A DNA stretch of 64,000 nt from Nitrospirota bacterium (GTDB lineage Bacteria > JACPQY01), in NCBI GenBank assembly GCA_016180645.1, contig JACPAV010000033.1, positions 1-64,000 on the forward strand, read 5' to 3'. Position numbers and translations under genes: made by a program. Positions 1 through 64,000 of the stretch are shown piece by piece (within the stretch, counting starts at the first letter, position 1; each line of letters starts with the position of its first letter). A model generated the notes under the pieces. That model had not been told where the DNA came from. It did not search any database and saw only the letters and a list, made by a program, of their open reading frames with translations.

Positions 1-78
1 TTTGACGGCGAAGAGATAGATGAGACCCTGATTCAAACGACCGGGAGGAAGAAGAAAAAGGAGAAACGTATAGGTTGA
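1..78 (+). CDS. 3' end of an upstream gene (partial) with Lys-rich C-terminal tail
   Basis: Frame 1 reads FDGEEIDETLIQTTGRKKKKEKRIG-stop (TGA 76-78); resembles the C-terminus of the next gene. Confidence 0.5.
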   Translation, partial: FDGEEIDETLIQTTGRKKKKEKRIG

Positions 79-98
79 CAAGGCAGCCGCTTTCAGAG

Positions 99-223
99 AT
101 AGGGGAGGGCCTTCAGGCCCTCCCGAAAAGAGGGAGCAATTCGTAGGGGCGGATCTTTAGATCCGCCCGTATTGGGAGCATCTGAAGATGCTCCCCTACG
201 AATCGGCATTCTGTTAGAGGCTC
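99..223 (+). mobile_element. REP-containing MITE-like element, copy 1 (left end not recognisable)
   Basis: Three 10-bp-stem hairpins (103-124, GTAG-led 143-168, 174-199 ending CTAC), then family right end GAATCGGCATTCTGTTAGAGGCTC followed by TTA. Confidence 0.8.
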
Positions 224-319
224 TTAGGCTGTCCCGATGACGCTACACTATTTCAATACGAGTGGGCCACACGCATCCACGCAATGAGGTTACGCCACAT
301 CAACAAATAGTCATAAATA

Positions 320-361
320 TATCAATAACTTATATGATCCATCGAAGGCATGGATGTTGCT
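320..361 (+). promoter_or_regulatory. IHF site plus sigma54 (-24/-12) promoter
   Basis: TATCAATAACTTA (320-332) fits IHF consensus WATCAANNNNTTR; AGGCATGGATGTTGCT (346-361) has GG-N10-GC. Confidence 0.6.
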
Positions 362-376
362 ATGTATTATCTCGGA

Positions 377-1231
377 ATGAAAACAGGATCGATAGCAGCA
401 ACGATTGGTTGGATGGTTATGTCCTCAATTGTGGCTTCCTGCGGCGTTGACCCCATTGCCTCCTCCAACGAGCACTTGGCCCTTCTCGATCCACAGGCTA
501 CGCTCCAAGCGGATTCCGTTGACTCGGAATTGGCAATCGGCAAAGCAATTTATCGTGCGTCTTCCCGAGTGGGCGCCTACGAAGGTTTCGAATCCTTTGC
601 CGATGGGTTTTCATTTCCACCGGGGTACTCCAGCAACGGCTTGGCGTATTATGCAAACGCAACCGCGAATAGGGTGACCGCACAGAATCCCATCGCCGGA
701 ACCCGGAGCCTCCAGTTCAGCTCCATCCTTAACGAAGGGTTGTTCATCTTGGTGGAAAACACGCAGGATTTCGGCACGGTCACCGGCGGCTACGTCCGTT
801 ACGCATTCGCCGTGGACAGCGGAGTGACTCAAGTGGACCTCGGCGGGTACAACTTATCCCTCATCGTGAATACCACCGGTCAAGTGGTGCCTTGGAGCTC
901 CGTCTTGGGCGTGGAAGTACCGGCCCACTCCCTGATACTTAGGGATGGAAATCTGGACGTCCTGCTCAGCGAACCCTATGTGACCGGTTCCATCGTTTCG
1001 GTCGAGGCGGTGCCCGTCCTTGCCGATGGATCGGGTGGAACGCTCACGGTCAACGGCAACGTTCTCCAAGGCCTGGGGTCGAATCCATACCAGATCGGAA
1101 CCTTCTCTACTGTCCCCGTCTCCGGATTCACCGGGACAACACTGCGCATTGATGAGATTGAAGTTCTGATCCAAGCTGACACCATCAAGCAGAAGAAAGA
1201 CAAGAAAGACAAGAAGGACAAGAAAAAGTAG
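377..1231 (+). CDS. Putative lipoprotein, beta-rich, with KKD-repeat tail
   Basis: ATG 377 gives MKTGSIAATIGWMVMSSIVAS-C (lipobox-like); 9-bp tandem repeat at 1193-1228 encodes KKDKKDKKDKKK. Confidence 0.75.
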   Translation: MKTGSIAATIGWMVMSSIVASCGVDPIASSNEHLALLDPQATLQADSVDSELAIGKAIYRASSRVGAYEGFESFADGFSFPPGYSSNGLAYYANATANRVTAQNPIAGTRSLQFSSILNEGLFILVENTQDFGTVTGGYVRYAFAVDSGVTQVDLGGYNLSLIVNTTGQVVPWSSVLGVEVPAHSLILRDGNLDVLLSEPYVTGSIVSVEAVPVLADGSGGTLTVNGNVLQGLGSNPYQIGTFSTVPVSGFTGTTLRIDEIEVLIQADTIKQKKDKKDKKDKKK

Positions 1232-1507
1232 GCCGTCCTTCGGGCCCGTCCTCCCCCTCCCCGGTCTCTCGGCTTTGGTTTGTCCTTGGTTGTCCATTCT
1301 GATACTCTTTGGGCTGGAGGATGGGTTGAAGGAATTCCGCAAACCTTCTGTTCATGTGTTTTCAGACCGAGTGTTGAAGAATCACCGAACTGTGGGGAAA
1401 ACTGACAAGGGGCGCGCCGCGGCGGCAGATGGTTTGAAAACGCCTCCGATTCGGGTTCCTTCCTCGGCTCCTAGTGGCGCGCTTCTTGCGCCAGCCTTCG
1501 GATCGGC

Positions 1508-4500
1508 ATGAAAAGCTTCGGCGCCTTTGGTCGCACCGCACTCTTGTGTCTCCTTTTCGCGCCCTTCTCCTTTCGGGAAGTTTTGGCGGCGAGCGAGGGG
1601 ATGGCCGCATTTGCAAGCGGAACGAGCACTACCCCCAACCACCGTACGTGGAACTCAACATTCAATAATGACTTGGATGCGGCCACGGCCACGGCCAACG
1701 CCGCGGCGGGGACCATCGAATACTCCGTACTGCGCCGCTGCCCGGTGCGTCGCGAATACATCCTGGGCACGCTCGATTCGGCCGGCACGATCACGATTCA
1801 AACCACTTCTGACGACGGAGCAACTTGGACGGCCCGGGGGTCCTGCTCCACCTGCCAAGGCACGACCAACGACGCCTTCGGCGGGCTCGACATCGCCTAC
1901 GAGCAGTCCTCCGGTGAAGCCCTTATCGTTTTCGAAAATGCTACCGGCAACAACAAGCTCATCCGGTATGACCGGTGGGACGGCACCACGTACACGTCGG
2001 CTTCCACCCTCACCATAACGGGCGGGAACACTACCACGCGCTGGGTTCGCCTCAAGTCCCTTGCGGGAAGTGATCGCATTGCTCTTGCGGTCGCCGGCGC
2101 GAACAGCACCTTGAATGTCTCCGTGTGGAACGGCTCGACATGGGAGAGCACCTCGACCAGCCTGACGGCTTCTCTGGCCGCCGTGACGGTTAGGGCGTTC
2201 GATATCGAGTTCGAACAGTCTACGGGGGACATCTTGGTGGTGTACGGCTCGGGTACCACGCTGAGCCACCACACTTGCCCCGCTCCAGCCGCCTGCACTT
2301 GGAGCGGCGCCACCTCAAACAGCCCCTTCAACCCGGGCGTGGCCGTCAACTGGGTGGAAATGGCCGCCGATCCGGCCACGGACGATATCGCCCTGATCGC
2401 GCATATGAACGGAACCGGCTGCACAACCGCAACCTGCCGGGCTCAACATGACCTTTGGACCGGCGCCGGTTGGGTAGGGGGAACGACGGCCGACACTTCC
2501 GTCAACGTCACGTCCGCCAGCAGCCCCAATATCCCGGTCGCCGTGGCCTGGGAGAAAAGCAGCAGCACCGCCCTTTTCGCCTTCGTAGATGGAAGCTCGA
2601 CCACTGCGGTGGACTACGTTACGGCCGCCGGCTGCTCGGGCGGTTGCACATGGACCCCCGCGACCGGCACAAACCTCACCAACGCCTCAACCACCACCCA
2701 AACCTGGCCGGGAGCAATACCAACGGTCCAGCTCGTCGGCAGCCCCAACGAGAATCAGATCTACCTCCTGGCGGAGAGCGTGGATACGGCCGCACCGGCC
2801 GACTATGAGCTCCAAGCCCTCCTCTGGAGCGGCGGGGCCTTTTCCCAAACCGCCACGCAAAGCCAAGTCTCCATCGACGTTGACTCCAACGCTTTCGCGC
2901 CGTTCAGTTTCGCGTGGTCCTATCCCTTCTTTCAGCAGGCCAACTACCAGTGGTTTCTGAACCAGAGCACCCCGGTGCTGAATCCGGCCGACCCGGGGGA
3001 TCAGTTGGCCACGGACAATAACGTGGCTACGGGCGTCTACACAACGAGAGAAGTGAGGCTCCGCGTCAACTTCACCGCCCGAGGGGGGACGCTGGCATCG
3101 GGGAAAATCCTGCGGCTCCAGTACAGCAGCGATGCGACGAGTTGCACCACCGGCACATGGACCGACATCGGGAGCACCGAGACAACCAACATGATCTGGC
3201 GCGTGATCGGTTCCGGCGGTGTCCTGACGGATGAAACCTCGGTTACGGCCCAACGGGTGGACGGTTCAACCCTGAATGGGCTGTACACCGAGTCGGGAGA
3301 CAGCACGACCGCCGCGTCCTACTCCCTGGGGGACACCCCGGAATGGGACTGGAGCTTCACCAACTTCCAGGCTCCTCCGAATACGGGATATCGATTCCGA
3401 ATGCTCGAAGTGGTCGGCGGAACCCCCACGGTTACCGGGTCCTATTCGTCGAACTGCCCGCAGCTTTCGACCACGGATCCGGACGGATTGGTGGCGTACG
3501 CAACGACCTCGGGCGCCAACGAACCCAAGTATAAGAACTGGACGGGCACCCAGTTCGATGCGTCGGAGTCCGATGCCGGGACGCAGACGAGCACCATCCG
3601 ATATGTGGTGCAGAAAACAGCCAAGGTGGCGAGCAACCTCAAACTCATGGGAACGCTCGACAGCACCGGCGCCATCACCTTCCGCTATTGGAACGGCGCC
3701 TCCTGGGCCGCCCCCGGCGGGAGCTGTACGTGCAGCACCTCGGCTGCGAACAGCGCCTATCGCGGGTTCGATATCGCCTTCGAGTCCAAATCAGGCGAAG
3801 GGCTCATCGTCTGCGATGACGGGACGGCCAACGACAGTGTCAACTACTGCACCACCACCGCAGGCGGGGCGACTCTCTCGAACGCCGGCTCGCTGACCGT
3901 TTCCACCGGCTCGGCCAACGCCAACTGGATCAGGCTCGAGGCCAGCCCGGCGGCCGACTACATCGTGATGGGCGTGTTGAACTCCAATACCACCGCCACG
4001 GGCGCGGTCTGGAACGGGAGCAGTTGGGTGACCAACACCACCTTTTCGGACACGACCAGTTCAGCTACCAACGAGGCCTTCGACGTGGCATGGCACCGTG
4101 TCACCAGCCGAGCCATGATCGCATACGGCACCGGCACTTCTACCAACTACTCCATCTGGCAGTCCGGAACATGGGGAACGCCGGCGGCGGCAGGTAACCC
4201 GGGAGCTGCCGTGAGTTGGCTTCAACTCGATGCGTCCCACGTGAGCGATTACATCCTGGAAGTCACGGTGGACGGCGGCTCGGACGTCGAAACGTTTGCC
4301 TGGAGCGGGAGCGCTTGGAGTACGCCCGGGAGTTGCGCCGATGCAGCCGCCAGCCTGCTCGCCAATCGGTCGATCGATGTGAAATGGGAAACCGTCAGCA
4401 GCGACGCCCTGATTGCCTATGTGGATGCGGCGGGCGGCGGAGGAAACGACAAAGTCACCTACTGGACCTACACGGAGGGTGGGAGTTGCGCGGCGGCGGC

Positions 4501-7500
4501 CACAATCGGAACATTCACGGACGTGCAGACGGTGCAACTCCGGAACTCGCCCGACGGCGACGAGATCATGCTCCTCGCGTTGGACAGCACGAGCGCCATC
4601 AAGGGCTTCATCTGGAGCGGCAGCGCGTTCTCCACGCCTACCGGCAGCGCTCTAACGGCGGCGGCCTCGGCGGCCGCATACGAACCGTTCATGTACGCCT
4701 GGAATGCCGGAGCGCCCACTCTCGTCGAACTCGTCTCCTTCGGGGGGTACAGCAGGAGCCGTGGGCTTCAGCCCGCGTCCGACGGTCCGGTAGGCGCAGG
4801 CTTTATGCCTGCGTCCGAAGACGCACCCGTAAAGGGTGCGGCTACCAGCGCTGGGGGATACGAAGTGGTCTTGGAATGGGAAACGGCGGCGGAACGCTCC
4901 AATGCAGGTTTCTACCTGCATCGGAGCGAGACGCGAGACGCGGGACGCAAGACGCAGGTCAATCAGAAGATGATCCAGGGCCTTGGAACAAGCGCCCGCG
5001 GCAAGAAATACGTCTTCGTCGACGACCTCTCCGATCTCATCACTCATCACTCATCACCCATCACGATTCAGTACTGGCTCGAAGACGTCGAATTCAACGG
5101 CACCCGCACGATGCACGGCCCGGTGGAAGTCCACGTCGGCCTCGATTCGGACGGCGATGGGATGCCGGATGATTGGGAACGCGCGTACGGATGCGCCTCC
5201 GCACTCGGTCGGTCTGCGATTCGTAGGGGCGGATCTTCAGATCCGCCCTCTTGGGGAGACCGTAGGGGAGCATCTTTAGATGCTCCTTCTCTGGGAGGGT
5301 CTAAAGACCCTCCCCTACAATGCCTCGATCCCCTCGTCGCAGACGCCGACGGCGACGCCGACGGAGATGGGATCAGCAACCTCCTCGAGTACCTCAACGG
5401 CACCTCGCCCACCGCCATCGAAAGCGGGGTGTGGATCACGGACCTTTCCGCGTTCAAATCTAGGGGTCAGGGGTCAGGGGCCAGGGGCCAGGAACTAGGA
5501 ACCAGGAACCAGGAACCACCCGCTCACCCTGAGCCCGTCGAAGGGTGGCGGGTGACCAAAGAAGACTCCACCGGTATCGAGATGGAATGCACCGGAGAGG
5601 GTTGCTCCACTCCGGCCCGCCTCGCCGTCCCGCCGGGCGCCAAACTCCACGATTCTCCTGGTGTCGACGCGATTGCCGAAGGCATCTTCCGGGATCAAAC
5701 CATTCTGCGAATAGCTTCAGCGGACAAGGAGGTAACCGGCATTCTCCGTGCGCGTCTGGAATTCGCAGGTCCCCACGTTCCGGTAGCCGCAGGCTTCAGC
5801 CTGCGTCCCGAGCGCACCCTGAAGGGCGCGGCTACCCCGGATCTCACAAGTCTCCTTGATTCCGTCGTCCTGAACAAGTTCCGTTGGGCGTTTGTCAGTA
5901 GGGGAGCATCTTTAGATGCTCCCTTCAACGCGGGCGGATCTAAAGATCCGCCCCTACAAGGCGGAGAGTGGCGATCTCCCTCGCGCTCGACCGGAACATC
6001 GCTGAAAGTTTCCGTGACCGAAACCGGCGTCTACAAAATCACCCGCGACGACATCGCCGACGCCGGCCTCGATCCGAATCTCTTCGATCCGGAAAAGGCG
6101 CAGGTGTGGGTTCCTGGTTCCTTGTTCCTAGTTCCTGGTGGAGAACGATTACAGCCCGTGAATGTTCAAGCGGACGGTGGGGCATTGTATTTCCTTGGGG
6201 AGCCCGCCGACTCGAAATACACCCGCACGAATGCGTATTGGCTTCTCTTGGATCCGTCGAACGTCGAACGTCGAACGTCGAACGAAATCCTGGATTTGAC
6301 TCAACCGGGACCGGCCGACGAACCGTTCCAAGACGCGCTTCGGCTTGATCCCTCTGCTTGCGTCCTGCGTCCTGCGCCCTCCAGGATGGAGCAAGTGCCG
6401 CGAGAGGGCAGGAGCCCGGAGCGGCCGTCCTGCGCCCTCCTTTATTGGCAAGAAATGCCCGGCCCCTCAGACGCGGAACGGTTCTTCTTCGCCCCCGTCC
6501 TCAAGGACGGCGATTCACACGACTACGAGTTCGAGCTGCCTGAACTCGCGAGCAACGAGCAACGAGCAACGAGCAACCTCCAAGTAGGGCTTACCCTTCT
6601 CGGACTGGCCGAATCGAACGTGGCCCAGAGCCACAAAGTCGAAGTCTCGCTGAACGGTCTGACTCTTGGCGAAATGACATGGACCGGCCGGGATCTCTTC
6701 CACTCCTCACTTCGCACTTCGCACTCCGCACTTCGCACCGGACAAAATACAATGACCCTCAAGGTGCTGCTTGCGGAGGGCGCCCAGTTCGATCAAGTTC
6801 TGCTCAAAGGTGCGACGATTCCATACTATCGACCTTCGCGCCTCGCGCTCCCGGTCGTGAACCCATCACTCATCACCCATTACGCATCACGCGGCCTCTT
6901 GGATGCCACCAATCGGGCCGACTACATCATGATTCTGCCGGAGGCAGGGGTCGGCAAATCTGTAGGGGCGGGTCTTCAGACCCGCCCGGAGGGAGCATCT
7001 GAAGATGCTCCCCTACAAGAAGCCCTTCGGCCGCTGGTCGAATACCACGAATCCCACGGGCTCACCGTCAAAGTCGTTTCGCTGGATCAGATCTATGATG
7101 AATTCGGGGCCGGTCTCGCCACGCCGCACGCCATCAAGAATTTCCTCCATTTCGCATTTCACAATTGGCAATCTCCGAAACCCTCCTACGTCCTCCTCGT
7201 CGGCGATGCCTCATACGACTACAAGGGGTATGAGGATGGGGAACAAGTTCCTGGTCCCTCGTTCCTCGTTCCTAGCTATCTTCTCTATACCCCCTTGGGG
7301 GGTGAGGTGCCTTCAGACGCTTGGTTTGTTTCTTTCGATGGAGGGGCGCCCTTCGACAAGCTCAGGGTGAGCGGAGAACAAACCGCTCGTGGTGAGCTTG
7401 TCGAACCACGGGGCAACGAGATCGATCTCTTTCCCGATATGGCAATCGGGAGATTGCCGGCGAGGACTCCCGACGAACTCTCAGCAATGGTGGACAAGAT

Positions 7501-8458
7501 CCTTCACTACGCGGACGACGATCCGGAATCGAATTGGCGCCGGAACGTGCTGCTGGTGGCGGACAACTTTCAATCCGATTTCGAAGGGGTTTCGGAAAGC
7601 CTCTTCGACCTTGCGCCGCCCAGTCTGCTCCTCACCCGAGGCTACCTCTCGCTCCTTCCCTCCGCGAGCGATCTGTCCGGCGCGATCGTCAAGGAGATCA
7701 ATTCGGGCGCCTCCCTCATCAACTACCTGGGCCACGGCTCCGCCGAGTTCTGGGCCGCCGAGAAAGTCTTCGGCTCCGCGCAACTCCCTGCGCTGGAAAA
7801 CCTGGGCCGATATCCTTTCATTTCCACGTTGACCTGTATCAACGGTTACTTTGTCTTCCCGCCGGAGCAGGAGTTTGAGGCCATGGCCGAAGAGTTCGTT
7901 CGGGCCCCCGGCAAAGGTGCGGTGGCATTTTTCGCTCCCAGTGGAATGTCCAGCCCCGCCGTTCACGGCGCGCTCAACCGCGCGCTCTACAAGGCGATCA
8001 CGCAGGACCGAGTCAATCCGATCGGCGCGGCGATTCAGAAAGCCTATCTCGATGTGGCTTCGCAGGTCAGCGCAGGTCGATGGGAATACGTCCCCCAGAT
8101 GTTCGTCCTCTTCGGCGACCCCGCGATGGACTTGGTGCTTCCGACCTCCGATGCCCCCGCGACTCACGACGCACAACGGACGACTGACGATTCCGGTTGC
8201 GGCTGCGCCCACATCGGCGCGCCGGCGGGATGGGCGGGAGGGCTGACGGGGTTCTTTGGACTTCTGGGCCTCTACGCGGTAACGCGGATTCTTCGTCGCC
8301 GGCGCCGAAGGTCTTGGCCTAAGTGCAAGTTCATGCGTATGTGCGGATTCGCAAACGGTGGCGCGGACCCTGAAGGGCCCGCTACAGAGCTCAAATCGTG
8401 TAGCCGAGCCTTCAGGCTCGGCAAGTCAACCCGCACAATGCGTTGTGCGGGTACGTAG
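1508..8458 (+). CDS. Giant secreted protein: duplicated N-terminal beta domain, FN3-like domain, DxDGDG Ca-binding repeat, peptidase C25 (gingipain-like) domain, MYXO-CTERM-like anchor
   Basis: Signal peptide; PTLVELVSF..VLEWET..GFYLHRS; DSDGDGMPDDWE..DADGDGISNLLEY; ADYIMI, YVLLVGDAS, AIGRLP, NYLGHG (His 7733), LTCING (Cys 7835), LFGDPA; GCGC-TM-RRRRRR. Confidence 0.9.
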   Translation: MKSFGAFGRTALLCLLFAPFSFREVLAASEGMAAFASGTSTTPNHRTWNSTFNNDLDAATATANAAAGTIEYSVLRRCPVRREYILGTLDSAGTITIQTTSDDGATWTARGSCSTCQGTTNDAFGGLDIAYEQSSGEALIVFENATGNNKLIRYDRWDGTTYTSASTLTITGGNTTTRWVRLKSLAGSDRIALAVAGANSTLNVSVWNGSTWESTSTSLTASLAAVTVRAFDIEFEQSTGDILVVYGSGTTLSHHTCPAPAACTWSGATSNSPFNPGVAVNWVEMAADPATDDIALIAHMNGTGCTTATCRAQHDLWTGAGWVGGTTADTSVNVTSASSPNIPVAVAWEKSSSTALFAFVDGSSTTAVDYVTAAGCSGGCTWTPATGTNLTNASTTTQTWPGAIPTVQLVGSPNENQIYLLAESVDTAAPADYELQALLWSGGAFSQTATQSQVSIDVDSNAFAPFSFAWSYPFFQQANYQWFLNQSTPVLNPADPGDQLATDNNVATGVYTTREVRLRVNFTARGGTLASGKILRLQYSSDATSCTTGTWTDIGSTETTNMIWRVIGSGGVLTDETSVTAQRVDGSTLNGLYTESGDSTTAASYSLGDTPEWDWSFTNFQAPPNTGYRFRMLEVVGGTPTVTGSYSSNCPQLSTTDPDGLVAYATTSGANEPKYKNWTGTQFDASESDAGTQTSTIRYVVQKTAKVASNLKLMGTLDSTGAITFRYWNGASWAAPGGSCTCSTSAANSAYRGFDIAFESKSGEGLIVCDDGTANDSVNYCTTTAGGATLSNAGSLTVSTGSANANWIRLEASPAADYIVMGVLNSNTTATGAVWNGSSWVTNTTFSDTTSSATNEAFDVAWHRVTSRAMIAYGTGTSTNYSIWQSGTWGTPAAAGNPGAAVSWLQLDASHVSDYILEVTVDGGSDVETFAWSGSAWSTPGSCADAAASLLANRSIDVKWETVSSDALIAYVDAAGGGGNDKVTYWTYTEGGSCAAAATIGTFTDVQTVQLRNSPDGDEIMLLALDSTSAIKGFIWSGSAFSTPTGSALTAAASAAAYEPFMYAWNAGAPTLVELVSFGGYSRSRGLQPASDGPVGAGFMPASEDAPVKGAATSAGGYEVVLEWETAAERSNAGFYLHRSETRDAGRKTQVNQKMIQGLGTSARGKKYVFVDDLSDLITHHSSPITIQYWLEDVEFNGTRTMHGPVEVHVGLDSDGDGMPDDWERAYGCASALGRSAIRRGGSSDPPSWGDRRGASLDAPSLGGSKDPPLQCLDPLVADADGDADGDGISNLLEYLNGTSPTAIESGVWITDLSAFKSRGQGSGARGQELGTRNQEPPAHPEPVEGWRVTKEDSTGIEMECTGEGCSTPARLAVPPGAKLHDSPGVDAIAEGIFRDQTILRIASADKEVTGILRARLEFAGPHVPVAAGFSLRPERTLKGAATPDLTSLLDSVVLNKFRWAFVSRGASLDAPFNAGGSKDPPLQGGEWRSPSRSTGTSLKVSVTETGVYKITRDDIADAGLDPNLFDPEKAQVWVPGSLFLVPGGERLQPVNVQADGGALYFLGEPADSKYTRTNAYWLLLDPSNVERRTSNEILDLTQPGPADEPFQDALRLDPSACVLRPAPSRMEQVPREGRSPERPSCALLYWQEMPGPSDAERFFFAPVLKDGDSHDYEFELPELASNEQRATSNLQVGLTLLGLAESNVAQSHKVEVSLNGLTLGEMTWTGRDLFHSSLRTSHSALRTGQNTMTLKVLLAEGAQFDQVLLKGATIPYYRPSRLALPVVNPSLITHYASRGLLDATNRADYIMILPEAGVGKSVGAGLQTRPEGASEDAPLQEALRPLVEYHESHGLTVKVVSLDQIYDEFGAGLATPHAIKNFLHFAFHNWQSPKPSYVLLVGDASYDYKGYEDGEQVPGPSFLVPSYLLYTPLGGEVPSDAWFVSFDGGAPFDKLRVSGEQTARGELVEPRGNEIDLFPDMAIGRLPARTPDELSAMVDKILHYADDDPESNWRRNVLLVADNFQSDFEGVSESLFDLAPPSLLLTRGYLSLLPSASDLSGAIVKEINSGASLINYLGHGSAEFWAAEKVFGSAQLPALENLGRYPFISTLTCINGYFVFPPEQEFEAMAEEFVRAPGKGAVAFFAPSGMSSPAVHGALNRALYKAITQDRVNPIGAAIQKAYLDVASQVSAGRWEYVPQMFVLFGDPAMDLVLPTSDAPATHDAQRTTDDSGCGCAHIGAPAGWAGGLTGFFGLLGLYAVTRILRRRRRRSWPKCKFMRMCGFANGGADPEGPATELKSCSRAFRLGKSTRTMRCAGT
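4755..4845. repeat. In-frame cluster of three REP-like hairpins (GTAGS-CGCNNN family)
   Basis: GGAGCCGTGGGCTTCAGCCCGCG 4755-4777; GTAGGCGCAGGCTTTATGCCTGCG 4790-4813; CGCACCCGTAAAGGGTGCGGCTAC 4822-4845. Confidence 0.85.
4930..4957. repeat. Intragenic heptamer array x4 (GACGCRR)
   Basis: GACGCGA GACGCGG GACGCAA GACGCAG. Confidence 0.85.
5038..5065. repeat. Intragenic heptamer array x4 (CATCACN)
   Basis: CATCACT CATCACT CATCACC CATCACG. Confidence 0.9.
5192..5320. repeat. 129-nt in-frame insert carrying three REP hairpins
   Basis: GTAG 5223, GTAG 5262, CTAC 5315-5318; splits the YG/LDP of the DxDGDG repeat; ATGC at both junctions (5191-5194, 5320-5323). Confidence 0.9.
5462..5545. repeat. Intragenic heptamer array x8 followed by half of a TGAGCNNGTCGAA element
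   Basis: AGGGGTC x2, AGGGGCC x2, AGGAACT, AGGAACC x3 (5462-5517); CGCTCACCCTGAGCCCGTCGAAGGG (5521-5545). Confidence 0.9.
5783..5835. repeat. In-frame inverted REP doublet
   Basis: GTAGCCGCAGGCTTCAGCCTGCG ... CGCACCCTGAAGGGCGCGGCTAC. Confidence 0.9.
5898..5957. repeat. In-frame inverted REP doublet (60 nt)
   Basis: GTAGGGGAGCATCTTTAGATGCTCCC ... GGGCGGATCTAAAGATCCGCCCCTAC. Confidence 0.92.
6109..6136. repeat. Intragenic heptamer array x4 (NGTTCCT)
   Basis: GGTTCCT GGTTCCT TGTTCCT AGTTCCT; reverse complement of the AGGAACC units at 5490-5517. Confidence 0.88.
6255..6282. repeat. Intragenic perfect heptamer array x4 (CGTCGAA)
   Basis: CGTCGAA repeated four times exactly. Confidence 0.92.
6359..6379. 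repeat. Intragenic heptamer array x3 (TGCGYCC)
   Basis: TGCGTCC TGCGTCC TGCGCCC. Confidence 0.7.
6549..6576. repeat. Intragenic perfect heptamer array x4 (CGAGCAA)
   Basis: CGAGCAA repeated four times exactly. Confidence 0.92.
6701..6735. repeat. Intragenic heptamer array x5 (CACTYCG)
   Basis: CACTCCT CACTTCG CACTTCG CACTCCG CACTTCG. Confidence 0.9.
6864..6891. repeat. Intragenic heptamer array x4 (CATYACN)
   Basis: CATCACT CATCACC CATTACG CATCACG. Confidence 0.85.
6961..7017. repeat. In-frame inverted REP doublet inside the C25 domain (57 nt)
   Basis: TGTAGGGGCGGGTCTTCAGACCCGCCC GGA GGGAGCATCTGAAGATGCTCCCCTACA. Confidence 0.92.
7246..7273. repeat. Intragenic heptamer array x4 (NGTYCCT)
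   Basis: AGTTCCT GGTCCCT CGTTCCT CGTTCCT. Confidence 0.85.
7349..7407. repeat. In-frame TTCGACAAGCTCA/TGAGCTTGTCGAA inverted-repeat element
   Basis: CCCTTCGACAAGCTCAGGGTGAGCGG ... CCGCTCGTGGTGAGCTTGTCGAACC; related copies at 5521 and 8484. Confidence 0.88.
8160..8187. repeat. Degenerate intragenic heptamer array x4
   Basis: CGACTCA CGACGCA CAACGGA CGACTGA. Confidence 0.6.
8364..8422. repeat. REP-like pair in the C-terminal tail of the giant ORF
   Basis: CGGACCCTGAAGGGCCCGCTAC 8364-8385; GTAGCCGAGCCTTCAGGCTCGGC 8400-8422. Confidence 0.8.
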
Positions 8459-8482
8459 AATCGGTTTTACAACCGTTCTCAC

Positions 8483-10555
8483 GTGGTTCGACGGGTTCAC
8501 CACGAACGATCCTCAGCTCACAAATCCTCCGTTCGCCCTGGACCTGCCGAAGCGCGGAGAAACGGGCTTGAGGCCGGTTCTGGGCGCGCCTCTCTGACCC
8601 TGTACTCCTGCGCACTGTTGTTGCTGGTTGCACTCCCCTATCTCAATACGTTTCGGGTCCCTTTCTACGAGGATGACAGACCACACATCACCAACAACCC
8701 TTCCGTGGTTGGAATGGGCGACCTTTCAGCGAAGCGCCTTTGGGATGCTGCTTTCACAAGCCCGCTGCCAAGTCGCCCGGTTCCGAACCTGACTCTCGGG
8801 CTCAACTACTATTTGCACGGCTTCAGCCTGCCTGGATACCATGCTTTCAATCAGCTTGTTCACTCGCTTTGCGTGGTCTTGCTCTTCCATGTCTTCTTTC
8901 TTCTCCTGACTTTCCACGAGAATCAGATCCTGATTCGGAACCGGCGAATGGTTGCGTTTCTCGCGGCCTTGTTGTGGGGGGTCCACCCTATTCACACGCA
9001 GGTGGTGACATACATCGTTCAGCGCATGACGTCCATGGCTGCGCTGTTCTATCTGTCATCTTTCAGGAGCTTCTTGATCTATCGAAATGAAGCTTCCAAG
9101 CATCCGAGTATTCATCGGATCCTATCCTGCCTATTCTATGTTCTCGCACTGGGGTCCAAGGAAACTTCGTTGACGCTTCCCCTATTGGTCCTGATCTACG
9201 AACTCTTGCTCGTCCCGGGCAAGCCCGGCCAGGCTCTCTGGAGGAGATTTTCCGGAACCTTCTTGTTCGGTGGATTGGCCGCAGGCGCATCCGTCTTCTA
9301 CACCATCTTCTACGCAACCGGGTTCAACAAGTTCCAGGTTGCCCTTGGCGTTGAGTCTTTTCCGGGGATTCAAGCTTCACTGGGCATGCTGGTTTCGAGA
9401 GCATTGACGAACTGTCGCGCGTTGTTTTTCTACTTGGAGCTGTTGGGTACTCCCTCCCCAAAGAATCTGAGCCTCTTTCGGGAGTTCGAGGCTTCCCGCT
9501 CTCTCTTCGAACCTCCGACAACAACGCTCGCCTTGCTGGCCACGGCAGGTCTTGTCTGGGCTTGCGTCTCGCTTCGCAAGTCGAACCCGCTTGCCGTGTT
9601 TCTTGTACTCTGGTTTCCGGTGCACTTGAGCGTGGAAGGGGCCATGGCTGGACTCAGAGCCGTTTTCGATCATCGAATGTATCTCTCTTCGGCCGGCGTC
9701 GTCCTGTTATGTGTTGGCCTGCTCGCGCCCAGAATCCTTAGGAACAGAGCGGTCCTGCTCATGGGTCTGGCATCGGTCAGCCTTGCGTTGGGAACAATGA
9801 CGTTACTCAGAAACAGGATTTGGGCAGATCCAGAAACCTTTTGGCAATTGGCGGTGAAAAATAGCCCCTCGCAGCCCGGCGCTTGGAACAATCTTGGCAT
9901 CGTCTACGCGGAGAAAGGCCGCTACGAAGAAGCCTTGGGCTACTACGAAGAGAGCTTGCACAGGAACCCCAACTACCTGTTTGCTCACCAGAACCGGGCG
10001 CATGCCTTTATCCAATTGGGAGAATACGAGAAAGCACTGACAGCCGCTGAATTTGTGCTGTCGATCGATTCCGGTTGGGCAAAAAGCCACGAAATCGCCG
10101 CGATGGCCTGCGAAAAGCTGGGAGATAGCGCCCAAGCACTCTCCCACTACGAGAAGGCCGCCGCCCTCTCCAAGACTGCGCATAGCTATGCCCTGTTGGG
10201 CAGTTACCTGAGCAGGTTGGCTGAGTGGCAGGAAGCTGCCCACGCCTACCAAAAGGCCCTCGACCGAGACCCGAGGTACGAAGACGTTTACGTCAACCTA
10301 GGTGCGCTTTACCTGCTTAATCTGAACAAGCCCACGGAGGCTCGCAAGATCGCGGAAAAAGGTCTCGATCACTCCCCAGAAGACCCCGATCTTCTGGTTA
10401 TTGCGGGCCTCTCGCACTGTCAACTCCTGGACTTTCCTGTCGCGCTAACCCTCCTGTGGAGAGCCAAGGGGCTTACCTCCCCCGGGTATCCGAGATTAGG
10501 ACTCCTTGAGGATGGACTGGCCAAGGCTTCGAATGGAATCCGATGTTTCAGATAG
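8483..10555 (+). CDS. TMTC-like membrane glycosyltransferase (GT-C) with C-terminal TPRs; start uncertain
   Basis: FYEDD loop, RPVPNLT, HPIHTQVVTYIVQR, SKET, DHRMYL motifs, many TM segments, TPRs (AWNNLGIVY..A..YY). Confidence 0.85.
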   Translation: MVRRVHHERSSAHKSSVRPGPAEARRNGLEAGSGRASLTLYSCALLLLVALPYLNTFRVPFYEDDRPHITNNPSVVGMGDLSAKRLWDAAFTSPLPSRPVPNLTLGLNYYLHGFSLPGYHAFNQLVHSLCVVLLFHVFFLLLTFHENQILIRNRRMVAFLAALLWGVHPIHTQVVTYIVQRMTSMAALFYLSSFRSFLIYRNEASKHPSIHRILSCLFYVLALGSKETSLTLPLLVLIYELLLVPGKPGQALWRRFSGTFLFGGLAAGASVFYTIFYATGFNKFQVALGVESFPGIQASLGMLVSRALTNCRALFFYLELLGTPSPKNLSLFREFEASRSLFEPPTTTLALLATAGLVWACVSLRKSNPLAVFLVLWFPVHLSVEGAMAGLRAVFDHRMYLSSAGVVLLCVGLLAPRILRNRAVLLMGLASVSLALGTMTLLRNRIWADPETFWQLAVKNSPSQPGAWNNLGIVYAEKGRYEEALGYYEESLHRNPNYLFAHQNRAHAFIQLGEYEKALTAAEFVLSIDSGWAKSHEIAAMACEKLGDSAQALSHYEKAAALSKTAHSYALLGSYLSRLAEWQEAAHAYQKALDRDPRYEDVYVNLGALYLLNLNKPTEARKIAEKGLDHSPEDPDLLVIAGLSHCQLLDFPVALTLLWRAKGLTSPGYPRLGLLEDGLAKASNGIRCFR
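8484..8552. repeat. Degenerate TTCGAC..GTCGAA-family element overlapping the next ORF start
   Basis: TGGTTCGACGGGTTCACCACGAACG ... CGTTCGCCCTGGACCTGCCGAAG. Confidence 0.65.
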
Positions 10556-10574
10556 ACTTATCGCCGCCATGCTT

Positions 10575-12723
10575 TCATGGCGCCGCGGCACGTGCAAGGT
10601 ATATATCTCCATCCTGTTCCCATGCGACAGTGACATTTCGGTCAGAATCCACGTGGATGGCAGGTCTAGTGTGGAATCGGCCACTGGAGAGTGAAACAGT
10701 GGGACCAAAAGTAGCGCCACCGTTCGAAGAGCGTCGTAGCCCGATGGAAGATGAGAGCAAGGATCCCACAGGGGGAAAAACTTCGGCCACAACGTAAACA
10801 TTCCCCGCATTGTCGGCATCGACATCGGGTTCACCTCCGGACACTCCCGTCCCAAATATGTCCACCGGGATTGAGAATGTCGCGCCGCTGTCTAGGGAAC
10901 GGCTAAACAAGAGTCTATAGGGGCAGGTGCTATTGGTACGGTCGCAGTCGCGCCAAATCGCATAGGTGCCTGTGCTGGCAGATGAAGTTGCTGGTATCTC
11001 GGACCACCCTGGATTATTGGATACATTTACGGGCGGGGAAAAGCTGACACCACTGTCAGCCGAGCGAATGAAGAAAATGTCGCGTTGCGTTTCCCAAGAT
11101 CCTATGGGATAGCTCGCGACTACAGAGACAGCGCCTGGACCCGGGCCTGTCGCGACATCGGTGAAGGCTGGACCTCCCAGCGGCAGTTGCACGGCCGGCA
11201 GGAAGCTGGATTCAGCATCAGTTGAGCGTCTCAGCTTGATGGCCCCCGTAGCCAGTTCATTGTAAGTCACGTACACGGTTCCAATCACCTGCGTATCGGC
11301 TGCCACGATTATGTGGACCGGTCGCACGCCAGGAGTGGAGATGGAGATGGGTAAGGAAAAGGTACTCCCTCCGTCCAGCGAGCGGCGGAAGAGCACCTCT
11401 CCGGTGACTTGGTTGCGCGTCGCAACAAAGACCTGGCCTGCTGCATTCGCCGCTACGGATGGGGTGGACTCTAGATACTCCACCGTGAGGCCGGCGAGCG
11501 CCGTAAGGTCCATAGCAGGCGAGAAACCTACGCCTCCATCGGTTGACTTGGTGAACATGATGTGGACCTCGCCCCCCCCCAAATGTTGCTGCCATATTAC
11601 GTAAATTGTACTCGGGGCAACACTTGCTACGGCTGCGAAACCTTTGCCTATGAGAGGCGTACCTGAAACGTTAATAGGGGTGGAAAACACCAGAGGGCAT
11701 GTCCCGCAATCACTTGAACAAGATGAGCAGGTTTCCGCTGGCGCATCACAAACGCTCTGAGAGGTCGCGTTGGGCGAAAAGAGCACGCTTGGGGCAACAC
11801 CCGAAACGTAGGTCCAGAGATACCCGAGCGAGGCCGAGGTTTGCTCCAGATCGCTGGAATGCACCCCGATGAGTTGAGTCGCTGGAAACCGGCTGGAATC
11901 TGCATCCGCGACAGCCGTTGGTGCCGTGTTCGTGGCACAAGCAGAGGTCCCCACACTTGGGGTAACGGGAGATGTCCCGTTGTTGTTTCCGACAACTTGG
12001 AAGTTCCGTAACTTCCCACCGGAGCCTATTGTAATACTCCCTGTGAAGTTTCCACCAACAAAGATATTCTCCACTGTCGAACCACCTTGGATGAAAATAT
12101 CGCCGCTGAGGTTACCGTCGATCACGATGCTTTTCACCTCCGCGGGCCAAGATACCGTAATTCCGCTTCCAGGGTTCAGATTTCCGGTGATGTGAAGTGT
12201 ACTTACGTCGGCGGAAATGTTTATGGGCTGATTTACATTTCCCGTGATATCAACGGTGCCTGTTGGGGCATCAATGTTCCAAGTGTTGGTGACAGCAGTC
12301 AATCCCCCCAACACGGCCAGCGAGCCAAGAGGGCCATCGATCGTCCCGACACCGAGAAAAGGACCACCCAGAACAATTTCGTGTAGAGTTCCCCCCATGA
12401 GTACTTCACGCGCGTGTCCTTTGACGCTGATCGAGGTGTGCGGGCCGACTGCGGAGGAGAGAATCTCGTCGACGTTACCTCTTGCGATAATCTGGATCGA
12501 GCGGTCGTTGGAACCCAATACCACCAGTCTTGCGACATGGTGCGGGATCGAAACGACTTGAGAAGAGATCAGGGAGATATCAATTGTAACGTCCTTCGGA
12601 GGGCCAATTGGAATACCCCCCCCCCCCCGCTGACACAATTCCGCCCACGTCGACCAGTCCAACAAAACCAATAACGGCTGCAAGAATCCAAGGCTTGATT
12701 CCAGACGCTCCTGAATGTTTCAC
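10575..12723 (-). pseudogene. Secreted BNR/Asp-box repeat protein frameshifted at a G13 tract (phase-OFF or homopolymer error)
   Basis: RBS AAGGAGG, GTG 12723 and signal peptide in one frame; body with repeated S-x-D-x-G-x-x-F boxes in another; deleting one G from C13 at 12616-12628 fuses them. Confidence 0.75.
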
Positions 12724-12935
12724 TGTTTCACCTCCTTCATTTCGCTTGGCTAGCGGCCCGCCATGTCGAGAGCTCCCCTCCCCCCGATGATACGCAAACC
12801 CCCCCCCCTTTTGCACTAATCCAACCTCCTACGGCTTTCCTATGAGGTTCCCTTCTGTTTGTCAAGCTTGAAGTGTTTTCATGCGCTGAGGCTAATGCCG
12901 CTCGACCACCCAGGGGAATCCTACAGTCTTACCTA

Positions 12936-15203
12936 CTACACCGCGGAACCGTTCGCGCGACTGACCGTGGGACGCTCCGTCTTTCGACGCCGCAGCCCCC
13001 ACGCTCCCCCACGCCGTTTCCGAAGGGGAGCCGGCGCGCCGTAGGTGTATCGCTGGTAGTAGTAGTATTGCGAGGACATTCCCTTCAGATCGATGGCGTT
13101 CACCAGCACCCCGGCCAGATTGATGCGGTGGTCGCGCAGCACCTGCACACACCGCTGAAGCGTCTCGCGCGGCGCGCGGCCGGCCCGGTAGACGAGAATC
13201 GCCACGTCCGCTTTCTGTCCCACGATCGTCGCATCGGCGACGGCCATGACCGGCGGAGTATCCACAATCACAACATCGAACTGTGCTCGGAGATCGTCGA
13301 AGAAAGACGTGGCGATCAGTTGTTCCAGGCTTTCGGCGGGATGAGCATCGATCCCTCCCGAGGGAATGATCCGGAAATAGTCCAACCCCGGCCCGCTCGT
13401 CAGCATCTTTGAACTGATTCCCTGGGCGAAAAGATCGGAAACGCCCAGCGCGGCCTCGGACCACAGCCGCCCCTCATGGATGACGCTTCTCAAGCCATCC
13501 ACCTCTTTCAACCCGAGGGTTTTCGCCAGAACGGGTCGGCGCATGTTGCATTCGACATAAATGGCCCGAAGCCCCGTCTGCGCAAAAGCCAGCGTCAGGC
13601 CCATCGAAATCATGCTCTTGCCCTCCTGCGGAGTGGCCGAACACACCATGATCATCCTGTTGCGCCCGAATTCGCGAAGGAGACGGGTCCGCAGGGAGCG
13701 GAACGACTCCGAGATCGTCGCCTTCGGCTCGGTGTGGACGACCCAGTAAGCCCGGCGATTTCGCGATTCTGCGTCCTCACCTTCCCCGGAACCCGGCTCA
13801 GGTTGGTAGTAGGGGACGACCCCCAAGACGATCGAGCCCAGGAGGGCCTCGATATCCAGGATGTTCGTGAGCGAGAAATCAAAACTTTCCCGCACGAGGG
13901 CAAGCCCAATGCCCACGATCAATCCCAGGATGACCGCGACGAGTTGAGGCCGCACCTGCTGCTTCCCGAACCGGGGGGTTCTGGGAAGGATGGCCGGTTG
14001 AATGATTTCGGCTCTCGAAACCGTGTAGGCGCTCTTGATCCGGTTTTCCTGGTACTCCTTCTCCAGAAAGATGGACATTTCTTCGATGACGGTCACCTCT
14101 TTCTCGAGTTTGTAGAGCTGGGATTCGAGGTCAAGGAGCGCGCGGTTCTGCTCCCGATACCTCTGGATCTGTTCCTCGAGTCGGGCGTCGTCCTCCAAGA
14201 GCGAGCGAAGAAGTCCCTCAAGACTTTGCACCAGGCTCCGGCGGGAGTTCTCGAGCCGGCCCATGGCCGATTTGACCGACGGATGGTTCGGGGTCTGGTC
14301 GTTCGAAAGGTCGATGACTTCGCGCAGGGAGGCGCGGATGTCATTCTCGGCTGCGGCCAGATCCGGATCGATCTTGCGGATCCGGAGTTCTTCCAGCATC
14401 TGGAGAGTGACCGCGCCCTTGTCCAGCGTATTCAAGGCCGTCGCCGTCTGCGCCCTCTTCACCTCCAGGGATTCCTTCTGGCGAATAAGCGCCTCGTGCC
14501 CTGCCACCGCTGCCGCGATCTGGGGCTGCAGACTCAGAAAGTTGTTTTGGAGTTTGAATTCGTTGAGCTTCCGCTGGGCATCATCGAGCGATCGCGCAAG
14601 CTCCTGTTTCTGTCCCCGGACAAACTTCAGGACCTCTTCGTTGGATTTCTGCGAACTCTGCGAGTAGTACTCCACGTAGGCTTGGGCAACGGCGTTGGCC
14701 AAGTCGCGGGCCCTCGGCGGCGAGGGGTCTACAACCGTCAGGGTAAGGATCGCGGAATTCTCCACGCGCGAGACCTTCAGCTTCCCCCTCAAATCGGTCA
14801 GGAGTCCGAGCCACTGCTCCGAGCTGCTTACCGTTTCCCAACCGATGTCGGGGGGAATCACGCCGACCTTTTTCAGTGCCTCCGTGAGGAGAGGGAAACT
14901 TTGAACCACCTGTACCTGGCCCTGGGCCTCGGCGGCCGCGCTGTATTCGACGAACCCCATCTCCTTCTCAAATTGCCCCTTGATTTCAACGCTGGCCTGG
15001 GCTTCGTAGACGGGCTCTCGGGCCGGTTTGAAAAAGAAGCTGGCTCCAAAAGACGCCAGCACCGTGAGGGCGACGATATACCGGCGACGATAGAGGATGC
15101 CCATGAAGCGCCGGATGTCCATCCCGGCCCCGGCGGGTTGCATGTGATGCACCACGGGCGGCGGTGTGGGGCGTGGAATGGCGGGCAGAACGGGGTCAGT
15201 CAC
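12936..15203 (-). CDS. Wzc-like polysaccharide co-polymerase / BY tyrosine kinase
   Basis: Two TMs around a coiled coil, ESFRSLRT, Walker A PQEGKS, IVDTPP, C-terminal YYYY cluster. Confidence 0.9.
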   Translation of the reverse strand: MTDPVLPAIPRPTPPPVVHHMQPAGAGMDIRRFMGILYRRRYIVALTVLASFGASFFFKPAREPVYEAQASVEIKGQFEKEMGFVEYSAAAEAQGQVQVVQSFPLLTEALKKVGVIPPDIGWETVSSSEQWLGLLTDLRGKLKVSRVENSAILTLTVVDPSPPRARDLANAVAQAYVEYYSQSSQKSNEEVLKFVRGQKQELARSLDDAQRKLNEFKLQNNFLSLQPQIAAAVAGHEALIRQKESLEVKRAQTATALNTLDKGAVTLQMLEELRIRKIDPDLAAAENDIRASLREVIDLSNDQTPNHPSVKSAMGRLENSRRSLVQSLEGLLRSLLEDDARLEEQIQRYREQNRALLDLESQLYKLEKEVTVIEEMSIFLEKEYQENRIKSAYTVSRAEIIQPAILPRTPRFGKQQVRPQLVAVILGLIVGIGLALVRESFDFSLTNILDIEALLGSIVLGVVPYYQPEPGSGEGEDAESRNRRAYWVVHTEPKATISESFRSLRTRLLREFGRNRMIMVCSATPQEGKSMISMGLTLAFAQTGLRAIYVECNMRRPVLAKTLGLKEVDGLRSVIHEGRLWSEAALGVSDLFAQGISSKMLTSGPGLDYFRIIPSGGIDAHPAESLEQLIATSFFDDLRAQFDVVIVDTPPVMAVADATIVGQKADVAILVYRAGRAPRETLQRCVQVLRDHRINLAGVLVNAIDLKGMSSQYYYYQRYTYGAPAPLRKRRGGAWGLRRRKTERPTVSRANGSAV

Positions 15204-15210
15204 GGTCAGG

Positions 15211-15302
15211 AAGTGGACAAGCTATCAAGTGATCGAGCGATCGAGGGGTCAAGGGTTCGAGTCCGGCCCTGGACCACTTGACCACTTGTCCACTCGACCA
15301 CT
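15211..15302. repeat. Two facing octamer arrays filling the intergenic gap
   Basis: AAGTGGAC AAGCTATC AAGTGATC GAGCGATC GAGGGGTC AAGGGTTC (15211-15258) and reverse-complement-type GGACCACT TGACCACT TGTCCACT CGACCACT (15271-15302). Confidence 0.75.
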
Positions 15303-15304
15303 TC

Positions 15305-17041
15305 CTACGCCGCCAGCTGAATGATGCGGAGTTGCGGTGAGGCCCGAAGATCCAGGTATCGGGGTTGGGTCCCGGGCCGCAACTGGGTTTCCACGCGCAC
15401 CACGGGCCTCAGCGGCTCATCAGGGTTGACTTGAACCACCGTTCCCTGGGAACCGCTCGAAAGCAGAACGCGGCTGCCGGGCGGGTACAACGTTACGCAC
15501 CGGAAGGAGGCTTTCCACAGGGCAGAGGAGAATCGGGCGCTCGAGGGATCGCTTCGAGAAGCGAAAAACTCCAGAATGGGCCGTGCGGCGCGCTGGGGCC
15601 GGGGCCGGGCAAGCGCTTCCATCTCGTCGGCCATCCCCACAATCTTGGACCAGGGATGGATCTCCTCCCCCCGGATGGCGTACGGGTAGCCGCTTCCGTC
15701 TTCCCGCTCGTGGTGCTGAACGGCAATGACGGGCAGCAGCGGAAAATCCTTCTCAATGTTGCGGAAGAAGGGCTGGGCCTCCATGGGGTGGATGCGGATC
15801 AGTTTGCGCTCGGGCCCGCGGAGCTCGCGGGGTTCCAGGATGAACGCCCATCGCCGGTCGAGCATCCCGATGTCGTGAAAGAATCCTCCGAGGGCCAACT
15901 CGAAAAGCTCCCAGCGGGATAGACCGAGTTCATGCCCCAGCATGGCGGAGATCAGCCCGACGTTCAGGCAATGATGGAGCTTGAAGCCCCGCTTGTACGA
16001 GGCCGGTGGACAATGAAAAATCCGGTCCAGGTACGCCGAGTTGTTCTCGGGAATGTCGTCGATCACCACTTGGAGGGCCTTTTCAATGGCCGGTGCGATG
16101 AGGAGGGCCTTGTAGGCCGAAGCTTCGGCCATGGTTCGCGTCAGGTGGAATCGCAGATTTTCATAGCGCTGCCCGGCGAGAAAAGATTCGGATTGGAAGT
16201 CTCTTCGCACGGCCGGGGAAAGGGCCGGCGCGAGGGGCGAGGGCACCGGCTGGGGACCGGACGCTGCGGGATGGAGATCTCGGACCGGCGCCGAGAGCCT
16301 CGGGTCCGGCATGCCGATGCCGTATCGCCGGGGTGCGGGGGGAGCCTGGGGGGCGCCGAGGAATGTGGCCAGGCGATTGAAGAGCATGTTCGACCGCTCG
16401 CCCATCTGCTCCGTCGTCTCAAGAACCAGCCGGAGCAGCGCCTTGTTGGATTCCGCATCGCGGCGTTCCACGAATTCATCCGGGGCCGGCTGGGGCCGTT
16501 GCTCGAACGCTCGCGTGATCCGCTCCAGCGTGGATGCGAATTCCTGCCGGCTTTCCTGCGACCGTTCGTCCATTTTCTGCACGGCTTCCAGCATGAGGCG
16601 GCGTGTGTCCCGCCCCTCCTCGGCGGCCCTCGCCGCTTCCTCCTGCGAGGACCGGCGTCGGGATTCCTCCGTGAGAACCGTGATACGTTCGAGCACGCCA
16701 AGAAAATCCTTCCGGTTCTCTTCCGCCCGCTTGTCCATTCGTTCAAGCGACTCCAGCACGAGCCGCCGGGTCTCCCGGGTTTCCTCCCACAGCCGGTTGG
16801 CCGCCTCCTCGTCTCGTTGCGATCGCCGGCCTCCAAGGTCCTGACGGACGGTTTCCACCAGCAGGTCCATCTGCTTGAGCAGCACGTCGCGCATCATGAT
16901 CACGGATGCTGGGGCCGAGACCGCATGACTCTTTTGGCCGGCTTCAGTGGAGGCTGTGGATGAGGTTGGTGTGGCAGGAGGAGAAACCGACGGTTCGTCG
17001 GCGGTGCGAGAATCTTTTCCCCGATCGTCTTGAGCGCTCAT
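15305..17041 (-). CDS. HD-GYP phosphodiesterase with duplicated coiled-coil N-terminus
   Basis: FHDIG and HHEREDGSGYP motifs; two copies of EEAA..TRRL.LE....MD.R..E.R..F...LERIT. Confidence 0.85.
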   Translation of the reverse strand: MSAQDDRGKDSRTADEPSVSPPATPTSSTASTEAGQKSHAVSAPASVIMMRDVLLKQMDLLVETVRQDLGGRRSQRDEEAANRLWEETRETRRLVLESLERMDKRAEENRKDFLGVLERITVLTEESRRRSSQEEAARAAEEGRDTRRLMLEAVQKMDERSQESRQEFASTLERITRAFEQRPQPAPDEFVERRDAESNKALLRLVLETTEQMGERSNMLFNRLATFLGAPQAPPAPRRYGIGMPDPRLSAPVRDLHPAASGPQPVPSPLAPALSPAVRRDFQSESFLAGQRYENLRFHLTRTMAEASAYKALLIAPAIEKALQVVIDDIPENNSAYLDRIFHCPPASYKRGFKLHHCLNVGLISAMLGHELGLSRWELFELALGGFFHDIGMLDRRWAFILEPRELRGPERKLIRIHPMEAQPFFRNIEKDFPLLPVIAVQHHEREDGSGYPYAIRGEEIHPWSKIVGMADEMEALARPRPQRAARPILEFFASRSDPSSARFSSALWKASFRCVTLYPPGSRVLLSSGSQGTVVQVNPDEPLRPVVRVETQLRPGTQPRYLDLRASPQLRIIQLAA

Positions 17042-17169
17042 CCTTGTCGCTCCCGGGCCCGGTCAAAGGACCGTCCCAAAAGTTCACAACATACTACCAG
17101 TAATTCTCAAAAAGTCAATCGGGAGGCGGGATTGGTGGTTGTCCTGAAGTTCGGAAACACGGGCAACCT

Positions 17170-18114
17170 TCACGCTTCATTCCCTTTAGGCCGGAATCGC
17201 GCGGCGGCGTGCGACGTCAAATCCCGTCCAAGGTGCGCGGCAATTTTCCAGGCCGCCCTCGCCGCCGCCGCGGCATCCACCGACACGCGCGCCCCGGAAT
17301 TCTCGAGCGCGAAAACGACGTCTTCTGTGGCCACGTTTCCCGTCGCGCCGGGAGCATAGGGACATCCCCCCAATCCTCCTGCTGAGGTGTCAAAGGTCCG
17401 GATTCCATATTCTTCCCAGGCCGCCAGGATGTTGCTGATGGAAGTGCCATAGGTGTCGTGGAAATGGAGGGCCAGGACGCCGGGGGCAGTTCGCGTCAGG
17501 AGTTTGTCGAGAAGGGATCGAACGTCATTCGGGACCGCCTTGCCGATGGTGTCACCGATCGAGATCTCCAACACGCCCAAGTCGACGAGCATTCCGGCAA
17601 CCTCCACAATCTTGGATGGGTCGATCTTCCCCTCGAATGGGCAGTAGAAGGCGGTCGAAACGTAGGCCCGCACCGGAAGGTCCTCCCGTTTGGCTCGTTC
17701 CACCACGGGACGGAATCGATCGATCGATTCCGCAATCGACGCATTGATGTTTTTCCGATTGAAGGTCTCGGAGGCAGCGGTGAACACCGCGATCTTGTCG
17801 ACGTGGCATTCGAGCGCCCGCTCGAAGCCTTTCTCGTTCGGGACAAGCGCCGAGTATTTCACACCGGCCACACGAAGGATCGACTTGAGGACCTCTGCCG
17901 AATCGGCGAGCTGAGGGATCCACTTGGGCGAGACGAACGACCCCGCCTCGATTTCCACGACGCCCGTCCGCCCCAACTCGTTGATGAAATCGACCTTGGC
18001 GGCGGTGGGGACAATTCGGGATTCGTTTTGGAGACCATCCCGTGGGCCGACCTCGACGATCCGGATCGGTTGGACGGTTGACGATTGGACTGCTGATGCC
18101 GCGTCTCGTTCCAT
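17170..18114 (-). CDS. Hydroxymethylglutaryl-CoA lyase
   Basis: IVEVGPRDGLQNE, ALHFHDTYG, GLGGCPYAPGATGNVATED; start set at ATG 18114 because upstream sequence is repeat. Confidence 0.93.
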   Translation of the reverse strand: MERDAASAVQSSTVQPIRIVEVGPRDGLQNESRIVPTAAKVDFINELGRTGVVEIEAGSFVSPKWIPQLADSAEVLKSILRVAGVKYSALVPNEKGFERALECHVDKIAVFTAASETFNRKNINASIAESIDRFRPVVERAKREDLPVRAYVSTAFYCPFEGKIDPSKIVEVAGMLVDLGVLEISIGDTIGKAVPNDVRSLLDKLLTRTAPGVLALHFHDTYGTSISNILAAWEEYGIRTFDTSAGGLGGCPYAPGATGNVATEDVVFALENSGARVSVDAAAAARAAWKIAAHLGRDLTSHAAARFRPKGNEA

Positions 18115-18118
18115 CCCG

Positions 18119-18284
18119 GTAGCCGCGGGCTTCAGCCCGCGTCCGAAGAGGACGCTGTAGGGGAGCAGCCTTGGCTGCTCCCTCTTGTTGGGAGGACCTG
18201 AAGGCCATGTTCCATGCCGCGCCATCCCTGGCGCGGCGACATTGCATGGCCCCGTGCCCTCCGTGGCACGGGGTCCTCCCCTAC
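18119..18284. repeat. Intergenic REP cluster with a nested 69-nt hairpin insert
   Basis: GTAG hairpins at 18119 and 18157; third REP GGGAGGACCTGAAGG/TCCTCCCCTAC split by 18205-18273. Confidence 0.85.
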
Positions 18285-19069
18285 GAAGACGCCGCCCGTT
18301 TCCACAAAGGCGCGCGCTTCTCCAGAAACGCCCGGAGCCCTTCCTGGCCCTCGGGGGAGACACGAATCTTCGCGATGGCGTCTGCGCAAAGGGGCAGGGC
18401 CTGATCCAAACCAAGGCCACTCTCGGCCCGGACCAGTTTCTTGATGTCGCGCACCGCCTGCGGACTGTTCTTCAACAGCAACTCGGTGAGGCGCCGGATC
18501 TCCCCGTCCAGATTCGCGGCATCGGTGACGTGATGAACCAGTCCTATGAACAGCGCGGCGTCGGCCGGCAGAATTTCACCCGTAAGGAAGAACCGCCGTG
18601 CGTTGCCCTCGCCAATCTTCCGGATAACGAAGGGGGAGACGACGGCGGGAATCAGGCCGACCTTCACTTCGGTAAATCCGAAGGTCGCTTCGGTGGAGGC
18701 CACCACGATGTCGCACACGGCGACCACTCCCGCCCCACCCCCGTAGGCGGCCCCTTGCACGCGTCCGATCACGGGGTGTGGGCACTCATTGATGATCCGG
18801 AACATTTGGGCTACGCGGCGCGCGTCCTCCCGGTTCTGCTCGAAGGAGTAGCCGGCGCATTCCTTCATCCAGTTCAGATCGGCCCCCGCGCAAAACACGT
18901 TCCCCTCCGAGCGGAGGACCACGACTCGAACGGTTTCGTCTTTCGCGATCTCCGTGAAGGCCCGCGCCAGATCGGTGATCAGCTCGGCGTTGAAGGCGTT
19001 CTTGACTTCCGGCCGGTTGAGGACCACCTCAACAACGTCACCCGTCCGCCTTCGCTCGATCCCGGCCAC
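18281..19069 (-). CDS. Enoyl-CoA hydratase (methylglutaconyl-CoA hydratase-like)
   Basis: LNRPEVKNAF, FCAGADLNWM, GGGAG, FTEVKVGLIPA; GTG 19069; next to HMG-CoA lyase. Confidence 0.9.
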   Translation of the reverse strand: MAGIERRRTGDVVEVVLNRPEVKNAFNAELITDLARAFTEIAKDETVRVVVLRSEGNVFCAGADLNWMKECAGYSFEQNREDARRVAQMFRIINECPHPVIGRVQGAAYGGGAGVVAVCDIVVASTEATFGFTEVKVGLIPAVVSPFVIRKIGEGNARRFFLTGEILPADAALFIGLVHHVTDAANLDGEIRRLTELLLKNSPQAVRDIKKLVRAESGLGLDQALPLCADAIAKIRVSPEGQEGLRAFLEKRAPLWKRAASS

Positions 19070-19080
19070 GGCCTGTCGAA

Positions 19081-20094
19081 CTACGCCCCGCGCTCTTTTC
19101 TTTCCCTGGCCAGCGACCGCGCCATCCGGTCCAGCTTGAAGATCGTGTTGAACTCGATGTTCTTGCTGATCCAGAGTTTTTTCGTGACCACCGAATCCGT
19201 GATGGCGCCTTTGTAGTTGAGGCCGTCCAGGAGAACCTTGAGGTCCTCGCAGGCCAACACGAAGTCCACCTTGGGGGTTTTGCCTTCTTTGACCTTGAAA
19301 TCGCCGTTGTTGATGATCATGGCGCACTGGCCCGACTTGGTCTTGACGGCGACGTTTCGTTTCCAACCTTCAATGGCCTTCCGGGCGCGTTTCGACTTGT
19401 TGAGCTCTTTGGCCAGCGACTCAAGCTCTTTGTAGGATTTCTTAAACGCGGCCGCCTCTTCCTTCGAGGCCTTGCCGTACTTCGGCTCAACCGGCGAAGC
19501 CCAATTCAGCTCGGATTCGACCACGCCCTTCTTCGAAGCGAGTTTGGGAGACAGTTCCGAAAGGGGCACGGCGAAGATGTCGCTGATTTCGCCGATCCGA
19601 TGGTCCTTGAAAATGATCTTCACCTCCGTCCCCTTCCTGATGAGCCCTGGCGTGAGAATTCCCGTGGTCGTGTAGAGCATGACGCTGAGGGCCGTGTCCG
19701 CCCCCTTGAGTACGACTCTCCCCCGGCCGAACGGGGCCTTGTCCAGGAAAAGGGAATTGGCGAAATACGTGACGGGAGGCGTACTGAGCATGACGCCCGT
19801 CTGTTCCACCTCAACCGACTCGGTGGGGGCGAAATTGCAGTCCGTGCAGTGCGTCACGAATGGGGGGCATCGCACGATCCCGCACTTCGTGCACTTGCAG
19901 GCGAGGATTGTTTTCTCATCCCGCATCGCGACGAAGAAGGGTGAGAACTCGCCGATGCTTCTCTCGTAGAAGGTGAACATGGCGTCGTTCATAACGAGGT
20001 ACTCTTTCCCACCGATCTTCTGAAATCGGCCTTCACGGTTCGGAATGAATCCGAACGGAATCACTTTTTCTTTTTTTTGCTCCTTTTTTCCCAT
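19081..20094 (-). CDS. DUF35 Zn-ribbon/OB-fold protein fused to a C-terminal SCP2-like domain
   Basis: CTKCG..PP..HCTDC; follows a thiolase-like gene; C-terminal alpha/beta segment resembles SCP2. Confidence 0.75.
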   Translation of the reverse strand: MGKKEQKKEKVIPFGFIPNREGRFQKIGGKEYLVMNDAMFTFYERSIGEFSPFFVAMRDEKTILACKCTKCGIVRCPPFVTHCTDCNFAPTESVEVEQTGVMLSTPPVTYFANSLFLDKAPFGRGRVVLKGADTALSVMLYTTTGILTPGLIRKGTEVKIIFKDHRIGEISDIFAVPLSELSPKLASKKGVVESELNWASPVEPKYGKASKEEAAAFKKSYKELESLAKELNKSKRARKAIEGWKRNVAVKTKSGQCAMIINNGDFKVKEGKTPKVDFVLACEDLKVLLDGLNYKGAITDSVVTKKLWISKNIEFNTIFKLDRMARSLARERKERGA

Positions 20095-20108
20095 CGTCGT
20101 TCCTCCGA

Positions 20109-21305
20109 CTACTCGTGTTCGAGAACCATGGCGACACCGTATTGGCAGATGGTGCTGCCCGTGCCGTGGACGAGACCGCCGCGATAGTTCTTCTTGATCA
20201 TCTCATTACGGCAGGCCCAGGCGGACATGATGTTGCTGGCCCCAACCGCGTGGCCGCAGTAGATCAAGCCGCCGCTCGGGTTCACCGAAAGCGGGCCGCC
20301 GGGCATCATGATTCCATCCTCCACGAGGGAGTCGGCCTTTCCGATGGGCACGAATCCCATCTCCGCCATGCTGATTTCGAGCTGATGCACGAAGGCATCG
20401 TGGAGTTCCACCACCTGGATCGACTTGAGGGGATTCTCGATGCCCGCCATCTTGTAGGCCATCTTGGCCGCGGCGTGGTGCGACATGATCCGGCCCCAGT
20501 TGTTCTGGTTCTTGCCCGCAAACGAGGTCTCATTGGCCTCGCCCATGCCCGTGATCCAGATGACGGGTTGCCCCGTGTTCTTCGAAATCGCCTTTGCCGT
20601 ATTCTCTTCCGCGAAAATGACGGCGGCGGCGCCTTCACTGTAGACGCAGATTTCGAGTTCCTTGAGAGGATACACGATGTAGCGCGAGTTCATCACTTCT
20701 TCAGGCGTGCACTGATCGAACTGGCGCTGCGCGAACGTATTGCCTTTGACCTGAAGGCTGAGCTGCGACGAGATTTTCGCGGTGATTTCGGGCTTGAGGT
20801 CGCCCGGATGCTGGTCCATGTAGGCGAGGATCACTTCGGAATAGCTGTCCGACGCGGTCCAGCCGATTTTCTGCTCGAAGAAACTGTCGCCCGACCAGCC
20901 GATGACCTTGATTACCTCCGGCGTGGAGGACATGGAGGTGAAATCGAAGCAGTCCGTGGCCTTCTCCACGCCGAGGACCATGACGCTGTCGTATCGGCCC
21001 GCGGCGACATACGCGTGGGCGGCCGACATCGCGTAGGCGCCCGTGGCGCCTCCGTTCGTCACCCGAAGTCCGGGCTTGTTCTGCATCCCGATGACGCCTT
21101 GAAGCGGATGCTCGGGGATGCACGTCCGCTCGAAGATGTCGTTGTAGATGCCGTAGACGACGGCGTCGACCTCCTTGGTGGTGATGGCCGCGTCCTTGAG
21201 GGCGTCCCGCACCGCCATCTGGGCGAGTTCGTAGTACGTCTTTTCGTACCACTTGCTTTTGAACGGCGTTACCGCCGCACCGACGATTCCGACTCTTCTT
21301 CCCAT
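20109..21305 (-). CDS. SCP-x-type thiolase-fold protein lacking the nucleophilic Cys
   Basis: VTNGGATG in place of VENxCASG, ELHDAF, VNPSGGL..GHAVGA. Confidence 0.85.
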   Translation of the reverse strand: MGRRVGIVGAAVTPFKSKWYEKTYYELAQMAVRDALKDAAITTKEVDAVVYGIYNDIFERTCIPEHPLQGVIGMQNKPGLRVTNGGATGAYAMSAAHAYVAAGRYDSVMVLGVEKATDCFDFTSMSSTPEVIKVIGWSGDSFFEQKIGWTASDSYSEVILAYMDQHPGDLKPEITAKISSQLSLQVKGNTFAQRQFDQCTPEEVMNSRYIVYPLKELEICVYSEGAAAVIFAEENTAKAISKNTGQPVIWITGMGEANETSFAGKNQNNWGRIMSHHAAAKMAYKMAGIENPLKSIQVVELHDAFVHQLEISMAEMGFVPIGKADSLVEDGIMMPGGPLSVNPSGGLIYCGHAVGASNIMSAWACRNEMIKKNYRGGLVHGTGSTICQYGVAMVLEHE

Positions 21306-21456
21306 CTCGCCTCCTTCGTTTGGGCGGCATCCTATCGGCGGCGTCCCACCGGGTCAAGCCAGGCTTCGGAATCTTCCATGGATGCTTGTAGAGTGGGCTT
21401 GTCATGGAGCGGCGTATGATGCCATCATTGCCTGAATCGGAGAAAGGAGACCAAGG

Positions 21457-22530
21457 ATGAACAATCCCCATCGTATTCGACGGGCGCTCTTCGGAACCCT
21501 GCTCGTCGCTTTACCATTGCACTCAATGACGGCCGAGGCAAAAGCGGAGGAGTACCCGAAAGCCAAGCTCGTCGCAAAAGGATTCATGGGGTATGGCCAT
21601 GATTTCACCGATGGGGCGATGGACAAGAACGAGTTCGAGATCACACGGATGTATTTGGGCGCAAAGTTCGATTTTTCCGAAAATATGCGGGCCGCCATCA
21701 TCCCTGATCTGGCGCCTTGGCGGGTTCCCGGCGTGACCGTCAAGGATGACGGCACACCCTTCTCCGCTACGGAGGACAAGGTGCGGGGCGATTTCAGTCC
21801 AACCCTCAAGGCCGCATACCTTGAATATGGCAATCTCCTGAACGTCATGGACACGCCCGTCATCAAGGCCGTCCGGTTCGGTCAGGCGGATCTGTGGATT
21901 CCGTTCGCCGAGGGGGCCTGGAAATATCGGTTCGTTCAGAAGATCATCCTCGACCAGGAAGGCAAGATGTTGTCGACCGACCTCGGTTTGTTTCTGGAAG
22001 GAGACATGCCCTCGAAGTTCGGAGGATACCATCTCGCGGTGGTGAACGGCGAAGGATGGCATGCCCCCGAGGCCAACAAGTTCAAACACGTCTATGCTCG
22101 GTTTACGCTGGTCCCCGCCCCCTGGATTGATCTCCTTGCCAAGTTGAGCTTGAGCGGAATGCTGTTCGTAGGCGACAAGGAGAAGGACAAGGAGGTCAAC
22201 CGCTTTGCGGGCCTCATCAGCTACGCCTACGCCCCCGTCAGTGTGGGGTTCGAGCCTGCATGGACGAGCGACGCCGGCACGAAGGGCTTTGGCTGGAGCG
22301 CCTTCGGCGAGGTTGCCTTACCGGCGGACCTCTCCGTATTCGGACGCTTCCAAAGTTGGGATGCCGACACGGAGAAAGACCGTGATGCCTACAGCCGGAT
22401 CGTGGCCGGCGTGGCGCACAGGTACAACGCTTATGTGAGGACGGCCCTCGACTACCAAGGGCGCATTTTCCAGGACGATGGCAAGAAGACCGAGCATGGA
22501 CTGTTTGTCCATACCGAGCTCGTATATTAG
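21457..22530 (+). CDS. Outer-membrane beta-barrel / porin-like protein
   Basis: RBS AGGAG, signal peptide, FEITRMY, LKAAYLEY, alternating beta strands, C-terminal aromatic residue. Confidence 0.75.
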   Translation: MNNPHRIRRALFGTLLVALPLHSMTAEAKAEEYPKAKLVAKGFMGYGHDFTDGAMDKNEFEITRMYLGAKFDFSENMRAAIIPDLAPWRVPGVTVKDDGTPFSATEDKVRGDFSPTLKAAYLEYGNLLNVMDTPVIKAVRFGQADLWIPFAEGAWKYRFVQKIILDQEGKMLSTDLGLFLEGDMPSKFGGYHLAVVNGEGWHAPEANKFKHVYARFTLVPAPWIDLLAKLSLSGMLFVGDKEKDKEVNRFAGLISYAYAPVSVGFEPAWTSDAGTKGFGWSAFGEVALPADLSVFGRFQSWDADTEKDRDAYSRIVAGVAHRYNAYVRTALDYQGRIFQDDGKKTEHGLFVHTELVY

Positions 22531-22631
22531 GAGCGTCTAACAGACTGCGTAGGGGAGGGTCTTCAGACCCTCCCGACAAGAGACAGCATCTGAAGATGCT
22601 CCCCTACGAATCGGCATTCTGTTAGAGGCTC
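22531..22631 (+). mobile_element. REP-containing MITE-like element, copy 2
   Basis: GAGCGTCTAACAGACTGC-GTAG..CTAC-GAATCGGCATTCTGTTAGAGGCTC; starts right after the porin stop. Confidence 0.88.
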
Positions 22632-22678
22632 TGGGGCAACTCCGTGCTTCGATCGCATGGGGAAGCCGATCGCGGAGC

Positions 22679-23851
22679 TCAGTGTGCGGTGGACGCGCAG
22701 AAGGCTTCGTAGTCGATCAGCTTGTGGATGCTGGCTTCAGGCCCGCAAACGGGGCACTTGGAATCCCGGTGCAGCTTGACGGTCCGGAACGACATTTTCT
22801 TTGCATCGTAGAGGAGCAGCCGGTTCTTGAGCGGTTCCCCGATGTTGAGAAGAACTTTCAGGGCCTCGGTCGCCTGGATTGTCCCGATCACGCCCGGTAG
22901 GACGCCGAGCACGCCTGCCTCGGCGCAATTCGGCGCGAGATCGGGCGGCGGCGGCGCCGGATAGAGGCAGCGATAGCACGGCGTGTCGAACGGAACGAAC
23001 ACGGAGGCCTGCCCCACAAAACGCTCGATCGCGCCGTAGATCACCGGCTTCCTCAGCAGCACACAGGCGTCGTTCACCAGGTATCGGGTGGGAAAATTGT
23101 CGCTCCCGTCCACCACCAGGTCGTAGTCCTTGAAAATCTCCATGGTGTTCTCGCTGGAGAGCCGCTCCTGATAACCCACGACTTTCACATCCGGGTTGAG
23201 GGCGACCAAAGTCTCTTTGGCGGACTGGACCTTCGGTCGTCCCGCGTCGAACGTTGAGTGGAGGATTTGCCGCTGGAGATTGGATTCATCCACCACGTCG
23301 AAGTCGATGATCCCCAGTGTGCCCACACCTGCGGCCGCTAGGTAGTACGCCGCCGGGCAACCCAGACCACCCGCGCCGATCAGGAGAACTTTGCTCTTGA
23401 GAAGCTTCTTCTGCCCGGCCTCGCCGATCTCGGGGAGCTTGATGTGCCGGTCGTAGCGGCTGAAGAACTTGTCCTGATTGCCGTTGGTCTCCGTCATTTC
23501 GAAGGGGAATCCCGAACGTTTCCAGAGTCCGAACCCCCCGGACATGGAAAGTACATTCGTGTATCCGAGGTCCTGCATCGCCTTGGCCGCCATGGCGGAC
23601 CGCACACCGCCCTGGCAGTAAACGATCACCGGACTCTCCTTGTCCGGGATGGCATCCTCGACCTTGATCTCCAGGAAACCGCGGGGGATGAACAGGGCCC
23701 CTTTCACATGACCCGCGTCGAATTCATCCTTCTCGCGAACGTCGAGCAAATGGACAGGCGTTCCCTCTCCAAGCTGCCGGTTCACCTGGGCAGGAGGGAC
23801 CTCGCGAATGGAGGCCCGAACCTGTCTCATCAAGTCTTCAAACTTGGACAT
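22679..23851 (-). CDS. moeB: Rhodanese + ThiF/MoeB adenylyltransferase (MoeZ-like)
   Basis: N-terminal LDVRE..YCQGGVRS; RYDRH, GAGGLG, SNLQRQ, CYRC and CPVC. Confidence 0.92.
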   Translation of the reverse strand: MSKFEDLMRQVRASIREVPPAQVNRQLGEGTPVHLLDVREKDEFDAGHVKGALFIPRGFLEIKVEDAIPDKESPVIVYCQGGVRSAMAAKAMQDLGYTNVLSMSGGFGLWKRSGFPFEMTETNGNQDKFFSRYDRHIKLPEIGEAGQKKLLKSKVLLIGAGGLGCPAAYYLAAAGVGTLGIIDFDVVDESNLQRQILHSTFDAGRPKVQSAKETLVALNPDVKVVGYQERLSSENTMEIFKDYDLVVDGSDNFPTRYLVNDACVLLRKPVIYGAIERFVGQASVFVPFDTPCYRCLYPAPPPPDLAPNCAEAGVLGVLPGVIGTIQATEALKVLLNIGEPLKNRLLLYDAKKMSFRTVKLHRDSKCPVCGPEASIHKLIDYEAFCASTAH

Positions 23852-23894
23852 AACAAGAAAATATCACAAAGGAGGCTGGAGAGGAATCCCGGCA

Positions 23895-23986
23895 GGCGCG
23901 GCACACCGCGCCCCTACGAAGCATCCCGTAGGGGAGCAGCTTTAGCTGCTCCCTCTTCTTGGGAGGACCTGAAGGTCCTCCCCTAC
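23895..23986. repeat. Intergenic cluster of three REP hairpins
   Basis: GGCGCGGCACACCGCGCCCCTAC; GTAGGGGAGCAGCTTTAGCTGCTCCC; GGGAGGACCTGAAGGTCCTCCCCTAC. Confidence 0.88.
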
Positions 23987-24237
23987 GACCGGAAGATCTT
24001 TTCGATCTTTTCCCGGCACTCGGCCGGGATGCCCTTCGACTGCTCCAGGATCCGCGCTTTGTCGACGGCCTTGTGGGTGACGCGGAGGCTCTCGATCCAT
24101 CGTTCGCAGGGGGGGCACTTCTTGAGGTGCAGCCGGACTCGGAATCGGCGCAGGAACGACATGCGGCCTTCGAGATAGTCGCTGATCTGTTGCGCCGTTT
24201 CCTTGCAGGTTCCCGCAAGGACTGAAGGCATGATCAT
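23983..24237 (-). CDS. zf-HC2 anti-sigma factor
   Basis: C..ISDYLEG..HLKKCPPC; overlaps the ECF sigma stop. Confidence 0.85.
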   Translation of the reverse strand: MIMPSVLAGTCKETAQQISDYLEGRMSFLRRFRVRLHLKKCPPCERWIESLRVTHKAVDKARILEQSKGIPAECREKIEKIFRS

Positions 24238-24794
24238 GTCCCTTCTCCTTTTGCCCAGGCCACCAATCGGTCTCGGAGGTGCAGTCGGGCTCTGTGGAGC
24301 AAAACCCTGAGATGAGTGTTGGTGATGCCGAGGGCGTTACAGATCTCCTCCGGATCCCACTCTTCGATGTATCGGAGGTGAAACGCGCTTCGCTGGAGGG
24401 GCGGTAACCGGTCGATCTGGGCGCGCACTTCGTCGGCGGATTCTTTCCGGAGTAGGATCTCCTCGGCGTTCCCGGCGTCCATCGGCGCGGAAGTGACGGG
24501 ATGCCCGTCCGCGCTGAACTGGTCGTCGGGTGGGTAAGGCTCCTCGCCGATCGGTTCTTCACGCCACCCCTCGCGCCGCATCTCCCGGATGACGTTGTGG
24601 AGTATCCCGAACAGCCACGTTCGAACTTTGGATTGGCCCGCGAACTTCTCCGCGTTTTCGAGGCAACGGAGGGCGGTCCGGGCGACGGCTTCCTCGGAAT
24701 CCTGGGGTGACCCGGTCATGCGGAGCGCGTAGCGATACAGCGCAGGGGCTTCCGCCAGGAAAATTTGGCCGATTTCTTCGCGGGTCAGGGGCAT
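24234..24794 (-). CDS. ECF sigma-70 factor
   Basis: LYRYALRMTG, VRTWLFGILHN, LP..QRSAF.LR..EIC..LGIT..LHRAR. Confidence 0.9.
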   Translation of the reverse strand: MPLTREEIGQIFLAEAPALYRYALRMTGSPQDSEEAVARTALRCLENAEKFAGQSKVRTWLFGILHNVIREMRREGWREEPIGEEPYPPDDQFSADGHPVTSAPMDAGNAEEILLRKESADEVRAQIDRLPPLQRSAFHLRYIEEWDPEEICNALGITNTHLRVLLHRARLHLRDRLVAWAKGEGT

Positions 24795-24798
24795 GGTC

Positions 24799-25215
24799 CT
24801 ACTCCCAATCGGAGAGGGTTACGGGCGCTCGCCCCGCCTTCTTTTCGGACTGCGCATGCTTGTCCCTCAGCACCTTCTCCTTGGCTCGCCGGGATCGGCG
24901 CCTCTTCTGCCGGCGCATTTTCGCGACGCGGCGTTGCTCCTCCGACTTCCGCCCAAGAATACGATTCTCGATCTTGTCGGCCAGCAGACGCCGGGCGAGA
25001 AACCGGTTGAGGGCCTGCGATCTCTCCTGCTGGCATCGCACGGTGATGCCGGTCGGCTGGTGCCGCAGGACCACGCACGTGGCCGAACGGTTGACGTGCT
25101 GGCCGCCGGGTCCGGAGGAGGGGACGAAGCTCTCGCTCAGGTCTTCTTCAAAGATTCCCAACCGGGCCATACGCTCCGCAAGGGCCTTCTCTTTGGATTG
25201 ACCGACGGGGAACAT
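24799..25215 (-). CDS. Class I release-factor-like peptidyl-tRNA hydrolase (ArfB-like)
   Basis: SSGPGGQHVN, RSQALNR, basic C-terminal tail. Confidence 0.88.
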   Translation of the reverse strand: MFPVGQSKEKALAERMARLGIFEEDLSESFVPSSGPGGQHVNRSATCVVLRHQPTGITVRCQQERSQALNRFLARRLLADKIENRILGRKSEEQRRVAKMRRQKRRRSRRAKEKVLRDKHAQSEKKAGRAPVTLSDWE

Positions 25216-25218
25216 CAA

Positions 25219-25316
25219 GAGCCTCTAACAGAATGCCGATTCGTAGGGGAGCATCTTCAGATGCTCCCTCTTGTCGGGAGGGTCTGAAGACCCTCCCCTA
25301 CGCATTCTGTTAGACG
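25219..25316 (-). mobile_element. REP-containing MITE-like element, copy 3
   Basis: Reverse-complement copy, near-identical to 36211-36307. Confidence 0.88.
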
Positions 25317-25337
25317 GGGTCCGGCCTCCGAGAGGAA

Positions 25338-26846
25338 TCAGATCGCGGGGGAGAGGACCGCCTCGGGCTGTGAATTCCGCTGCCTGATATCCCTCGTCAG
25401 CGATCCGCCTTCCACCATGCCCCGAGGAAATTTCTGGAAAACGAGGCAGAGGATGTCCGAAAGAGTCCGGCGCTCTTGAGGCGGCAGGCCGGCGCCCTCC
25501 TTCGCCGCCTTGGCTTGCCAATCCGCCATGTTGTTCGCCTGGCCGTCCTGGCCCAGCCACCACAGAGCCACCTCGAGGAAAAGGGCGGCCACGGGACAGT
25601 GGTAGAGTTTCCACAGTCCGAACCACTGTCTGACGGCATTCTCCGGACGCCCCTCAATGGCGTCCAAAAGAGGGAGCATGGATCGGCGGACAGGTTCGTG
25701 GGTGGGACTGCACTCCGCCGCGAACAAGCCTCGGGCTTGGGACAGTTTCTCGTCGAAATTCCGTTTCAGTGAGCCATCCCGGGCGTCGGCGGTCTGGAGG
25801 GCCATGTTCAGGAGGGAGCGCCCGAGAAGGAATCGCGCATCACGAGGGTGGAGAGGGGGCTCCGCGGATGGATCCATGGCGCGGGTGACGAGAGATGCAA
25901 GTTGAAGGCCGCGGACCGGCAATGTGTGGCGTTCCTGGATGCTCTGCCAGCCGGCCAGAGCGATCGAGAGGCGTTGCTCATCGTGCTCCAGAAAGTAACG
26001 GATTTGGTCGAGCGCATCCTCCACGTCGTTGCACCGATAGAAGGCGAAATGCTCGCCCTCCCGGAACAATTGGAGCAAGTCGGAGGCGGGAGAATCAGCC
26101 AGGTGCATGGCGCCGTGGCCCATCGCGTCGAACACGCGCCCATTCAATCCCACGGCGTGAGGTTGAGGATGGAGCGGGTCCGGGACATAGGCCCATGCGG
26201 GACGGGTTGTGAAGTTGATCACGATTTTTGCCTGTGAGTAGATACTGCCGACCGGTCCCTCGTGCCGGCCCAGCAGAACGCGATACCGGTTCTTGAGGCG
26301 CTCGGCCAATCTCTGCATGAAGTCCACGCGGTGGGGCATGGCGAGCGGATTCATCGAGCCGATGAAGGCGACATCGATGGGACGCCTGGAATAGGGGGGG
26401 TGATGGCGGACCTCCTCCGCCGTGCCGTGGAAACAGGGCGGGCACCAGAGGATCGAATTGGGGTTGTTTCTCCAGAAGTAGGGCGCTGCGCTGTGGACCT
26501 CGAGAACCGTGGTGTGGAACAGCGGAGCGAGTTCAGCTTGCCAGGTGAAGGCGTAGTGGGAATCGATGAAATGGCCGATGCTGCGGCTCGGAAGCGCCTC
26601 CCAACCTTCGTAATCTCCCGCGAGGCTCGGATTCCAGAAGTAGTACAGATCAGGATCGAGACCGGATTCGGCGACCCGACGCAGAAGTTCCGGGAGGCGG
26701 AGTCTGTCCTGTCCAGCCCGGAGGAACTCTTCCGCATATCGAAGATCGAAATGAGCTTCCAAGCCCATCAAGAGCGGCGCGCCTTCGCCACCCCTGCCCC
26801 CGATCCAGAGAATGCGGGGCTTTGGACGAGACTCGGGTTCAGTCAT
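25338..26846 (-). CDS. Glycosyltransferase (CgeB / Glyco_trans_1_2-like)
   Basis: DVAFIGS, YSQAKIVIN, RVFDAMGHG, LFREGEHF, EQRLSIALAG..HT. Confidence 0.75.
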   Translation of the reverse strand: MTEPESRPKPRILWIGGRGGEGAPLLMGLEAHFDLRYAEEFLRAGQDRLRLPELLRRVAESGLDPDLYYFWNPSLAGDYEGWEALPSRSIGHFIDSHYAFTWQAELAPLFHTTVLEVHSAAPYFWRNNPNSILWCPPCFHGTAEEVRHHPPYSRRPIDVAFIGSMNPLAMPHRVDFMQRLAERLKNRYRVLLGRHEGPVGSIYSQAKIVINFTTRPAWAYVPDPLHPQPHAVGLNGRVFDAMGHGAMHLADSPASDLLQLFREGEHFAFYRCNDVEDALDQIRYFLEHDEQRLSIALAGWQSIQERHTLPVRGLQLASLVTRAMDPSAEPPLHPRDARFLLGRSLLNMALQTADARDGSLKRNFDEKLSQARGLFAAECSPTHEPVRRSMLPLLDAIEGRPENAVRQWFGLWKLYHCPVAALFLEVALWWLGQDGQANNMADWQAKAAKEGAGLPPQERRTLSDILCLVFQKFPRGMVEGGSLTRDIRQRNSQPEAVLSPAI

Positions 26847-26925
26847 CGGACGCGTGGAAGAAAGTTGCGCGCGGGAGCGGTCATATTACACACCAGTATT
26901 CGAAATCGGCTGGATGGGGTGGATC

Positions 26926-26952
26926 TTGACAGATTAGATCGATTGCTATAAT
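26926..26952 (+). promoter_or_regulatory. sigma70-type promoter of the MerR-reductase-transporter operon
   Basis: TTGACA 26926-26931; TGC-TATAAT 26944-26952 (extended -10, 15-nt spacer); TAGATC repeated at 26935 and 26958. Confidence 0.65.
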
Positions 26953-26963
26953 AATTCTAGATC

Positions 26964-27461
26964 ATGATGATTTTAGAATCAGAATCAGTACTTACAATAG
27001 GCACAGTTGCCTCGAAAGTGGGGGTCAGCACCCATGCGGTTCGGCTCTACGAAAAGGAGGGACTCCTGCGCCCCAAGAAGACACCAAAGGGGCAGCGGGT
27101 CTACGCCGGTTCGGACGTCGATCTCTTGATGGCCACTCGACGTCTGCTGGCGACGGGGCTCAACTTTGCGGGCATTCGCCGACTCTACGCGACGCTGCCC
27201 TGCCATCTCTACAAACCTTGCTGCATTCCGCGACTCGGCCACTGCACCATTCAAGATCGGCCGGGCGAGCCCTGTTGGAGTATCCCCGATTCTTGGTGTA
27301 GATTGACTCACCAAGACTGCCAATCGTGCAAGGTATATTTTCTGGCCGCACGGATCGACACGGTGCGCGAGACGTGGGGCCAGTCTCAGATTCAGCCGAG
27401 GCCCGCGGTGTTCACACCCCGGGAAGGAAACGGCGCCCCGGCCGCGGTTGAAGGGAGTTGA
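26964..27461 (+). CDS. MerR-family regulator with Cys-rich C-terminal domain
   Basis: TIGTVASKVGVS..VRLYEKEGLL.P..T..GQRVY; eight Cys in the C-terminal half. Confidence 0.88.
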   Translation: MMILESESVLTIGTVASKVGVSTHAVRLYEKEGLLRPKKTPKGQRVYAGSDVDLLMATRRLLATGLNFAGIRRLYATLPCHLYKPCCIPRLGHCTIQDRPGEPCWSIPDSWCRLTHQDCQSCKVYFLAARIDTVRETWGQSQIQPRPAVFTPREGNGAPAAVEGS

Positions 27462-27469
27462 AGCGAACG

Positions 27470-29335
27470 ATGGAACCTGGTCAGACACAAAACGCGGGGA
27501 CCGTTCCCGCCACGCGACTGCCGGACCCCAAAAAAGGTGAGGGGTCCACGCCCCAGGCGGCGGCGGAAATCATGGCGCCCCTGTGGGCCTCCTACAAGAC
27601 GGACGAGTGGGGAACCGCGCGGGGCGCGATTTCGGAGCTCCAGAACCAGGAGATCGCCAATCTCGAAAGCTACATTCAGCGCTTCCTGGAAGGCCGGATG
27701 GACGAAAACATGTTCAAGCCCATGCGGCTCTACATGGGGATCTACGGCCAGCGGCAGGGCGGCACGAACCAGATGGTCCGGATCAAGATTCCCTTCGGCC
27801 GATTGAATGCCGACCAACTGGAGCGGATCGCCGACGTGGCGGACACGTTTGCCCCACGAAAAATTGCGCATGTCACCACGCGTCAGGATTTTCAGCTCCA
27901 TTTCGTCCAGTTGAAGAACGTGCCGGCGCTGCTTCGTCGGCTCGCGGAAGCCGGCGTGACCACCCGCGAGGCGTGCGGGAATACCGTTCGAAACGTGACC
28001 GGTTGCCACCGCCTCGGAGTCTGCCCGACGGAACCGTTCGACCTTTCGCCGTACGCGGACGTCGTTTCGAAGTTTTTCCTGCGGAACCCCCATTGCAAGA
28101 ACCTTCCCCGGAAATTCAAGATTGCCTTCTCCGGCTGCCCGCACGACTGCGCCGCCGCGAGCATTCACGACATCGGCATCTTCGCTAAATCGAGGGACGT
28201 GGACGGAAAGAAGGAGTACGGGTTCCGAATCCTCGCAGGAGGCGGTCTCGGCGCGGCGCCGCGGTCCGCCAAACTCCTGGAGGAGTTCATTCCTGTGGAG
28301 ATGCTTCTCCCGACGTGCGCCGCGCTCGTTCGCGTCTTCAATCGCACGGGGAACCGCAAGAATCGATACCGGGCCCGGATGAAGTTTGTGATCCAGACCC
28401 TTGGTTGGGAGAAGTTTGTTCAGGAAGTGAGGAAGGAAAGGGATGCGGTCCTGAAGGAAACCTTGCCCACGCTACCGGTTCAGGTGCCTAACCCCCTTTT
28501 GGCCGGGGGATCAAACGGAGCAGGCCGCGCGGTTCCCGCCGGAGTGGATCTCATGTGGTTTCAGAAAGCATGCAGCTCCCAGCGCCAGTCGGGTCAATTC
28601 CTCGTCAATCTTCATCTCTTCCGGGGAGACGTGACCGTGGCCCAGATGCGGGGTCTGGTTGCGCTACTCCGGCGCAACCCCGAGATCGAACTCCGGTTGA
28701 CGTTCCAGCAGAACATGGCGCTCCGCAACGTGGGCGGGGGCAAGCTGAAAGCGGTTCACTCCGAGCTTTCCGCGCTCGGCCTGGCCCGCGCCGATGCGGA
28801 ATCGACCATGGATGTGACGGTTTGTCCCGGAGCGGATACCTGCAATCTGGCCAAGACGCACTCGTACGGCTTGGCCTCCCAGCTTACGGCGCAGCTCAAG
28901 GACAATCCGACGGTGAACGGGTATCGGATCAAGATCAGCGGGTGCGAGAACGCCTGCGGTCAACATCAGGTGGCCGACTTGGGATTCTATGGGTGCATTC
29001 GCAGGGCGGGGGGCCGGATCGTTCCCCACTACGTCATCCAATTGGGGGGCGGAACCTCCGAGGATGGCGCCGTCTTTGGCCGCGAAATCGTGAAGGTTCC
29101 GGCCCGGCGAATCGCGGAAGCGGTTCGCCGACTGGCCGAGATGTATCAGAAGGAGAAAGCGAACGGAGAAAAATTCTCGGGCTTCTTGCGGAGGGTCGAC
29201 AAGGAGCACGTGAAAGAGTCGATCCGGGATCTGATCGCGCTTCCCACCTTTGAGGAAAATCCCGATGCGTATCGCGATGTGGGCGAGGAAAAGGACTACG
29301 AATTCCTCGAAAAAGAGGGCGAGTGCGCCGCGTAG
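27470..29335 (+). CDS. Ferredoxin-dependent sulfite/nitrite reductase (siroheme, 4Fe-4S)
   Basis: HVTTRQDFQLH, LPRKFKIAFSGC, CPGADTC, ISGCENACGQH; start 27458 (TTG) or 27470 (ATG). Confidence 0.92.
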   Translation: MEPGQTQNAGTVPATRLPDPKKGEGSTPQAAAEIMAPLWASYKTDEWGTARGAISELQNQEIANLESYIQRFLEGRMDENMFKPMRLYMGIYGQRQGGTNQMVRIKIPFGRLNADQLERIADVADTFAPRKIAHVTTRQDFQLHFVQLKNVPALLRRLAEAGVTTREACGNTVRNVTGCHRLGVCPTEPFDLSPYADVVSKFFLRNPHCKNLPRKFKIAFSGCPHDCAAASIHDIGIFAKSRDVDGKKEYGFRILAGGGLGAAPRSAKLLEEFIPVEMLLPTCAALVRVFNRTGNRKNRYRARMKFVIQTLGWEKFVQEVRKERDAVLKETLPTLPVQVPNPLLAGGSNGAGRAVPAGVDLMWFQKACSSQRQSGQFLVNLHLFRGDVTVAQMRGLVALLRRNPEIELRLTFQQNMALRNVGGGKLKAVHSELSALGLARADAESTMDVTVCPGADTCNLAKTHSYGLASQLTAQLKDNPTVNGYRIKISGCENACGQHQVADLGFYGCIRRAGGRIVPHYVIQLGGGTSEDGAVFGREIVKVPARRIAEAVRRLAEMYQKEKANGEKFSGFLRRVDKEHVKESIRDLIALPTFEENPDAYRDVGEEKDYEFLEKEGECAA

Positions 29336-29359
29336 TGAAGCGCACGCTCACCGCGCATC

Positions 29360-30937
29360 ATGACCGAAGGGGAGAACCCGCCGCAGTCTGACCCTCCGGC
29401 GTCCGGCGACGACGCCTTTCCACTCAACACGGTCATCGTAGGATCCACCGGCCCGGGCGCACCGGGATCGGGACGGCGTCGCGCTTCGCCCTCACACGTC
29501 TGGGAGCGCCTGACCCATCTCCTCACGGAGCGCGGCCTCGTTCGCGCCCTTTCGTTTCTGCTGCGACGGTTGCACAAACCGCTGGTTCTGCTGGGCGCCT
29601 TGATTCTGTACCGCGTGGTCTCGTCCTCCTCCCTGCTTCAGGGTCTGGATGACACGGGCCGAAAAACATTGGCCGTCTTCGGAGTGGCGGTGCTCCTGTG
29701 GATGACGGGCGTTCTCCCCATGATGGTCACGAGTCTCCTCGTGCTTCTCCTTCTCCCTTCACTCGACATCCTGACGCCGAGGGAGACCTTCGCCCTTTTC
29801 ACGAATGACGCCTCGATTTTCATCCTCGGGGTTTTCATCCTGAGCGGGGCATTGATTGAAACCGGGATCACCCGCCGGATTGCGCTCCTCCTCATGCGGC
29901 GATTCGGACAATCCCCGCTCTCTCTTCTCTTCGTCGTATTCATCACCAATTCCGCGCTGTCGTTCTTCATTTCGGAGCATGCGGTGGCGGCGATGATGTT
30001 TCCCATCCTTCTGGAGCTGGCCCACGCCATCCAGATGGTCTCCCCCTCCGCTTCGTACACGCGCGCCCTCGTTCTCTGCGCGGCATGGGGGACCACCACC
30101 GGAGGGATTCTCACCCTCCTGGGCGGCGGCCGCGCCCCGTTGGCGCTTGGAATCCTTCGCGAAACCACCGGCCAGTCGATTGGATTCTTCGAATGGATCA
30201 AGTTCTCTCTGCCCGTGACCGTGGCCATGATCGCGGCGGCCTTCCTGACGCTGCGCATTTTCCTGAAATCGGATCTCCAGAGCATGGCCGGGGCGCGTCA
30301 ATATCTGGAGCACCGGGCCAAGGAGTTGGGGCACGTTCGGCTGCGTGAAGTGATCTGCCTGGGAATTCTGGTCTTGTGCATCGCCCTGTGGGCAATCCTG
30401 GGTGAGAAGCACGGGATGGCCTCCATCGCCCTCCTGGGCGCCGTGCTCGTTTTTGTTTTCGGCGTGTCGCACTGGCGGGATGTCGAGGCCAACGTGAACT
30501 GGGGGATCTTTGTGATGTACGGCGGCGCGATCTGCCTCGCCCAAGCCCTGAACAAGACCGGCGTGGCGGGATGGGTCTCTCAGAACGTGGTGGTCGGATT
30601 TGGGCAGTCTCCCGCAGCCGTGCTCGTCCTCGTCATTCTGATGGCACTGGTGCTCACGGAGTTCATGAGCAATGCCGCGGTGGTGGCCGTATTGCTTCCA
30701 GTGGCGCTTCCTCTGGCCGCTCCCCTTGGCCTCGATCCGAAGATTCTGACTCTTGCCACCGCGTTGCCCGCTGGGCTCAACTTCATCTTTCCTATCGCAA
30801 CACCCGCGAACGCCATCGCTTTCTCCTCAGGCTTCCTCCGCATCAGGGACGTCTTCCTTCCAGGCCTGCTCCTCGACCTCACGGCGTTCAGTGTACTGGT
30901 CGTGACGGCCCTCTACATCTGGCCCCACCTCTCCTAG
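29360..30937 (+). CDS. SLC13/DASS sodium:anion symporter
   Basis: Many TMs, LTEFMSNAA, FPIATPANAIAF. Confidence 0.88.
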   Translation: MTEGENPPQSDPPASGDDAFPLNTVIVGSTGPGAPGSGRRRASPSHVWERLTHLLTERGLVRALSFLLRRLHKPLVLLGALILYRVVSSSSLLQGLDDTGRKTLAVFGVAVLLWMTGVLPMMVTSLLVLLLLPSLDILTPRETFALFTNDASIFILGVFILSGALIETGITRRIALLLMRRFGQSPLSLLFVVFITNSALSFFISEHAVAAMMFPILLELAHAIQMVSPSASYTRALVLCAAWGTTTGGILTLLGGGRAPLALGILRETTGQSIGFFEWIKFSLPVTVAMIAAAFLTLRIFLKSDLQSMAGARQYLEHRAKELGHVRLREVICLGILVLCIALWAILGEKHGMASIALLGAVLVFVFGVSHWRDVEANVNWGIFVMYGGAICLAQALNKTGVAGWVSQNVVVGFGQSPAAVLVLVILMALVLTEFMSNAAVVAVLLPVALPLAAPLGLDPKILTLATALPAGLNFIFPIATPANAIAFSSGFLRIRDVFLPGLLLDLTAFSVLVVTALYIWPHLS

Positions 30938-31092
30938 ACCGGCTACATCACCATGGCGGCCGACACCGGGGGCCGTGCGTCAATCGGACAACGATTCTGA
31001 AGCTCGGCCGCCCGCGTTTTCGCATTCTCAAGCGGTGAGTAAGACTCCTTATCCTCCAGTACATTTTGACGAACGTCGATGTGGGAAAGTCT

Positions 31093-32748
31093 ATGGGTGT
31101 GAGAATCGGCGTCACCGTCAACCACGCAGTCAATGCCCTCAACCGGCATGCGGCTGCGGCTCAGCACAGCATCGAGAAGCTCTCATCGGGCCGCCGGGTC
31201 GTCCGCGCGGCGGATGACGTCGCCAATCTAGGAAAGATCAACCGGTTCACCGTGGACGCGGCGGCGCGGGGCGTGGCCGTCCAAAATGCCAACTCGCTCA
31301 TCAATGTGCTCCAGATCGCGGACCAAACGCTGGCGGACACCGTGGAAAAAATGAACAAGATGAGGACGCTCCTGCTCCAAGCGGCGAACGGGACGGTCTC
31401 ATCCGAGGCAAAGGTCTCGCTTCAGAACGAGCTGGCAAGTTTGCTTTCGGAAATCAACCGCGGCGCGAGAGGGGCCAGATACGGAAGCAACTATCTGATG
31501 GCGCCGGAGATCCGGGATTTTGACAGCCGGACGCCGGTCATGACGTTCGTGGATTCAGTCCAGGCGTCCGTCTCCTCCGGATCGGCCTACAAAGCGTTGA
31601 AGGCGAGACTTCCACAGATGATCACGGGTTCGATCAACAGGGTCTACGGCACGCTGGGCATTCTCCCTCCCTCAAACACACCGATGACGGTGACGCTTCA
31701 GGATGATCCTAACGGCGGCGATGGAGAGCAAGGGATACTGGCGACGGGCGGCGGGGGCATGGCGCCCGCGATGACGCTGGTTATCGATGTGGACGACTTC
31801 CTGAACCTCAATGGAGGAACGGCCACGGTGAGCGACGATTCCTCCACCGGCGCGACCTTCACTCCGGAAATGATTGTTGTCCACGAAATGGTGCACGCGG
31901 TTACGGCCACCATCGGGGCCGGTCCGGGCGTCGGCGGCGATTCGGATTGGGGGAATCACATACTCGCCAACTGGGTATCCGGGGAAGGCGGGATGCGCAC
32001 GAAGGGCGACCCTGCGGGAACTTCGGCTGAGATGGCGGACGGCATCTACGACTGGGCCGGCTCCTCGTCGGACTACACGCAGAACGCACTCATCGGGCAG
32101 TTTCTCGCCAAGGATCTGGGAGCCGAGCGGTTCGAAAGGATCATCCGGTACGTTCAGGCCGTGGGCGCGGGGGCCACGCTCTGGCGGGACGCCGTTCTCA
32201 GCTCAGTCTCCGACACATACGCCGGGTCCGCTGCTCTCCAGACCGCCGTCCAAGCCTACGCCACGGACTACATCAACAACCAACTCTACAACCGGCTGGA
32301 GCAGGTGGGCATGGGCTGGACGTCCGATTTCGACGGCGGCACGCCGGGGACGGTCATCCAGTCTGTCTACAGCCCCACCGCCGATCGGATCGTGGAGTTC
32401 AACATACCCTACGCCACCGCGGGAGCGATCAACTACCTCGCCCTCGTGGATGGATCCACTTCAGATCTCGCGCAGCTCTCACTGGCGACGGTGGACGAAG
32501 CGCTGGAATCGGTGGCGTTCGAACGCGGACAACTCGGAGCCCAGATGGGGATGCTTCAGGAAGCCGCCCGCGCGTTGGAGAACGAACAGACAACGCTGAC
32601 CTCGGCCCTGTCGAGTCTCGCCGACGTGGATACGGCGGACGAGATCACGGAGTTCACCCGGAGGTCCCTGCTCACACAGTCCTCCACCGCGTTCCTGGCC
32701 CAGGCACAGAACCTGGACCGGGAAATCGTTCTGGGGTTGTTGACCTAG
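31093..32748 (+). CDS. Divergent flagellin with internal HExxH metallopeptidase domain (flagellinolysin-like)
   Basis: EKLSSGRRV.RAADD, QAANGT, RGQLGA, ADVD.A.E; central HEMVH. Confidence 0.85.
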   Translation: MGVRIGVTVNHAVNALNRHAAAAQHSIEKLSSGRRVVRAADDVANLGKINRFTVDAAARGVAVQNANSLINVLQIADQTLADTVEKMNKMRTLLLQAANGTVSSEAKVSLQNELASLLSEINRGARGARYGSNYLMAPEIRDFDSRTPVMTFVDSVQASVSSGSAYKALKARLPQMITGSINRVYGTLGILPPSNTPMTVTLQDDPNGGDGEQGILATGGGGMAPAMTLVIDVDDFLNLNGGTATVSDDSSTGATFTPEMIVVHEMVHAVTATIGAGPGVGGDSDWGNHILANWVSGEGGMRTKGDPAGTSAEMADGIYDWAGSSSDYTQNALIGQFLAKDLGAERFERIIRYVQAVGAGATLWRDAVLSSVSDTYAGSAALQTAVQAYATDYINNQLYNRLEQVGMGWTSDFDGGTPGTVIQSVYSPTADRIVEFNIPYATAGAINYLALVDGSTSDLAQLSLATVDEALESVAFERGQLGAQMGMLQEAARALENEQTTLTSALSSLADVDTADEITEFTRRSLLTQSSTAFLAQAQNLDREIVLGLLT

Positions 32749-33908
32749 TTCTGCCCGAGGACGACGACGCAGGAAACCGCGCCGGGGCCGCCCACGTTGT
32801 GTGCGAGGGCATAGGGACGGCCGTTGTTCACTTGATTCTTGGCTGCGCGCCCCTGGAGTTGGCGGGTGGCCTCCACGATCATTCGGACGCCGCTCGCGCC
32901 GATGGGATGTCCGAACGATTTCAGACCGCCGCTGGCGTTCACCGGGATGTCGCCGTCGAGCGCCGTCCGCCCCTCTTCAATCAATCGCCAACCCTCCCCC
33001 TTTTTCGCGAATCCGAGATCCTCGTAGTTCGAGATCTCGGTCCAAGTGAAGCAATCATGCACTTCGGCGCAACGGATCTCCTTCGCCGGCTCCTTGATCC
33101 CCGCCTGCTCGTAGGCCTGCTGGGCGGCGAGTTGGGTGGCTTTGAATCCGAGATAGTCGAATTGGGAATCGTTGTAGGGGCGACCGCTGGTTACGGCGAG
33201 GCCGACGCCTTTGAGAAGCACGTAGTCCTTGCGGAACTGCTTGGCCATGTCCGCCCGGCAGATGATCGCTGCCGCGGCGCCGTCCGTCGTCGGACAGCAA
33301 TCGAACAATCCGAAAGGCGAGGCGATCAATGGGGCTTTCATGACCTGATCCAAGGTGACTTCCATCTGGAAATGTGCCTTGGGATGGAGCGAGCCGTTGT
33401 GGTGGTTCTTCACGGCCACTTTGGCGAGGGTCTCCTTCTTCACGCCGAACGTGTGCATGTACCGGTTGGCTGCAAGGGCGAAAATGCCGGGAGCGGTATT
33501 GCCGCGTCCGAGCAGGGGGTGGCCGTAGTCGCGCGCGATGCCGCGTCCGCCGCGGTCCTTCATTTTCTCCGCGCCGAGCGCGAGGACAACGTCGTACATG
33601 CCGGAGGCTACGGCAAAGGCGGCATTCCGAAACGCTTCCATGCCGGTGGCGCAGAAATTCTCGACGCGTGTGATGGGGATATTGTAAAGGCGCAAGGGGT
33701 CGGCGAGGCTCACGCCGGCCTTTCCGCCGTGCGCTCCCGGGTTGTACGTTCCAATCCAGGCCGCCTGGATACGATCCGGCTCAATCCCCGCTTCCGCGAT
33801 CGCCTCGAAACCGGCCTCCACGACGAGTTCGTCAAACCCGGCGTCGAACCGATCGCCGAACTTGCAACACCCCGTTCCGATCACGGCGACCTTGTCGGTA
33901 ATACTCAT
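32745..33908 (-). CDS. Acetyl-CoA acetyltransferase (SCP-x-type thiolase)
   Basis: VENFCATG, EVHDCF, GHPIGASG, HNVGG. Confidence 0.92.
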   Translation of the reverse strand: MSITDKVAVIGTGCCKFGDRFDAGFDELVVEAGFEAIAEAGIEPDRIQAAWIGTYNPGAHGGKAGVSLADPLRLYNIPITRVENFCATGMEAFRNAAFAVASGMYDVVLALGAEKMKDRGGRGIARDYGHPLLGRGNTAPGIFALAANRYMHTFGVKKETLAKVAVKNHHNGSLHPKAHFQMEVTLDQVMKAPLIASPFGLFDCCPTTDGAAAAIICRADMAKQFRKDYVLLKGVGLAVTSGRPYNDSQFDYLGFKATQLAAQQAYEQAGIKEPAKEIRCAEVHDCFTWTEISNYEDLGFAKKGEGWRLIEEGRTALDGDIPVNASGGLKSFGHPIGASGVRMIVEATRQLQGRAAKNQVNNGRPYALAHNVGGPGAVSCVVVLGQN

Positions 33909-33925
33909 CTTCTACCTCCCGTCGA

Positions 33926-35344
33926 TCACGCTCGCGCGGGTCGGGCTTTCCAGAAGTAGTTCCGGAAGCCGCCGCCATCGTGGAACCAGCGCAGCGACAT
34001 CTCCACCGGCATTCCAATTTCGAACTTGTCGGCATCGCAATCGGTCGCTTGGGTGTATACGCGTCCGCCACCCTCCAAGTCGACAACGGCCATCAATTGG
34101 GGAGACAGGGTGCCTTCGAAGAGATAATCCTTGGTCATGGTGAAAACCTTCCCCCGGCGGGAAAGCCGCTTTTCCTCCATTTGATCCTTGGTCCGACATC
34201 CCTGGCAGACGCGTGCTTGAGGGAAGTGAACGAAACCGCATTTCTTGCAACGGCTCCCGTGGAGTTGAAGGTTTTGCGCGTGTTCCTTCTGCGCCAGCAC
34301 GTTCGTGACATTCGGCGCGGGAATGCTCGGCCCGAGGATCCCCTGGACTTTCAGGTATTCCTCGTAGTTTTTCATCTCGCGCCGAAAGCCGAGGATCTTT
34401 TCCAGGTCCAACTTCTTCTTGAGGTCGTTGATCCTATCCGTCGTGCGCAGCAGAAGGATGTCGCATCCATCTCCGTAGCCGACCATGGCGTAGCGCTGAT
34501 CGGGTTTAGACTTGGCCAGCGCGGCGGCGAGTCCCAAAAAGATATGCGGGGTTCCCGTGAAGCCGGTCTTGTCCGCAAATACCTCCTGATACTGCCGGGC
34601 AGGATCGAGCCCGAGGCTCTTCGCGAATCCTTGCCCCGTCTTGGCATTCGCCGCCGGCAGAATGATCCCGTCCAAGTCGGCTGCCTTGAAGCCGTCGGCT
34701 TTGGAGAGTGCTCCAAAGGCCTGCTTGAGAACGCGCCCCATGCCGTACTGCTGGCCGAACCGTGTCTCGTCACCCGCGATGAATTCGTCCGATTCCTTTC
34801 GCCACTCGTCCAGGAAATCATCGGTCCAGGTGGAGACCTTCTCGATTTCGACGGCGATATTCTCGTTGGAGATCAGGAATGCCGCCGCCGCATCACCCGA
34901 GGTGGATTCCTGCGGAGTTTCCGGCTCGGTGGGACGCCTGTCCGCGGCCACCACGAGGATCGATTCGGCCGATCCGGCGAGAATCGCGTTGCGCGCGCCG
35001 CGGAGAGCGCTTGTTCCTCCGCGCAGACTCCCCGCGAAATCAATCGTGTCCATTTGGGCGGGAAGGTCGCACGCGGCGGCGATCACACTCGCCGCCTGCT
35101 TCTGGAGATACGGGGAGGTCGTGGAGGCGAAGTAGAGGCCGTCGATCGACTTGCGCGTAGGCTCGCCCAAGGCGGCCAAAGCCGCTTCGGCGCCGAGCGT
35201 CAGCGCGTCCTCGTCAAAATTGGCGACCGCCTTCTCGCCGCCGCCGCTCTTCCCACCCCAAGCGCGGGCGATCTCCTCCCGCTTCAGCCGGAAGGCTGGG
35301 ACGTAGACGCCGATATCCGAAATGCCGACCGGAGTGGACGCCAC
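33926..35344 (-). CDS. HMG-CoA synthase-like domain fused to DUF35 Zn-ribbon/OB-fold
   Basis: DEDALTL, GDAAAA, GYGDG; CKKCG..CQGC; catalytic-Cys region reads GSLRGGT. Confidence 0.88.
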   Translation of the reverse strand: MASTPVGISDIGVYVPAFRLKREEIARAWGGKSGGGEKAVANFDEDALTLGAEAALAALGEPTRKSIDGLYFASTTSPYLQKQAASVIAAACDLPAQMDTIDFAGSLRGGTSALRGARNAILAGSAESILVVAADRRPTEPETPQESTSGDAAAAFLISNENIAVEIEKVSTWTDDFLDEWRKESDEFIAGDETRFGQQYGMGRVLKQAFGALSKADGFKAADLDGIILPAANAKTGQGFAKSLGLDPARQYQEVFADKTGFTGTPHIFLGLAAALAKSKPDQRYAMVGYGDGCDILLLRTTDRINDLKKKLDLEKILGFRREMKNYEEYLKVQGILGPSIPAPNVTNVLAQKEHAQNLQLHGSRCKKCGFVHFPQARVCQGCRTKDQMEEKRLSRRGKVFTMTKDYLFEGTLSPQLMAVVDLEGGGRVYTQATDCDADKFEIGMPVEMSLRWFHDGGGFRNYFWKARPARA

Positions 35345-35347
35345 TCG

Positions 35348-36193
35348 CTACTCCATCATGATCTTCTTGATGTTCTGCTGGATTTCCGGGGCTGACCAGA
35401 TACCGGAATCCTTCCGGACACCGTTGGACACGGCCATCTTGTATTCGAACAGATGCCGACCCTGAGTGCCGAAGATTTTTCCGGTGATATCGGCGGAGAG
35501 ATCCGACGCGAGAAAAAGAACGATGGGCGTAATGTGTTGGGGGCCGAGCTCCTCCTCGCTGACGCCCTGGAACATCGCGAGGTCCGATGTCATCCGGGTG
35601 AGGGCGGCGGGGGCGATCGCATTCACGGTGATGGCGTATTTCATTCCTTCCATCGAAACGGTGCGGGTGAACCCGTAAATGCCGGCCTTGGCCGAGCTGT
35701 AGTTGGCCTGGCCGAAGTTCCCCATCAAACCCGATACCGAAGTGGTGTTAATGATGCGGCCGCCCTTGCCGTTTTCCTTCATCCACGTAAATACGGGCTG
35801 GGTGACGCAGAACGTGCCCTTGAGGTGGACGGCGATGACAGCGTCCCATTCGGCTTCGCTCATTTTCGCCAGCGATTTGTCACGCAGGATGCCCGCGTTG
35901 TTGACCAAGATGTCGACCTTCCCGAATGCGCTCAACGCCGACTTGAGAATGTTTTGACCGCCCTCCACCGTGGCCACGTTGTCGTAGCTGGGCGCGGCCG
36001 CCCCGCCGGCTTTCTTGATTTCATCGACCACCGTATCGGCCGCCATCTTCCCGCCGCCGCCGCCGGATCGGTCGCCACCGAGGTCGTTCACAACAACCTT
36101 GGCACCCTCTTTCGCAAACGCCAGGCAGTGGCTCCGGCCGATGCCGTTCGCTCCGCCCGTGATAATTGCTACTTTTCCGTCGAGTAGTCCCAT
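35348..36193 (-). CDS. Short-chain dehydrogenase (3-hydroxyacyl-CoA dehydrogenase-like)
   Basis: TGGANGIG, VNNAGILRD, YSSAK; RBS AAGGAGG. Confidence 0.92.
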   Translation of the reverse strand: MGLLDGKVAIITGGANGIGRSHCLAFAKEGAKVVVNDLGGDRSGGGGGKMAADTVVDEIKKAGGAAAPSYDNVATVEGGQNILKSALSAFGKVDILVNNAGILRDKSLAKMSEAEWDAVIAVHLKGTFCVTQPVFTWMKENGKGGRIINTTSVSGLMGNFGQANYSSAKAGIYGFTRTVSMEGMKYAITVNAIAPAALTRMTSDLAMFQGVSEEELGPQHITPIVLFLASDLSADITGKIFGTQGRHLFEYKMAVSNGVRKDSGIWSAPEIQQNIKKIMME

Positions 36194-36210
36194 GGGAAAC
36201 CTCCTTCTAA

Positions 36211-36307
36211 GAGCCTCTGACAGAATGCCGATTCGTAGGGGAGCATCTTCAGATGCTCCCTCTTGTCGGGAGGGTCTGAAGACCCTCCCCTACGCATTCT
36301 GTTAGAC
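36211..36307 (-). mobile_element. REP-containing MITE-like element, copy 4
   Basis: TAA-GAGCCTCTGACAGAATGCCGATTC-GTAG..CTAC-GCATTCTGTTAGAC. Confidence 0.88.
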
Positions 36308-36632
36308 AGGTTGTGCGGATTGGTCCTCCCTTATGTGGGGCGCTCGGCCCTTGCTTCAGTATCCTGCACACGCGGGGGAGCATAGGACAGGAACGGGAGG
36401 GAGGTCAAGAGGAACATAACGCATTGCGTCGAACCCGCCGTGGGCGTGAGGCGGTTGACCGTCGCCCCGTCGCGCCGCGTATGGCGTGGCTTCACGGGCT
36501 CGCCCCAGTTGGCTGCAATGTCTATTGTCAAGTACGTCCCCGAAAAACCGTTCCATACCGCACCGTAGCCGATGGACACCGCGCAAGAAGCGCCCCCCGC
36601 CGCGCGGAGATCACATCCCGCCGCACCGGCCG

Positions 36633-38525
36633 CTACTTGAGAAGGAGAGGAAACTCCTGGAGAAGCTCGAAATCGCCCTCAGGTGGAGCGGCCAACAGTT
36701 GCACCCGGAGATCGGCCCCGAGGTCCGCCTTGCGAAGTCCCCGTGGGCAGAAGAGATCGAGGCGGTGGAGGGCGAAGGGCCCCGGCGCCTTGTCCGGAGG
36801 CGAAAGATCCACGGTCTCCCAAGGCTGGCCGCCCTTCAGAAACGTCGCACGGTAGCGAAGATCAGAAGGGAGGATTCTGCCGAGCGATCTGACGCCGATG
36901 GCAAGTGAAATGTACGCGAAACCTCCCTGGTCCACCTTGCGGGCTCGCTCACCCGGCTGGGCCTGAGCTGAAATGGCTTTTCGGCCGGTGTTCGGCGTCC
37001 ATACGAACCCCCGCTCGCCGCCTTCGGTCTCCACGTCCAGCCATTCCCCCGCTTCCTTGCTGATTCGAAGCAGAACGCCGGGACCCAGCTCTTCCACAAG
37101 ATCGTGCTCAATCCCCGGGCCGGACCGCAGCCGGGTCTTGCTGGTCGTGACGGCCATGCCCTTGGGGAGGCCGAGCGGCGTTTCGGTTGCCAGATCGCTC
37201 CACGCGGGTTCAGGTGGTTTCGGGGGGGGGGCGGCCTCACCGATGGCGGGAGCGGGCTCCGAGACGCGGGGGAGCGCTTGGATATCGGGTGCGACCGTTC
37301 TGGGAAGGGTGTCTGCCAAGCGGTCGAAACTGCTCTGAACGGCCGCGAACTGCTGTTGGAGTTGATCCACTTGTTTCTGCGTCGTGACGCTTCGCCGTTC
37401 CCATTGAGCGTTCTCGACGGCGAAATAGGAAAGACCGGCCACGGAGATCGCCAATACGGCCGAGGTCGCAAGCGACTTCGGTGAGATCCGGGTGGACACG
37501 AAAGGAATGTTTTTTTCCTCCGGTTTGCCCGCTCCCTTGGCGGCAGGTAGAGCGTCGGCTTGCTGGCGGGCTTTCAGGGTTTCGATTTCGCTTTCCAGGG
37601 CGAGTTTCACCTTGACCATCGGCTCAAGCTCCCGGTTGCGGCGTCGAAGTTTGGAAACCTCCTCCTGAAGGTCGTCGATCTCCTGCTTGAGTTCGAGAAT
37701 CTCGCTCGCGTCCCGCTGGACGGAGGGCGGCGCCGTGAGTGGTTCTGGGGGAATGACGCTGGGTGGCGGTTGAGCCGTGGTGACCGGTTCCTGAACGGCT
37801 TCGATGGTCAACGGCGGCGCCACCACCGCGGGAACCGGCCCCGATGGGGGCAACGTCGCTCTTGGCGCAGGGGCTTCGGCCTCATCATCCTCCTTCCACC
37901 AGAAAGTGAATTTTCCCTCCTCTTGGGCCATCGTGAAAGGCTCGGGCGGTGGAGGAGCGGTGCGCATGGTTTCATCCCAGACGGGCGCGGAGGGCTTCGA
38001 TGGGGTGGCCGCGGCGCGCGGGGTCCCGGCCGGAGCCGGGGATGTTTCCGCGGAAAGGTCGTCGGAAGGCGGAGGGATGATCATGGGCGCCGGGCTCTCG
38101 GATGAGCCCATTCCTCCCTCGCGGAAATTGACCCGCAGGTTGCGGTGCATGAGCGCTTTTCGGGCCACGTCGCGAATCTGGTACTCCTCCACGGGTGTGG
38201 ACAGGTAGTCAAAGGCACCGATCTTGAGGGCCTCCCACTTCGTGTCCTGGCTGGGGGATTCGGTTAGAACGATAATTTCAGACAGGGGCGCCGACTGCTT
38301 GATGTCCCGCAAAACCTGCAATCCGGTCGAGTCTTCCAGCTTGAGCCCGGTGATGATGATTTCATATTCCTGCCGGCCCAGTTCGCGCAACGCTTCCTGC
38401 CGGCCGGCGGCAGGCCGGAGGGCAAACCCGTCCTTCAAGAGGGCTTTTCCTATGTTGGCCCACATGGGGCCACCCTCTTCTATCAGGAGGATTGAACGTT
38501 GCGTGCCCTTCCGTTCTGTCGCCAT
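36633..38525 (-). CDS. Pseudo-receiver domain + Pro-rich linker + coiled coil + TM + SH3b protein
   Basis: ILLIEE..IIITGLKL (Gly at the phospho-Asp site)..GAFDYL; single TM; RLRSGPG..GEWLDV..GERGFV. Confidence 0.75.
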   Translation of the reverse strand: MATERKGTQRSILLIEEGGPMWANIGKALLKDGFALRPAAGRQEALRELGRQEYEIIITGLKLEDSTGLQVLRDIKQSAPLSEIIVLTESPSQDTKWEALKIGAFDYLSTPVEEYQIRDVARKALMHRNLRVNFREGGMGSSESPAPMIIPPPSDDLSAETSPAPAGTPRAAATPSKPSAPVWDETMRTAPPPPEPFTMAQEEGKFTFWWKEDDEAEAPAPRATLPPSGPVPAVVAPPLTIEAVQEPVTTAQPPPSVIPPEPLTAPPSVQRDASEILELKQEIDDLQEEVSKLRRRNRELEPMVKVKLALESEIETLKARQQADALPAAKGAGKPEEKNIPFVSTRISPKSLATSAVLAISVAGLSYFAVENAQWERRSVTTQKQVDQLQQQFAAVQSSFDRLADTLPRTVAPDIQALPRVSEPAPAIGEAAPPPKPPEPAWSDLATETPLGLPKGMAVTTSKTRLRSGPGIEHDLVEELGPGVLLRISKEAGEWLDVETEGGERGFVWTPNTGRKAISAQAQPGERARKVDQGGFAYISLAIGVRSLGRILPSDLRYRATFLKGGQPWETVDLSPPDKAPGPFALHRLDLFCPRGLRKADLGADLRVQLLAAPPEGDFELLQEFPLLLK

Positions 38526-38574
38526 TTACAGGTCTGTTTTTGCGAGGCCCATTTTAGGCGAAGCATTTGAAAAG

Positions 38575-38991
38575 TCAAGAAGATTCGGGTGATTTTTGAA
38601 TCCATCCTGCTTTGGCCAGGAACCAGAGGGCAACCAGCGTGACTGCCAGTGATATTCCGTATACCACGGAGGAGGACATGTGTTTGAGGAAAAAGAATCC
38701 TCGTTCCGCGCTGGGGAGGGGAAGACCGAGCAGGATGGCGGCAATCGCGAGCGCCCGAAGTCCGACGAAAACGGAAAGGAGGCGTGCGAACCAGCGATGA
38801 CCCTTGAACAGGAGATATGGAAACAGGAGCGTGATGAGGAGCCCGACGGTGAGGAAGAAGGCTGCGTACACCTTCGAAAGGCCCGGCGGGAGACCGTGGC
38901 TCACGATCTTTTGGAGGGCGAATCCCTCGTAGAGGAGACCGTAGACCAAATAGGCGATTGCGGCTTGCGTGAAGGGCTTCCGCAGGTCCAT
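38575..38991 (-). CDS. Small membrane protein (about 4 TM)
   Basis: Four hydrophobic segments from ATG 38991. Confidence 0.65.
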   Translation of the reverse strand: MDLRKPFTQAAIAYLVYGLLYEGFALQKIVSHGLPPGLSKVYAAFFLTVGLLITLLFPYLLFKGHRWFARLLSVFVGLRALAIAAILLGLPLPSAERGFFFLKHMSSSVVYGISLAVTLVALWFLAKAGWIQKSPESS

Positions 38992-39070
38992 GGCGCCATG
39001 GTACGCCGTGTGGCGACGCGACGCCATGGAGCGTTTTGACTTGGTGGATGCGCTTCGGTACGGTGATTCA

Positions 39071-39171
39071 GTGCGTCCAACAGAATGCGTAGGGGAGGGT
39101 CTTCAGACCCTCCCGACAAGAGGGAGCATCTGAAGATGCTCCCCTACGAATCGGCATTCTGTTAGAGGCTC
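39071..39171 (+). mobile_element. REP-containing MITE-like element, copy 5
   Basis: TCA-GTGCGTCCAACAGAATGC-GTAG..CTAC-GAATCGGCATTCTGTTAGAGGCTC-TTA. Confidence 0.88.
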
Positions 39172-39176
39172 TTATT

Positions 39177-41432
39177 ATGCCCGAGTCGACGACCGAGGGC
39201 TGGAAATCGAATCCCCTTCTTTTCGGCCACGACCCTACGCCCGGCATTGTGGCGGTCGAAATCGAACACGGCGCCGAGCGGGTTCGAGTTTTCCGGCGGG
39301 AGGCCGGGAGGTCAGGTACCGAATCCATTCCCTTCGAGCCGTTCATTCTCCTTCGCGACAAGGATCTGCTGGCGGGCTACAAAGGCGAAACCCGATCGGA
39401 GAAGTTGACGGGAAGTCACCCCCTCGCATGGCGGATTACGCTCCCCAACGGGTTGGCGCTCGAAAACCTGCGGAAGCACCTCCAGAAAAAAACGGACCGC
39501 GTCCCCTCCGCGCTCGACGCGCCCTACCTCTACATCTCCGATATGGTCCAGCAGTATCTTCTCGCCTCGGGCCGGACCCAGTTCAAGGGAATGGGCTTCG
39601 GCGATCTCGTTCGCATGCAGATCGACATCGAAACCTGGTGCGCCCCCGGCTACGAATTTCCGAACGCGAAGCGGGAGTCGGACCGGATGATCTCCATCGC
39701 GCTGTCCGATACCACGGGTTGGGAGCACGTTCTCTTCGGAAAAGACATGAAGGAATCGGAGATGATCGAGCAACTCAACACGCTCATTCGGGAGCGGAAC
39801 CCGGATGTGATCGAAGGCCACAATCTCTTCCGATTCGATCTGGAATACATTCAGACCCGCGCGAAACGATACGGCGTGAAGCTCCTGTGGGGGCGGGGAG
39901 GGGAGCCGATGGAGAGCCACCCCTCCCGGATGCAAATCGGCGAGCGGTCGATCACCTACACCAAGTTCGAGATCTTCGGACGGCACACGGTGGACACGTT
40001 CATTCTCGTTCAGCACTACGACATCGCCACACGGGAGTTGGAGAGCCTGGGGCTCAAGGAGGTGGCCGTCCACTTCGGGATCGCCTCCAAGGATCGGATC
40101 TATCTCCCCGCCGACCAGATCAATTCGGCATACGAGAAGGATCCCGAAAAACTGCGTGAATACAACCTGGACGACGTGCGGGAGACGCGGATGCTGAGCG
40201 ACATCCTTCTTCCAAGTTACTTCGTACAGGCGCAGATCTTTCCGATCGGATTCCAAAGTACGATGCTTCGAGGAAACGCCGTGAAGATCGATTCGCTTTT
40301 CCTCCGCGAGTATCTCCATCGCGGCCATTCCCTTCCGTTGGCAAGTCCCGCGTCGCCCATCCAGGGGGGCTACACGGACATCCTTTTTCACGGCATTGCG
40401 AAGAACGTTCTCCATTGTGACATTACGTCACTGTACCCGTCGGTCATGCTGGTGCACCGGTGCTTTCCGAAGAGCGACGAACTGGGCGTCTTTCCCAACT
40501 TGCTCGAAGACCTGCGCGCCTTCCGGATTCGGGCCAAGGAGCAGGTGAAAGCGGCGCAAGATCCCCAGGAGCGGAACTTCGCCAACGCACTCCAATCGAC
40601 CTTCAAAATTCTCATCAATTCGTTCTATGGCTATCTCGGTTTCGACATGGCCCATTTCAACGACTATGAACAGGCCAATCGCGTTACGCAGATCGGACGC
40701 GATACGATCCAGGCCATCATGAAGGCACTCGAAGCGGAGGGCTGCCGGGTGATCGAAGTGGATACGGACGGAATTTACTTCATGCCGTCAAGTCCGCTCC
40801 CGGAGAGGGACGAAGCGGCCCTGATGGGCCGGGTCACGGCGAACCTGCCGGAAGGGATACACCTGGAATTGGATGGTCGATTCCCCGCGATGCTCAGTTA
40901 CAAGATGAAAAACTACGCGCTTCTAAAGGCGAAGGGCGAGCTCCTGATCAAAGGCTCCGGTCTCAAGTCGAGGGGACTGGAGCGTTTTCAGCGCCAGTGG
41001 ATGGAGGAGATGTTCCTCCTTCTCCTGCATGGTCGCCGGGACGCGGTGGAGAAGCTCTACCGGGATTTCCGCGATCGCATCGAGCGTCACGAATTCCCGG
41101 TCAAGCTCTTTATGAAAACCGAGACGCTTCAGGAATCACCCCAGAGCTACCAGGAGAAGGTAAGGGCCAAGAAACGGAACGTCGCGGCTTCGTACGAGCT
41201 GGCGTTGCGGTCCACCAAGAACTATCAGGCGGGCGATCAAGTGTCGTACTACGTGACGGGAACCTCGCGGAAGGTTAAAGTACATCAGGCGTGCAAGCTC
41301 GCCGCCGAATGGGATCCGAAGAATCCCGACGAAAATGCCGATTACTATCTGTCCAAGCTGGAGGAATTGCATGAGAAGTTCAGGCCCTACATCGAGGCCG
41401 AACCGGGCCAGGCTGTCGCCGTGGATGAGTAG
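39177..41432 (+). CDS. polB: Family B DNA polymerase with intact 3'-5' exonuclease motifs
   Basis: DIET, GHNLFRFD, YNLDD; DITSLYPS, KILINSFYG, DTDG. Confidence 0.93.
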   Translation: MPESTTEGWKSNPLLFGHDPTPGIVAVEIEHGAERVRVFRREAGRSGTESIPFEPFILLRDKDLLAGYKGETRSEKLTGSHPLAWRITLPNGLALENLRKHLQKKTDRVPSALDAPYLYISDMVQQYLLASGRTQFKGMGFGDLVRMQIDIETWCAPGYEFPNAKRESDRMISIALSDTTGWEHVLFGKDMKESEMIEQLNTLIRERNPDVIEGHNLFRFDLEYIQTRAKRYGVKLLWGRGGEPMESHPSRMQIGERSITYTKFEIFGRHTVDTFILVQHYDIATRELESLGLKEVAVHFGIASKDRIYLPADQINSAYEKDPEKLREYNLDDVRETRMLSDILLPSYFVQAQIFPIGFQSTMLRGNAVKIDSLFLREYLHRGHSLPLASPASPIQGGYTDILFHGIAKNVLHCDITSLYPSVMLVHRCFPKSDELGVFPNLLEDLRAFRIRAKEQVKAAQDPQERNFANALQSTFKILINSFYGYLGFDMAHFNDYEQANRVTQIGRDTIQAIMKALEAEGCRVIEVDTDGIYFMPSSPLPERDEAALMGRVTANLPEGIHLELDGRFPAMLSYKMKNYALLKAKGELLIKGSGLKSRGLERFQRQWMEEMFLLLLHGRRDAVEKLYRDFRDRIERHEFPVKLFMKTETLQESPQSYQEKVRAKKRNVAASYELALRSTKNYQAGDQVSYYVTGTSRKVKVHQACKLAAEWDPKNPDENADYYLSKLEELHEKFRPYIEAEPGQAVAVDE

Positions 41433-41441
41433 GCTTGCAGC

Positions 41442-43028
41442 ATGACATCGGTCACAACCGATCACATTCGCAAGGTCAAGGGAACGGTTAGGGAAGGGGT
41501 CCGCGTTTTTGGCCGCCGAAAACCGGGATTCGAATACGCGGATGTCCGCTTGGAAATCGAAGAGAGCCGCTGGGGAATGAGCGAGTGCGGCGAGCCTCGA
41601 ATGGCCGAGCAGGACGTGGAGATCAGCCTCGGTGTGAGAGTCCTTGCCCGAGGCTCCGCAGCGCCCGATTCCCCGGTTGCTCCCGGCTATTACGGAATGC
41701 GCTTGGGACCGGGCGACGTAGGGCGGATCTCAAGAGTCTTGAAGCCCGCATTGAGCCACGCGTACGAACGGGCGCGTGCGGGGGCCAAGGCCAAGGAGGC
41801 GTCAAAGGCATCGTTCGGTCCGTTGGGCGACTCCCTTTGGTCTTGCGAACTCGCAAAGGCCCCGGTGGCCGAGGCGGTCATCCCCGCGAGGTTCAAACAC
41901 GACCCGCGAAAAGTGCCGCTGAAGGAAGTTTTGGAGACGGCTCGGGACGCGGCGGCAGGGGCCATGGCGAAGGGGAAGGCGGTGAAATATGCGTATTCCG
42001 CTGCCATGATCGCGCTGCGCCGCCAGCTTTTCGTGAATTCGGCCGGTTCCTGCGTCGATCAGTCGTGGGCCTTGGCGGAAGGGGATGCGTACGTTGTGGC
42101 GGAAAAGGACGGCGTCACGCAGGAGTCCTACGATACTCTGGGATCGAATGTGGGGTGGGAGCTTCTTTCCGACGGGATGAAGACGGATTACGAACGCTTC
42201 CCCCGATTCAAAGATTTCATGGGCGTTCTCGCCGATGATGTGGTTCAACTCTGCTCGGCGCCGCGGCTCCCGGTGTCGGAAAAGCCGGTGGTGGTGGTGA
42301 CGGACCCTCACTACAACACGCTGCTTGTGCACGAGATCGTCGGTCATCCGGTGGAACTGGACCGCGCGCTCAAGATGGAGACGGCGTACGCGGGGCGGAC
42401 ATGGCTGTTCGGCTCGGCGAAGGACAATCTCCTCGGCCGGCGCATCGCGTCCGAAAAACTTTCGGCCTATTCCGACCCCTCGTTGCCCGGCTACGGCTAT
42501 TACGCCTACGATGACGAAGGCGTACCGGGGGGGAAAGTCATGCACGTGGAGAACGGAATTTTCCGTGGTTTCATGAACAGTCTGCAGACCTCGGCGATGC
42601 TGCGTGGCGCCGGACTGGTCTCGACGCCCAACGGCCACTACAAGGCGACTTCCGCGCCGATGGTCCCGCTCATCCGGATGTCGACGACCGTCTTCGCACC
42701 CGGTCAGGACGATCCAAAGTCCATCCTCGGCGACGTGGAGCACGGCTACTATCTCGTCGGGCACAAGATCCCGTCGATCTCGGAGTCGCGTGAAAACTTT
42801 CGGATCTCAGCGCGGAAAGTCTACGAAATCCGCAACGGCAAGATCGGACAACTTTACCGGGATGGTGGAATGTTCTCTGATAGCCGCGAGTTCTTCATGA
42901 ACGTCGACGCCGTGGGCAATGACTTCCGTATTTATCCCGTTCCCAACTGCGGCAAGGGCCAGCCGATGCAGACGAAACGCCTGGGGAATGGCGGTCCCAC
43001 CCTCCGCTCCCGCGCCCGGCTGATTTAA
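41442..43028 (+). CDS. tldD: TldD-family metalloprotease
   Basis: LVHEIVGHPVELD, YDDEGV, NCGKGQP. Confidence 0.9.
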   Translation: MTSVTTDHIRKVKGTVREGVRVFGRRKPGFEYADVRLEIEESRWGMSECGEPRMAEQDVEISLGVRVLARGSAAPDSPVAPGYYGMRLGPGDVGRISRVLKPALSHAYERARAGAKAKEASKASFGPLGDSLWSCELAKAPVAEAVIPARFKHDPRKVPLKEVLETARDAAAGAMAKGKAVKYAYSAAMIALRRQLFVNSAGSCVDQSWALAEGDAYVVAEKDGVTQESYDTLGSNVGWELLSDGMKTDYERFPRFKDFMGVLADDVVQLCSAPRLPVSEKPVVVVTDPHYNTLLVHEIVGHPVELDRALKMETAYAGRTWLFGSAKDNLLGRRIASEKLSAYSDPSLPGYGYYAYDDEGVPGGKVMHVENGIFRGFMNSLQTSAMLRGAGLVSTPNGHYKATSAPMVPLIRMSTTVFAPGQDDPKSILGDVEHGYYLVGHKIPSISESRENFRISARKVYEIRNGKIGQLYRDGGMFSDSREFFMNVDAVGNDFRIYPVPNCGKGQPMQTKRLGNGGPTLRSRARLI

Positions 43029-43618
43029 CGCTCCTTCCGACCACGCTCCAGTTCTTTTCGCTTCCGGTCGTTATACCGGCGGGCCGCTCGCGGTGCATCG
43101 ACAAGATCGTATACAAAGAGGGCGAACCACCCAATGCCTGCAAACGCGGCAATCGTGCCCAGCGATTTGTCATCGGCAATAAGTGCCGCTGGGGCCACAG
43201 CGACCATCGTTCCAAATAGCCCGAGGCGAAGCCCTGAGAAAACAAGCGCGTGGCGGTATTCCTTGGCATAGATATGTCCCGCGCTTGGGGTAACCGCTAT
43301 CGACAAGGCCATGGGTGGGATAGAGTAGTAATTCCATCCGTCATGCTTGAAAAAAAGTCTGTCATTGAGTGCTGCAATCCCCCAGAATCCGAGAATGGAT
43401 CCCACCGCCAATCCGCCAGCCAGGTAGGGGCTTTTGGGTTCGAACTTTTGCCTGGGCGAGGGCTTAAGATCCGAATTATTTGCGGAAGAAATCCAAGCGT
43501 TGTGCTCGATGTCGATCGGTGAATCTTGGGCGCCCGCAGGTCGAACAAGGCAAGCGGCAAAAAGAAACGTCATGCCCATGGCTCCCCACTTCACGTCGGT
43601 CATGCTACCAGTTGACAA
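43025..43618 (-). CDS. Hypothetical membrane protein (lower GC)
   Basis: KSPYLA..PSAGHIYA..YDLVDAPRAARRYN; hydrophobic segments. Confidence 0.6.
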   Translation of the reverse strand: MSTGSMTDVKWGAMGMTFLFAACLVRPAGAQDSPIDIEHNAWISSANNSDLKPSPRQKFEPKSPYLAGGLAVGSILGFWGIAALNDRLFFKHDGWNYYSIPPMALSIAVTPSAGHIYAKEYRHALVFSGLRLGLFGTMVAVAPAALIADDKSLGTIAAFAGIGWFALFVYDLVDAPRAARRYNDRKRKELERGRKER

Positions 43619-43705
43619 GAGGGGGCGTCAAAGACTATTAAGGCGGGGGCGTAAGAGCAGGAAAAAGCCGTTCGGAGCCCGCAACTAATCCAGAAGGAGT
43701 GATTC

Positions 43706-46147
43706 ATGGTAAAACCACGCATCGCCGCCATCGTTCGAACCCTAGCGGCCATTCTCGCCGTCATGCTGCTGCCCGTTCTCCCCGCCCTCGCGGGCGAGGC
43801 CGATCTCAAACTTCCGCCTCTCGACTCCGTCAGTTTCAATGTCCTCGGAACCAGCGTATCGGGAATGTCGTTGCTTTATCTCGGCCTCGTCATTTGTGTC
43901 ATCGGCGCGATCTTCGGCGTGATCCAGTACAAGCAGACGAAGGCCCTTCCCGTGCACAAGGCGATGGGCGACGTGTCGAACATGATCTGGGAAACCTGCA
44001 AAACGTACCTTACGCAGCAGGGTAAGTTCCTTGCGATTCTGTGGGCGCTGATCGCACTCTGCATGGGCTATTACTTCGTCGGCCTTCAAGGGGCGCCCAT
44101 CGGCAATCTCGTGGTCATCCTGGCTTGCTCCGTTCTCGGCATCCTCGGGTCGTACGGCGTGGCGTGGTTCGGCATTCGGATCAATACGGTTGCAAACTCC
44201 CGTACGGCGTTCGCCTCCCTCTATAAGAAACCACTCGATGTCCTCGCGATCCCGCTGCAATCCGGAATGAGTGTTGGGCTGCTTCTCGTCAGCGTCGAAC
44301 TTTTCTTCATGATCTGCATTCTGTCATTCCTGCCCCAGGAATTGGCGGGACCGTGCTTCATCGGATTCGCCATCGGCGAATCGCTCGGCGCGAGCGTCCT
44401 CCGCATCTGCGGCGGCATTTTCACCAAGATCGCGGACATCGGATCGGACCTTATGAAAATCGTTTTCCACCTGCCGGAAGATGATCCGAAGAATCCCGGA
44501 GTAATCGCCGACTGCACGGGCGACAACGCGGGCGACAGCGTCGGCCCCACCGCGGACGGATTCGAAACCTACGGTGTCACCGGTGTGGCGCTCATCGCTT
44601 TTCTCGCGCTCGCCCTGGTCGGCAAGCCGGAAATCTGCGGCCAGCTCATCGTGTGGATCTTTGTCATGCGCATCCTGATGATCCTGACCTCGCTCGTGTC
44701 CTACTTTGCGAACAATGCCGTGAATCGCGCGCTCTTGGGCGACAAGAAGGAAATCGATTTCGAAGTGCCGCTCACCCGGCTGGTGTGGCTCACCTCCGCG
44801 ATCTCGATCGCTGTCACGTTTATCGCCAGCTACCTCTTGCTGGGTGACTACGGCGATCTCTGGTGGGTGCTTGCGGTCATCATCTCCTGCGGCACGGCGG
44901 CCGGCGCGCTGATTCCGGAATTCACCAAGATCTTTACAAGTACAAACTCGGGACACGTCCGCGAGGTCGTCAACTCCGCGCGCCAGGGAGGCGCATCGCT
45001 CAACATTCTGTCCGGACTCGTCGCCGGGAATTTCTCGGCTTTCTGGGAAGGACTGCTGATCCTGATTCTCATGCTGATCGCGTATCTGGTCTCGCAACAG
45101 CCCTCGCTCCTCGCGATCATGCCGGCCGAATATAGCTTCGCCGCGCCGATCTTCGCCTTCGGCCTCGTGGCCTTCGGGTTCCTGGGCATGGGGCCGGTGA
45201 CAATCGCAGTCGACAGCTACGGCCCGGTGACGGACAACGCGCAATCCGTTTACGAACTCTCGATGATCGAGAAGATTCCCGGCGTAAAGCAGGAGATCAA
45301 AAAGGAGTTCGGAATCGAGGCCAGCTTGGAACATGCGAAGGATCTTCTCGAAAAAGGGGATGGCGCGGGCAATACGTTCAAAGCCACGGCCAAGCCGGTC
45401 CTCATCGGTACGGCCGTCGTCGGCGCCACCACCATGGTCTTCGGCATCATCCTCCTTCTCGAACACATGTTCGGGAACGCAGCGCTCCGATTGAGTCTCG
45501 TGCAGGGTGAGGTCATCCTCGGACTCCTCATGGGCGGCGCGGTCATCTACTGGTTCACCGGCGCCTCGATGCAGGCGGTGGTGACGGGTTCCTACCGGGC
45601 GGTCGTGTACATCAAGGAGAACATCAAGCTTGATGCCACGAAAGCCTCTATTGCGGACAGCAAGAAAGTTGTGGAGATTTGCACGATCTACGCGCAAAAA
45701 GGCATGATCAATATTTTCATCGTCATCTTCTGCATGACCTTGGCTTTGGCGTTCTTCAACCCCTACTTCTTCATCGGTTACCTTGTCGCCATGGCATTCT
45801 TCGGCCTCTTCCAGGCGATCTTCATGGCCAACGCGGGCGGCGCATGGGACAACGCCAAGAAGGTTGTGGAGGTGGATCTGAAACAAAAGAACACGCCGCT
45901 GCATGAGGCGACCGTGGTCGGCGATACCGTGGGTGATCCGTTCAAGGATACTTCGTCCGTCGCGCTGAACCCGGTCATCAAGTTCACCACTCTCTTCGGT
46001 CTGCTTGCGGTCGAGATCGCGGTGACGATGCAATCGCAGAACCTGAAATGGGCCATTGGCTCGGTCTTTTTCCTCGTGGCGCTCGTGTTCGTTTATCGGT
46101 CGTTCTACGGCATGCGCATTCCGGAGGAAGCCAAGGCCGCCAAGTAA
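43706..46147 (+). CDS. hppA: Membrane-bound H+/Na+-translocating pyrophosphatase (divergent K+-independent type)
   Basis: GGIFTKIADIGSDL, EDDPKNPGVIADCTGDNAGD, GNTFKATAK, GDTVGDPFKDT. Confidence 0.95.
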   Translation: MVKPRIAAIVRTLAAILAVMLLPVLPALAGEADLKLPPLDSVSFNVLGTSVSGMSLLYLGLVICVIGAIFGVIQYKQTKALPVHKAMGDVSNMIWETCKTYLTQQGKFLAILWALIALCMGYYFVGLQGAPIGNLVVILACSVLGILGSYGVAWFGIRINTVANSRTAFASLYKKPLDVLAIPLQSGMSVGLLLVSVELFFMICILSFLPQELAGPCFIGFAIGESLGASVLRICGGIFTKIADIGSDLMKIVFHLPEDDPKNPGVIADCTGDNAGDSVGPTADGFETYGVTGVALIAFLALALVGKPEICGQLIVWIFVMRILMILTSLVSYFANNAVNRALLGDKKEIDFEVPLTRLVWLTSAISIAVTFIASYLLLGDYGDLWWVLAVIISCGTAAGALIPEFTKIFTSTNSGHVREVVNSARQGGASLNILSGLVAGNFSAFWEGLLILILMLIAYLVSQQPSLLAIMPAEYSFAAPIFAFGLVAFGFLGMGPVTIAVDSYGPVTDNAQSVYELSMIEKIPGVKQEIKKEFGIEASLEHAKDLLEKGDGAGNTFKATAKPVLIGTAVVGATTMVFGIILLLEHMFGNAALRLSLVQGEVILGLLMGGAVIYWFTGASMQAVVTGSYRAVVYIKENIKLDATKASIADSKKVVEICTIYAQKGMINIFIVIFCMTLALAFFNPYFFIGYLVAMAFFGLFQAIFMANAGGAWDNAKKVVEVDLKQKNTPLHEATVVGDTVGDPFKDTSSVALNPVIKFTTLFGLLAVEIAVTMQSQNLKWAIGSVFFLVALVFVYRSFYGMRIPEEAKAAK

Positions 46148-46151
46148 CTCC

Positions 46152-46853
46152 TTGCTCCCCGCAGCCAATCGCCTCATCTTCCCGGCCACGCGCTGGCTGA
46201 CGTTCGACTGCTACGGAACGCTCATCGACTGGAAGTCAGGCATCCAGGGGGCGTTCCGGCGGTTTCTCGCCCGAAAGGACCGCGAGACCGATCTCGACGA
46301 ACTGTTCCGGAAATGGGAGCGCATCCAATTCGGACTTCTGAGGCCCTATCGGCCCTACCGCGATGTCATGAAAGAGAGTTTTGCGAAAGTCATGCGCGGA
46401 CTTCGCTTGAAGCCAAGTTCGCGAGACGCGAATGATTTCGTGGTCTCACTGAAGACTTGGGAGCCGTTCCCGGACGTCCGCCCCGCCCTGGAGCGACTCA
46501 AGAATCGCTATCTGATCGCGCTGGTGACGAACATGGACGACGACCTGGTGAAACTGACTCAAAAGCGATTGGGGGTTTTCTTCAACGTCGTCGTCACGGC
46601 CGAGCAGGTGCAATGCTACAAGCCCAACCCCAAGCACTTCAAGAAGCTGCTGGAGGCGACGACGACACCACCCGAAGAGATGATCCACTGTGCCTTCGGA
46701 ACGAAATACGATCTGTTTCCTGCCCACCGACTGGGGTTCAAGACCGCCTTGATCGAGCGTGGGCCGGTCCCCAGGACGTCCGTCGTCCCCGACTACCGAT
46801 TTGCCAACCTGACCGAAATGGCCGACCTCTTCCTCGCCCAGTTCAGGGCGTAG
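46152..46853 (+). CDS. HAD hydrolase (haloacid dehalogenase type II-like)
   Basis: FDCYGTLIDW, PFPDV, YKPNP; start approximated at TTG 46152. Confidence 0.85.
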   Translation: MLPAANRLIFPATRWLTFDCYGTLIDWKSGIQGAFRRFLARKDRETDLDELFRKWERIQFGLLRPYRPYRDVMKESFAKVMRGLRLKPSSRDANDFVVSLKTWEPFPDVRPALERLKNRYLIALVTNMDDDLVKLTQKRLGVFFNVVVTAEQVQCYKPNPKHFKKLLEATTTPPEEMIHCAFGTKYDLFPAHRLGFKTALIERGPVPRTSVVPDYRFANLTEMADLFLAQFRA

Positions 46854-46862
46854 GAAATAACA

Positions 46863-46904
46863 GTGACAGTATACTTAATTTATAGAAATAGAGTATACTG
46901 TCAC
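46863..46904. repeat. AT-rich 13-bp perfect inverted repeat between convergent genes
   Basis: GTGACAGTATACT (46863-46875) / AGTATACTGTCAC (46892-46904). Confidence 0.8.
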
Positions 46905-46921
46905 CGAAAATCACAGGCTTG

Positions 46922-47875
46922 TCAGGGGATCGGCTCCAGGGCGTGGAGAGTGACGTACAGGGCTTCCAGTTCCATGTCCTCCAGTTGCCCCATCGCGCGC
47001 CAGGGCATGGTGTCTTTCATCACTTGGCCATCGGGCGTGACGCCGGTCCGCATGGCCTTGAAAAAATCCTCTTTGGACCAGCGGGGCATGATGAGCGTCA
47101 GATTCGGCGCCGGAGGATTCGGAGGAGGAGCGCGGCCATCCAATTTCGGTCCGTGACACCCATCGCAACTGACGAAATCCAACACGTATTTTCCGTACTC
47201 TGGCGTCACGGCCCTCGGAGGCGCGGCCCGTTCCACGGCCGGCGCGGGGTCGATGGGCATGAGCCCGGCGCCGATGAAGAGCGCAAGGAGGAGCGTGGGG
47301 CGGTAGGCTGGGGTCTCATTCTGGACGCTCTGGGCCGACCTCAGATAAGCGACTAGGCATTCGGTGTCCTCGTCGCTCAACAGTCGCGAACCGAGCATCG
47401 ACATCACCGTGCTGCGGCCTTCGCGATTCACGCCTGTGCGAATCACCCGAAAAAGCTCGGCGTCGGTCCAGTCCTGAATCGTGCCACCGGGAGTGACGTT
47501 GGGTGGGTAGACGTCGCCCAGCGGAAGTCCGGCGTCATCCGACAGGCTCCGGCCGCCGCTCAAGGGAAGGCCGCCGTTGGTCGCATGGCATGCCGCGCAG
47601 AGGGAGGCGGCGATCATCTGCCCGCGAGCGACCCGCCCGGGTGTAATTTCAATCGGTCGGATCGCGGGGAGCGGGCTGTGGCGGGCGTAGAGCTTATAAG
47701 TGCCTCTGGCGCCCACGACGACCAGGCAACCCATGAGCAGGGTGAAAATCCCCGCGAGGGCGACTCCCGGCCATTTGAGCCAAGCTCGATGCGCGAGCCA
47801 AGCCCGACGCGCCAGCCAACCGAAAAGGACGGCGAGAGCCGCGACGATGATCAGTGAAATAATCAGTGTTGCCAT
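46922..47875 (-). CDS. Membrane-anchored diheme cytochrome c
   Basis: Two N-terminal TMs, CAACH and CDGCH. Confidence 0.88.
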   Translation of the reverse strand: MATLIISLIIVAALAVLFGWLARRAWLAHRAWLKWPGVALAGIFTLLMGCLVVVGARGTYKLYARHSPLPAIRPIEITPGRVARGQMIAASLCAACHATNGGLPLSGGRSLSDDAGLPLGDVYPPNVTPGGTIQDWTDAELFRVIRTGVNREGRSTVMSMLGSRLLSDEDTECLVAYLRSAQSVQNETPAYRPTLLLALFIGAGLMPIDPAPAVERAAPPRAVTPEYGKYVLDFVSCDGCHGPKLDGRAPPPNPPAPNLTLIMPRWSKEDFFKAMRTGVTPDGQVMKDTMPWRAMGQLEDMELEALYVTLHALEPIP

Positions 47876-47927
47876 GGGCAAAATATACTGAGGGGACGCA
47901 CAGTCTGCTTGACCGTTTTGATGGTCG

Positions 47928-48869
47928 CTACTCGGCGGGGAGGGGTTCCGGGGAGAGACGGCCTTTCACCACGGGAATATGTAGTTCGGCCGAGAAGGGT
48001 AGGCGGGCTTGCCTTTCGGCGGCCTCCGGATAGAGCCAAGGCTCGGGAGGTGTTTCGTACACATCAAAGAACCGGTCGTCGCGCCACGCATAGGGTCCAG
48101 GCATCATCCATCCGATGGCAAAGCGGTGCCAGAAATCCTCCAACTCCTCCACCCTCCCAAAGAAGCTCACTACCGCATCCGTTCCGCCCGGCAGGTCCTG
48201 AACGGCCACTTGGTCATTGCCTTCAAATTCCGGCTCTACGGTGATGCCGGCATCGTAGCGGACGCGAGCCGAATCCGTGAGAACGGAGGGGTTTTCATAG
48301 TGCAGGGAGACCATCCTTCCCGCCGCCTTCGCCCAGCCTTGATCGCGGGCCAGGCGAAGCAACCGCGGCCAGATCGTTCCGGCCCCCAGAGTCGGGCCGA
48401 CGAATCGAATGAAGGCCACCCGCCATGAAGGACGCTCGACGAGCCGAACAGGAAGGTTGACCGCCCGTCTTTGAAAGTCTTCGGCAGCGCCTCGCCGGCA
48501 CTCCCGGTAGGCTTGCGGCGATTTCCCGTAGGTTCGGTGGAAGGCTCGCGTGAAACCCTCATGACTGTCGAAGCCGCAAGACAGGGCGATGTCCAGCACC
48601 GGATCGCGGGTGAACGTCAGAAACATCGCCGCCCGTTCGAGACGCAACCTCCGAATGTAGCGCGCGAGGGGCTCCCCGAGGGCTCGGCGCAATCGGGCGC
48701 GGAAGTGAACGACCGATAGCTCGGCGACTTCAGCCAGGTCGGCAGTTTCGATTTCTTCATGGATGTGTCTTTCGATGTGGACAAGCGTGCGGGTGAGTGT
48801 GGAATCGGCCAGTACGATGTCTCGCTTCCCGGCGCGTCGGTTTCTCCGAAACTTGATCCCTCCGGCCAC
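47928..48869 (-). CDS. AraC-family regulator with GyrI-like domain
   Basis: YIRRLRLERAA, DIALSCGFDSHEGFTRAF, RYDAG. Confidence 0.9.
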   Translation of the reverse strand: MAGGIKFRRNRRAGKRDIVLADSTLTRTLVHIERHIHEEIETADLAEVAELSVVHFRARLRRALGEPLARYIRRLRLERAAMFLTFTRDPVLDIALSCGFDSHEGFTRAFHRTYGKSPQAYRECRRGAAEDFQRRAVNLPVRLVERPSWRVAFIRFVGPTLGAGTIWPRLLRLARDQGWAKAAGRMVSLHYENPSVLTDSARVRYDAGITVEPEFEGNDQVAVQDLPGGTDAVVSFFGRVEELEDFWHRFAIGWMMPGPYAWRDDRFFDVYETPPEPWLYPEAAERQARLPFSAELHIPVVKGRLSPEPLPAE

Positions 48870-48916
48870 CCTGGGAGCTTAGCCGAACGGCCCTGCGATT
48901 CAACGTCGGACGAGGA

Positions 48917-49444
48917 TCATCTTGTGGTGTGTCGCACTCGCCTCGGTATCGCGGGCTTCCTGCCCGCCGAAATCGTCGCGAGTACGGCCGGCATCACGCC
49001 GGACCGCATCGCCTCGTACAGCACGATGCCGGCGGCGGTGGAGAGGTTGAGAGATCGTGCGGAAGGCCGAATGGGGATCCGATAGAAACGGTTGCGGAAT
49101 TGCCGGTGGAGCGCGGACGGCAGCCCTTTTGATTCGCTTCCGAAAATCAGGAAGCTGTCGCGCTCGTACGGGGCGTTCCAAAATAGGGGCTTCGCTTTGG
49201 CGGAGAAGAACAGGAGCGAAGCATCGGTGGGCAGGGCACGGAGAAAGGCGTCGAAGTCTTTGTGATGCTGCCATCTGAGATTCGGCCAGTAGTCGAGCCC
49301 CGCGCGGCGGATTTCCTTCGATTCAATCCTGAAACCCAGCTTGCCGACAAGATGGAGCGTTGCGCCAACGGCAACGCACGTCCGCCCGATGTTTCCCGTG
49401 TTCCAGGGAATCTCGGGGTTGAGGAGAACGACGTTTAGGGGCAC
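48917..49444 (-). CDS. trmL: tRNA (cytidine/uridine-34 2'-O)-methyltransferase
   Basis: PEIPWNTGNIGRTC, RRAGLDYW, FGSESKGL, RSLNLS. Confidence 0.92.
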   Translation of the reverse strand: MPLNVVLLNPEIPWNTGNIGRTCVAVGATLHLVGKLGFRIESKEIRRAGLDYWPNLRWQHHKDFDAFLRALPTDASLLFFSAKAKPLFWNAPYERDSFLIFGSESKGLPSALHRQFRNRFYRIPIRPSARSLNLSTAAGIVLYEAMRSGVMPAVLATISAGRKPAIPRRVRHTTR

Positions 49445-49461
49445 GGCCGTTGAGAAATTCC

Positions 49462-49484
49462 CGCAGGCTAAAGCCTGCGCCTAC
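49462..49484. repeat. Solo REP hairpin
   Basis: CGCAGGCTAAAGCCTGCGCCTAC. Confidence 0.75.
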
Positions 49485-49503
49485 CCATGACCTGCTTGGA
49501 GAC

Positions 49504-51225
49504 CTATCGGTCGATCTCGCCCAAGACGATGTCGAGCGAGCCGATGCAGGTGATCACGTCCGAGAGCAACCGGCCCTCCACCATCTTGGGAAGAATTTGG
49601 AGATTGATATAGGAAGGAGAACGAATGCGGAGCCTGTAGGGAATGGCGCCGCCACTCCCGATGATCCCGAAACCGAGCTCACCCTTCGGATTCTCGATGC
49701 CGTGGTAGACCTCGATGCCCTCGGGACCGTGGTAGCCCTCCGAGGCGATCTTGAAATGGTGGATGAGCGCTTCCATTTCGGCGTACACACGGTCCCGCTT
49801 GGGAAGCGTCACGTTCGGGATGTCCGCCATGTACTCGCCTTGCGGTAGTTTCTCCAGACACTGACGGACGATCTGGAGGCTCTGTCGCATCTCCTCGACG
49901 CGGACGAGATAGCGCGAAAAGGCGTCCCCCTCGTAGGCGATCGGGACTTCGAAATCGAGATCGTTGTAGACCAGGTACGGTTTGGCTCGCCGCAGGTCGT
50001 ACGGAACCCCAGAGCCTCGGAGGTTCGGCCCGGTCAGGCTGTAGGCCACGGCTTCCTCCTTGGAGATCACGCCCACATCGCGGGCGCGCTCCAGGAAGAC
50101 TTTGTTTCCGGTGACCAGCCGGTCCAGCTCGTCGATCTTCGCAGGAAACTCGGCCAAGAATTTCCGGATCAAGGCCTCGGCTTCGGGCGTGAGGTCGCGC
50201 TCCACGCCGCCCGCCCTCGTGTAACTTGTGGTCATGCGGGTGCCGGTGATCTTCTCGAAAATGGTGTACAGCTCTTCACGATCGCGAAACGTCAGGAAGA
50301 AGACCGAAAGAGCTCCGAGATCGAGCAGGTGGGTTCCGATGCCGAGCAGATGGGCCGAAATCCGCGCGAGCTCGCAGCAGATTGTCCGGATGTACTGGGC
50401 CCGCGGCGGAGCCTCGACGCCCAGCAGTTTCTCCACGGCGAGGATGTACGCCACGTTGTTGGATAGAGGCGCCAGATAGTCAAGCCGGTCGGTGTAGGTG
50501 ACGAACTGGGTGTGTGTTCGGTTTTCGGCCAACTTTTCGAATCCTCGATGGAGGTAGCCCAGATCCGGAATGCACCGGAGCACGCGCTCGCCATCGAGTT
50601 CGAGAATGAGTCGAAGCACGCCGTGAGTCGCCGGATGGGAGGGCCCCATGTTCAGGATCATGATGTTGTCGCCTTCCCTCGGCTCGATCTGCCGAAGGCC
50701 GGGAAGCGGCACTTTGATGGATTCGTCTTTGGGCGGCAGTTTCTCCACGAGACCCTGCCCGTTGCTCTTGGACACTTTGTCCTGAATTTTCTGGATGGCG
50801 TAGATGAGGCCTTCCGGTCGGGGAGGGCACCCCGGAACGTAGATGTCCACCGGGACGACTTTGTCGAGTCCCTGCACCACCGGATAGCTGTCGAACATCC
50901 CGCCCGTGCAGAGGCAGGTGCCCATGGCCACCACCCACTTCGGCTCGGGCATTTGTTCGTAGAGTTGGCGGACGGCGTTGGCCATCTTGTAGGTGAGAGT
51001 GCCGGCCACGATCATGAGGTCCGATTGGCGGGGGGAGAAGCGCAGGACTTCGGCGCCAAAACGCGAGACGTCAAATTTGGGCGCGAGCATGCCCATCATT
51101 TCGATGGCGCAGCAGGAAATGCCGATAGGGAGCGGCCAGAGGGAGTTCTTTCGGCCCCAGTTCCGCACTTCATCCAATCGAGTGAGGATGACTTCCGAGG
51201 GCTGGCCGGTCATTACTTCAGGCAT
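49504..51225 (-). CDS. Fused complex I NuoB + NuoD subunits (no NuoC)
   Basis: [20 protein letters not shown] then [37 protein letters not shown]. Confidence 0.9.
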
Positions 51226-51463
51226 GATTCTCCGCTCTGGGTTCGAGATTCACCACGCGGGTGACCTCCGGGATGTTTTCCTTGATGCTCTTCTCGATGG
51301 CGTATTGCAGCGTCATCCCGATGCTGGGGCACACCGTACACGCGCCTTGAAGCCGTATTTTCACTACACCGCCTTCTTCCACGGCAACGAGTTCGACATC
51401 GCCGCCGTCCATCTGCAGCGCCGGTCGGATCTTTTCGATCGCTGCCTGCACTTTGTCGAGCAT
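51218..51463 (-). CDS. NifU C-terminal/Nfu-type Fe-S carrier
   Basis: [34 protein letters not shown]; overlaps the nuoB-D start. Confidence 0.88.
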
Positions 51464-51752
51464 GGGGCCTCCTTCTCCCGCGGATGATGGGCACTTGCCG
51501 TTCCAGCGCCGCCCGTCCCTGGGACGGCTCTCCGTGGCGGCAAGTACCGCACCGTCCATGGCTGGAATCAGGACGACGGGACTCAGGCCCCCGGCAGAGG
51601 TTAGTCCCAAGCTCAAACCTCACTCGCCGTTGAAATGCCTCACTATCCTGCTCGGCTTGGTGCGGCGAGTACCGCACCATCCATGGCTGGCACCCCTTGA
51701 CGGCGGAATAAGGGCCTAACTTGATGCTATCAACTGGGTCGCCCATGTCAAC

Positions 51753-52508
51753 CTACGGTCGGAGTGCGGATTTCAGGAAACCCGGTCGGTTGGAGATGAT
51801 CCCTTTGCATCCGGCACGGAGTAGGGCCAGAGCTCGGTCGGGATCGTCTACCGTGTAGGGCATCAAGAAATAGCTCGTGTCCGGCGCGGGCACCTTCTCG
51901 AAATTTTCATGGTAGGGGAGAACGATGTTGGCTCCGAGTGTTCGCGCCTTGGCGAAGGACCAATCCCAGTGATCATCCCCGGTGAGGACTCCGATCTCGC
52001 CGACCCAGCCCTTCGATCTTGCCAGGTCCAGAAACTTCGGTGAGAAGCAACTCAGGTAGAGGCGGAGGCGGGGCGCGTACGGCCGGACCGTCCGGAGGGT
52101 GGTTTCAACGAGGGGCTCGGGCTCCGGGGTTTCGGATTTCATCTCAACGTCGACCACGGCACCGTCCGGCAGGATCGCGAGAACTTCGTCCAAAGTGGGG
52201 ATCTTCTCTCCGGCGAAGGAGCGGTTGAAGCGGGATCCGGCGTCCAACGCCCGCAATTCCGCGAAGGTCATCGCGGTGAGCTTGCCCTCGCCGTTGGTGG
52301 TCCGCGATAGAAGTTCGTCGTGAAATACCATGAGGGCGCCATCGCGGCTGAGTTGGACGTCCAGCTCCACGCCGTCGGCGCCGAGATCCATCGCGCGGCG
52401 GAAAGAGGGGATAGTGTTTTCCGGCGCTTCGAGCGGCGCGCCGCGGTGGCCGAGGATCAGGGGAAGTTCGCCCGGAGCGAGCCGGCGGATGAAAGATTCG
52501 GCGGGAAT
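51753..52508 (-). CDS. Glycerophosphodiester phosphodiesterase (start non-canonical or uncertain)
   Basis: In-frame ILGHRGA..PENT lies upstream of ATG 52391; ELDVQLSRDG, HD..L.RTT, IISNRP. Confidence 0.85.
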   Translation of the reverse strand: MPAESFIRRLAPGELPLILGHRGAPLEAPENTIPSFRRAMDLGADGVELDVQLSRDGALMVFHDELLSRTTNGEGKLTAMTFAELRALDAGSRFNRSFAGEKIPTLDEVLAILPDGAVVDVEMKSETPEPEPLVETTLRTVRPYAPRLRLYLSCFSPKFLDLARSKGWVGEIGVLTGDDHWDWSFAKARTLGANIVLPYHENFEKVPAPDTSYFLMPYTVDDPDRALALLRAGCKGIISNRPGFLKSALRP

Positions 52509-52510
52509 CG

Positions 52511-53380
52511 CTAACCGGCCTTTTCGAGAATTTGAAGAGCGGCCTTGGCGCTCGACAGCGTCATGAGGTGAACGCCCGGGCTGTCCTTTTTGAAGGCCCG
52601 GAAAAGTTCGGCCGCGAGCTTGACGCCCTCCTTCCTGGGATTGGGCGACTTCTCAAGGCGATCGATCGTGTCCTGGGGGAGCTCGACGCCGGGGACCATC
52701 TGTGCCGCGCGCCGCGCACCCTCCGCGGATTTCAGGTACAGAATGCCGGGGAGGATAGCCGCATGATTGAGGTACGCCGCCTGCCGCCTGAAACTCTCGT
52801 ATTGGGCCAGGCTGAAGATCGGCTGCGTCTGGATGAATTTCGCACCGGCGGCCAGCTTGCGTTCGAGTTTCTTGATGTGGGGCTCGATATTGCCGACCGA
52901 AATATTGAGCGCGGCCCCGGCGAAGAAGCCGGTCGCGCCGCGGAGCTCGTGGCCGGAGAGATCCTTCCCGGAATTGAGCGTCTCAATGGTCTTCAAGAGG
53001 CGGATCGAATTCATCTCGAACACGCCTTTCGCTTCCTTCTGGTCGCCGAACACGACGCCATCGCCCGTGAGGGCCAGAACGGTCTTGATCCCATGCGCCC
53101 AGAGACCCAGGAGGTCGGCTTGGAGGGCGATCCGGTTGCGGTCGCGGCAGGTCAGTTGACAGATCGGTTCCACCCCTCCGCGCAGCACTTCCAGGGCCGC
53201 CGCCCAAGAGCTCATCCGCATGACGGCGAGTTGACAGTCTGTCAAGTTCACGGCGTGGACGTGCCCGCGGACCATCTCGACCCTTTGGCGGAGGACGGAG
53301 AGGTCCGCCCCTTTCGGGGGGGCGAACTCCGCGGTAACCACGAATTCGCCGGATTTCAGGGCTTCCTGGAAGGGCAACAT
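52511..53380 (-). CDS. metF: Methylenetetrahydrofolate reductase
   Basis: TAEFAPPKG, QLTCRDRNRIALQ, LALTGD, AGAKFIQTQ. Confidence 0.9.
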   Translation of the reverse strand: MLPFQEALKSGEFVVTAEFAPPKGADLSVLRQRVEMVRGHVHAVNLTDCQLAVMRMSSWAAALEVLRGGVEPICQLTCRDRNRIALQADLLGLWAHGIKTVLALTGDGVVFGDQKEAKGVFEMNSIRLLKTIETLNSGKDLSGHELRGATGFFAGAALNISVGNIEPHIKKLERKLAAGAKFIQTQPIFSLAQYESFRRQAAYLNHAAILPGILYLKSAEGARRAAQMVPGVELPQDTIDRLEKSPNPRKEGVKLAAELFRAFKKDSPGVHLMTLSSAKAALQILEKAG

Positions 53381-53436
53381 GCCGAAATGACTTTTCCTCC
53401 TGCGTCCGATCCTATATAATAGTACGACTGCTTTCA

Positions 53437-53895
53437 ATGATTGAACTTACGGGAGAATCCAAGAAAACGGTTGAGATCGATGCGGACCCGGAGGACGTTT
53501 TCGCCCTCCTCACGAACTACCCGAAATCCGCCAAACACCTGCCAGGGGTGCGGAAATTTTCGAAGGTCAAACCCGATGTCTATCGATGGGAGTTCGAACC
53601 GAAGGGTCCCGGCAAGTACGCCATTGAGGTGGCGTACGAGACGAAGTTTTCAACGGTCAAGAACAAGGAGGTACGCTGGCAGAGCATCCCGGGCTCCGGG
53701 AATGCCGAGGTTGAGGGGTCGTTCACCCTCGAACCCAAGGGGAAAGGAACACTGCTGACGCTGGAGCTCAACGTCGAATCCCAGTTGGACATCACGCGCC
53801 TGCTGAAGCTGGTCGCCCAGAAGATGGCGCGGGCCGAGCTGGAGAAGACGGTGTCCTCCTACCTGAGCAACCTCAAGGACGCTCTTGAAGCCTGA
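53437..53895 (+). CDS. SRPBCC/CoxG-like protein
   Basis: IDADPEDVFALL..LPGV; helix-grip pattern. Confidence 0.75.
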   Translation: MIELTGESKKTVEIDADPEDVFALLTNYPKSAKHLPGVRKFSKVKPDVYRWEFEPKGPGKYAIEVAYETKFSTVKNKEVRWQSIPGSGNAEVEGSFTLEPKGKGTLLTLELNVESQLDITRLLKLVAQKMARAELEKTVSSYLSNLKDALEA

Positions 53896-53997
53896 GTCCT
53901 CCACCCATCCCGGAACAGAGGTCCCCCGGCTGAATCGCATGCGGCGCGGAATTCGCGCGGGCGGCGAATCTATCGGCCGCCGCCTTGAGCAGGCCCG

Positions 53998-54807
53998 GTG
54001 GGTTGGAGGTGGACCCTTGTGGCCGGATTGCCTTCGATCCTGAAGAGGCCCCGGGCCTTTCTCCTCGGGCTTGTGCCGCTCGTCGCGGTCGTATCCCTCG
54101 CGCAAGCAGATTCGCCTTTGAAATATCAACTTCTCGGATACCCGGCGGAGGAGGCCGTCCTCCTGGCCAACCACTCGGACCTCTACTACTTGGACCGCTA
54201 TTTTGAGCTGAATCGGAACCGGCCCACGATGCTCCTTCGAGGGTTGGGGCATCCGCGTTTTGCGCCTTCGCTTCAGATCTACGGCATGCTTCTTCAGGTC
54301 CGCGGTGATGACGATGCGCAGAAGATCGTATCCGCGATCCTCAACTACATTTCGACGCTCCCGCAGCCGGGAAAGACCTACGCTTCGATCCGGACCTATT
54401 CGGAGCGGGTGGATCAGTTCGGGGAAGACATCCGCGACTGCAACCGGGCGCACGGACTTCCGGTCACGCTCATCAAGGCGATTATCATCCAGGAGTCCAC
54501 CGGGAATCCGATCGACGTTTCACGCGCGGGCGCCATGGGGCTGATGCAGCTCATGCCGGAGACGGCCCGCAAGATGGGGGTGCGGAATCCCTTCAATCCC
54601 AGGGAGAACATCTGCGGCGGCATCCGGTATTTCAAGGAAATGCTGGACCGGTTCAATTGGGATGTCACGCTGGCCCTCGCCGCGTACAACGCGGGCCCGG
54701 AAAAGGTGGTGGCCTACAACGGAGTTCCGCCGTATCGTGAGACGCAGGGATACGTGCGCTCGGTGAAGTGGATCAAGAACTATCTGGATGCGTATGCGAG
54801 GAACTAG
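53998..54807 (+). CDS. Lytic transglycosylase (SLT domain)
   Basis: IIQES, GAMGLMQLMPET, LALAAYNAG, PPYRETQGYV. Confidence 0.9.
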   Translation: MGWRWTLVAGLPSILKRPRAFLLGLVPLVAVVSLAQADSPLKYQLLGYPAEEAVLLANHSDLYYLDRYFELNRNRPTMLLRGLGHPRFAPSLQIYGMLLQVRGDDDAQKIVSAILNYISTLPQPGKTYASIRTYSERVDQFGEDIRDCNRAHGLPVTLIKAIIIQESTGNPIDVSRAGAMGLMQLMPETARKMGVRNPFNPRENICGGIRYFKEMLDRFNWDVTLALAAYNAGPEKVVAYNGVPPYRETQGYVRSVKWIKNYLDAYARN

Positions 54808-54808
54808 A

Positions 54809-55870
54809 ATGGCGATCAGCTTTCAGCGGTCAGCGGTCAGCTTTGGGGTCGGACTGGTGGCGCTGCTGCTTCTTGGGGGCGTCGAAGCCAACGCTCAACT
54901 GTTGGATCCGCCGGAGGGGAAGGTCCACTGGAGGCAGGAAGCGGCAAGCGGACCGCCGCTCTCCGATGTAACACAGATCATCGCGGCAGAGGATTTGGCC
55001 GAGCCGAAATGGGCGCCGGGCATGCGGTACATCGGAGTGACGCGGAAGAACCGCCGGGGCCTGTGGGTGATCCGGCTGACCGACGGCAAAGTTCTCCGGA
55101 TTTCGCCGGCGTACGGATCGGGTCGGGACTACGCCTTTTCCTTTGACGGCACGAAAATCATCTTCAACATCCGCGAGCCCAAGGACATGGCCGCCCTACA
55201 CGATGGACCGCCGCATTGGACGTTCATGATCGTGGATCTGGACAAGGAGAGGATCGACTACCGCGGACCGGTGGAAAAGGGCTTCCTTCATCTCTCCTGG
55301 TTTCGTCCCACCGAGTTCCAGACCGTGGTGAGGTACGATCGCACGCTCGAGGTACGCCACTACATGTCATCCGATCGCGTTCCGGCCTTCGAAAAAGGGC
55401 GAATGCAGCGGTGGGGTGTGGTGGGTGTGACGGAGGCCGCGGGCACGCTTTGGAAAATGCGGGCCGACCACACGCGGCGCGGATACCGATTCGAACTTCC
55501 TCCCGATCTCTTGAATCCCAATCTTTCCCACAACCAGCGCGTCATCGCGGCTCAGAGCGATGAAGGTCGCGCCTACCTGATCGGTACGGCCACAGACTTC
55601 GTGGTGGATTTGGGCGAAGGGCAAAACGTCCGTTGGGGATGGTGGTATGACAAGGCCGTTTTCGAGCGGGTGCAGAAGGCCGGGGATGAGGTGGTTTCCT
55701 CGGAAATCATCCTGGCGGATCTGAAAAAATTGAAATCGTACAATCTGACCCAGACGCCGGGAGTCATCGAGCGATATCCGGATCTATCGTTGAATCAGAA
55801 GTGGGTGACCTACGTGTCGCCGGAAGGCCTGTTTGTGGGCCGTGTTCCCCCTCTGGAGGGAAAGAAATAG
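54809..55870 (+). CDS. Secreted TolB-like beta-propeller protein
   Basis: Signal peptide; FSFDGTKII, NLTQTPGVIERYPDLS. Confidence 0.65.
   Translation: MAISFQRSAVSFGVGLVALLLLGGVEANAQLLDPPEGKVHWRQEAASGPPLSDVTQIIAAEDLAEPKWAPGMRYIGVTRKNRRGLWVIRLTDGKVLRISPAYGSGRDYAFSFDGTKIIFNIREPKDMAALHDGPPHWTFMIVDLDKERIDYRGPVEKGFLHLSWFRPTEFQTVVRYDRTLEVRHYMSSDRVPAFEKGRMQRWGVVGVTEAAGTLWKMRADHTRRGYRFELPPDLLNPNLSHNQRVIAAQSDEGRAYLIGTATDFVVDLGEGQNVRWGWWYDKAVFERVQKAGDEVVSSEIILADLKKLKSYNLTQTPGVIERYPDLSLNQKWVTYVSPEGLFVGRVPPLEGKK
54814..54841. repeat. Heptamer array x4 inside a signal-peptide coding region
   Basis: GATCAGC TTTCAGC GGTCAGC GGTCAGC. Confidence 0.75.
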
Positions 55871-55887
55871 AAGACCGGCAGAACGCA

Positions 55888-58161
55888 ATGCCCCCATTTC
55901 GTCGTCTAACTTTCATTGTTGCCATCCTCTTGGCGCTGCCGTTGGAGACGGCCTTCGCCCAGAAGGAGTTCATTTCCCGAACCTTCCGCAAGCGGGGCAA
56001 AGAGACGCCGCTCCTGGGGCCGACGCTCATCGGTCAAACGGGACTCTACGATGTTTATTCCGCCGACCGCTTTCCCAAAGGGGGCGTGGGGGTAAGCCTC
56101 TTCTCGACCTATTTCAAGCAGGACCAATTTCTATCTCCGACCATCAACCACGCCAAGCAGGATGCCTTTCTCTCCTTCACGGTAGCCCCGTTTGAGACAA
56201 CGGAGCAGCTCGGCATGGAATCCGGCTTCGAATTCTCCCTCATGGGGAAGGTCACCTCCGATCGCGTGAAGGACACGCAGGTCAACGAGAGCCGCCAGGT
56301 TCAGGCCGCGGGCGACGTCGCGGTGGGATTCAAGTACTCGCTCAACCCCTGGGGGCCGCTCTACACCGGTATCAACGCATTCGGGTTTTTTCTGACGGGA
56401 GAGGAATCCGGTTCCTACGATGGGTCTGCCACCGGCGGCGCGGGGAGGGCGCTCATCACGCTCGACTTTGCCGAGGGGAAATCCGAGGAATCGATCGGTT
56501 TCCGGGTGCACCTGAACGGGGGCTATGCAATGGATCGGAGCGAGAACCTGCTGGCGAAGCGCAAGTTTCCCGTTCCGATGTCCGAGCGTTTCGCCCTGGG
56601 CGTGAACGGGGAGGACCAGTATCTGGCCGGCGCGGGGTTCGAGGTCATCCGCACTCCTGTGGCGTTCGTGGCGGAGGGGTCGCTGTCGTACGACACGGAT
56701 TCCACGATCCTCGACGATGACGAACAGCCCTTCAAGATCCAATTCCGGAACAACCCGCTCTACTTGACCCCGGGACTGCGACTGCTGCCGTTCGAGAACC
56801 TTGTGATTGACCTGGCTGTGCGGCTCGGCCAGCTCACGGAGCCGATTGCCTTCACAGAGGAGCGATCGGAAAAACTGGTGCCCGACCTCACCTATGTTTT
56901 CGGCATGAGCTACACGGACCTACCGAAGCGGGCTCGCGTGAAACGTGTCGTCAAGAAACTCGCCCAAATCCGAGGGATCGTGACGGATGAGGCGACGCAG
57001 GCGCCCGTAGGAGGCGCCGTCATCAGCTTCGTGGATCCGCCGGACATACCGGCCGTGGCCAGCGATCCCGAGAAGGGGACGTACCTCGTGCAGAACCTCA
57101 AGCCGGGGGCCTACAGCATGAAGATCGAGCGGCCCGGGTACCACCCGCAGAACGCCGAGGCGGAGATCAAAGCCACTGAAACGGTTGAACTCAACATTCA
57201 GATCGCGAAGATTCCCGACATTGTCCTGGGTACGCTCGAAGGGCGCGTGGAAGATCCGAACGGGAATCCGCTCGTGGCGGTCATCACCGTGGATCGGGAC
57301 CGGGGGCGAACGGGGACGAGTCCGGCCACAGGCCAGTTCTCAATCGCGCTTGAGGAAGGCGATCACTCGGTCATGGCCGAGAGCCAGGGGTTCAAACCTT
57401 ACGTGAAAGACGTTGCGATTCAGACCGACAAGCCGACCCAGATCCTCATTGTCCTTGAGCCCAGGGAGAAAGTCCGCGTCACCCAGGACAAGATCGTCAT
57501 CTATGAAAAGGTTAATTTCCGCACCGGGGCGGCGGACATTCTGCCTGTGTCGTATTCCATCCTGGATGCCGTGGTGGACGTCATGAAGAAGTATCCGCAG
57601 TTCCGCGTGCGCGTGGAAGGGCACACGGACAACGTGGGCGGCCGGAAACGGAATATTGAGCTCTCGCAGGATCGAGCGGAGGCCGTGACGAAGTACTTGG
57701 AGTCCAAGGGTGTGGATGAATCGCGCTTGGAAGCAAAGGGGTATGCGGATACGGTTCCCCTCGCCGACAACGAATCGGCGGAAGGGCGGAGCAAGAATCG
57801 CCGAGTGGAGTTTACGATTCTCGCCGGTCAATCCGCCCCGCCCGATTCCCGGCCTGCCGCCCCGGCAGCGCCTCCAACGACGCCCGCGCCGGGCGCCCCT
57901 TCTCCCGCGCCCACGCCATCGGCAACTCCGGCGGGCCCGGCGGCTCCATCAGGTCCGCTTGTGGAAATCGTAGATAAGAAACCCGTGGAGGCATTCTCTG
58001 TTCCGGGCGGACCGCTCACCGGCGGAAGTGTCGTCGGAACGGTGAAGCCGAAATCGAAAGTGCCGCTACTCGATCAGAAAGGTGACTGGCTCAAGGTGCG
58101 ACTGCCCAACGGCCAGGAGGGCTGGATCAACAAGCGTTCGACGCGCCCGCTCGTCAGGTAG
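55888..58161 (+). CDS. OmpA-family protein (N-terminal barrel, carboxypeptidase-regulatory-like domains, OmpA_C, SH3b)
   Basis: VEGHTD, LSQDRAEAV, KNRRVEF; C-terminal GDWLKV..GQEGWI. Confidence 0.9.
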   Translation: MPPFRRLTFIVAILLALPLETAFAQKEFISRTFRKRGKETPLLGPTLIGQTGLYDVYSADRFPKGGVGVSLFSTYFKQDQFLSPTINHAKQDAFLSFTVAPFETTEQLGMESGFEFSLMGKVTSDRVKDTQVNESRQVQAAGDVAVGFKYSLNPWGPLYTGINAFGFFLTGEESGSYDGSATGGAGRALITLDFAEGKSEESIGFRVHLNGGYAMDRSENLLAKRKFPVPMSERFALGVNGEDQYLAGAGFEVIRTPVAFVAEGSLSYDTDSTILDDDEQPFKIQFRNNPLYLTPGLRLLPFENLVIDLAVRLGQLTEPIAFTEERSEKLVPDLTYVFGMSYTDLPKRARVKRVVKKLAQIRGIVTDEATQAPVGGAVISFVDPPDIPAVASDPEKGTYLVQNLKPGAYSMKIERPGYHPQNAEAEIKATETVELNIQIAKIPDIVLGTLEGRVEDPNGNPLVAVITVDRDRGRTGTSPATGQFSIALEEGDHSVMAESQGFKPYVKDVAIQTDKPTQILIVLEPREKVRVTQDKIVIYEKVNFRTGAADILPVSYSILDAVVDVMKKYPQFRVRVEGHTDNVGGRKRNIELSQDRAEAVTKYLESKGVDESRLEAKGYADTVPLADNESAEGRSKNRRVEFTILAGQSAPPDSRPAAPAAPPTTPAPGAPSPAPTPSATPAGPAAPSGPLVEIVDKKPVEAFSVPGGPLTGGSVVGTVKPKSKVPLLDQKGDWLKVRLPNGQEGWINKRSTRPLVR

Positions 58162-58405
58162 AAGTATACTTCCTAGTCGTCAAGAACAAGTTACAAGTAG
58201 CTGTAATCAGACAAATATCAATTCGTGCCATAGTACATATTGGTAAGTGTATATACTTATAAGTATTTGTAGTTTATTGGAATATTAGCATTGCATTGTT
58301 GTGTATATTATATATACATCATGCGTGTTCGATCGGCCGAAAGATCAATATGCGCATGGTATATAATGTAATTATAGATAATTACAGGCTTGGCGCGTGT
58401 TGATG

Positions 58406-58421
58406 TGGCATCCGCATTGCA
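58406..58421 (+). promoter_or_regulatory. sigma54 promoter at the end of an AT-rich tract
   Basis: TGGCATCCGCATTGCA = GG-N10-GC; 58162-58405 strongly AT-rich. Confidence 0.6.
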
Positions 58422-58433
58422 TTTATGTTCTTC

Positions 58434-59396
58434 ATGAACATGAAGAGCTGGACGAAGGCAATCGGAATCGCGATGATGGCGGTGTCTCTCATGAACGCTT
58501 CGGAAGGCAGTTGCGGAGGCGGAACGACTCCGACCCCGACTCAGCCCAAGAATAAGTATCCGATCGTTTTCGTCCACGGCTTCGGCGGCTTCGATTTCCT
58601 CGCGGGTATTCCGTATTTCTACGGCGTCGAGAATCTTCTGAAGGCGCAGGGCTATCAGGTATTCATGACCGAAGAGAGTTCGTTCAACAGCGTTGAAGTT
58701 CGCGCGAAGCAGCTTTCCACGCAGGTCGAGAAGATCCTGGCGATCACGGGCGCCAAGAAAGTGCATCTGGTCGGACACAGCATGGGCGGGTTGGACATCC
58801 GGTACGCCGCCACGCTGCTTCTGGGGAAGGACAAAGTGGCGTCGGTGACGAGCATCGCAGCCCCCCACCACGGGACCAAGATCGCCGACCTCGCCTGGGA
58901 GGCCGTCCGATTTGGAAAATACACTCCGGTCCTCAACGCGTTCATCAGCAGCATCGGTGGAACAATCACGAACGGCCGGATCGATCTTCCGCAGGACGTG
59001 GTGACGGCGCTCTGGAACCTGACAAGCGACTTCACCGACGGCGGCGGCACCAACACCGGCGCCGCATTCAACGAGATTGTGAAAGACCTGCCCGGCGTGC
59101 CGTACTTTTCCTACGCGGGCGTGACGACGTTTCATTTGACCCTCGACCCCGCCGATATTCTCCTGGCAGGTACGTCAGTGATTTTCCTGCCGGAAAAGAG
59201 CGACGGGATGGTGGAGCAATCTTCGACCCACTGGGGCACGGTGGTGAGCGACAAGTTGCCGGCGAATCACTTGGACGAGACCAACCACCTGCTCGGCGAC
59301 TCCGGCGAGTTCGATGCGGCGGGCTTCTACACGTCCCTCGCAAGCAAGCTGGCCACGACCGAAGCGTCCTTCTCCACGCTCATCGCTTCGAAGTAG
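58434..59396 (+). CDS. Secreted triacylglycerol lipase (alpha/beta hydrolase)
   Basis: KYPIVFVHG, GHSMGG, PHHGT, SDGMV, NHLDE; start 58425, 58434 or 58440. Confidence 0.9.
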   Translation: MNMKSWTKAIGIAMMAVSLMNASEGSCGGGTTPTPTQPKNKYPIVFVHGFGGFDFLAGIPYFYGVENLLKAQGYQVFMTEESSFNSVEVRAKQLSTQVEKILAITGAKKVHLVGHSMGGLDIRYAATLLLGKDKVASVTSIAAPHHGTKIADLAWEAVRFGKYTPVLNAFISSIGGTITNGRIDLPQDVVTALWNLTSDFTDGGGTNTGAAFNEIVKDLPGVPYFSYAGVTTFHLTLDPADILLAGTSVIFLPEKSDGMVEQSSTHWGTVVSDKLPANHLDETNHLLGDSGEFDAAGFYTSLASKLATTEASFSTLIASK

Positions 59397-59451
59397 GTTT
59401 CGAGGTCGAAACCGAGAGCAGCTATCGAGGCTTGGCCTCTATGGGAACTTA

Positions 59452-59570
59452 GAGCCTCTAGCAGAATGCGTAGGGGAGGGTCTTCAGACCCTCCCGACAA
59501 GAGGGAGCAACCAAGAGGGAGCACCTGAAGGTGCTCCCCTACGAGGAGGCAAGGACAAGAGTAGAGGCTC
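59452..59570 (+). mobile_element. REP-containing MITE-like element, copy 6, with TTA direct repeat
   Basis: TTA(59449-59451)-GAGCCTCTA...TAGAGGCTC-TTA(59571-59573). Confidence 0.88.
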
Positions 59571-60602
59571 TTACGCCGGGACGGGAACGGGGAGTACGGC
59601 GACCCATTGATCGTAGGCCCGCTGCATCCGGTCCATGAACTCCGAAACGACCTTCTCGCAATGGGGCTGCATTTCGGATTGGAGCTTGAAATAGCCTCGC
59701 TCGAGATTGCGCATGCCTTCGGCGAGGTGTCCGGCGAGTCGAATCCGTTTTTCGGGAAGGCTGAGCTTGGAATCCCCGGCGAGATGATGAAGCGTTTCAG
59801 TCCATAGCTGAAGCGTACTCTCCATCCGGCCGATCCATCGGACGGACTTGATTTCCGCGTAGCTTCGATCCCGGACGTAGATGGCGCCCGCCAGCCCCGC
59901 TTTGCGGAGAGCGTGGACGGCCGTCCAACCGAGATCGAATTCCCACCAGTGTTCCGAGAATCGGGCCGACCGGGGGTAGCGGTGATGATTGTTGTGCAGC
60001 TCCTCACCCCCGGCCACGATTGCCCAAGGCCAGAGGTTGCGGCTGGCGTCGTCCGTGGGGTGATTGCGATAGCCGAAGTAATGCCCCACGCCGTTGATCA
60101 GGCTGTTGCCGAGGAAGGGATGCCAGAGAATTTGGATCAGCCACGCGATGAGACCGGGGAGCCACCCGAAAACCGCGCAGCAGATCGCGAGGAGAAGCAG
60201 GACGCCAACGATATTAAGAGGGGTGTAGATTCTTTTTTCGATCCAATCTTCCGGTGTTCCGCGGCCATATTTCTCGAGGACCTCCGGATCGCGGCTGGCG
60301 CGGCGGTAGTAGACCACGCCTCTCAAGAAAATGTTCCAGAACCCTTCCACCTTGGGGGAATGAGGATCGCCCTCGCGATCGACAAACGCGTGGTGCTTGC
60401 GGTGAACGGCGACCCACTCCTTCGTCACCATTCCCGTCGTGAGCCAGATCCAGAAGCGCATGAAATGAGCGGCGGCCGGATGGAGGTCCAAGGACCGGTG
60501 CGCCATGCACCGATGAAGAAAAACCGTTGCCGAAATGTTATTGAGCTGAGCGGAAATCAGCGCAGAAACGATCGCGGCCGTCCAATGGTCGCCGTTGAAC
60601 AT
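59571..60602 (-). CDS. Fatty acid (delta-9-type) desaturase
   Basis: His boxes HRCMAH, HRKHH, HNNHH. Confidence 0.92.
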   Translation of the reverse strand: MFNGDHWTAAIVSALISAQLNNISATVFLHRCMAHRSLDLHPAAAHFMRFWIWLTTGMVTKEWVAVHRKHHAFVDREGDPHSPKVEGFWNIFLRGVVYYRRASRDPEVLEKYGRGTPEDWIEKRIYTPLNIVGVLLLLAICCAVFGWLPGLIAWLIQILWHPFLGNSLINGVGHYFGYRNHPTDDASRNLWPWAIVAGGEELHNNHHRYPRSARFSEHWWEFDLGWTAVHALRKAGLAGAIYVRDRSYAEIKSVRWIGRMESTLQLWTETLHHLAGDSKLSLPEKRIRLAGHLAEGMRNLERGYFKLQSEMQPHCEKVVSEFMDRMQRAYDQWVAVLPVPVPA

Positions 60603-60630
60603 CTAGGAGTCATCCTACCCCATTCAGCCA

Positions 60631-61336
60631 ATGTGGACAAGGGCAGTCCACTTGCGCCGATCCGAGGATAGGGATGCTTCGTTGATTGTCGCCGGGACGG
60701 CTTGGGGCTTTTGGCAGGGCATCGGTTCGAGCGTGGCGGCCGACGCGAAGAATCGTCAGATTGCCGGGGCGAGCTTCGTGGGTACATCGACCGCCGGTTT
60801 GATTTCGATGGGCGCGGCCCTCAGGCTGGATGTACCGCCGATGAAAACGGCGCTTGCCGTGAGCGGTGGATTTTGGGGGGGCGTGGATTCCGTTTTGGGG
60901 CGGAATCGCGGGGGAACTGTCTTCGCGTCGAATTACGACGCTATGCCTCGCGGGAAGTGACATCGGCTTAGTGGGTGCTTCGTTGGCGATGGCCGGCAGC
61001 GAAAGATCGGTGCGGGGGCTTCAAATCATGAATGTTGGGGGCTTGTCGGGCGCTGCGTTGGGAAGCGTAGTTGCGGGAATCGCCACTGTCCGGGCGAAGC
61101 CGGTGGCGGCCGCGACATCCATTGGAAGCGGAGCGGGATTGTTCATCGGCGCGATTGTGGCCGGCGCCACCGAGGGGCAAGGTAGGGATTCTGACGACGG
61201 GAGAATCGAGTTTTGGCGACGGAGGGGCCATTCGCTCTGGAACCACGTGGGCTATTTCCCGGTCTATGAGCCGGATTGGAATGGATCCGGCCGGCCGATG
61301 CTTGGCTTCAGCGCGTTCGCCAGTATGGGGAAGTAG
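60631..61336 (+). pseudogene. Frameshifted Gly/Ala-rich membrane-protein fragment
   Basis: ORFs 60631-60960 and 60866-61336 join (GGFWG-AWIPFWGG) if one G is removed from G7 at 60875-60881; no convincing start. Confidence 0.5.
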
Positions 61337-61410
61337 CCGTTTGCCATCGGTTCCGCGCCACCTGCCGCCTGGCGAAGCACCCAGTCGGATTCCGCTGATT
61401 TAGGTATTGA

Positions 61411-61569
61411 GAGCGTCTAACAGAATGCGAAGGGGAGGGTCTTCAGACCCTCCCGACAGGAGGGAGCAACCAAGAGGGAGCACCTGAAGGTGCTCCCCTA
61501 CGAGGAGGCAAGGACAGGAGGGAGCATCTGAAGATGCTCCCCTACGAATCGGCATTCCGTTAGACGCTC
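61411..61569 (+). mobile_element. REP-containing MITE-like element, copy 7 (longest, three hairpins)
   Basis: TGA-GAGCGTCTAACAGAATGC...GCATTCCGTTAGACGCTC-TCA; 17/18 terminal inverted repeat. Confidence 0.9.
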
Positions 61570-61606
61570 TCAATGCCACGCCTGACCTTCGGCCTACTCG
61601 TACGAC

Positions 61607-62938
61607 CTATCTGTGGCGGCGGCGCGCGCGGAACCTGGACCGCCCGAAACGGCCATGGAACCCGCCGCCGGGGCTTTTCCCCGGCTCAGGCTGTCGCGGG
61701 TGGCTTGGCGCGTGGGACGGCTGCGCCGCGTGGAGGGGCTTCCCGCCGGGGTGACCGGGGGCGCGCCTAGGTGGGTGCGTTGGATGGGCCGCGCGCGCGG
61801 GGGCGGCGGACTGCTTGGCGGAATAATCGAACCCCTCGATCTTTCGGCGCTCGAGGCGTGCGCCCAGCGCTCGCTCGATGTCGCGCACCATGGACTCGTC
61901 CTGATGGGTCACCAGCGTGAAGGCATCGCCGGTCTTTGCGGCGCGGCCCGTGCGACCGATGCGGTGGGTGTAGGCATCGGTCGTGTCGGGAACGTCGAAA
62001 TTGATCACGTGCGTAATCTGGGAGATGTCGATGCCGCGCGAGGCGATGTCGGTGGCGACGAGGATATTGTAGCGACCCTCCCGGAAGCCATCGAGCGCGG
62101 CCTTTCGCCGGTTCTGCGAGAGATTACCCTGCAAGCAGGCAACCTCCCGGCCCTTGTCCTGAAGATTCCTTGCCAGACGCTTGGCGCGGTGCTTGGTGCG
62201 AGTGAAAACCAGCACGGACGACCCGGCGGTCTGCTCCAGCAGCCTCGCCAGCAGCGCGGGCTTCAGGTGCTCGACCACCGGGTAAAGGGCGTGGGAAACC
62301 GTCGCCAGTGGCACGGTATGGTCGACTTGGACGGTGACCGGTTGGCGGAGGATCTCGTGCGCGAGCCGGCGGATGTCGTCCGGCATCGTGGCCGAGAAGA
62401 GCAACGTCTGCCGATTGGCCGGGAGTTGCTTGAGGATTCGGCGGATGTCGGGCAGGAAGCCCATGTCAAACATGCGGTCGGCTTCATCGATCACGAGGAC
62501 ATCCAGGTGCGATGGCTTGAAGGCACCGTGCTGCATATGGTCGAGCAGGCGCCCCGGGCAGGCCACGACGATTTCGACGCCGTTCCCGAGGCCGGTGACC
62601 TGGGGGCCGGCGCCGACCCCGCCGTACACCGTCAGGCTGCGCAGTCCCGTCTGCCGGCCGAGCTCGCGAAAAACATCCGCGATCTGGTCGGCCAGCTCGC
62701 GCGTTGGCGCGAGGATCAGCGCCCGGGTGACGCCGCGCGGGCCCGTAAGCAGGTGCTGAAGTATGGGGAGGGCGAAGGCCGCGGTCTTTCCGGTCCCCGT
62801 CTGCGCCAGGCCCATGACGTCGCGGCCCTGGAGGATGGGTGCGATGGATTGCAGCTGGATGGGCGTCGGTTTGGAATAGCCCAGCGCGCGGATGCCCGCA
62901 ACGATCCTGGGATCGAAGTCAAAAGAAGAGAAGCTCAT
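61607..62938 (-). CDS. rhlE: DEAD-box RNA helicase (RhlE-like)
   Basis: AQTGTGKT, PTRELA, DEAD, SAT, HRIGRTGR. Confidence 0.93.
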   Translation of the reverse strand: MSFSSFDFDPRIVAGIRALGYSKPTPIQLQSIAPILQGRDVMGLAQTGTGKTAAFALPILQHLLTGPRGVTRALILAPTRELADQIADVFRELGRQTGLRSLTVYGGVGAGPQVTGLGNGVEIVVACPGRLLDHMQHGAFKPSHLDVLVIDEADRMFDMGFLPDIRRILKQLPANRQTLLFSATMPDDIRRLAHEILRQPVTVQVDHTVPLATVSHALYPVVEHLKPALLARLLEQTAGSSVLVFTRTKHRAKRLARNLQDKGREVACLQGNLSQNRRKAALDGFREGRYNILVATDIASRGIDISQITHVINFDVPDTTDAYTHRIGRTGRAAKTGDAFTLVTHQDESMVRDIERALGARLERRKIEGFDYSAKQSAAPARAAHPTHPPRRAPGHPGGKPLHAAQPSHAPSHPRQPEPGKSPGGGFHGRFGRSRFRARRRHR

Positions 62939-63241
62939 GGTGTCACCCTTTCTATCTGTACGCGACCGGGAATTCCCGCATCAGCGAGCAAACGGCTTGT
63001 CCACGATGGGACTTGTCGGCGGCCTTGCAGAGGTGGGAGCGCCCTCGGCCGCTGTCTATTGTCTAACACATTCGGAGGCGGCCAACCCAACGTCGGCATG
63101 GCCATCCGCTAACCGTCATAGTATTATTTTGGAAACTTCTCAAACGAAGCGCTGATGGAGTACACTGTCCGGGCTCATGATTCACTGCGGCCCAGATCCT
63201 GACGATGTCATGATTGATGGCAGATATACATCTTTGACCTT

Positions 63242-64000
63242 ATGAAGCCCCGTTCCGAAATCCGCACGATCGCCTTTGTAGGGAACTACCTGCCCCGGCT
63301 CTGCGGTATCGCCACCTTCACAACGGATTTGTGCACGTCCGTGACGGCCCAGTTCCCGAAGGTACAGTGCTTCGCCGTGCCCGTGAACGACATCGAGGGG
63401 GGCTACGACTACCCCCACGATGTCCGTTTTGAAATTGAGGAGCAGAACTTGGCCTCGTATCGGCGGGCGGCGGATTTTTTGGGTATCAGCGACGTGGATG
63501 TGCTTTGTGTCCAACATGAGTACGGTATTTACGGAGGACCGGCGGGCGGGTACCTTCTAGCGCTCCTGCGCGAAGTGGATCTGCCTATCGTCACCACGCT
63601 CCACACCGTGCTCAAAGGACCCAACGCCGATCAAAAACGGGTGATGCAGGAACTGATCCAGCTCTCCACCCGCGTGGTGGTGATGTCCCATAAGGCGGAG
63701 GAATTCCTGAAGGGAGTTTACCATGCCCCCGCCGCCAAAATAGACATGATTCCCCACGGCATTCCCGAGACCTCTTTTGTGGATTCCGCTTTCTACAAGG
63801 ATCTCTTCGGCGTGGAAGGCAAGCAGGTTCTCTTGACGTTCGGTCTGCTTTCTCCCAACAAGGGAATTGAGAACATGCTTAACGCCCTTCCCAAGATCGT
63901 GGCGGAACGCCCCGACGTGGTTTACATCATCTTGGGAGCCACCCATCCGCACCTTTTGCGGGAGACGGGCGAGTCCTACCGCCTGGGCCTGGAATTGCTG
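63242..64000 (+). CDS. Glycosyltransferase family 4 (partial, runs off the window)
   Basis: MKPRSEIRTIAFVGNYLPRLCGIATFTTDL..QHEYGIYGG..TLHTV..IPHG..FGLLSPNKGIE. Confidence 0.9.
   Translation, partial: MKPRSEIRTIAFVGNYLPRLCGIATFTTDLCTSVTAQFPKVQCFAVPVNDIEGGYDYPHDVRFEIEEQNLASYRRAADFLGISDVDVLCVQHEYGIYGGPAGGYLLALLREVDLPIVTTLHTVLKGPNADQKRVMQELIQLSTRVVVMSHKAEEFLKGVYHAPAAKIDMIPHGIPETSFVDSAFYKDLFGVEGKQVLLTFGLLSPNKGIENMLNALPKIVAERPDVVYIILGATHPHLLRETGESYRLGLELL

What the first reader, a model, noticed from the sequence alone, without database searches (positions are those of the whole stretch)
4755..8422. A surface-protease gene packed with about 19 frame-preserving micro-repeat inserts of three unrelated families
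Seen: in 3.7 kb of the 2316-aa ORF there are 6 GTAG-REP clusters (4755, 5223, 5783, 5898, 6962, 8364), 2 TTCGACAAGCTCA-family elements (5521, 7349) and 11 heptamer arrays. The frame stays open and the C25 His (7733) and Cys (7835) are intact. I saw none in 1508-4750 of the same gene and almost none inside other CDSs, although the same REPs are common between genes. Several interrupt recognisable motifs at loop positions. Known: in-frame coding palindromes occur as Rickettsia palindromic elements and cyanobacterial small dispersed repeats, typically few per gene. Inference: this is either a region under selection to keep or exploit repeat-encoded loops (surface diversification), a strong insertion hotspot filtered for frame, or inserts removed at RNA level.
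Basis: partly seen in the sequence, partly recalled or inferred. Interest (0 to 1): 0.9.

Follow-up and report, generated by a model that had tools for sequence, protein, structure and literature searches.

The report
Protease gene crowded with in-frame micro-repeats
One intact 2316-codon gene for a large protease-like envelope protein of an uncultured groundwater bacterium carries 19 tiny repeat elements of at least four kinds, all read through as protein, making it an extreme case of selfish repeats surviving inside a working gene.

Summary
Observation confirmed. ORF 1508-8458 is open and its C25 peptidase domain keeps His2076 and Cys2110. My scans find the same 19 elements in 4757-8421: 11 heptamer arrays, 6 GTAG-REP clusters, 2 copies of a third hairpin element. 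None lies in 1508-4750.

This is the densest micro-repeat stretch of the 4.7-Mb assembly: 19 events per 3.7 kb, next 12, mean 0.63.

It is not a locus-specific system. The REPs belong to two genome-wide families, each with its own REP-flanked tyrosine transposase (RAYT) gene. The same families sit inside 199 of my 3616 crude gene calls, mostly giant surface-type proteins but also argS, mnmG, mnmE and mnmA.

Most elements are absent from a paralog and from 28 distant homologs, and fall in low-confidence loops. A frame filter is visible: the canonical 59-nt REP doublet is 77 of 106 between genes but 1 of 12 inside genes. That argues for translation and against removal at RNA level.

Best reading: frame-filtered accumulation in permissive loops, with inserts trapped.

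Unexplained: heptamer arrays are copy-pasted about-30-nt units that mostly overwrite native sequence rather than lengthen it.

The scan has noted in-frame heptamer repeats before in other phyla. New variant of a known kind.

The parts
1508..8458 (+). Intact ORF of 2316 aa. It has a signal-peptide-like N-terminus, a repeat-free N-terminal half, an insert-rich middle, a C25 peptidase domain, and a GCGC + hydrophobic helix + RRRRRR tail.
   Evidence: The signal-peptide and anchor readings are my inference from the sequence.
4757..4845 (+). REP-B cluster, three units: 4757-4780 (degenerate head), 4790-4814 (+), 4821-4845 (-). It encodes aa 1084-1113.
   Evidence: It corresponds to a 29-aa gap in the paralog. 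pLDDT below 50.
4926..4955 (+). Heptamer array GCGAGAC x4.3. It is shared with the paralog, sits inside a confidently folded beta domain, and is not an insert.
5036..5064 (+). Heptamer array CTCATCA x4.1, of a family with 22 arrays in the genome. The paralog carries a REP-A doublet at this same site.
5223..5318 (+). REP-A cluster, three units: 5223-5248 (+), 5262-5287 (+), 5293-5318 (-). It encodes aa 1239-1271. The paralog has two 8-nt x4 arrays at this site.
   Evidence: pLDDT below 50.
5462..5518 (+). Composite of two heptamer arrays, (AGGGGYC)4(AGGAACY)4, encoding 19 aa. The net gain against the paralog is 14 aa. The same composite lies in argS.
5520..5545 (+). Single arm of the third hairpin family: a covarying stem around the conserved loop CTGAGCNTGTCGAAGG.
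   Evidence: 92% complementary to 7349-7374
5783..5835 (+). REP-B doublet: 5783-5806 (+) and its inverted partner 5812-5835. There is no net length change against the paralog, which has an unrelated sequence of about the same length here.
5898..5957 (+). REP-A doublet of 60 nt, corresponding to a 19-aa gap in the paralog.
   Evidence: pLDDT below 50.
6109..6139 (+). Heptamer array GGTTCCT x4.4. It matches C28:1613 exactly over 30/30 nt and is 97% complementary to 5488-5517. Net gain only +2 aa.
   Evidence: It lies in a low-confidence loop.
6255..6284 (+). Heptamer array CGTCGAA x4.3, perfect, lying inside a 21-aa gap of the paralog.
6359..6380 (+). Heptamer array TGCGTCC x3.1, with no length change against the paralog.
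6549..6577 (+). Heptamer array CGAGCAA x4.1, perfect, net +4 aa.
6697..6738 (+). Heptamer array CTTCGCA x6.1 (also readable as 21 nt x2). It causes no length change against the paralog or the distant consensus, and lies in a confident beta-strand.
6861..6890 (+). Heptamer array ACCCATC x4.3, an 85% copy of 5033-5065, with no length change.
6962..7016 (+). REP-A doublet inside the start of the C25 domain. It is absent from all 29 aligned homologs, counting the paralog.
   Evidence: pLDDT below 50.
7247..7273 (+). Heptamer array GTTCCTC x3.9, laid over a conserved VP...VP segment, with no length change against the paralog.
7349..7405 (+). Full inverted pair of the third hairpin family inside the C25 domain. 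It is absent from all 29 aligned homologs, counting the paralog.
   Evidence: pLDDT below 50.
8363..8421 (+). REP-B pair read through by the last codons of the ORF. This tail is longer than the paralog's.
7010..8134 (+). Peptidase C25 domain (aa 1835-2209). The His2076 codon is 7733-7735 and the Cys2110 codon is 7835-7837.

Best explanation
The gene encodes an intact giant C25-type (gingipain-fold) envelope protein. Its middle and C-terminal part has accumulated in-frame copies of micro-repeats that populate the whole genome.

The repeats are of four kinds: two GTAG REP/REPIN families, each presumably mobilised by its own RAYT transposase; a hairpin element with a conserved loop; and dispersed arrays of about four heptamers.

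Only copies that keep the frame and carry no stop survive, and these are translated as extra or rewritten loops.

The segment is so crowded for three reasons. It consists of loops and linkers of a large extracellular protein that tolerate foreign peptide. The repeats tend to cluster. Once an element is in frame inside a needed gene, it can only be lost by a precise in-frame deletion, so it is trapped.

Shown: the elements, their genome-wide families, the RAYT genes, absence from homologs, the frame filter and the loop positions.

Inferred: translation, trapping, and tolerance as the cause of the density.
For: (1) Genome-wide families. REP-A has 406 units, 328 of them intergenic. REP-B has 309 units, 190 intergenic. 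There are 356 heptamer arrays and 43 third-family hits.

(2) Two REPtrons. A 157-aa Y1 transposase gene has 14 REP-A units around it, and a 158-aa one has REP-B units on both sides.

(3) They are inserts. REP 4757-4845, REP 5898, REP 6962, the third element at 7349 and the arrays 5462/5488 and 6255 are gaps in the paralog. REP 6962 and 7349 have zero occupancy in 29 homologs, paralog included.

(4) Frame filter. Intergenic REP-A doublets are 59 nt in 77 of 106 cases, intragenic ones in 1 of 12. Lengths divisible by three are 7 of 12 inside genes against 23 of 106 outside. Phases that would give a stop are empty or nearly so.

(5) Loop positions. 14 of the 18 internal elements lie in segments with pLDDT below about 55.

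(6) Shared permissive segments rather than coupled mechanisms. Outside this gene, intragenic arrays lie within 300 nt of a REP in 11.4% of 219 cases, against 3.4% for random coding sites. Intergenic arrays show no such excess: 10.3% of 126 against 12.1%.

(7) Same pattern elsewhere. The 60 predicted genes of 1500 aa or more carry 0.237 events per kb, against about 0.05 in smaller genes. In the RCC1 giants the inserts sit in the non-propeller part.

(8) Assembly. Contigs of three runs span every insert with 0 differences.
Against: Tolerance alone does not give the numbers.

The segment holds 19 events per 3.7 kb. By my arithmetic, non-coding DNA of this genome averages about 0.88 per kb, or about 3.2 per 3.7 kb. 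The coding segment is therefore about six times denser than spacers, even after a filter that must remove most insertions.

The paralog has the same fold and the same age but carries only about 4 elements.

The N-terminal half diverges faster between the paralogs (36% against 53% identity) yet has 0 of the 19.

Low pLDDT at lineage-specific inserts is partly circular, because the alignment has no information there.

Translation is not shown: no proteome or RNA data were available.

My gene calls are crude (longest ORFs scored by codon usage), so some 'intragenic' counts elsewhere may be spurious ORFs or over-extended starts.

All four runs come from one study, and one of them may be the source of the assembly.
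Confidence: 0.6

Rival explanations
1. Mechanistic hotspot. Something in the DNA of this segment, such as a target motif, single-strand exposure or existing repeats acting as landing pads, attracts insertions at a rate far above the rest of the genome. Tolerance only decides which of them stay.
For: It is the densest 3.7-kb stretch of the genome; the next, with 12 events, is mostly non-coding. The density is about six times the spacer average. Heptamer arrays cluster genome-wide: 37.9% have a neighbour within 500 nt against 7.4% for random placement. The paralog has different repeats at two of the same sites.
Against: Four kinds of element with presumably different mechanisms are all enriched here. 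In spacers, arrays are not associated with REPs. No common flanking motif was seen in the array flanks that I printed, though I did not test this formally.
Confidence: 0.17
2. Selected use. The repeat-encoded loops, or the slippage-prone heptamers, are kept because they diversify or switch a surface protein, as an antigenic or phage-receptor variation or contingency locus.
For: The loaded genes are mostly giant surface-type proteins. The gene holds 11 arrays whose gain or loss of one unit would shift the frame. The density exceeds that of neutral-looking spacers.
Against: No copy-number or presence/absence variant was seen in contigs of four runs, though contigs drop rare variants. Arrays have only about four units, few for efficient slippage. 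The same arrays sit in argS, mnmG, mnmE and mnmA, where switching would be harmful.
Confidence: 0.12
3. The inserts are taken out of the message or skipped by the ribosome, so the protein lacks them.
For: Many of them are hairpins. Massive translational bypassing of hairpin inserts is known from a yeast mitochondrion (recalled, not looked up).
Against: All 19 are open and keep the frame. Intragenic REP-A doublets avoid the canonical 59-nt length and stop-giving phases are missing. Removed or skipped inserts would not be filtered this way. No Rfam family matched in 4500-8700.
Confidence: 0.03
4. Assembly chimera or decaying pseudogene.
For: Short-read contigs break at REPs: pieces end at 4816/4818, 6284-6422 and 6990-7016.
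Against: Contigs of three runs cover every element and its flanks with 0 differences. A 6951-nt open frame with intact catalytic residues and long blocks identical to the paralog is not what decay leaves.
Confidence: 0.02

Closest known systems
REPIN-RAYT systems and GTAG-tagged REPs (Di Nocera et al. 2013, PMC3733652, passages read; Bertels and Rainey 2011, PMC3116915, listing and abstract only)
   Same: There is a GTAG head plus stem-loop, hundreds of mostly intergenic copies, inverted doublets of fixed length, and a small Y1 transposase gene flanked by its own REPs. Di Nocera et al. already report GTAG REPs inside genes, mostly as dimers encoding 20-30 aa.
   Different: In that paper an ORF carries single elements or dimers at most twice, and clusters encode 43-82 aa. 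Here one ORF carries six clusters of two REP families, plus 13 elements of other kinds.
Rickettsia palindromic elements (Ogata et al. 2000, seen only as summarised in passages of PMC10969869 and PMC3733652)
   Same: These are selfish palindromic repeats inserted in frame into functional genes and read as extra peptide.
   Different: RPEs are about 150 bp, are restricted to Rickettsia, and number 44 per genome spread over unrelated genes. Here the elements are 26-60 nt, four kinds coexist, and 19 sit in one gene.
Dispersed four-unit heptamer arrays of Xanthomonas and Nostoc (Rehm et al. 2015, PMC4692102, passages) and cyanobacterial tandem heptanucleotides (mentioned there; the name STRR is recalled)
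   Same: [quoted passage not shown]
   Different: Those are one G-rich unit per genome, and the four-unit preference was explained by G-quadruplex formation. Here 127 canonical units occur, most of them unable to form quadruplexes, yet the mode is still about 4.2 units. Of the 356 arrays, 201 lie inside predicted genes.
Long simple sequence repeats and TAACTGA repeats (MacGregor 2015, PMC4679880, passages, which summarise Mrazek et al. 2007)
   Same: Heptanucleotide repeats are the most abundant long SSR class in many genomes. Polymerase slippage was proposed as the cause.
   Different: Here the arrays recur as near-identical about-30-nt units at unrelated loci, and their net length effect is not the +21 nt expected from slippage.
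Peptidase C25 / PorU-type proteins
   Same: The C25 domain matches with E 3.6e-83 and has the His/Cys dyad.
   Different: The PorU models score far below their cut-offs: 204.8 against 420, and 140.4 against 450. The N-terminal 1070 aa match no Pfam family. No relative above 45% identity exists outside this genome among 5.8 billion clustered proteins.

Membership tests
REP / REPIN with RAYT | GTAG head followed by a short imperfect palindrome | tested here: met
   1039 of 20281 GTAG sites are followed by a hairpin (5.1%), against 1.2-1.5% for six control words. Units in the gene are listed.
REP / REPIN with RAYT | High copy number, mainly extragenic | tested here: met
   REP-A: 328 of 406 units intergenic. 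REP-B: 190 of 309. 311 exact pattern matches against 0 for the reversed control.
REP / REPIN with RAYT | Inverted doublets of fixed spacing | tested here: met
   77 of 106 intergenic REP-A doublets are 59 nt long.
REP / REPIN with RAYT | Cognate Y1 (RAYT) transposase gene flanked by the REPs | tested here: met
   There are 7 PF01797 hits over the cut-off. Two of them, of 157 and 158 aa, are flanked by REP-A and REP-B units respectively. The catalytic HUH and Tyr residues were not inspected.
REP / REPIN with RAYT | Mobilisation by the RAYT | not testable with these tools
   This needs an experiment or population data.
Rickettsia palindromic elements | In-frame insertion into functional ORFs | tested here: met
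Rickettsia palindromic elements | About 100-150 bp element with a conserved encoded peptide, in Rickettsia | tested here: not met
   The elements are 26-60 nt and the nearest relative is labelled Nitrospirae. They work like RPEs but are not members.
Four-unit heptamer arrays (Rehm 2015 type) | 7-nt unit with a preference for four units | tested here: met
   The copy-number distribution peaks at 4.1-4.4.
Four-unit heptamer arrays (Rehm 2015 type) | G-rich unit able to form a G-quadruplex | tested here: not met
   The commonest units are AAATCTC (32 arrays) and ACTCATC (22).
Contingency locus (phase-variable SSR) | Unit-number polymorphism that switches the frame | tested here: inconclusive
   No 7-nt indel was seen in contigs of 4 runs. 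Contigs drop rare variants, and no raw reads were available.
Peptidase C25 | Domain match above the curated cut-off, with the catalytic His and Cys | tested here: met
   280.3 bits against a cut-off of 23. H597 and C631 of alignment A3, which are His2076 and Cys2110, are invariant.
T9SS sortase PorU | Score above the NCBIfam equivalog cut-off | tested here: not met
   204.8 bits against a cut-off of 420.

The most novel reading that the evidence does not exclude
The four-unit heptamer arrays are not slippage products. They are about-30-nt units that are copied between loci and written over existing DNA in one step, for example by break repair templated from another array or by short-patch conversion anchored on microhomology. 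Coding loops are thereby rewritten with little or no change in length. Giant surface proteins, and this gene above all, would then be the visible record of a natural loop-rewriting mutagenesis that also touches essential genes.
Probability: 0.15. Interest if true: 0.8.

Novelty: new variant of a known kind. Interest (0 to 1): 0.58.

Why it matters
REPs are by definition extragenic, and in-frame selfish repeats are treated as rare curiosities of one or two per gene. Here the most repeat-dense stretch of a whole genome is an intact reading frame that still encodes a conserved catalytic domain. That gives a natural map of where a large protein tolerates 7-33 foreign residues. It also allows a direct comparison of four repeat systems under the same frame filter.

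The length-neutral, copy-pasted heptamer arrays bear on an open question: why bacterial heptamer arrays prefer four units. The quadruplex explanation cannot hold for this genome.

For annotation and assembly, the case warns that REP-rich MAGs break at such elements, and that repeat-masking would wrongly cut real genes.

Tried and rejected
RNA evidence: no RNA holder was listed for 4700-8500, so expression and RNA-level removal could not be examined.

Rfam: no credible match in 4500-8700; the only row is an IRES model at E 0.27.

Closer orthologs: none. Among 173 hits the best outside the genome is 33% identical over 36% of the query. The same-family genome G001 matches only the N-terminal part at 31%. 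So the inserts could be dated only against the paralog.

G001 orthologs of mnmG and mnmE were not found with these queries. That genome is 84% complete.

REP-B doublet lengths gave no clear frame signal: 16 of 22 intragenic doublets are 56 nt, and many may be copies within paralogous RCC1 genes. My frame bookkeeping for the antisense orientation is unreliable, because element lengths vary.

The second structure model (aa 1070-1500) is poor: mean pLDDT 50.2, with an alignment stretched over unrelated columns. I use it only for the beta domain and for 'low everywhere else'.

The joints reported by read laying (for example 5023 to 6962) come from the paralog and from other REP loci, not from insert-free alleles.

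One search exceeded a size limit and was re-sent.

Literature: six searches turned up no report of a gene with a comparable load, and no report of REPs inside genes of Nitrospirota. Supplementary tables were closed, including Additional file 3 of PMC3733652, which lists intragenic REPs per ORF and may hold heavier cases than the main text mentions.
Full report
THE GENE. Window 1508-8458 (+) is one open frame of 2316 codons. Pfam finds only Peptidase_C25, at aa 1835-2209 with E 3.6e-83, and a sub-threshold TSP3 repeat. The NCBIfam PorU models match far below their cut-offs. His2076 and Cys2110 are invariant in a 29-sequence alignment. The N-terminus looks like a signal peptide. The C-terminus (GCGC, a hydrophobic helix, RRRRRR) looks like an anchor or sorting tail. 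Both readings are my inference from the sequence.

Among about 5.8 billion clustered proteins, the only relatives above 34% identity are the protein itself and one paralog. That paralog lies in the same genome at C31:78395-85330 and has 2311 residues. It is 36% identical in the N-terminal part and 53-58% in the C-terminal part.

The genome has 4.72 Mb in 65 contigs and 60-62% G+C. Earlier notes of this scan call it an uncultured Nitrospirota bacterium. The only other species-representative genome holding the exact REP-A unit is labelled a groundwater Nitrospirae MAG.

TRF finds 11 period-7 arrays between 4926 and 7273, and only one other array of 3 or more copies in the 64-kb window. A degenerate 14th unit lies at 4757-4780. 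The third element occurs as a single arm at 5520-5545 and as an inverted pair at 7349-7405. My per-gene count is 11 + 6 + 2 = 19.

None of these lies in 1508-4750. Elsewhere in the window, 16 REP units are intergenic, one overlaps a predicted gene end, and 3 units lie near predicted ORF starts.

Chance does not explain this. Codon-shuffled CDS of the whole genome give 7 period-7 arrays against 206 real ones. Control words and shuffled motifs give far fewer hairpin or motif hits.

ASSEMBLY. Logan contigs of four groundwater metagenome runs hold the stretch. All four come from one study, and one may be the source of the assembly. In three of the runs, contigs with 0 differences cover every element and its flanks. 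In X1, for example, they span 4818-6422, 6398-7016 and 6990-8700. Contigs break at REPs, as expected. The listed 'joints' come from the paralog and from other REP loci. No insert-free allele and no 7-nt indel appears, but contigs drop rare variants.

WHAT THE ELEMENTS ARE.

The GTAG REPs are two families. REP-A (GTAGGGG...) has 406 units, 328 of them intergenic. REP-B (GTAG[GC]CG...) has 309 units, 190 intergenic. REP-A forms inverted doublets, 59 nt long in 77 of 106 intergenic cases. The genome has 7 Y1-transposase matches over the Pfam cut-off. One gene of 157 aa is surrounded by 14 REP-A units, and one of 158 aa has REP-B units on both sides. These are two classical REP-RAYT systems. REP-A matches a strict pattern 311 times here and 12 times in the only same-family genome G001.

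The third element is a hairpin with a covarying stem and the conserved loop CTGAGCNTGTCGAAGG. It has 43 hits at up to two mismatches. There are 19 exact matches here and 3 in G001. No Rfam family matched.

Heptamer arrays number 356 at 3 or more copies, in 127 canonical units. The copy number peaks at 4.1-4.4. They are dispersed copies, not local slippage:
- 6109-6138 matches C28:1613 exactly over 30/30 nt and is 97% complementary to 5488-5517.
- 5033-5065 and 6859-6891 are 85% alike.
- 7 of the 11 arrays have 3-14 near-identical arrays elsewhere.
- The 57-nt composite (AGGGGTC)4(AGGAACC)4 recurs inside argS.

ARE THEY INSERTS? Against the paralog:
- REP-B 4757-4845 is a 29-aa gap.
- REP-A 5898 is a 19-aa gap.
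- REP-A 6962 is an 11-aa gap.
- The hairpin at 7349 is a 14-aa gap.
- The composite 5462/5488 is a 14-aa gap.
- Array 6255 lies in a 21-aa gap.

Against 29 aligned homologs (the paralog plus 28 drawn at random from 119 distant C25 proteins that covered the domain), the REP at 6962 and the hairpin at 7349 have zero occupancy.

The paralog has its own elements. It carries a REP-A doublet exactly where this gene has array 5036. It carries two 8-nt x4 arrays where this gene has REP cluster 5223. Array 4926 is shared by both paralogs and lies in a confidently folded beta domain, so it is not a recent insert.

FRAME FILTER AND LOOPS. Intragenic REP-A doublets avoid the canonical 59-nt form (1 of 12). 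Their lengths are divisible by three in 7 of 12 cases, against 23 of 106 between genes. Phases that would create a stop are empty or nearly so.

Two AlphaFold models were made: aa 1480-2240 with mean pLDDT 64.9, and aa 1070-1500 with mean pLDDT 50.2. They place 14 of the 18 internal elements in segments of pLDDT below about 55. The exceptions are arrays 4926, 5036 and 6697, and part of 7247. Low confidence at lineage-specific inserts is partly circular.

The filter argues that the inserts are translated. Inserts removed from the RNA or skipped by the ribosome would not need to be open and in frame.

IS IT LOCUS-SPECIFIC? No. With crude gene calls (3616 ORFs, 87.6% of the genome), 293 of 807 events lie inside 199 genes, and 18 genes hold three or more.

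The next-ranked genes hold 8, 7, 7, 6 and 5 events. They are giant RCC1/Ig-domain proteins, a BNR-type giant and a secretin. In them the inserts cluster in the non-propeller part. Genes of 1500 aa or more carry 0.237 events per kb, against about 0.05 in smaller genes.

Arrays also lie in argS, mnmG, mnmE, mnmA, a GlnE-like gene and a P-type ATPase gene. There they are net insertions relative to solved homologs.

Yet this gene is an outlier. Its 3.7-kb segment is the densest of the whole assembly: 19 events, then 12 in a mostly non-coding stretch of C65, then 9, with a mean of 0.63. By my arithmetic it is about six times denser than non-coding DNA.

WHY HERE? Outside this gene, intragenic arrays are three times more often within 300 nt of a REP than random coding sites (11.4% against 3.4%). 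Intergenic arrays are not (10.3% against 12.1%). So unrelated elements co-occur in coding DNA because they share permissive segments, not because one attracts the other.

Arrays also cluster on their own: 37.9% have a neighbour within 500 nt, against 7.4% for random placement.

To reach a density above that of spacers, I propose trapping. In spacers a sloppy deletion removes repeats at no cost. Inside a needed ORF only a precise in-frame deletion does. This step is inferred.

Three facts speak against pure tolerance and keep a mechanistic hotspot or selection in play. The paralog has only about four elements. The N-terminal half has none although it diverges faster. The excess over spacers is large.

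UNEXPLAINED. Heptamer arrays mostly replace sequence instead of adding to it. Against the paralog, arrays 6359, 6697, 6861 and 7247 change the length by 0 aa, array 6109 by +2 and array 6549 by +4. The 6697 stretch has the same 17-residue length as the consensus of distant homologs and lies in a confident strand.

Against orthologs in G001 (63-66% identical), the 19-aa composite in argS adds only 8 aa, and the roughly 11-aa array in mnmA adds only 2. None of these equals the +7 aa that three slipped units would give.

Turnover of junk in length-constrained loops could explain this. So could a one-step templated overwrite. I cannot tell them apart.

Earlier notes of this scan describe 'replaces rather than adds' and 'different repeats at the same spot' for in-frame heptamer repeats in other phyla. 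I did not check those notes.

LITERATURE. GTAG REPs inside genes are known, mostly as dimers encoding 20-30 aa and at most twice per ORF, with clusters of 43-82 aa (PMC3733652, passages). Rickettsia palindromic elements are the classic in-frame case, with 44 insertions per genome (PMC10969869, passages). Dispersed heptamer arrays with a preference for four units are described for Xanthomonas and Nostoc and are attributed to G-quadruplexes (PMC4692102, passages). Heptanucleotides are the commonest long SSR class (PMC4679880, passages). My six searches found no gene with a comparable load. Supplementary tables were closed.

VERDICT. This is a real and extreme feature. It is explained in kind by known selfish micro-repeats under a frame filter. 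It is unusual in degree: 19 elements of at least four kinds, and the densest spot of the genome is coding. The length-neutral, copy-pasted heptamer arrays remain a puzzle.

Noticed in passing
G000:C25:35020-35490 and G000:C25:105731-106204: Two small Y1 (RAYT-type) transposase genes. One is surrounded by 14 REP-A units and the other has REP-B units on both sides, so each REP family has its own REPtron. The second lies next to a giant RCC1 gene that carries 7 repeat events.
   Followed up: partly
G000:C54:47384-49081 (L036), aa 454-472: The arginyl-tRNA synthetase gene carries the same 57-nt composite of two heptamer arrays as window 5462-5518. The net gain is +8 aa against the same-family ortholog and +11 aa against PDB 3fnr.
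   Followed up: yes
G000:C31:63621-65618, C31:93322-94740, C54:43918-45012: mnmG (three arrays by TRF; two examined here), mnmE and mnmA, all tRNA-modification genes, each carry in-frame heptamer arrays. The mnmA array of about 11 aa adds only 2 aa relative to the G001 ortholog.
   Followed up: partly
G000:C10:45371-65396; C25:106277-111646; C28:95547-100559; C44:103-4026; C63:20477-25450; C13:52930-58134: A family of giant RCC1/Ig-domain proteins, four of them in a row on C10, carries 3-8 repeat events each. Nearly all lie in the N-terminal part outside the RCC1 propellers.
   Followed up: partly
G000:C65:1820-5292: This is the second densest repeat stretch of the genome: 12 events, only 34% coding by my calls.
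   Followed up: no
L013:4571-4646 and L013 (C31:82169-82223): The paralog has two arrays of 8-nt units (x4 each) where this gene has REP-A cluster 5223. It has a REP-A doublet where this gene has heptamer array 5036. Different elements sit at the same two sites.
   Followed up: partly
window 7349-7405 and 43 loci genome-wide: The third element is a hairpin whose stem covaries (ACCC/GGGT, GTCC/GGAC, GCCC/GGGC) around an invariant loop CTGAGCNTGTCGAAGG. That pattern would suit a protein- or RNA-level recognition site. It also occurs in G001 (3 exact copies).
   Followed up: partly
contig ends of G000 (for example C1, C3, C5, C10, C13, C17, C18): Many contigs begin or end within REP-A doublets, so the assembly breaks at REPINs and true copy numbers are probably higher.
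   Followed up: no
several AAATCTC arrays, for example G000:C54:83200-83225 and C25:102232-102264: Some arrays of the commonest heptamer lie between inverted arms of the type GTGAYCCCACC / GGTGGGRTCAC. This suggests a larger hairpin element with a heptamer-array loop.
   Followed up: no
window 6368-6382 and 6426-6440: An exact 15-nt direct repeat, 58 nt apart, overlaps the end of heptamer array 6359. The paralog has an 8-aa gap close by.
   Followed up: no
window 4860-5030 vs L013:4195-4360: The two paralogs are about 80% identical at DNA level over this conserved beta domain, far more than elsewhere. This hints at gene conversion between them.
   Followed up: no
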